Origin: a virus
Lineage: Duplodnaviria > Heunggongvirae > Uroviricota > Caudoviricetes
DNA length: 13,947 bases
IMG/VR virus record: IMGVR_UViG_641522650_000013
Strand: one strand, 5' to 3'
The translations under genes were made by a program, and so were the position numbers. The notes below the pieces were generated by a model. That model did no database searches. It had not been told where the DNA came from and saw only the letters and a program-made list of their open reading frames with translations. This document shows positions 1-13,947 of this stretch, piece after piece. Position 1 is the stretch's first letter, and the number at the start of each line of letters is the position of its first letter.

Positions 1-1320
1 ATGAGGTTTGGGTACATTGCTTTGGGTACACCCCCTATTCAAAGTTTGGATATTCGCAAAATGCCAAAACTAACAGACATGCAGATCCGCGCATGGATTA
101 AGAGCGGAGAGCGATTCGAGGGGCGGGCAGACGGTAACGGTTTATACCTACGTTACCGTGAAGCCGACAAAACCCCCACATGGAGATTCCGCTATAAACT
201 CGCAGGGAAGTCCCGCGCCATGCTAATTGGTTCGTATAGCGAGCTATCACTATCAAAGGCCAGAGAGACAGCCAAAGAGCTATCGGCTCGCGTTGCGCTG
301 GGCTATGACGTTGCAGGAGAGAAGCAGAAGCACAAAACCGAAGCACTGGCGAAGATGGAAGCAGAGAAGAACGCTATGCGCGTTTCAGAGCTTGCCGCTG
401 AATACTTTGAGCGTCAGATCCTCCCGCGCTGGAAGCACCCCGATATACTCCGCCGCCGTATCGACAAAGATATAAACCCCTGCATTGGCAGCATGAAGGT
501 AGAGGACGTGAAACCGCGCCATATCGATGACATGCTGAAAGGTATTGTTGACCGTGGAGCGCCGACCATAGCAACGGACGTGCTGAGATGGACGCGCCGC
601 ATATTCGACTACGGAATCAAACGGCACGCGCTAGAGATTAACCCCTGTTCAGCCTTTGAGGTGGCAGACGCCGGAGGGAAAGAAGCTGCCCGTGACCGCT
701 GGTTAACCCGCGATGAGTTAATCCAGCTATTCAAAGCCATGCGCACGGCTAAGGGATTCAGTCGCCAGAACGAAATCACGTTCAAATTACTGTTAGCGTT
801 ATGCGTCCGCAAAATGGAATTATGCGCCGCACGATGGGAAGAGTTTGATTTAGATGGTGCGGTATGGCATTTGCCGGAAGAACGCAGCAAAAACGGAGAC
901 CCTATTGATATACCTCTACCTTCCCCAGCCGTTGAATGGTTGAGAGAGCTACACACCTTTTCATGTAATAGCGCATGGGTGCTTCCGGCCAGGAAGATGC
1001 AAAACAGAATGATCCCACATATTCAGGAAAGCACTTTACCCGTAGCACTGGCTAAGGTTCGCGCCGAAATGCCGGATGTGCCTAATTTCACGATTCACGA
1101 CTTTCGACGCACCGCACGTACTCATTTAGCAGCGTTGGGTGTTGATCCTGTTGTGGCGGAACGATGCCTCAATCATCGCATTAAGGGCGTAGAGGGGATT
1201 TATAACCGCCATCAGTATTTTGATGAGCGTAAAGCAGCACTGGCACAGTGGGCTGATCTGCTAGTGGCACTGGAAAGCGGAAAAGACTACAACGTAACGC
1301 CTCTCAGAAGGGCGAACTAA
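1..1320 (+). CDS. int: P4-type tyrosine integrase (site-specific recombinase)
   Basis: 439-aa ORF open from the window edge. N-terminal region from Met at 61 (MPKLTDMQIRAW...GNGLYLRY...WRFRYK) has the typical P4/CP4-57 integrase arm-binding pattern; C-terminal catalytic region carries HDFRRT (HxxR) and GIYNRHQY (Tyr). Biological start is probably ATG 61; 1-60 may be a 5' extension. Confidence 0.9.
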   Translation: MRFGYIALGTPPIQSLDIRKMPKLTDMQIRAWIKSGERFEGRADGNGLYLRYREADKTPTWRFRYKLAGKSRAMLIGSYSELSLSKARETAKELSARVALGYDVAGEKQKHKTEALAKMEAEKNAMRVSELAAEYFERQILPRWKHPDILRRRIDKDINPCIGSMKVEDVKPRHIDDMLKGIVDRGAPTIATDVLRWTRRIFDYGIKRHALEINPCSAFEVADAGGKEAARDRWLTRDELIQLFKAMRTAKGFSRQNEITFKLLLALCVRKMELCAARWEEFDLDGAVWHLPEERSKNGDPIDIPLPSPAVEWLRELHTFSCNSAWVLPARKMQNRMIPHIQESTLPVALAKVRAEMPDVPNFTIHDFRRTARTHLAALGVDPVVAERCLNHRIKGVEGIYNRHQYFDERKAALAQWADLLVALESGKDYNVTPLRRAN

Positions 1321-1701
1321 CTGAATAGATTGAGCCTAGCTCGACGGGGCGAAAAGCGGGAAGCCTTACCGCCTGGCTCAATCACAAAATAAGGCGCAGC
1401 GTAAAAGGTGACGCAATGAAAAAATTACCACCCGCCCCTTTTTTCAGGCTTAACAGAGCAGCCGAATTATTAGAAATAGATATTGATGATCTTTTGATTA
1501 TGGCGGCGGCAGAATCTATATATTTGAGCGCGTACCTTTGCGGCTACGACGGCACATTACATAGCATCGCGAGTCTTTACCGCAATTGCTCTTTATTCCC
1601 AGACGTCAAAGAAGACTGCTTATTACTTGCCGACATAATCACTGAAGTAGAGGACGAAAAAAGCTTTAAGGCAGGCGTTGTAAATCATATAGATTGCCAT
1701 G

Positions 1702-1710
1702 TGCTTGGGC
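1702..1710. repeat. IS1 target-site duplication, left copy (TGCTTGGGC)
   Basis: Identical 9-mer immediately flanks both IS1 ends. Confidence 0.9.
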
Positions 1711-1725
1711 GGTAATGACTCCAAC

Positions 1726-2229
1726 TTACTGATAGTGTTTTATGTTCAGATAATGCCCGATGACCTTGTCATGCAGCTCCACCGATTTTGAGAACGACAG
1801 TGACTTCCGTCCCAGCCTTGCCAGATGTTGTCTCAGATTCAGATTATGTCGCTCAATGCGCTGAGTGTAACGCTTGCTGATAACGTGCAGCTTTCCCTTC
1901 AGGCGTGATTCATACAGCGGCCAGCCATCCGTCATCCATACCACGACCTCAAAGGCCGACAGCAGGCTCAGAAGACGCTCCAGTGTGGCCAGAGTGCGTT
2001 CACCGAAGACGTGCGCCACAACCGTCCTCCGTATCCTGTCATACGCGTAAAACAGCCAGCGCTGACGTGATTTAGCACCGACGTAGCCCCACTGTTCGTC
2101 CATTTCAGCGCAGACAATCACATCACTGCCCGGTTGTATGCGCGAGGTTACCGACTGCGGCCTGAGTTTTTTAAGTGACGTAAAACCGTGTTGAGGCCAA
2201 CGCCCATAATGCGTGCACTGGCGCGACAT
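1726..2229 (-). CDS. insB: IS1 InsB transposase (normally expressed as InsAB' by -1 frameshift)
   Basis: 167-aa product ...[56 protein letters not shown]... matches IS1 InsB. Confidence 0.95.
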
Positions 2230-2423
2230 CCGACGCCATTCATGGCCATATCAATGATTTTCTGGTGCGTACCGGGCTGAGAGGCGGTGTAAGTGAACTG
2301 TAGTTGCCATGTTTTACGGCAATGAGAGCAGAGATAGCGCTGATGTCCGGCAGTGCTTTTGCCGTTACGCACCACGCCTTCAGTAGCGGAGCAGGAAGGA
2401 CATCTGATGGAAATGGAAGCCAC
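2148..2423 (-). CDS. insA: IS1 InsA
   Basis: 91-aa product [40 protein letters not shown]... matches IS1 InsA including the zinc-finger cysteines. Confidence 0.95.
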
Positions 2424-2478
2424 GCAAGCACCTTAAAATCACCATCATACACTAAATCAGTAAGTTGGCAGCATTACC

Positions 2479-2487
2479 TGCTTGGGC
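2479..2487. repeat. IS1 target-site duplication, right copy (TGCTTGGGC)
   Basis: Identical to 1702-1710. Confidence 0.9.
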
Positions 2488-3042
2488 TATGGCATGTTAA
2501 CGCCTCCTATATACTCGACATCGCAGGGCTTGATTCTATTGACACTCCCGCACGCATATTCAGCCCCGCACACAGAAAAAGAGAACTAGACGTAAGTGCG
2601 AATTATTATTTTTTTCTCGATTATACAAAACATGCCTTCCACGAAATATCCGTAGAGGATTTGTACATAACAAGGCCGTGGGTTGAATATATCGGCGAAT
2701 GCATGGACAAAAACCAGCCCATATACAGCCCCGAAACTCGCATAAACTTACAAGCTCTTTATGAGGATGTTAAAAACGTTGAGCACGGAAACAGAGAGCG
2801 CCACAGGCAAAAGCGCGAAATTTGCCTCTTGGCGTTGATTTATGTGAAGCGGCACTACCCAGAAGAGTGTAAAGGGAAGAACGGGAAGGAAACCAACGAA
2901 GCATGGGCGAACGCCACAATAAACCACTGGGCGCTTTTGGGGGGCGGCTATGATGAGCCATCCATAGATTACCTGAAGAAACTCATAGCCGACGCAGACA
3001 GAACACCGGAAGAACGCACCACGGCAGGGAAAAAAAGGTGAT

Positions 3043-3072
3043 AGTAAATTTTACTATCACGATAGTAAAAAA
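3043..3072. promoter_or_regulatory. Candidate operator: perfect 9-bp inverted repeat GATAGTAAA-t-TTTACTATC followed by a third direct copy of GATAGTAAA
   Basis: Read directly: GATAGTAAA at 3043-3051, its reverse complement at 3053-3061, another GATAGTAAA at 3064-3072, in the intergenic region upstream of alpA. Confidence 0.35.
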
Positions 3073-3153
3073 TACGATCATTCCTTTTTGAGCGTGCACG
3101 CCATTAAATCCCCGTAACGAAGCAACAACTATCGCTAAGAGGTTACGGGAATC

Positions 3154-3357
3154 ATGAACATCGACACTATCCCTACAAAAGGCTATATCAGACGCTTCCG
3201 CCTGGCTGAATTGCTGGGCGTTAGTGTATCCACCATCGACCGTAAAGTAAGAAACGGTTCACTACCACGTCCGGTAAAGCTGGGAGAAAAAATAACTGCG
3301 TTTGATGCGGTTGAGATTCACAACTGGCTGGCAGAACGCCGCGGGAAGGTGGCCTGA
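3154..3357 (+). CDS. alpA: AlpA-family helix-turn-helix transcriptional regulator
   Basis: 67-aa ORF; the motif LAELLGVSVSTIDRKVRNGSLPRPVKLG...FDAVEIHNWL is the typical AlpA/prophage CP4-57 regulator pattern. SD AAGAGG upstream; stop overlaps the next start (TGATG). Confidence 0.8.
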   Translation: MNIDTIPTKGYIRRFRLAELLGVSVSTIDRKVRNGSLPRPVKLGEKITAFDAVEIHNWLAERRGKVA

Positions 3358-3788
3358 TGGAAAAGAAAAACCGCCCATTACAGGCGGCTAATTCAGATAT
3401 TCGCGTATCTGATGTTACGCCCCTTACAAAATCCCTTCAAGCACCAAAGCGCACACCGAAAAAGCATCGTGCCAGAGTCTATATGCTGCGTACTGGTATA
3501 GAGGGATGGACAGAAAATGACATTCTGCGTTATTGCCGCCTTTCGTCTGGAAGGAACTACGCCAGCGAGTTAGAGCGCAGGCTTGATATTCAGCTTGAGC
3601 GTATAGACGAAAAGAACCCCGACGGGATAGGGCCACATTTACGCTATCGCTTTACCGGGCGCGGTGACGTTCTAAAAGTTATTCGGCTTGTGAACCATAA
3701 CGCCGACGCTGGCGGCTATCAGGGACTTTCTCAGCCTGAAATTGCCGACATTCTCAATCTATACCCGGACAATCTCACCGCCGCATAA
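3357..3788 (+). CDS. Hypothetical protein, 143 aa, translationally coupled to alpA
   Basis: ORF with start overlapping the alpA stop; basic N-terminus; no family recognised. Confidence 0.6.
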   Translation: MEKKNRPLQAANSDIRVSDVTPLTKSLQAPKRTPKKHRARVYMLRTGIEGWTENDILRYCRLSSGRNYASELERRLDIQLERIDEKNPDGIGPHLRYRFTGRGDVLKVIRLVNHNADAGGYQGLSQPEIADILNLYPDNLTAA

Positions 3789-3801
3789 CGGAGCCGAAAA
3801 T

Positions 3802-4419
3802 ATGACTATCGAAAAAAGCCGATTCAGTTCGGGGGCCGCCCCGCAACCCAACGTTAACACGGGAGTAATTAACGGCAACGACTTTGCCGCTATTGTTCCC
3901 GTTATTGCCGGACGCATTGGCGGGCGTGAAGCCAATATTGTGAGCGCTAAGGCGTTGCATAAAGCGCTGGGGGTGGGCCGCGACTTTACTAACTGGATTA
4001 AAGGCCGAATTGACCAGTACGGTTTTATTGCCGGAACCGATTTTATCCGTGTTGAAAATTTGAGCACGCCAAAACGGGCGAGCGCAAAAACTCGCCAGCA
4101 AATAGAGCATGATTACCTGCTATCGCTGGATATGGCTAAAGAAGTGGCAATGGTTGAACGCAACGAGCAGGGCCGCGCTATCCGCCGTTATTTCATCCAG
4201 TGCGAGGAAGAATTACAGCGTAGCGTGCCTGAAATCGCCGCCCGCTATCGTCGCCAGCTAAAAGCCCGTCTCAGTGCCGCAAACAACTTTAAGCCAATGT
4301 GCGATGCGCTGAATATGGCCCGTGCCGAGATGGGCAAAACGACGCAGCAGCGCCACTACAGCAACGAGAGCAACATGATCGCCCGTATCGTGCTGGGTGG
4401 CATGACGGCGAAGCAGTGA
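3802..4419 (+). CDS. Phage antirepressor, AntA-domain protein
   Basis: Start ATG 3802 preceded by GGAG; contains KALHKALGVGRDFTNWIKGRIDQYGFIAGTDF and LSLDMAKEVAMVERNEQGRAIRRYFIQCEE, typical AntA/antirepressor motifs. The ORF-track start at 3742 overlaps the previous gene and is less likely. Confidence 0.75.
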   Translation: MTIEKSRFSSGAAPQPNVNTGVINGNDFAAIVPVIAGRIGGREANIVSAKALHKALGVGRDFTNWIKGRIDQYGFIAGTDFIRVENLSTPKRASAKTRQQIEHDYLLSLDMAKEVAMVERNEQGRAIRRYFIQCEEELQRSVPEIAARYRRQLKARLSAANNFKPMCDALNMARAEMGKTTQQRHYSNESNMIARIVLGGMTAKQ

Positions 4420-4458
4420 GCGCAGGCAAATGGCATTACTGGCGAACCACGGGACAGC

Positions 4459-4611
4459 ATGAACGCAGCACAGCTTGAACACCTCGCCTATCTCGAAAGC
4501 ACCAATATCACGTTAATTGATATGGGCATGGAATATGAGCAGCGCAAAGGAGAACTCACCCGCCTGTCGCAACGCTGGCTCGCTAAACGTCTGGAGGTAA
4601 ACCATGCGTAA
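4459..4611 (+). CDS. Possible small ORF (50 aa)
   Basis: ATG-initiated ORF not in the track (under 60 aa); its stop overlaps the start of the next ORF (ATGCGTAA). Weak SD. Confidence 0.3.
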   Translation: MNAAQLEHLAYLESTNITLIDMGMEYEQRKGELTRLSQRWLAKRLEVNHA

Positions 4612-4786
4612 CCACAATCCGATGCCGGGAAGCCGTTACAAGGATTCGCACGGGGCTGTAGTGACCGTTGAGCGCGTCGAGCATAACCGAGTGACCTTTT
4701 ACCGCGAGGGCTATCAGTCGCCATGTGTTCAGCCTTTGGAGAGATTCGTTAATGAGTTCGTGGAGGTGCGCCGTGATACTGAATGA
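4604..4786 (+). CDS. Small hypothetical protein (60 aa)
   Basis: GGAGG 6 nt upstream of ATG 4604; product MRNHNPMPGSRYKDSHGAVVTVERVEHNRVTFYREGYQSPCVQP... resembles short conserved prophage proteins, family not confirmed. Confidence 0.5.
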   Translation: MRNHNPMPGSRYKDSHGAVVTVERVEHNRVTFYREGYQSPCVQPLERFVNEFVEVRRDTE

Positions 4787-5073
4787 ACCTGCCGCCCAGA
4801 AAGAAGCCTTTAATCTGGCTGGCCTGTTAACAAATGTTAACCCTTACAACCTTATAAAACCTGATATTGATACCGCAGCGCCCGGAGTTCCGTTACCAGT
4901 ACGCGAGGCGCTTACCCTCAACAAAAAGATGGTGAGCCGTGCACAGGAAAAACTCTTAAAGGGTTACGGTTTTATCTGGTATGACCACCTAGCAGAGAAA
5001 AGCTGTTATAGTTCAAGCGTTGCTGCAAAATCAGCAACCGGGCGTGGAAACCCGAACACACTCAGGGCGACAC

Positions 5074-5096
5074 AGACGCCGAAAGCGTCTTTTTTT
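5074..5096 (+). terminator. Rho-independent terminator (6-bp GC-rich stem AGACGC/GCGTCT, loop CGAAA, then T6)
   Basis: Read directly from the sequence; lies inside the apparent ORF 4725-5561, arguing that ORF is not one real gene. Confidence 0.55.
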
Positions 5097-5146
5097 GTGT
5101 CCGATCACTACGCACATCAAATCAGCGGCCTAGTCCGTACTGTATC

Positions 5147-5229
5147 AATGGTGGCGTTAGTGGGGCTACGTTCGCGTAGGCCGGTTTCCTTTGTGTCCGG
5201 TATTTCCACCCCTGCTAACGTCACCGCCA
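5147..5229 (+). ncRNA. Candidate structured antisense RNA (P1 C4 / P4 CI-like) upstream of the icd-like gene
   Basis: Closing stem 5149-5165 with 5206-5227 (about 14 bp, one mismatch, one bulge); inner hairpin CTACG-UUCG-CGTAG (5166-5179); second hairpin CCGG...CCGG (5181-5200) whose loop holds TCCTTTGTGT (5187-5196), perfectly complementary to ACACAAAGGA (5266-5275) across the icd-like SD. Boundaries approximate. Confidence 0.4.
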
Positions 5230-5285
5230 TTTCAGAGCGTGGAAACTCAGGCGGTGACTCCTTAAACACAAAGGAGGCTGCCGCT

Positions 5286-5541
5286 ATGCTGGCTACTACC
5301 CCTACCCAAAAACCGCAATTTATCTGGATTATCGCCGCAGTTCGCCGCGATTGCCCGACAATTACCGCCAAAATTCATCATATTGCTGCCGAGTCTGAAC
5401 GCGATGCTCGCCGTTCTCTGGTGCGCGATCACGTCTGCTTTTTTGCTGGTCGTATCCGCATGGAGGTGGTGAAGTGGCACACTGAATTTGGCCACCTGAA
5501 CAGAGGTGATATGCTCACCTCAGAACAACACAGGTGCTCCA

Positions 5542-5561
<20 letters not shown>
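5286..5561 (+). CDS. Icd-like (host cell division inhibitor-like) small protein, C-terminus replaced by IS911-derived sequence
   Basis: Strong SD AAGGAGG 8 nt upstream of ATG 5286; product [57 protein letters not shown]... resembles Icd-like proteins as I recall them. IS911 begins at 5470, so residues after ...RMEV come from the IS. Reconstructed native end is ...RMEVAHD (61 aa). Confidence 0.55.
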
Positions 5562-6710
<1,149 letters not shown>

Positions 6711-6725
6711 CCACTTCAGTGGCAC

Positions 6726-6944
6726 ATGATTAAAACCTACGATGTGCATATGGATCCCCTCGAACGCACAAGCCAGATCATCACACTGACAGAAGTGATT
6801 AATGACATTCTGGTGAGCAACTCTCCCTCACGAGACGAAAAACTGAAGGCGTTACTCGCGATATTGGATCTCGCCGTTCGTGACGTTCATTTCCTGCTGG
6901 AAGGTGGCGAAATGTCAGGAAAACGGGGGGCAACCAATGAATAA
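6726..6944 (+). CDS. Small hypothetical protein (72 aa), first gene of a coupled small-ORF operon
   Basis: ATG 6726 lies 7 bp after the IS911 end; its reconstructed native SD (GGAGG) is now on the other side of IS911. Stop overlaps the next start (ATGAATAA). Confidence 0.5.
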   Translation: MIKTYDVHMDPLERTSQIITLTEVINDILVSNSPSRDEKLKALLAILDLAVRDVHFLLEGGEMSGKRGATNE

Positions 6945-7131
6945 CTCAATTAATACCCCTCGCCTTACGTCCGCACTTCAATTAATCGAGCAAACAGCGG
7001 CTGTCCTGGTTGCTGTCAGTCTTTCGGCTGAAGAAATGGACGCTGCTGATGTCGTGGATGCGATTAAAGCGTGCTCATCTTTGGTTAACGATGCCCGTGC
7101 AGAGCTGGTAATTCTTGGGGGTGAAAAATGA
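6937..7131 (+). CDS. Small hypothetical protein (64 aa)
   Basis: Start overlaps the upstream stop; stop overlaps the next start (ATGA). The track's upstream start at 6880 is less likely. Confidence 0.5.
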   Translation: MNNSINTPRLTSALQLIEQTAAVLVAVSLSAEEMDAADVVDAIKACSSLVNDARAELVILGGEK

Positions 7132-7391
7132 ATATCAACTTAATTTATCGTCATCCGTGTGAGCTGGAAATTGAATCATTGCTGGGGCGCGAAGAGCCAT
7201 ATCCAGACACATTCACTCCCGCAGATTGCGCGACTGAACGGCTTACCAGAGCGCGCACAGGTCTGGTTCATGTGATGAATGAGATTGTTCCCTCGGTGGG
7301 AGGGGAACAGGCGACAGTAATCAATAGCTGGCTACAAAAAGTTACCTCCCTGATAGATATCAGTTTAATCGATGTGGAGAGTGCGAAATGA
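7128..7391 (+). CDS. Small hypothetical protein (87 aa)
   Basis: SD GGGGGTGA then ATG 7128; ATGA overlaps at both ends. Confidence 0.55.
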   Translation: MNINLIYRHPCELEIESLLGREEPYPDTFTPADCATERLTRARTGLVHVMNEIVPSVGGEQATVINSWLQKVTSLIDISLIDVESAK

Positions 7392-7609
7392 CCAACATCC
7401 AGCTCATTGAAGCGCAATGTCGCATCGAACAGGTTCAGACTGTTTTAGGGTTCTGGCTTGAAGGGGCCAGCCCCAGCAACAGAGACAAGTTAATGATTGG
7501 CGCGGTTATGTCACTGCTCAATGGCGTACCAGAAGCTATTCAGGAAGCTGACGAATTGTTGGGCAAATATGAGTTACAGAATCATTCAGGCGAGGCGAAA
7601 CATGAATAA
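7388..7609 (+). CDS. Small hypothetical protein (73 aa)
   Basis: SD GGAGAG then ATG 7388; stop overlaps the next start (ATGAATAA). Confidence 0.55.
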   Translation: MTNIQLIEAQCRIEQVQTVLGFWLEGASPSNRDKLMIGAVMSLLNGVPEAIQEADELLGKYELQNHSGEAKHE

Positions 7610-8204
7610 TTTCTTAACGTTCCATGCAGAAGCAACGCCTGGCGGCGTAAACATCATGTACCGCAGCAACGATGGCATGACAGAACGCGTTGAGACCGTC
7701 TCATATATTGATGCCGTAAATCGTCTGGATGCCGGGGATTATGACGATAAACCAGATGAAGGCATGTTTATACATCTCGCTATTGCCAGTGGCGGCAACC
7801 AGGGATATTTCGATTACACATCACAGCATCACGTGATTATGTGGCGCTGGCTGATCGCAACAGTATTCATGCTGGAAATGAGAGAGGAAAACGGCACTGT
7901 CAGCATCATTGATGATACTGGCAATCCTTCCGAAGTGGCTGTTTATTCCAACGGCATCGTCGCCATGCCGCTGTATCCAGTAGCAGAGCGCCTCGCTATG
8001 GCAAACAACATTGAGGGCGCGATGATAGAACGTTTTGGCATCGAGTCTGGCACAGAACGCGCCATCATTTTCTACAGAGCCATGATGGATGTGGAACAAG
8101 GAGCACTGACTCCATTTGGTCGTGAAACGCTTGCTGAACTTCACAACAGCTTTATAGCTGAACTGAATGAAAACGGCTGGCCTGAAATGGCGCTGGCGCA
8201 CTGA
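7602..8204 (+). CDS. Hypothetical protein (200 aa)
   Basis: ATG 7602 coupled to the upstream stop; the track's longer version (7497) starts inside the preceding gene. No family recognised. Confidence 0.6.
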   Translation: MNNFLTFHAEATPGGVNIMYRSNDGMTERVETVSYIDAVNRLDAGDYDDKPDEGMFIHLAIASGGNQGYFDYTSQHHVIMWRWLIATVFMLEMREENGTVSIIDDTGNPSEVAVYSNGIVAMPLYPVAERLAMANNIEGAMIERFGIESGTERAIIFYRAMMDVEQGALTPFGRETLAELHNSFIAELNENGWPEMALAH

Positions 8205-8212
8205 GGGGCGAC

Positions 8213-8554
8213 ATGATTACTAAAAATTTCCGACTGAATGCGCTGGCGAATAAGTATGCGGCAGCACTGTATAACCACATTACTTCCACCAGCGGCGGGG
8301 ACTATTTCATGATTGATGCGGACGGCCTCGCCGTCCGTGTGGAAATCGTCAATGGAGTAAAAGGCGTTCGCAGCCTGATTGATAGCTACGCACTGGCAGC
8401 CATGAAAGTGCGCTACCCGCAGTGGGAAATCGTGGGGATCGAGCTTCTTGATCGTTGCGTCACTAAGGACGGATTGACTGACATCGGGCGCGAGATATGG
8501 CAAAGCATGATTAATGATATGGGCGCGACCGTGGCAGGAGGCAACCATGCGTAA
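8213..8554 (+). CDS. Hypothetical protein (113 aa)
   Basis: SD GAGGGG then ATG 8213; stop overlaps the primase start. Confidence 0.6.
   Translation: MITKNFRLNALANKYAAALYNHITSTSGGDYFMIDADGLAVRVEIVNGVKGVRSLIDSYALAAMKVRYPQWEIVGIELLDRCVTKDGLTDIGREIWQSMINDMGATVAGGNHA

Positions 8555-13947: not shown

Follow-up and report, generated by a model that had tools for sequence, protein, structure and literature searches.

An IS1 insertion splits a gene from an uncharacterized protein family located between integrase and alpA in PICI-type satellites of Enterobacterales

The stretch of DNA analyzed here (the window; 13,947 nucleotides) carries a phage satellite of the PICI type in which a 768-bp IS1 element has transposed into codon 99 of a gene, here called X, with the usual 9-bp target duplication. 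The split allele is fixed in one lineage of Shigella boydii, with Shigella flexneri keeping the intact gene. Taken together, this is an ordinary insertion into a member of a modestly interesting gene family, an uncharacterized family of the Enterobacterales that holds the slot between the integrase gene (int) and alpA.

The IS1 insertion and the reconstructed gene

The element lies on the minus strand at positions 1711–2478, is 100% identical to many copies annotated as "IS1 family transposase", and carries insA (2423–2148, minus strand, 91 aa) and insB (2229–1726, minus strand, 167 aa) in overlapping frames. Its imperfect terminal inverted repeats, GGTAATGACTCCAACTTACTGAT and GGTAATGCTGCCAACTTACTGAT, match at 20 of 23 positions. 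The 9-bp sequence TGCTTGGGC directly abuts it on both sides (left copy at 1702–1710, right copy at 2479–2487) and is found nowhere else in the whole window; at one fixed pair of positions, a 9-bp match would arise by chance with a probability of about 4e-6. The element and its perfect duplication had been recognized in the original prediction, which is borne out on this point, as it is in reading the flanking open reading frames as in-frame halves of one gene: IS1 and one duplicate add up to 777 bp (3 × 259), and the empty-site alleles join at exactly that place. Deleting IS1 together with one copy of TGCTTGGGC in silico gives an ORF of 849 nt, encoding 282 aa plus a stop; the predicted reconstruction was thus exact, and its size of about 283 aa is one residue too long, as 283 codons are reached with the stop included. 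The ORF at 2304–3041, which starts at a TTG inside IS1, is an artifact, as had been proposed.

The search for intact alleles in related genomes, which had been suggested as a check, was successful. In the contig L002, positions 8586–10295 correspond to window 1–1710 (99.8% identity) and positions 10287–12421 to window 2479–4613 (99.9%), the two blocks overlapping by exactly 9 bp at the target-site duplication; the IMG/VR contig L008 provides a second empty site, with blocks that likewise overlap by exactly 9 bp. An uninterrupted allele that is 99.8% identical, present on contigs of the Shigella flexneri type, joins exactly at the reconstruction point. The element is accordingly an IS1 by size, repeats, insA and insB, 9-bp duplication and empty site alike, and it is a common one, with a near-full-length copy in 4951 of 5426 E. 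coli genomes.

The 5′ part of X (1416–1710, plus strand) comprises codons 1–98 and the first base of codon 99, and reads into IS1 to give a 99-aa product with a stop at 1713–1715. This fragment corresponds to WP_000735990.1 and occurs on 267 contigs named Shigella or S. boydii, and the intact allele (P0172) occurs on 729 contigs named Shigella or S. flexneri. The 3′ part (2488–3041, plus strand) begins with the remaining bases of codon 99, ends with the stop codon and contains the conserved helical domain of the C-terminus; in S. boydii, pieces of this part some 186 aa long are annotated. The insertion point falls within a near-invariant G98-L-W100 motif, and IS1 separates the winged-helix-like N-terminal domain from the remainder of the protein, leaving a null or truncated allele. 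That the ORFs on either side of IS1 are unrelated and merely happen to be in the same frame, or that the reconstructed ORF is no real gene, can be regarded as practically negligible, given that the intact 282-aa ORF exists in many assemblies with a join identical to the reconstruction, that homologues of 33–56% identity align end to end and occupy the same slot, that an HMM detects a family of 136 members, and that the structure predicted for X is a confident one (pLDDT 83). The original prediction had named two outcomes that would overturn it, a lack of homologues of similar length and a chance pairing of unrelated halves; full-length homologues (281–334 aa) were found and the halves are proven to be one gene, so that it stands.

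The host satellite island

The island begins with a tyrosine integrase gene (int, 1–1320, plus strand, 439 aa; Pfam Arm-DNA-bind_3, Phage_int_M and Phage_integrase), and intact related islands are integrated immediately downstream of yicC. The gene order is int, X, alpA, a gene for a hypothetical protein (hyp143), antA, DUF4222, ash, primase and ssb, with C4/isrK immunity RNAs at ash; alpA (3154–3357, plus strand, 67 aa; Pfam Phage_AlpA/HTH_17) encodes a satellite regulator of the AlpA family. The int, alpA and primase genes are co-oriented, with int at the left end and pointing inward, which is the arrangement expected of a PICI. A PICI would also be about 10–20 kb long and free of structural and lysis genes. 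None were found in the 13.9-kb window, where the island is truncated on its right by IS2 and by the end of the window. Its relatives differ in this respect, the E. coli 042 island having DUF2824 and ejection-protein genes and the Salmonella island (L012) capsid and protease genes.

The island shows further signs of decay, with TGA nonsense codons in both antA and the primase gene and with insertions of IS911 and IS2. Because of these nonsense codons and the three IS elements, this copy is probably immobile. Insertion sequences and nonsense mutations are typical of the decay of Shigella genomes, and the IS1 insertion in X is a routine instance of it, both fragments of the gene having already been annotated as hypothetical proteins.

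The X family and its slot

The reconstructed protein had been described as unfamiliar, and this description holds: searches against Pfam, PHROGs, NCBIfam and PADLOC returned nothing beyond one chance-level match in PADLOC-DB v2 (PDC-M48B, E=0.016). Among 68 family members there was no convincing Pfam match, and PADLOC was likewise negative, with no defense family in common. The PHROG family phrog_7144 is matched by 26 of the 68 (best E-value 8.7e-44), although the Shigella allele itself falls below the threshold and this PHROG carries no functional annotation. With an HMM, about 136 representative homologues were detected at E≤1e-3, mostly of 260–350 aa and roughly 300 aa long. A protein-pattern scan for X in one-genome-per-species contigs yielded chance matches only.

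The family is spread over at least eight genera of the Enterobacterales. The order int-X-alpA held in all family contexts examined, from E. coli, Shigella, Enterobacter, Salmonella, Pectobacterium, Tatumella and Phytobacter and in one metagenomic contig, and a partial Klebsiella locus has int-X, at which point the contig ends. In all loci X points the same way as int and alpA, and the islands that bear it occupy three chromosomal attachment sites (yicC, mipA and ycaO). Against phage records, tblastn with the Shigella and cq9 alleles gave no match, and with the Salmonella-type allele a single one, to a satellite-like int-X-AntA-primase block in a Klebsiella "phage" record. In two samples chosen without regard to X homology, six of seven loci carry a diverged member of the family, and the diverged alleles are still recognizably homologous (hhalign probabilities of 99.2 and 98.7). 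The proposal that X sits in a variable integrase-adjacent slot for accessory or defense genes therefore holds in part: the slot is hypervariable in sequence, and PICI 5′ ends are reported to carry immune systems, but with the X family in six of seven loci and a fixed architecture, in which int, RF02996, X, the terminator and alpA follow one another, it is no free-for-all hotspot. Two candidates were rejected as relatives, namely YfjH of CP4-57 (318 aa, between intA and alpA), which gives an hhalign probability of 0.6% and lies on the opposite strand, and EcCIMP1_002, which is a different gene whose size is about one tenth that of UvrB.

Cassette exchange and flanking RNA elements

Comparison of the islands of E. 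coli 042 and cq9 shows 99% identity as far as the start codon of X, no match from there on, and 99% identity once more from about 43 bp before alpA. The identities of Int, X and AlpA are 99, 22 and 100%, respectively; between the ycaO island and Salmonella, Int is 28% and X 42% identical. Islands that are nearly identical elsewhere thus swap X together with its own terminator, as a cassette, and the phylogeny of X is uncoupled from that of Int. The intact alleles of 042, cq9 and strain 54 have the accessions WP_000735991.1, WP_001555743.1 and WP_151140350.1, respectively. The same comparisons bear on the notion that X assists site-specific recombination, either as a recombination directionality factor or as an architectural partner of Int. 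In every context seen, X does come directly after int, and the fold predicted for its N-terminus resembles excisionases. Against this stand the uncoupling of X from Int, the usual size of recombination directionality factors of under 100 aa, the presence in these islands of AlpA, itself a Xis homologue, and the excision of EcCICFT073 without X (PMC6092414), which together make this role very improbable.

The spacer between int and X contains the Rfam "int-alpA" RNA motif RF02996 (1329–1395, plus strand), 20 nt upstream of the X start codon, which scores 60.6 bits, the gathering score being 35.8, and matches the full model (positions 1–71). The motif occurs at the same place in six other loci (L001, L010, L012, L014, L015 and L016), and some compensatory pairs are seen for its consensus fold. 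In the motif-bearing loci examined, the gene directly 3′ of it is never alpA, being an X-family ORF in ten cases and another ORF of about 294 aa in one, and RF02996 is therefore better described as an int-X spacer or leader; X appears to be the gene truly associated with this orphan motif. From spacing and orientation we infer that int and X would be co-transcribed; no sigma-70-like promoter bearing on this was found, which does not amount to a demonstration of its absence.

X usually has RF02996 in front of it and a hairpin terminator of its own behind it. In the window, an A-tract/U-tract hairpin (3032–3089, plus strand; z = -4.9) overlaps the X stop codon, with 29-nt arms and a perfect inner palindrome at 3038–3060, and is probably the terminator of an int-X unit, insulating alpA; other X alleles have a canonical stem-loop with a T-run at the same place, and this stretch is swapped together with X. 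A separate leader hairpin, CCCGTAAC...GTTACGGG (3111–3149, plus strand), lies just upstream of the alpA ATG. The 41 bp around it are shared at 100% identity by about 106 E. coli genomes with different X alleles, and the changes in its arms are symmetrical in L014 and L015.

Predicted structure

An AlphaFold2 (AF2) model of X was built from an alignment of 68 sequences (an earlier model from five sequences, at pLDDT 60, was too poor). It predicts an N-terminus that resembles the winged helix of MerR, Xis and AlpA and may have its β-α-α fold, a variable, β-rich middle (residues ~40–150), and a conserved, orphan helical domain at the C-terminus (residues ~196–282). Foldseek comparison of the model with the PDB and BFVD gave no match at E≤0.001, and PDB sequence searches with whole-length, C-terminal and N-terminal profiles returned noise only (designed repeat proteins, eIF2α). 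At the profile level the N-terminus falls short of a MerR/excisionase assignment, as Pfam HTH_17 matches one of the 68 members (E=0.005); its alignment with the island's own AlpA in hhalign is in register and weak (E=7e-4, probability 26%). By inspection, the predicted recognition (second) helix is acidic and hydrophobic (E/D-D-L-L-H-W; consensus E-x-x-D-L-L-H-W). Because of this acidic character, DNA binding by X is not assured.

Possible functions of X

The reading that we tentatively favor, at somewhat under an even chance, is that X is a phage-facing specificity or interference module. In this proposal, X would be expressed along with the integrase as long as the satellite is resident and would act toward phage as an interference or immunity protein or as a sensor. 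The variable β-rich middle would recognize some component of the phage, and the two conserved parts, the winged helix at the N-terminus and the helical domain at the C-terminus, would give a common output; the IS1 insertion would abolish this activity. PICIs are reported to have immune systems at one end or the other, 5′ or 3′ (PMC11364771, citing Fillol-Salom 2022). Moreover, EcCICFT073 is induced by helper phages (PMC6092414) and has no X, and X is therefore accessory rather than core. It has to be noted that no known defense, nuclease, ATPase or toxin domain was found in X. A true defense hotspot normally holds many unrelated systems, and the presence of one family in the slot in six of seven unbiased samples speaks against the phage-facing reading, as does the acidic recognition helix.

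The phage-facing reading is preferred over one in which X regulates the life cycle of the satellite itself, in a role like that of the Stl/Rpr master repressor of Gram-positive PICIs, which we consider possible but rather unlikely. Its winged helix would then bind close to the promoter or leader of alpA and silence this gene until the variable middle binds a helper-phage protein, which would release repression and tie induction to a specific helper, so that X allele classes would be classes of helper specificity. This would fit the predicted N-terminal fold, the constant, co-oriented position of X directly upstream of alpA, the monopoly of one family over the slot, and a cassette replacement of alleles that resembles phage immunity regions, and for Gram-negative PICIs neither a global repressor nor the inducer encoded by the phage is stated to be known (PMC6092414). 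Palindromic AYAGTA...TACTRT sequences between X and alpA also travel with X and could be seen as its operator; an X/AlpA operator was not adopted, however, because the A/U-tract hairpin and the terminators of other alleles are a simpler explanation, and in L011 the order of the palindrome arms is reversed. The acidic recognition helix also argues against a repressor, as does the layout, which is not the divergent repressor/operator type of Stl, and helper-dependent induction of alpA occurs both in EcCICFT073, without X, and in EcCIMP1, with a small unrelated gene (PMC6092414, PMC11773190).

A formulation spanning both readings, in which the family is an allele-diverse phage-recognition protein (a helper-sensing alpA repressor or a single-gene anti-phage system) whose β-domain sets specificity and for which RF02996 is a dedicated leader or regulatory element, strikes us as conceivable and on balance doubtful. 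The best explanation as a whole, that of an IS1 insertion in a PICI-type island with a phage-facing X, is in our judgment evenly poised between right and wrong.

The value of the observation lies in the identity of the family, a set of unannotated proteins of ~300 aa with a fixed int-alpA place in many enterobacterial satellites, exchanged as a cassette. Helper sensing and the roles of 5′ accessory genes in Gram-negative PICIs are open questions (PMC6092414, PMC11364771), for which X is a concrete and cheaply testable candidate, with natural controls at hand in the S. boydii knock-out, the intact S. flexneri allele and several E. coli allele classes.

Comparison with known systems

Compared with other IS1 insertion pseudogenes of Shigella, with which it shares a canonical 768-bp IS1, a 9-bp target duplication and a disrupted gene, the split X is unusual in nothing except the survival of an exact empty-site allele in S. 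flexneri. The accessory and immune regions at PICI 5′ ends (Fillol-Salom et al. 2022, as summarized in PMC11364771) resemble the X slot in lying next to int, in being exchanged like cassettes and in diverging extremely between islands that are identical elsewhere, and differ in that the slot is almost exclusively occupied by one family, which matches no known defense system. Stl/Rpr of the Gram-positive PICIs (SaPIs) is likewise int-adjacent and highly divergent, with a helix-turn-helix-type N-terminal domain and a variable partner-binding part (PMC6092414 for Stl; predicted for X). It has no sequence or fold match to X, however, and its layout is divergent, X being co-oriented with the regulator downstream. 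Moreover, X is missing from EcCICFT073, a proven Gram-negative PICI, and, going by the published description, from EcCIMP1 as well.

Gram-negative PICIs such as these two share with the island co-oriented int, alpA, AntA/Bro, Ash and primase (Zn-ribbon/Toprim/DUF927) genes followed by SSB (PMC6092414, PMC10111431, PMC11773190), as well as C4/isrK immunity RNAs in the Bro zone and, in the window, the lack of structural and lysis genes. They differ in the integration zone, EcCICFT073 having no gene between int and alpA and EcCIMP1, as published, only a small unrelated one. The X-bearing islands, of which the present copy is a defective one, form a subset of the PICI type with an extra hypervariable gene and RF02996 in the integration zone.

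IS1 disruption of the integrase-adjacent gene

The gene located between int (1-1320) and alpA (3154-3357), here termed X, is interrupted by a 768-bp IS1 element at 1711-2478, which carries insA and insB on the minus strand, has imperfect terminal repeats, as expected, and is 100% identical to annotated IS1 copies from many E. coli genomes. The original prediction, that this element is flanked by a perfect 9-bp duplication and has split a single gene, was borne out: the whole window contains just two copies of the 9-mer TGCTTGGGC, at 1702-1710 and 2479-2487, each abutting an IS1 end, and IS1 plus one duplicate amounts to 777 bp (3 × 259), the in-silico deletion of which joins the ORF at 1416-1715 to the native part of the ORF at 2304-3041 in a single 849-nt frame encoding 282 aa. 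The listed ORF 2304-3041 had also been taken for an artefact, and it is one, because its TTG start at 2304 lies within IS1. The uninterrupted gene exists in real DNA, in the S. flexneri-type Logan contig L002 and the IMG/VR contig L008, both of which join exactly at the 9-bp duplicate; positions 8586-10295 of L002 correspond to window 1-1710 (99.8%) and positions 10287-12421 to window 2479-4613 (99.9%), with the two alignment blocks overlapping by precisely the 9 duplicated bases. The alternative of two unrelated ORFs sharing a frame is excluded.

The insertion site is codon 99 of X, within a near-invariant G-L-W motif, so that the N-terminal unit is cut off from the rest of the protein. The exact 99-aa N-terminal product (WP_000735990.1) is found on 267 contigs named Shigella or S. 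boydii, and S. boydii annotations list C-terminal fragments as partial hypothetical proteins, while the intact 282-aa X is common in S. flexneri, one member being present on 729 contigs; the insertion is therefore lineage-specific and fixed in S. boydii. Almost certainly a genuine gene was knocked out here by a canonical IS1 insertion, in a satellite of the phage-inducible chromosomal island (PICI) type that is itself decaying. The insertion in X is an ordinary event; the X family, though uncharacterised, offers a tractable lead.

The X family and its predicted structure

Pfam, NCBIfam and PHROGs contain nothing that matches reconstructed X, and its only PADLOC hit is at chance level. Its close homologues are few, namely WP_000735991.1 of E. 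coli 042 (281 aa, 56% identity end to end) and a 312-aa protein of Enterobacter hormaechei (33%). Among 1.84 billion representatives searched with a profile, 136 proteins score E<=1e-3, 40 of them E<=1e-10, and nearly all are of 260-350 aa and align over the full length. The named genera are Shigella, Escherichia, Enterobacter, Salmonella, Pectobacterium, Rosenbergiella, Buttiauxella, Serratia, Citrobacter, Tatumella, Phytobacter and Klebsiella. Among 68 aligned members none has a convincing Pfam family match, and 26 match phrog_7144, a PHROG without assigned function. The AlphaFold2 model built from this 68-sequence alignment (mean pLDDT 83, pTM 0.67) predicts three parts: at the N-terminus a β-α-α unit (residues 9-31) accompanied by long β-hairpins; then a β-rich, variable middle part of lower confidence (about 40-150); and at the C-terminus a helical domain modelled with very high confidence (about 199-268, pLDDT about 97), beyond which extends a basic tail.

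A dedicated slot with exchangeable contents

X lies directly 3′ of the integrase in every member whose neighbourhood was read, and alpA follows wherever the contig continues, with all three genes co-oriented. The int-X pair is found at yicC in E. coli, Shigella, Enterobacter, Salmonella, Pectobacterium, Tatumella and Klebsiella oxytoca (the contig of the last ending inside X), at mipA in Phytobacter and at ycaO in a metagenomic contig. Downstream of int-X-alpA the modules vary, with DUF927 or D5-type primases and, in Salmonella, capsid and protease genes. In the Klebsiella phage record P12620-1 (L028; PQ569648.1, 88518-101258), deposited as a 106-kb phage, a satellite-like block of int, an X-family gene, AntA and a DUF927 primase lies directly 3′ of a terminase large-subunit gene; it may be a PICI embedded in its helper, which the layout resembles, or a chimeric assembly.

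The slot was also sampled twice independently of X homology, via the shared alpA leader and via the upstream RNA motif. The former yielded two E. coli islands whose 321- and 316-aa ORFs are remote X-family members (hhalign probabilities 99.2% and 98.7%); in the latter, comprising six species-representative genomes of which five were evaluable, an X-family ORF directly follows the motif in four but not in the fifth, Erwinia psidii.

The islands of E. coli 042 and cq9 are 99.2% identical from int as far as the start codon of X; the sequences then do not align until about 43 bp upstream of alpA, beyond which identity is 99.0%. At the protein level Int is 99%, X 22% and AlpA 100% identical. The corresponding values are 92%, 22% and 100% for the S. 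boydii window and E. coli strain 54, 88%, 87% and 79% for Salmonella and Pectobacterium, and 28%, 42% and 18% for the ycaO island and Salmonella. The identities are uncoupled, and the phylogeny of X is therefore independent of both neighbours. This independence argues against a co-evolving recombination partner and favours a module interacting with something outside the island; a recombination-directionality role is very unlikely given that X and Int are uncoupled.

Flanking RNA and DNA elements

The Rfam ‘int-alpA’ motif RF02996 (1329-1395, 60.6 bits) lies in the 95-bp int-X spacer, 20 nt separating its end from the start codon of X. It is found at this position, with an X-family member as the next gene, in 10 distinct loci (the window, L001, L010, L012, L014, L015, L016 and L023-L025), and occurs also in Erwinia psidii (L027), where it is followed by a 294-aa ORF with no detectable relation to the X family. 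Three further X loci, whose spacers are short or of another kind, lack the motif, as do the X-less EcCICFT073 and CP4-57. In these data the motif is thus linked to X rather than to alpA, and may be a leader or processing element of X.

Around the X stop codon, a hairpin at 3032-3089 has 29-nt arms, a 5′ A-tract and a 3′ U-tract (fold z-score −4.9 for 3030-3160). The stretch moves together with the X cassette, and other X allele classes have a canonical stem-loop and T-run at its position; it is read as the terminator of the int-X unit, insulating alpA. Nested in the hairpin is a perfect 11+11 palindrome, GTGATAGTAAA/TTTACTATCAC, together with a direct repeat, GATAGTAAA...ATCA, 21 bp apart, and because similar AYAGTA...TACTRT palindromes follow other X alleles, the hairpin may alternatively be a candidate protein operator. 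A separate hairpin, CCCGTAAC...GTTACGGG (3111-3149), lies between the Shine-Dalgarno region and the alpA ATG. In about 106 E. coli genomes with differing X alleles the 41 bp around it show 100% identity, and its arms carry symmetrical changes in Pectobacterium and Tatumella. It may control alpA at the translational or transcriptional level. The original prediction had placed X as cargo in a variable slot; the slot does vary, but it is reserved for a single fast-evolving family with a putative RNA leader and terminator of its own.

Possible functions of X

X can tentatively be viewed as a phage-facing specificity module expressed while the satellite is resident, since its distribution is accessory rather than core, it is swapped as a cassette between near-identical islands, its variable middle domain is framed by conserved ends, and it adjoins int, a region of PICIs that is reported to carry immune systems (PMC11364771). 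The main rival model, in which X is a regulator of the satellite cycle, a helper sensor acting on alpA in the manner of Stl, the Gram-positive PICI repressor, is somewhat less likely; a single family monopolises the slot and the predicted fold of X, beside alpA, would be a winged helix, but PICIs without X are still helper-inducible and X is not divergently oriented. If true, it would address the missing repressor or inducer of Gram-negative PICIs (PMC6092414).

The island and its relation to known PICIs

Beyond int, X and alpA, the island carries, in order, a 143-aa ORF, antA, a DUF4222 gene, an Ash-family gene, small ORFs, a Zn-ribbon/Toprim/DUF927 primase and ssb, and yicC lies directly upstream of its intact relatives. 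Inside the Ash-family gene region, isrK, c4-a1b1 and C4 antisense RNA matches (5006-5231) represent a P1/P4-type immunity RNA system of the kind described for PICI ‘Bro zones’ (PMC10111431); these elements are also seen in L001, L003, L008, L010, L011 and L016.

Besides IS1, the island has four further lesions. The AntA/AntB antirepressor gene antA has a nonsense change (TGG to TGA at 4417-4419) relative to L002, and a GTGG-flanked IS911 (about 5470-6718), 99.7-99.8% identical to annotated copies, interrupts the Ash-family gene. The primase (8514-11306), 79% identical to a 918-aa E. coli 042 protein, is one continuous frame apart from a single in-frame TGA at 9855-9857, and the two listed ORFs are therefore halves of one pseudogene. 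Finally, an IS2 (IS3 family) runs from about 12613, just after ssb (11681-12115), to the window end at 13947, so that the right-hand portion of the island is either truncated or out of view. The contig L008 (UViG_2690316243_000015) shares the left arm int-X-alpA-antA and 948 identical bp around ssb, but has a different replication module, with a 584-aa primase resembling that of EcCICFT073, which shows modular mosaicism among these islands.

The island matches the four-zone organisation of Gram-negative PICIs (PMC10111431) and the gene set of EcCIMP1 (PMC11773190). It differs from them in its int-alpA interval, which holds no gene in the archetypal EcCICFT073 and, by published description, only a small unrelated gene in EcCIMP1; YfjH of CP4-57, considered as a relative of X, was rejected as unrelated. 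With these three elements lacking it, X is thus an accessory gene specific to a subfamily of PICIs rather than one of their core genes.

Follow-up and report, generated by a model that had tools for sequence, protein, structure and literature searches.

The region around the icd-like gene analysed here is most probably (we put the chance at about 90%) a P4-type RNA immunity region, homologous part for part to PLE-seqA-t1-cI-seqC-kil of P4. It lies in a window of 13,947 nucleotides, the term window being used for the whole stretch of DNA that was analysed. Family membership, RNA structure, target complementarity with its covariation, gene context and conservation of the open frame were computed; the promoter, RNA processing, repression in trans, the mechanism of termination and translation-dependent read-through are carried over from work on P4, P1 and Gifsy-1. 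Work on the C4/CI system in P1/P7 and P4 goes back to the 1990s, and Rfam has curated models of it. A first-pass annotation of this DNA had already proposed a C4/CI-type antisense RNA whose loop is directed against the icd-like ribosome-binding site, and the Rfam C4 match, the P4 layout and covariation all bear this proposal out.

The window carries genes for an integrase, AlpA, an AntA-domain protein, a DUF4222 protein, the icd-like protein, a TOPRIM/DUF927 primase and SSB, and the carrier is a P4-like integrative element of E. coli. Placement of the RNA on a satellite-like element, upstream of the replication operon, had been suggested earlier, and the layout is identical to that of P4. The genes sid, psu and delta were not detected in the window, where int, alpA and primase are present; the element may be PICI-like or another P4-related island instead of a strict P4 satellite. 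About 600 of 5,426 complete E. coli genomes match this stretch.

Homologous loci were collected with the Icd/Kil protein alignment alone, one genome per species, which yielded 46 Enterobacterales loci with 40-48% protein identity to the query. Both C4 and isrK are found upstream of the gene in 45 of them, the 46th having only 73 nt of upstream DNA, and the spacing is fixed in these 45 loci, C4 ending 52-54 nt before the ATG. Together with the window, a close E. coli relative, P4 and the P1-like phage D6, the 45 loci make up the alignment of 49 sequences on which the conservation figures below are based.

The C4/CI antisense RNA gene occupies positions 5144-5231 of the plus strand. This interval matches the Rfam C4 family (RF01695) over model positions 1-87 of 87, with 80.3 bits (E = 8e-15) against a gathering score of 45; the scan was run at the gathering threshold, and all three matches it gave in the region are on the plus strand. 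The RNA folds into a closing stem of 16 bp (5150-5165 with 5210-5225) that encloses two hairpins, the first (5166-5179) with a UUCG tetraloop and the second (5180-5201) with a loop of 12 nt; closing stem, two hairpins and UUCG tetraloop had been noticed in the first-pass annotation. Minimum free energy (MFE) of 5144-5231 is -38.9 kcal/mol (z = -5.4), and none of 200 shuffled sequences was as stable. A covariance-model search and a search for compensatory changes had been suggested as checks of the antisense RNA; the former gave the score quoted above, and in the latter all three C4 helices proved to be 100% paired (48 distinct sequences in the 49-locus alignment), with compensatory changes at 11 pairs. 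When the helices of isrK and C4 are taken together, 98% of positions are paired and 16 pairs show double changes, which was matched by 0 of 500 shuffles.

C4/CI of P1 and P4 is a stable RNA of about 70-80 nt that arises by RNase P-dependent processing of a longer precursor. The C4 stem of the window has GCCA (5226-5229) at the end of its 3' strand, a feature that is presumably relevant to RNase P. In the unprocessed transcript, the MFE structure of 5000-5300 contains an alternative hairpin on the plus strand, formed between the 3' strand of the C4 stem (5220-5228) and positions 5250-5258, with the downstream site a2, described below, in its loop. The pairing of this hairpin (5220-5258) is kept at 99.1% over the 49 loci, four pairs being changed on both sides, and we assume that in function it may be the equivalent of the atypical terminator t4 of P4. 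Another local hairpin, which would sequester the Shine-Dalgarno (SD) sequence (5259-5264 with 5271-5276), was rejected: its z of -1.3 is not significant, and by eye it is conserved only in the lineage of the window and in D6.

The IsrK/seqA-like leader RNA (5019-5095, plus strand) is located upstream of C4 and combines two hairpins and a linker with an intrinsic terminator. It matches Rfam isrK (RF01394) at 5019-5095 with 72.1 bits (gathering score 50), and Rfam c4-a1b1 (RF03163) matches 5006-5058 with 54.2 bits. The leader hairpins are 85-99% paired over the 49 loci, with compensatory changes. When the leader is folded alone, the MFE structure (z = -1.9) lacks the second hairpin of the Rfam model, but the covariation counts favour that model. 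Upstream of the leader, a putative extended -10 element, TGtTATAGT (5004-5012, plus strand), is a candidate for a constitutive leader promoter analogous to PLE of P4. The corresponding motif, nGnTAnAGT, is invariant or nearly so in the 49 loci including P4. Because a consensus promoter scan of 4400-5600 returned no site at threshold, we infer the promoter only from the conserved TATAGT; transcription of the leader would start near 5019.

The intrinsic terminator noticed in the first-pass annotation is indeed present at 5074-5096 on the plus strand, where the terminator scan finds a stem (5074-5090) followed by a T run (5090-5096). Its stem is 99.3% paired over the 49 loci, with a GC/CG swap in nine of them, and the terminator is a part of the immunity module, not the mere end of an upstream gene. 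It is the equivalent of t1 of P4; summaries bearing on t1, t4 and timm are given in PMC10111431 and PMC4825925. The interval 5074-5290, originally delimited as the module, does contain the features assigned to it, but the module starts earlier and includes the leader (5019-5095) with its own pair of recognition sites.

Two segments of C4 are complementary to sites located both upstream and downstream of it, all on the plus strand. The first is the loop of the second hairpin, b' (UUUCCUUUGUGU, 5185-5196), and the other is a', the segment UUUCCAC in the unpaired 3' junction (5203-5209). In the leader RNA, the loop of the second hairpin carries a1 (GTGGAAA, 5044-5050), the complement of a', and is followed by b1 (ACACA-CU-CAGG, 5056-5067), an imperfect, bulged complement of b'. 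Downstream of C4 lie a2 (GTGGAAA, 5239-5245), a 7-nt complement of a', and b2 (ACACAAAGGAGG, 5266-5277), the target of b', which overlaps the SD sequence AAGGAGG (5271-5277). The 10-nt complementarity between the C4 loop and the icd SD that was originally reported is exact: TCCTTTGTGT (5187-5196) has its reverse complement at 5266-5275, the sole exact copy in the window. The expected number of such matches is 0.02, and two matches occurred in 0 of 200 shuffles; if one mismatch is allowed, 41 of 200 shuffles do equally well and the test becomes uninformative, so that the significance belongs to exact matching. Two additional G-U pairs extend the b'/b2 duplex to 12 bp with -15.0 kcal/mol, and it covers the SD, which is situated 8 nt before the ATG at 5286.

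Both pairings are kept throughout the family. In an alignment-free search, a' and a2 form a perfect 7-nt complement in 49 of 49 loci, and b' and b2 a perfect complement of 7-11 nt, ending 8-12 nt before the ATG, again in all 49; a1 and a' are perfect 7-nt complements in 48. By alignment columns, the a'-a2 pairs are 100% paired with six of seven positions compensatory, and a1-a' 99.7% paired with six of seven pairs changed on both sides. Column-based pairing of b'-b2 is 85%, an underestimate that is due to one-column shifts in a few loci. The co-variation of loop and SD that was suggested earlier as a check is found, b' co-varying with b2, and a' with a2, across the 49 loci; the two segments co-vary with b1 and a1 of the leader as well. 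Pairing of b1-b' is 96.9% family-wide; in the window the bulged duplex, with -8.1 kcal/mol, is weaker than in most loci, where values range from -9 to -16, and one relative (L050) carries ACACA-CT-AAGG as its b1.

Sites of different types do not match one another. Seven a-types and 13 b-types occur in 22 combinations among the 49 loci, and cognate perfect complements average 8.6 nt (b) and 7 nt (a), compared with 4.2 and 4.1 nt for non-cognate ones. Among E. coli relatives that are 92-98% identical, a1, a' and a2 switch jointly (GTGGAAA, GTGAGAA, TTGGAAC) and b remains constant. This joint switching and the 22 a/b combinations favour a turnover of the sites.

A second copy of TTTGTGTCCG had been pointed out upstream. 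It is present, the sequence occurring at 5094-5103 as well as at 5190-5199. Eight of the ten bases of the upstream copy (5094-5101) are nevertheless the terminator tail TTTTTTTGTGTC, which recurs unchanged in P4 and D6, two phages with unrelated b' loops. Because the tail is kept in loci with unrelated b' loops, the upstream copy is not a specificity element, and we rejected it as a functional b'-like sequence.

The arrangement is best compared with P4, where the isrK-like RNA (8692-8615), C4 (8507-8420) and the kil ATG (8365) are located on one strand. There a1 and a2 are GTGAGAA and b1 and b2 are TTCACAGG, each matching P4's own C4 loops, and a 199-codon ORF (eta) spans the isrK-like RNA, C4 and kil. 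The window shares with P4 the three Rfam elements in the same order, the end of C4 54 nt before the ATG, a and b sites on either side of C4, a b2 that covers the SD of a Kil/Icd-like gene of 64-65 amino acids, an in-frame upstream ORF (eta, Phage_ASH) that appears to be coupled to the preceding gene, and the primase operon downstream. It differs from P4 in the sites themselves (GTGGAAA for a and ACACAAAGG for b in the window, GTGAGAA and TTCACAGG in P4), in the isrK-C4 distance (125 nt from start to start, 60 nt shorter than the 185 nt of P4), in its bulged b1 and in the extra AntA and DUF4222 genes inserted between alpA and the immunity region. Moreover, the window is without sid, psu and delta, and the copy is broken by IS elements and nonsense codons. 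For P4-like prophages, IsrK has been equated with seqA, and C4 with CI (PMC3632133). The CI RNA of P4 is encoded within eta, of whose product Kil is a truncated form, and translation of eta is coupled to alpA (PMC10111431).

With immI of P1/P7, which we compared by way of the P1-like D6, the module shares the Rfam C4 family, an isrK-like a1/b1 leader upstream of it and a b2 that overlaps the icd SD; identity to D6 is about 70% at the DNA level over window positions 5066-5327. P1 C4 controls icd and ant (PMC8198154). The regulated output of P1 and D6 is an antirepressor gene situated behind icd, whereas the AntA-like gene of the window precedes the putative promoter, and what comes after icd is an IS, small ORFs that lack antirepressor domains, and primase. 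In addition, D6 keeps the RNAs without a long in-frame ORF. The gene order had been described as differing from that of P1, which is correct; it is not unusual, however, as it corresponds to seqA, t1, cI, seqC, kil and alpha of P4. The third related system, IsrK/STnc1160 of Gifsy-1 in Salmonella (isrK-orf45-anrP), likewise possesses a leader of the isrK model with its own terminator and a C4-like RNA downstream, and there too the nucleotides are conserved and the amino acids of the overlapping ORF are variable (PMC4825925; PMC12197685). The mechanism of Gifsy-1 IsrK and its homology to SeqA/CI have been described (PMC4825925). Genes downstream of it are orf45-anrP, in contrast to the icd-like gene and primase operon of the window, which has no anrP.

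By analogy with these systems, the module may work as follows. A constitutive promoter with its -10 at about 5007-5012 would drive the leader, whose first 77 nt (5019-5095) would form the IsrK/seqA-like RNA ending at the terminator. Transcripts that read through would carry C4/CI (5144-5231), from which it would be excised as a stable small RNA exposing two recognition segments, the loop b' and the junction a'. Acting in trans, C4 would pair with a2 and b2 of leader transcripts and thereby occlude the SD of the icd/kil-like gene, and this pairing would also lead, as in P4, to premature termination ahead of the replication genes. Its pairing with a1 and b1 would increase termination at the leader terminator, resulting in autoregulation of C4. 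Ribosomes coming from the upstream alpA-antA-DUF4222 operon might finally translate across the whole region and override immunity; as the icd frame is open upstream in the manner of P4 eta, such translation would be possible.

The icd/kil-like gene itself starts at 5286, and its first 61 of 64 codons occupy 5286-5469 on the plus strand. Its Icd-like protein matches NCBIfam phage_ICD_like, as do the protein of the intact relative and P4 Kil with 71 and 76 bits, respectively, and the Icd-like protein and P4 Kil align. The gene is interrupted by an IS, and its last codons (AHD and stop) resume at 6723; excision of the IS in silico restores an icd ORF of 64 amino acids. Its frame extends upstream as an Eta/'Ash'-like ORF (4773-5285, plus strand), whose GTG at 4773 overlaps the region of the DUF4222 stop (4784-4786). 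No stop codon interrupts the frame in the IsrK-like leader, in C4 or in the leader that follows it, and 591 nt are open upstream of the ATG at 5286.

This long frame raises the question whether the region is a plain protein-coding gene, either of the Ash/Eta family or a 234-aa 'Icd-like' CDS, in which an RNA-like fold would be incidental. Pfam Phage_ASH (PF10554) matches amino acids 95-198 of the ORF (approximately nt 5007-5318) with 82 bits, a domain found in P4 Eta at amino acids 21-145, and PGAP predicts in relatives a single CDS of 234 amino acids from the same GTG. The upstream frame is kept open in 45 of the 49 loci; isrK-to-C4 spacings are 125, 140, 143, 146, 176 or 185 nt, every difference between them being divisible by 3, and among the aligned loci a 1-nt deletion in C4 is compensated by a 2-nt deletion just downstream. 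The codon-position signature of a selected protein is, however, confined to the icd CDS, where entropies at positions 1/2/3 are 0.24/0.21/0.78. For isrK they are 0.39/0.29/0.27, for the spacer 0.61/0.69/0.72, for C4 0.30/0.37/0.38 and for the leader between C4 and the gene 0.65/0.50/0.46, and variable sites among close relatives fall on the three positions 6/8/26 times in icd but 4/7/2 times in C4. Neither measure, entropy over the loci or variable sites in close relatives, gives a third-position excess upstream of the ATG at 5286. Substitutions obey base-pairing rules instead, D6 keeps the RNAs without the open frame, and in P4 the eta frame is translated, yet the immunity factor is an RNA (PMC10111431). 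A protein-coding gene as the whole explanation is consequently extremely improbable. A conserved ORF at 4725-5561 had been named as evidence that would argue against the RNA; the frame is conserved as open, but protein-level selection upstream of the ATG at 5286 is absent, and because of this lack of a codon-position signature the long ORF is no argument against RNA genes. RNA genes and an open frame occupy the same stretch together, and from the pattern of substitutions it appears that the frame is kept open and the peptide upstream of the ATG is not selected. This agrees with the model for P4, where termination is prevented when eta is translated from an upstream promoter (PMC10111431).

Two other readings accept the RNA genes and concern their action. 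One is that the short leader RNA (5019-5095) acts in the manner of Gifsy-1 IsrK, activating in trans by pairing with the C4 region of the read-through transcript and so opening the icd ribosome-binding site. The isrK score of 72 bits and the leader's own terminator agree with this; through the complementarity of a1 and b1 to a' and b', the short RNA could titrate C4 or remodel the long transcript, and activation by short IsrK is the action demonstrated experimentally in Salmonella (PMC4825925). Layout and downstream genes are nevertheless those of P4, in which CI represses, with a primase operon and no orf45-anrP, and b1 is weakened in this copy. We therefore consider the activating mode improbable as the main action, and note that the activating and repressing modes are not mutually exclusive. 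The other reading is that the module looks intact but is a functionally dead relic in which mutations have not accumulated yet, and the state of the element makes it worth weighing. An IS911-like element (5470-6718), with transposase domains, inverted repeats TGAAGTGG...CCACTTCA and GTGG at both flanks, splits icd three codons before its stop; by its insertion at 5470 the replication operon downstream, which should be controlled, is cut off from the immunity leader with icd, and homology to relative L001 ends at 5460. An IS1 transposase is present at 1726-2229, and near 12,670 begins a further IS3-family element, into which the right end of the window runs, which brings the IS elements in the window to three. 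In the AntA-domain gene (3742-4611) a W codon has become a stop (4417-4419), and a stop also lies in the primase frame (9855-9857). As a result of this decay the cis-regulatory purpose is largely lost in this copy, and with the controlled operon broken C4 could act at most in trans. The RNA module of the same copy is undamaged, all helices and both downstream target sites being perfect, and its identity to the module of an element that lacks these IS insertions is 97.5%. Since the C4 RNAs of P1 and P4 work in trans, immunity against incoming elements of the same type could survive decay of the cis targets. A dead relic is accordingly unlikely in our view, with a small but appreciable chance left to it, and the P4-type immunity region stays our preferred reading.

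The system is already known and the finding adds little biology, C4-type modules in P4-like prophages and PICIs of enterobacteria having been published (PMC3632133, PMC10111431). It does bear on annotation. RefSeq and Pfam call this stretch a protein ('ash family protein', 234-aa 'Icd-like protein', PF10554), although protein-level selection is found only in the last 64 codons and the remainder consists of RNA genes in a frame that is kept open. A further and distinctly improbable suggestion is that the RNA module is kept in the decaying island as a stand-alone, type-specific barrier against incoming P4-like satellites with the same a/b 'two-key' code, serving the host or a resident helper prophage. 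If this were true, the specificity sites would be under diversifying, recombination-driven turnover. Independently of it, the two recognition sites constitute a combinatorial specificity code that is readable from sequence, and this a/b code could help to predict cross-immunity among P4-like elements.

The stretch that holds the isrK-like leader and the C4 RNA gene is covered by protein annotations in several of the sequences compared. In the window, the Pfam family PF10554 ("Ash protein family") overlies both RNA genes at 5007-5318. In phage P4 (L002), a legacy CDS described as "cI gene product, transcriptional repressor" does so at 8330-8704, and in the close Escherichia coli relatives L050-L053 the RefSeq "ash family protein" and a 234-aa "Icd-like protein" occupy positions 474-1178 over the same genes. 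The stretch beneath the Ash, Icd-like and cI annotations lacks a codon-position signature, so that these amount in essence to conceptually translated RNA genes lying inside a frame that is only kept open.

An alternative hairpin can form at 5220-5258, to which the closing stem of C4 contributes its 3' strand and in whose loop the downstream target a2 is placed. It is conserved (99.1% paired, with 4 compensatory pairs), and it may be the equivalent of the P4 atypical terminator t4. In the lineage of the window, 3 nt are inserted between C4 and a2 (5230-5237; CCATTTCAGAGCG versus CCAT---GAGCG in other loci). This insertion preserves the reading frame and, in the predicted fold, allows TTTCA to pair with part of a2. 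An exact 10-nt direct repeat, TTTGTGTCCG, is found at 5094-5103 and 5190-5199; most of the former copy belongs to the terminator tail, which is conserved. This copy could in principle pair in cis with b2 (ACACAAA) when a transcript of the b-type of the window reads through; we regard the repeat as a coincidence.

Downstream of the module, an IS911-like element of the IS3 family (5470-6718; orfA from 5543, orfB at 5871-6710), flanked at both ends by duplicated GTGG, is inserted 3 codons ahead of the icd-like stop, producing a 91-aa Icd-IS fusion ORF and separating the leader from the downstream operon. A second IS3-family element, on the (+) strand, begins at about 12674 and extends past the right window end (13947). 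An IS1 transposase (1726-2229, (-) strand) lies within a block of ~1.7 kb (about 1420-3107) without match in the relative L001. The AntA-domain gene has, compared with L001, a tryptophan replaced by an in-frame stop (4417-4419), and the TOPRIM/DUF927 primase is divided by an in-frame stop at 9855-9857 into 447 and 482 codons of one frame; both genes are likely pseudogenes. Immediately 3' of the integrase gene, the Rfam int-alpA RNA (RF02996) matches 1329-1395 with 60.6 bits; L001 is also matched (64.9 bits).

Between L050-L053, whose copies are 92-98% identical to the window, and the window itself (5040-5250), the sites a1, a' and a2 change jointly (GTGGAAA / GTGAGAA / TTGGAAC), while the b sites stay constant. 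Mixing of types is seen in the Mangrovibacter yixingensis locus (L024): its IsrK-like leader has a1/b1 of GTAGGAA / CTCAATGG, unlike its own C4 and a2/b2, which are of the type GTGGAAA / TCTAACGG. Judged from these sequences, L024 seems to be recombinant, its seqA being non-cognate, and the joint change of the a sites with constant b sites looks like localized switching of immunity type.

Follow-up and report, generated by a model that had tools for sequence, protein, structure and literature searches.

A chain of six small genes ahead of the primase of an EcCIMP1-type phage satellite: a predicted early operon with a C4-RNA/icd switch and a remote Cnr homologue

Identity of the element

The six small genes directly ahead of the primase gene in the stretch of DNA analysed here (13,947 nucleotides, IMG/VR record IMGVR_UViG_641522650_000013; hereafter the window) are predicted to be the middle of a long, coupled early/replication operon of an EcCIMP1-type phage satellite, controlled by an RNA switch and ending in the primase. 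We place the probability of this reading at roughly 70%. The genes, termed O1 to O6, are listed with the surrounding features in Table 1.

Table 1. Features of the window discussed in the text
Feature	Position	Strand	Remarks
Candidate extended -10 promoter (TGtTATAGT), inferred	5004-5012	+	read by eye; 7 nt before isrK start 5019
c4-a1b1 target element, overlapping isrK	5006-5058	+	Rfam RF03163, 54.2 bits (gathering 46.7)
isrK / P4 seqA-like RNA with terminator hairpin	5019-5095	+	Rfam RF01394, 72.1 bits (gathering 50)
C4 / P4 CI-type antisense (immunity) RNA	5144-5231	+	RF01695, 80.3 bits (gathering 45), full length
C4-loop target (ACACAAAGGA) overlapping icd SD (AAGGAGG)	5266-5275	+	perfect 10-nt complement to loop 5187-5196
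icd-like ORF, with IS911 sequence in place of its 3' end	5286-5561	+	homologue of WP_001304881
IS911 insertion, transposase genes co-directional with chain	5470-6718	+	GTGG duplicated at both ends
O1	6726-6944	+	72 aa, acidic; first gene after icd
O2	6937-7131	+	64 aa, acidic orphan
O3	7128-7391	+	87 aa, acidic orphan
O4	7388-7609	+	73 aa, acidic orphan (phrog_20558)
O5	7602-8204	+	200 aa, net charge -19 (phrog_1515)
O6	8213-8554	+	113 aa (phrog_37628)
Primase-helicase (Zn_Ribbon_Prim + Toprim_3 + DUF927)	8547-11306	+	Pfam: Zn_Ribbon_Prim 5e-16, Toprim_3 2e-14, DUF927 2e-39
Iteron field (GAGACAACA/TGTTGTCTC)	11330-11595	.	at least 13 copies, both orientations; probable origin of replication

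The element is a phage satellite (PICI) of the EcCIMP1 type, built on the plan of P4. A first-pass annotation, made from the letters of the sequence, had already taken it for a satellite, and this agrees with the 92-100% identity of the chain proteins to those of EcCIMP1, a verified PICI (97% for O1 and O2, 92% for O3 and O6, 100% for O4 and 94.5% for O5). EcCIMP1 is a phage-inducible chromosomal island of E. coli MP1, whose helper Kapi1 was shown experimentally to induce it and to drive its excision and transfer (Pick, Stadel and Raivio 2025, PMC11773190). Its flanking genes are the same (alpA, AntA/B, DUF4222, 'Ash', Icd-like, TOPRIM-DUF927); its copy is intact, has a further paralogue of O6 (X123) ahead of its primase and lies at tRNA-Thr near proA, whereas the sister copies of the window adjoin yicC. 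In the EcCIMP1 paper the chain ORFs remain hypothetical proteins and the RNA switch goes unmentioned; 3' of its primase EcCIMP1 has DNA-ejection and DUF2824 genes, which the authors do not count as structural (PMC11773190).

The gene content and order characteristic of Gram-negative PICIs, namely int, alpA, primase-helicase and iterons, are all found, and no structural or lysis genes are annotated between the island ends (window's own lineage, L001). Of the genes that de Sousa and Rocha (2021) take as the core of P4-like satellites (int, psu, delta, sid, alpA, 'epsilon/Ash' and alpha), the element has a tyrosine integrase, AlpA and an alpha-type primase-helicase, here a pseudogene. In the 99.9%-identical sister locus L023, int encodes a 439-aa protein with Arm-DNA-bind_3/Phage_integrase domains and alpA a 67-aa protein of PF05930, and an int-alpA RNA lies at window positions 1329-1395. 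None of O1-O6 matches the epsilon model PF25738 ('Derepression') at E up to 0.1, or reaches more than 0.3% in hhalign comparisons; P4 epsilon itself matches this model at 9e-51. The only epsilon/Ash-type model to match is Phage_ASH, and this match lies on RNA genes (see below). For the psu-delta-sid module the comparison rests on relatives, as the window ends in IS2 before the right end of the island: none is annotated in the intact locus L001, and no such Pfam family occurs on the genes called in the sister loci.

The left operon of P4 has the order seqA, CI RNA, seqC, icd-like ORF, epsilon, orf151, cnr, alpha. The element shares with it the order and strand logic, the isrK/seqA-like and C4/CI RNAs (recognised by Rfam), a homologous icd-like ORF, a first small gene that overlaps the icd stop by 8 nt, a Cnr-type gene 5' of a Zn-ribbon/Toprim primase-helicase, and iterons. 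It differs in having no epsilon or orf151 homologue in the chain, six rather than three genes between icd and the primase, and a helicase part formed by DUF927; the window's own lineage and L001 also lack a psu/delta/sid module. Furthermore, O5 has an N-terminal extension and an inserted hairpin and is twice as long as Cnr, and O6 stands between it and the primase. Other P4-like islands show the order alpA, Icd-like, 74-75-aa ORF, DUF5375, primase.

Architecture and coding evidence of the chain

All six ORFs listed in the first-pass annotation are present on the plus strand. It had described the whole series as linked by overlapping stop and start codons, which holds for four of the five internal junctions: O1/O2 (8-nt overlap) and O4/O5 share the junction ATGAATAA, and O2/O3 and O3/O4 share ATGA, whereas O5 and O6 are separated by an 8-nt gap (TGAGGGGCGACATG). 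The junction from O6 into the primase again overlaps by 8 nt (ATGCGTAA). Each of O2-O6, and also the primase, is preceded at 5-10 nt by a purine-rich Shine-Dalgarno (SD) motif. Across 17 related loci with differing gene content, 68 of 91 junctions overlap (by 4 nt in 45 cases and by 8 nt in 19), and the non-overlapping ones are at most 16 nt long, two mis-chained cases excepted. Consensus scanning of the plus strand detected no sigma-70-like promoter or terminator inside 6726-8554, and no repeats or hidden RNA were found within these limits.

Compared with divergent homologues, O2-O6 show dN/dS ratios of 0.10-0.40 (with dS saturated), indicating that they are under purifying selection. Their frames are kept across genera, whereas O1 has a narrow distribution with rare frameshift or deletion variants (L020, L024, L026). 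These ratios, the SD motifs and the coupling retained in the 17 loci bear out the earlier view of the ORFs as genuine co-translated genes. The opposite reading, that they are chance open frames in non-coding DNA, has a negligible probability: for O2-O6 no point favours it and it is already refuted by the same evidence, to which the confident structural model of O6 can be added, and only for O1 do the narrow distribution and the disrupted variants speak for it. Searches of Pfam, NCBIfam, PADLOC and PDB sequences gave no significant match for any of the six ORFs, and in PHROGs only O4-O6 match, to families without assigned function.

O1 is probably a real but young gene, limited in its distribution to E. 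coli and its close relatives. Divergent homologues are absent, and most of its 20 clusters consist of pieces or frameshifted versions of a single E. coli/Salmonella sequence. Three alleles differ at eight sites, five synonymous and three non-synonymous, and within codons 1-60 four synonymous differences stand against a single conservative change (K39R), a pattern that lends modest support to coding. The icd stop overlaps the O1 ATG in intact relatives (ATGATTAA), and O1 is called as a 72-aa gene of its own in L023 and L025. In RefSeq it is either unannotated or merged into a long 'ash family protein' ORF, as in L002, where it is fused. Such 'Ash family proteins' of 355-377 aa are annotated in many E. 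coli genomes, and O1 might accordingly be just their C-terminus and no independent gene. In L001 and L002 a single ORF does extend over about 900 nt of upstream sequence and on through O1, and the long ORF is matched by Pfam Phage_ASH. However, this match falls exactly on the isrK/C4 RNA genes (window nt 5007-5319), and among lineages the stretches between isrK, C4 and the icd ATG contain indels that are not multiples of three. In the lineage of the window the long ORF is the icd frame and stops before O1, whereas in L001 and L002 it passes through icd out of frame; the frame that is conserved is that of the icd-like protein (98-100% identical). Moreover, O1 is absent from most relatives, where icd is coupled straight to O3. 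We thus regard the C-terminus reading as very improbable. For the most part, the 'Ash family protein' of Pfam and RefSeq is the isrK/C4 RNA genes translated, and it absorbs genuine small genes, O1 and icd among them.

The RNA switch upstream of the chain

The isrK RNA, the c4-a1b1 element and the C4 RNA share the orientation of the chain according to Rfam, and a terminator-like hairpin at 5074-5090 is followed by a run of T. The candidate promoter ahead of them was not recovered by the consensus scan because of its poor -35 region. In intact relatives, EcCIMP1 among them, isrK, C4 and the icd-like ORF lie ahead of the chain. The same RNA trio precedes the chain in seven of the eight related loci scanned and is also found in P4; L015 carries the chain, and isrK, C4 and icd were not detected there. 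The native icd-like protein has 64 aa and ends in ...MEVAHD; it is homologous to the RefSeq 'host cell division inhibitor Icd-like protein' WP_001304881 and to the C-terminal part of the P4 'cI ORF'. An 8-10-nt loop of the C4 RNA is perfectly complementary to the SD region of icd in the window, L001, L002, L007, L010, L014 and P4, and loop and target co-vary over seven sequences (six specificity types plus P4). This compensatory variation, together with the C4 RNA and its a1/b1 element, conforms to the known C4/CI immunity modules and indicates that the C4/icd antisense switch is real. The position of the chain in the distal part of an isrK/C4-RNA/icd-controlled operon is a point missing from the first-pass annotation.

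The closest mechanistic parallels come from systems with other payloads. The immI operon of P1 and P7 (c4, icd, ant) likewise has a C4 RNA whose loop complements the ribosome-binding site of icd. Its downstream genes reportedly depend on icd translation, and the heteroimmunity of P1 and P7 is said to reflect co-variation of loop and target. Unlike immI, the element has a replication operon and small orphan genes as its payload instead of an antirepressor, and an AntA/B gene lies 5' of the RNA. Salmonella Gifsy-1 isrK-orf45-anrP resembles it in having an isrK RNA with a leaky terminator and a short leader ORF, and expression of anrP requires orf45 translation and AUGA coupling, the latter for translating the downstream gene (PMC4825925). 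Unlike the window, in Gifsy-1 IsrK is a trans activator, the payload is an antirepressor, and there is neither a six-gene chain nor a primase. In P4 the CI RNA causes transcription of the replication genes to terminate (PMC4825925). From the coupling, the lack of internal promoters and terminators in the chain, and the P4 and isrK precedents, we infer that blocked icd translation, or termination, would silence the downstream genes.

O5 as a remote Cnr homologue, and the possibly related O6

The first-pass annotation could assign no family to any of the ORFs; for O5 this can now be amended, as profile comparisons show that it is a remote homologue of P4 Cnr. O5 consists of an N-terminal extension (about residues 1-72) and a Cnr/DUF5375-like domain (about 73-200) with a conserved histidine at its end. 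Comparison of the O5 and Cnr families with hhalign gave a probability of 93.7% (E 1.9e-7, score 45.1 over 95 columns, O5 73-186 to Cnr 6-101), against shuffled scores of 11.3 +/- 2.2 with a maximum of 19.4. The 80 IMG/VR loci available for the Cnr profile all have identities to P4 Cnr of 93% or higher (99% or higher in 79), and divergent alleles were taken from E. coli genomes. O5 and three close homologues have no Pfam match to DUF5375 (PF17345) even at E up to 10, whereas P4 Cnr scores 210.9 bits; as O5 lies under every Pfam threshold for this family, the link consists of the profile-profile match and two bridging proteins, P0398 and P0400, which match DUF5375 below threshold (E 0.0075 and 0.015). 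The C-terminal histidine is common to both families, and the dN/dS of O5 is 0.10-0.34. P4 Cnr reportedly binds alpha. The cnr gene controls copy number in P4, and 90% of P4-like satellites have a gene of its family between 'epsilon' and alpha (PMC8628076). By homology, O5 most likely modulates the replication initiator and hence copy number. This upholds one part of the earlier expectation that genes for derepression, interference and replication control occupy this position, namely replication control.

Structure prediction, proposed earlier as a check, was informative for one of these two proteins. The AlphaFold2 model of O5 is of low quality (pLDDT 52), with Foldseek matches that carry no meaning, while O6 gave a confident alpha/beta model (pLDDT 91, pTM 0.83) with no structural match in PDB or BFVD (Foldseek; best E 0.37, TM at most 0.35). 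O5 and O6 align with an hhalign score of 27.1 (shuffle maximum 21.3), so O6 may be a distant paralogue of the Cnr-like domain of O5. X123 of L002/EcCIMP1 is a paralogue of O6 (BLASTP E 3e-4), and both may belong to the same superfamily as O5. O6 was also considered as the positional counterpart of Cnr and rejected as a direct homologue (hhalign against Cnr 0.4%); its connection to Cnr is a weak one, by way of O5. Of the 16 related loci fetched, 5 lack the O6 gene and one carries it with an internal deletion, so O6 is dispensable; its absence from the 5 loci also counted against the counterpart reading.

Homologues of O5 (30-36% identity, in 36 phage records) and O6 are found in temperate phages as well (phiP27, Stx phages, phi467), in early-left operons with no adjoining primase, so the role of O5 and O6 need not be tied to a P4-type primase. 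It is conceivable, if doubtful, that both are general early 'host-takeover' proteins shared with temperate phages rather than regulators of the satellite's replication, and that the likeness to Cnr is a shared fold with different partners. This would fit the location of the O5 homologue between the repressor region and xis/int in the two contexts examined, phi467 and phiP27, the roughly 63% identical O6 homologues of phi467 and EKP1, which likewise have no adjacent primase, and the absence of O6 from some relatives. Yet the Cnr-like domain spans nearly all of Cnr, including the conserved C-terminal histidine, O5 and O6 lie immediately 5' of the primase in satellites, as cnr does, and phi467 also encodes a Zn-ribbon primase-helicase, elsewhere in its genome. 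We favor a Cnr-like function for O5.

O1-O4 as variable orphan cassettes

O1-O4 are acidic, lineage-variable orphans in a mix-and-match cassette array at the position of P4 epsilon/orf151. O2 has a dN/dS of 0.35 relative to its 60%-identical homologue in L015 and no significant family match, with sub-threshold matches to Pfam TY-Chap1 (17 bits, cut-off 27) and to CARF proteins of PADLOC (E 0.004-0.009). O3, the most widespread of the small cassettes, has homologues of about 50% identity in eight loci of other genera (dN about 0.4, dS saturated) and is related to a 92-aa family (hhalign 91.6%). The slot of O4 is occupied by an unrelated 66-aa family in other elements. A likeness noticed by eye (SPSRDEKL vs SPSNRDKL) suggested that one helical-hairpin domain had been duplicated in tandem to give O1, O2, O4 and a 65-aa family; with BLASTP E 0.16-0.2 and hhalign below 5%, this was not borne out.

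The likeliest targets of O1-O4 are host or helper proteins. Whether some or all of them are helper-hijacking or anti-phage effectors (epsilon-like derepressors, interference or superinfection exclusion) concerns what the proteins do and fits within the operon model. We consider it possible rather than probable. O1 lies at the exact position of P4 epsilon, coupled directly to the icd-like ORF, the unrelated small families form a fast-turnover mosaic between conserved flanks, and O1-O5 are acidic (pI 4.2-5.0). Additionally, EcCIMP1 adds superinfection immunity against its helper Kapi1, an effect to which no gene is assigned (PMC11773190). On the other hand, no ORF resembles epsilon (PF25738), orf151 or the P4-like 75-aa family, each tried as a candidate and giving no signal; none matches a PADLOC defence protein better than E 0.004; tblastn with O3 and O4 found nothing in 50,697 phage records; and no ORF is linked to any target. 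The derepression and interference functions proposed in the first-pass annotation thus derive from gene position.

Decay of this copy

Two disruptions, both missing from the first-pass annotation, affect the copy in the window. The sister loci L023 and L025, 99.9% identical, lack the IS911 insertion, of which 100%-identical copies occur on Shigella plasmids, annotated 'IS3-like element IS911 family transposase'. The insertion ends 7 nt before the O1 ATG, displacing the native SD of O1 (GGAGG) and cutting off its upstream partner icd, and it uncouples the chain from the RNA switch in the window. Co-directional transcription from IS911 could express the chain here at a low level. The primase is a pseudogene, with a TGG>TGA nonsense codon at 9855-9857 relative to the intact 919-aa gene of L025. 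The probable origin directly follows the primase-helicase gene, its usual position in PICIs. This copy of the island is probably disabled, and in its decayed state it is unlikely to be mobile.

Operon model and implications

In the predicted operon, transcription would proceed from the promoter through the isrK RNA, the C4/CI RNA, the icd-like ORF, O1-O6 and the primase-helicase gene, with the iterons of the origin beyond. In a quiescent island the C4-type RNA would pair with the icd ribosome-binding site; with icd untranslated, no downstream translation would follow and premature termination of transcription would be expected, comparable to P1 immI and P4 immunity. Lifting of the block would let ribosomes move from gene to gene via the overlapping stop and start codons, and the small proteins would be produced together with the primase. 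The Cnr-like O5 would then set the activity of the replication initiator, and so the copy number. The reality of the genes, their layout, the co-variation of loop and target, the homology of O5 to Cnr and the two disruptions are established by the sequence comparisons; polarity, early timing and the roles of the individual proteins are predictions of this model.

A broader version, which we regard as speculative and on balance unlikely, would see the whole interval from icd to the primase as a rapidly shuffling cassette array. O1-O4, with the 65- and 66-aa families, would be helper- or host-specific effectors (derepressors, anti-immunity or interference proteins) released only when a heteroimmune C4-type switch opens, and O5, O6 and X123 would form a wider Cnr superfamily of initiator regulators, with a fold absent from solved structures and common to PICIs, P4-like satellites and phiP27-type phages.

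EcCIMP1-type islands are present in about 9-10% of complete E. coli genomes, and their early genes are all annotated as hypothetical. The candidates for their superinfection-immunity and helper-interaction functions are narrowed to four small orphan proteins, and the placement of the C4/icd switch, together with the Cnr homologue, provides testable ideas on how these satellites may be kept silent, wake up and control their copy number.

The coupled gene chain

The first-pass annotation had all six ORFs (O1-O6) linked by overlapping stop and start codons. This is true of O1/O2 and O4/O5, which share the overlap ATGAATAA, and of O2/O3 and O3/O4, where it is ATGA, but the O5/O6 junction is an 8-nt spacer, the sole non-overlapping junction within the chain. 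The end of O6 overlaps the start of the primase via ATGCGTAA, and a purine-rich Shine-Dalgarno sequence stands at the proper distance before each of O2-O6 and before the primase. Comparison with 16 loci from other Enterobacterales, fetched with an O5 profile, and with added E. coli relatives showed that compact coupling is kept despite the differing gene content of the interval: 68 of 91 junctions are overlaps, ATGA in most, and the remainder are nearly all 7-16 nt. Nei-Gojobori dN/dS against divergent homologues, with dS saturated, is 0.10-0.40 for O2-O6. These five ORFs, with frames under selection, are real protein genes, the latter as had been proposed from the overlaps. The conservation does not extend in the same way to O1, whose family comprises only 20 protein clusters, most being fragmentary or frameshifted versions of a single E. 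coli/Salmonella sequence. Five of the 8 variable sites among the O1 alleles in hand are synonymous, codons 1-60 show four synonymous changes versus one K-to-R, and both start and stop sit inside the same kind of 8-nt overlap as those of its chain neighbours; O1 is probably a gene, on weaker evidence than O2-O6. The G6 run near its end is one G shorter in two sister genomes (L024, 7127-7531; L026, 7126-7530), so that O1 and O2 form a single 134-aa protein; the difference reflects either genuine slippage or an error in sequencing the homopolymer.

Features of the window (chain: plus strand, 6726-8554)
Feature	Coordinates	Details
int-alpA RNA	1329-1395	just 3' of integrase; Rfam, 60.6 bits; also in five related loci
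c4-a1b1 element	5006-5058	upstream of and co-oriented with chain; Rfam
isrK	5019-5095	upstream of and co-oriented with chain; Rfam
C4 antisense RNA, full length	5144-5231	upstream of and co-oriented with chain; Rfam, 80 bits
icd-like ORF	starts 5286	64 codons; homologue of RefSeq 'host cell division inhibitor Icd-like protein'
IS911	5470-6718	1249 bp; exactly at icd/O1 junction; GTGG duplicated
O1	6726-6944	72 codons
G6 run	6925-6930	near O1 end
O2	6937-7131	64 codons
O3	7128-7391	87 codons
O4	7388-7609	73 codons
O5	7602-8204	200 codons
O6	8213-8554	113 codons
Nonsense codon	9855-9857	TGG>TGA, in primase-helicase gene
Repeat field	11330-11595	directly 3' of primase-helicase gene
183-aa ORF	12126-12677	after SSB gene; 3' end adjoins IS2-like element
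Decay regions	about 1700-2470, 3802-4611, 12674-13947	

The C4/icd switch

The icd-like ORF is also homologous to the C-terminal part of the old 'cI ORF' of P4, and in intact relatives it ends in MEVAHD, with a stop overlapping the O1 start (ATGATTAA). In the C4 RNA, the loop of the second hairpin (UCCUUUGUGU, 5187-5196) can pair without mismatch with ACACAAAGGA (5266-5275), which overlaps the AAGGAGG of icd. The complementarity holds with differing sequences in other lineages, giving seven co-varying types including those of the window and P4. Because these loop and target changes are compensatory, they are strong evidence that the C4 RNA governs icd translation and that the lineages are heteroimmune.

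C4 loops and their targets at the icd Shine-Dalgarno sequence in related loci
Locus	C4 loop	Target
L001	UCCUUGAUUG	CAAUCAAGGA
L002	UCCUUGUAC	GUACAAGGA
L007	CCAUUCGA	UCGAAUGG
L010	UCUGUGGAA	UUCCACAGA
L014	UCCGAUAAC	GUUAUCGGA
P4	UCCUGUGAA	UUCACAGGA

Since the plus strand of the chain has no predicted sigma-70-like promoter or intrinsic terminator, O1-O6 and the primase can be read as the putative payload of this switch, with the on/off decision made at icd being handed down the operon through the stop/start overlaps. The c4-icd-ant system of P1 is a known mechanism of this type. Two precedents back the mechanism: in P4, the CI RNA blocks replication-gene expression via premature termination, and in the Salmonella isrK-orf45-anrP system the downstream gene requires leader-ORF translation and AUGA coupling (PMC4825925).

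The 'Ash family' annotation

In RefSeq, O1 is often merged into a 355-377-aa 'ash family protein' and is otherwise unannotated. The Pfam Phage_ASH (PF10554) match on these long ORFs corresponds to window positions 5007-5319, i.e. isrK and C4, and in P4 it falls on the CI RNA (L003, 8330-8521). From one lineage to another, the stretch from isrK through C4 to the icd ATG varies by indels of lengths not divisible by three. The long frame differs among lineages: it is the icd frame in the window's lineage, whereas in the E. coli relatives L001 and L002 it runs past icd in another frame and continues into O1; the conserved frames here are those of icd and O1. 'Ash' is mostly a translated RNA locus (isrK and the C4/CI genes), and the annotation masks two genuine small genes, icd and O1.

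Type of element and state of this copy

Some part of the chain is matched in 569 of 5426 complete E. coli genomes (258 of these covering at least 80%) and O1-O2 in 490 of the 5426, a chain prevalence of about 9-10%. In E. coli MP1 the chain lies inside EcCIMP1, with protein identities to the window's O1-O6 of 97, 97, 92, 100, 94.5 and 92%, which bears out its attribution to a satellite. EcCIMP1 is a PICI whose excision and transfer, shown to occur only with the P22-like helper Kapi1, require alpA, and which gives added superinfection immunity; its chain ORFs are reported as hypothetical proteins (PMC11773190). The chain region shares its layout with the left operon of P4 and with other P4-like islands (alpA, Icd-like, a 74-75-aa ORF, DUF5375, primase), but the psu-delta-sid module and epsilon of P4 are absent. 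The element is classed with the EcCIMP1-type PICIs, having a P4-type early operon, rather than with the strict P4-like satellites.

The window is an integrase/AlpA/primase island with many insertion sequences. IS1 (after the integrase) and IS2 (an IS2-like element lies at the right edge) are common to it and its sister copies. Together with the accession series, this IS load may point to a Shigella-type background. IS911 is missing from sister loci with an otherwise 99.9% match to the window, is 100% identical to copies on Shigella plasmids, replaces the final icd codons and shifts the GGAGG of O1 more than 1.2 kb away. Downstream of it, only three differences separate the window from the sister L025, one being the nonsense codon that truncates the 919-aa TOPRIM-DUF927 primase-helicase. 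In this copy, the chain is cut off by IS911 and the primase is dead.

Elsewhere in the island, GAGACAACA/TGTTGTCTC occurs at least 13 times in the repeat field, in either orientation and with a pair of 31-nt inverted repeats among the copies; the field is probably the replication origin. The 183-aa ORF shows only a weak Peptidase_M50B-like motif (HEAGH). The AntA/B antirepressor gene is apparently truncated, with 205 aa followed by a tail of 50 aa in another frame, where L001 has 277 aa.

O5 and the Cnr family

At 50% identity the O5 family falls into 140 clusters, in which stand-alone proteins of 190-215 aa predominate. As two homologues carry a precomputed flag for PF17345 (DUF5375), the family of the P4 copy-number regulator Cnr, the O5 profile was compared with Cnr using hhalign, giving 91.5% against the single P4 sequence and 93.7% (E 1.9e-7, score 45.1) against four divergent DUF5375 proteins. 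The alignment pairs residues 73-186 of O5 with 6-101 of Cnr, O5 having an extra hairpin of 22 residues. By comparison, 200 column-shuffled Cnr alignments scored 11.3 +/- 2.2 (maximum 19.4), the reversed alignment 11.6, and thirty further family-versus-P4 comparisons 7-12. Given this score, two Cnr-sized proteins from the O5 profile search that match Pfam DUF5375 (E 0.0075 and 0.015), and a conserved His at the end of both families, O5 is a Cnr-like domain preceded by an N-terminal extension of 70 residues. In 90% of P4-like satellites the cnr family, which sets copy number, is found between 'epsilon' and alpha (PMC8628076). The earlier expectation of a replication-control gene at this position is thereby upheld, and the view that none of the ORFs had an assignable family no longer holds for O5.

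O6, O1-O4 and the cassette array

No significant match to O1-O6 was found in Pfam, NCBIfam or PADLOC; O2 alone has sub-threshold matches (Pfam TY-Chap1, 17 bits where the cut-off is 27; PADLOC CARF, E 0.004-0.009), O1 and O3-O6 lacking even these. In PHROGs, O4, O5 and O6 match families of unknown function. Structure prediction, proposed along with profile searches for each protein, gave O6 a confident fold (pLDDT 91; a helix, a β-hairpin and three helices), but the model found no match in PDB or BFVD, and the fold is apparently new. O6 aligns weakly with the Cnr-like domain of O5 (score 27.1 versus a shuffle maximum of 21.3) and shares its LTxxGRE motif, and EcCIMP1 carries an O6 paralogue, X123. 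This is only suggestive of a common superfamily to which O5, O6 and X123 may belong as tandem members.

In temperate phages, for example phiP27, Stx phages and phi467 (the last encoding a Zn-ribbon primase too), homologues of O5 and O6 also lie in early-left operons, weakening, without removing, their strict tie to the satellite primase. 'Elizabethkingia phage EKP1' (OM284015 [H62, H88]; LN997803) encodes O5- and O6-like proteins, the latter 62% identical to enterobacterial O6; its host assignment is odd, such genes being otherwise confined to Enterobacterales.

The interval between icd and the primase behaves as a cassette array. O1-O4 are acidic orphans (pI 4.2-5.0); among the related loci O1 and O2 are confined to the E. 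coli type, O3 and O4 have homologues in other genera at 40-54% identity, and elsewhere their slots are taken by unrelated 65- and 66-aa families. Five loci lack O6, and in another one it has an internal deletion. A conserved basic 66-aa family (MSNFRVIATCFDG...NGWSV...; e.g. L007, 5804-6004), with no Pfam or PADLOC match, fills the O4 slot in L005, L007-L009 and L014-L017. In Enterobacter adelaidei (L015, 3545-6603) a coupled chain contains two tandem O5-type paralogues (187 and 200 aa); isrK, C4 and icd are not detectable, and the O2 homologue is coupled instead to an ORF of 344 aa that lacks an Ash domain. The suggested helper-hijacking or anti-phage role of the chain is supported by the sequences only through position and turnover.

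The first-pass annotation thus holds as an observation and in part as an interpretation. The operon type is a known one, of which the chain region is one variant. New are the chain's connection to the C4/icd switch and its covariation, the homology of O5 to Cnr, the apparently new O6 fold, the mis-annotation as 'Ash', and the severing of this copy by IS911 along with loss of its primase. The seven loop/target types would imply several heteroimmune specificity classes among these satellites.
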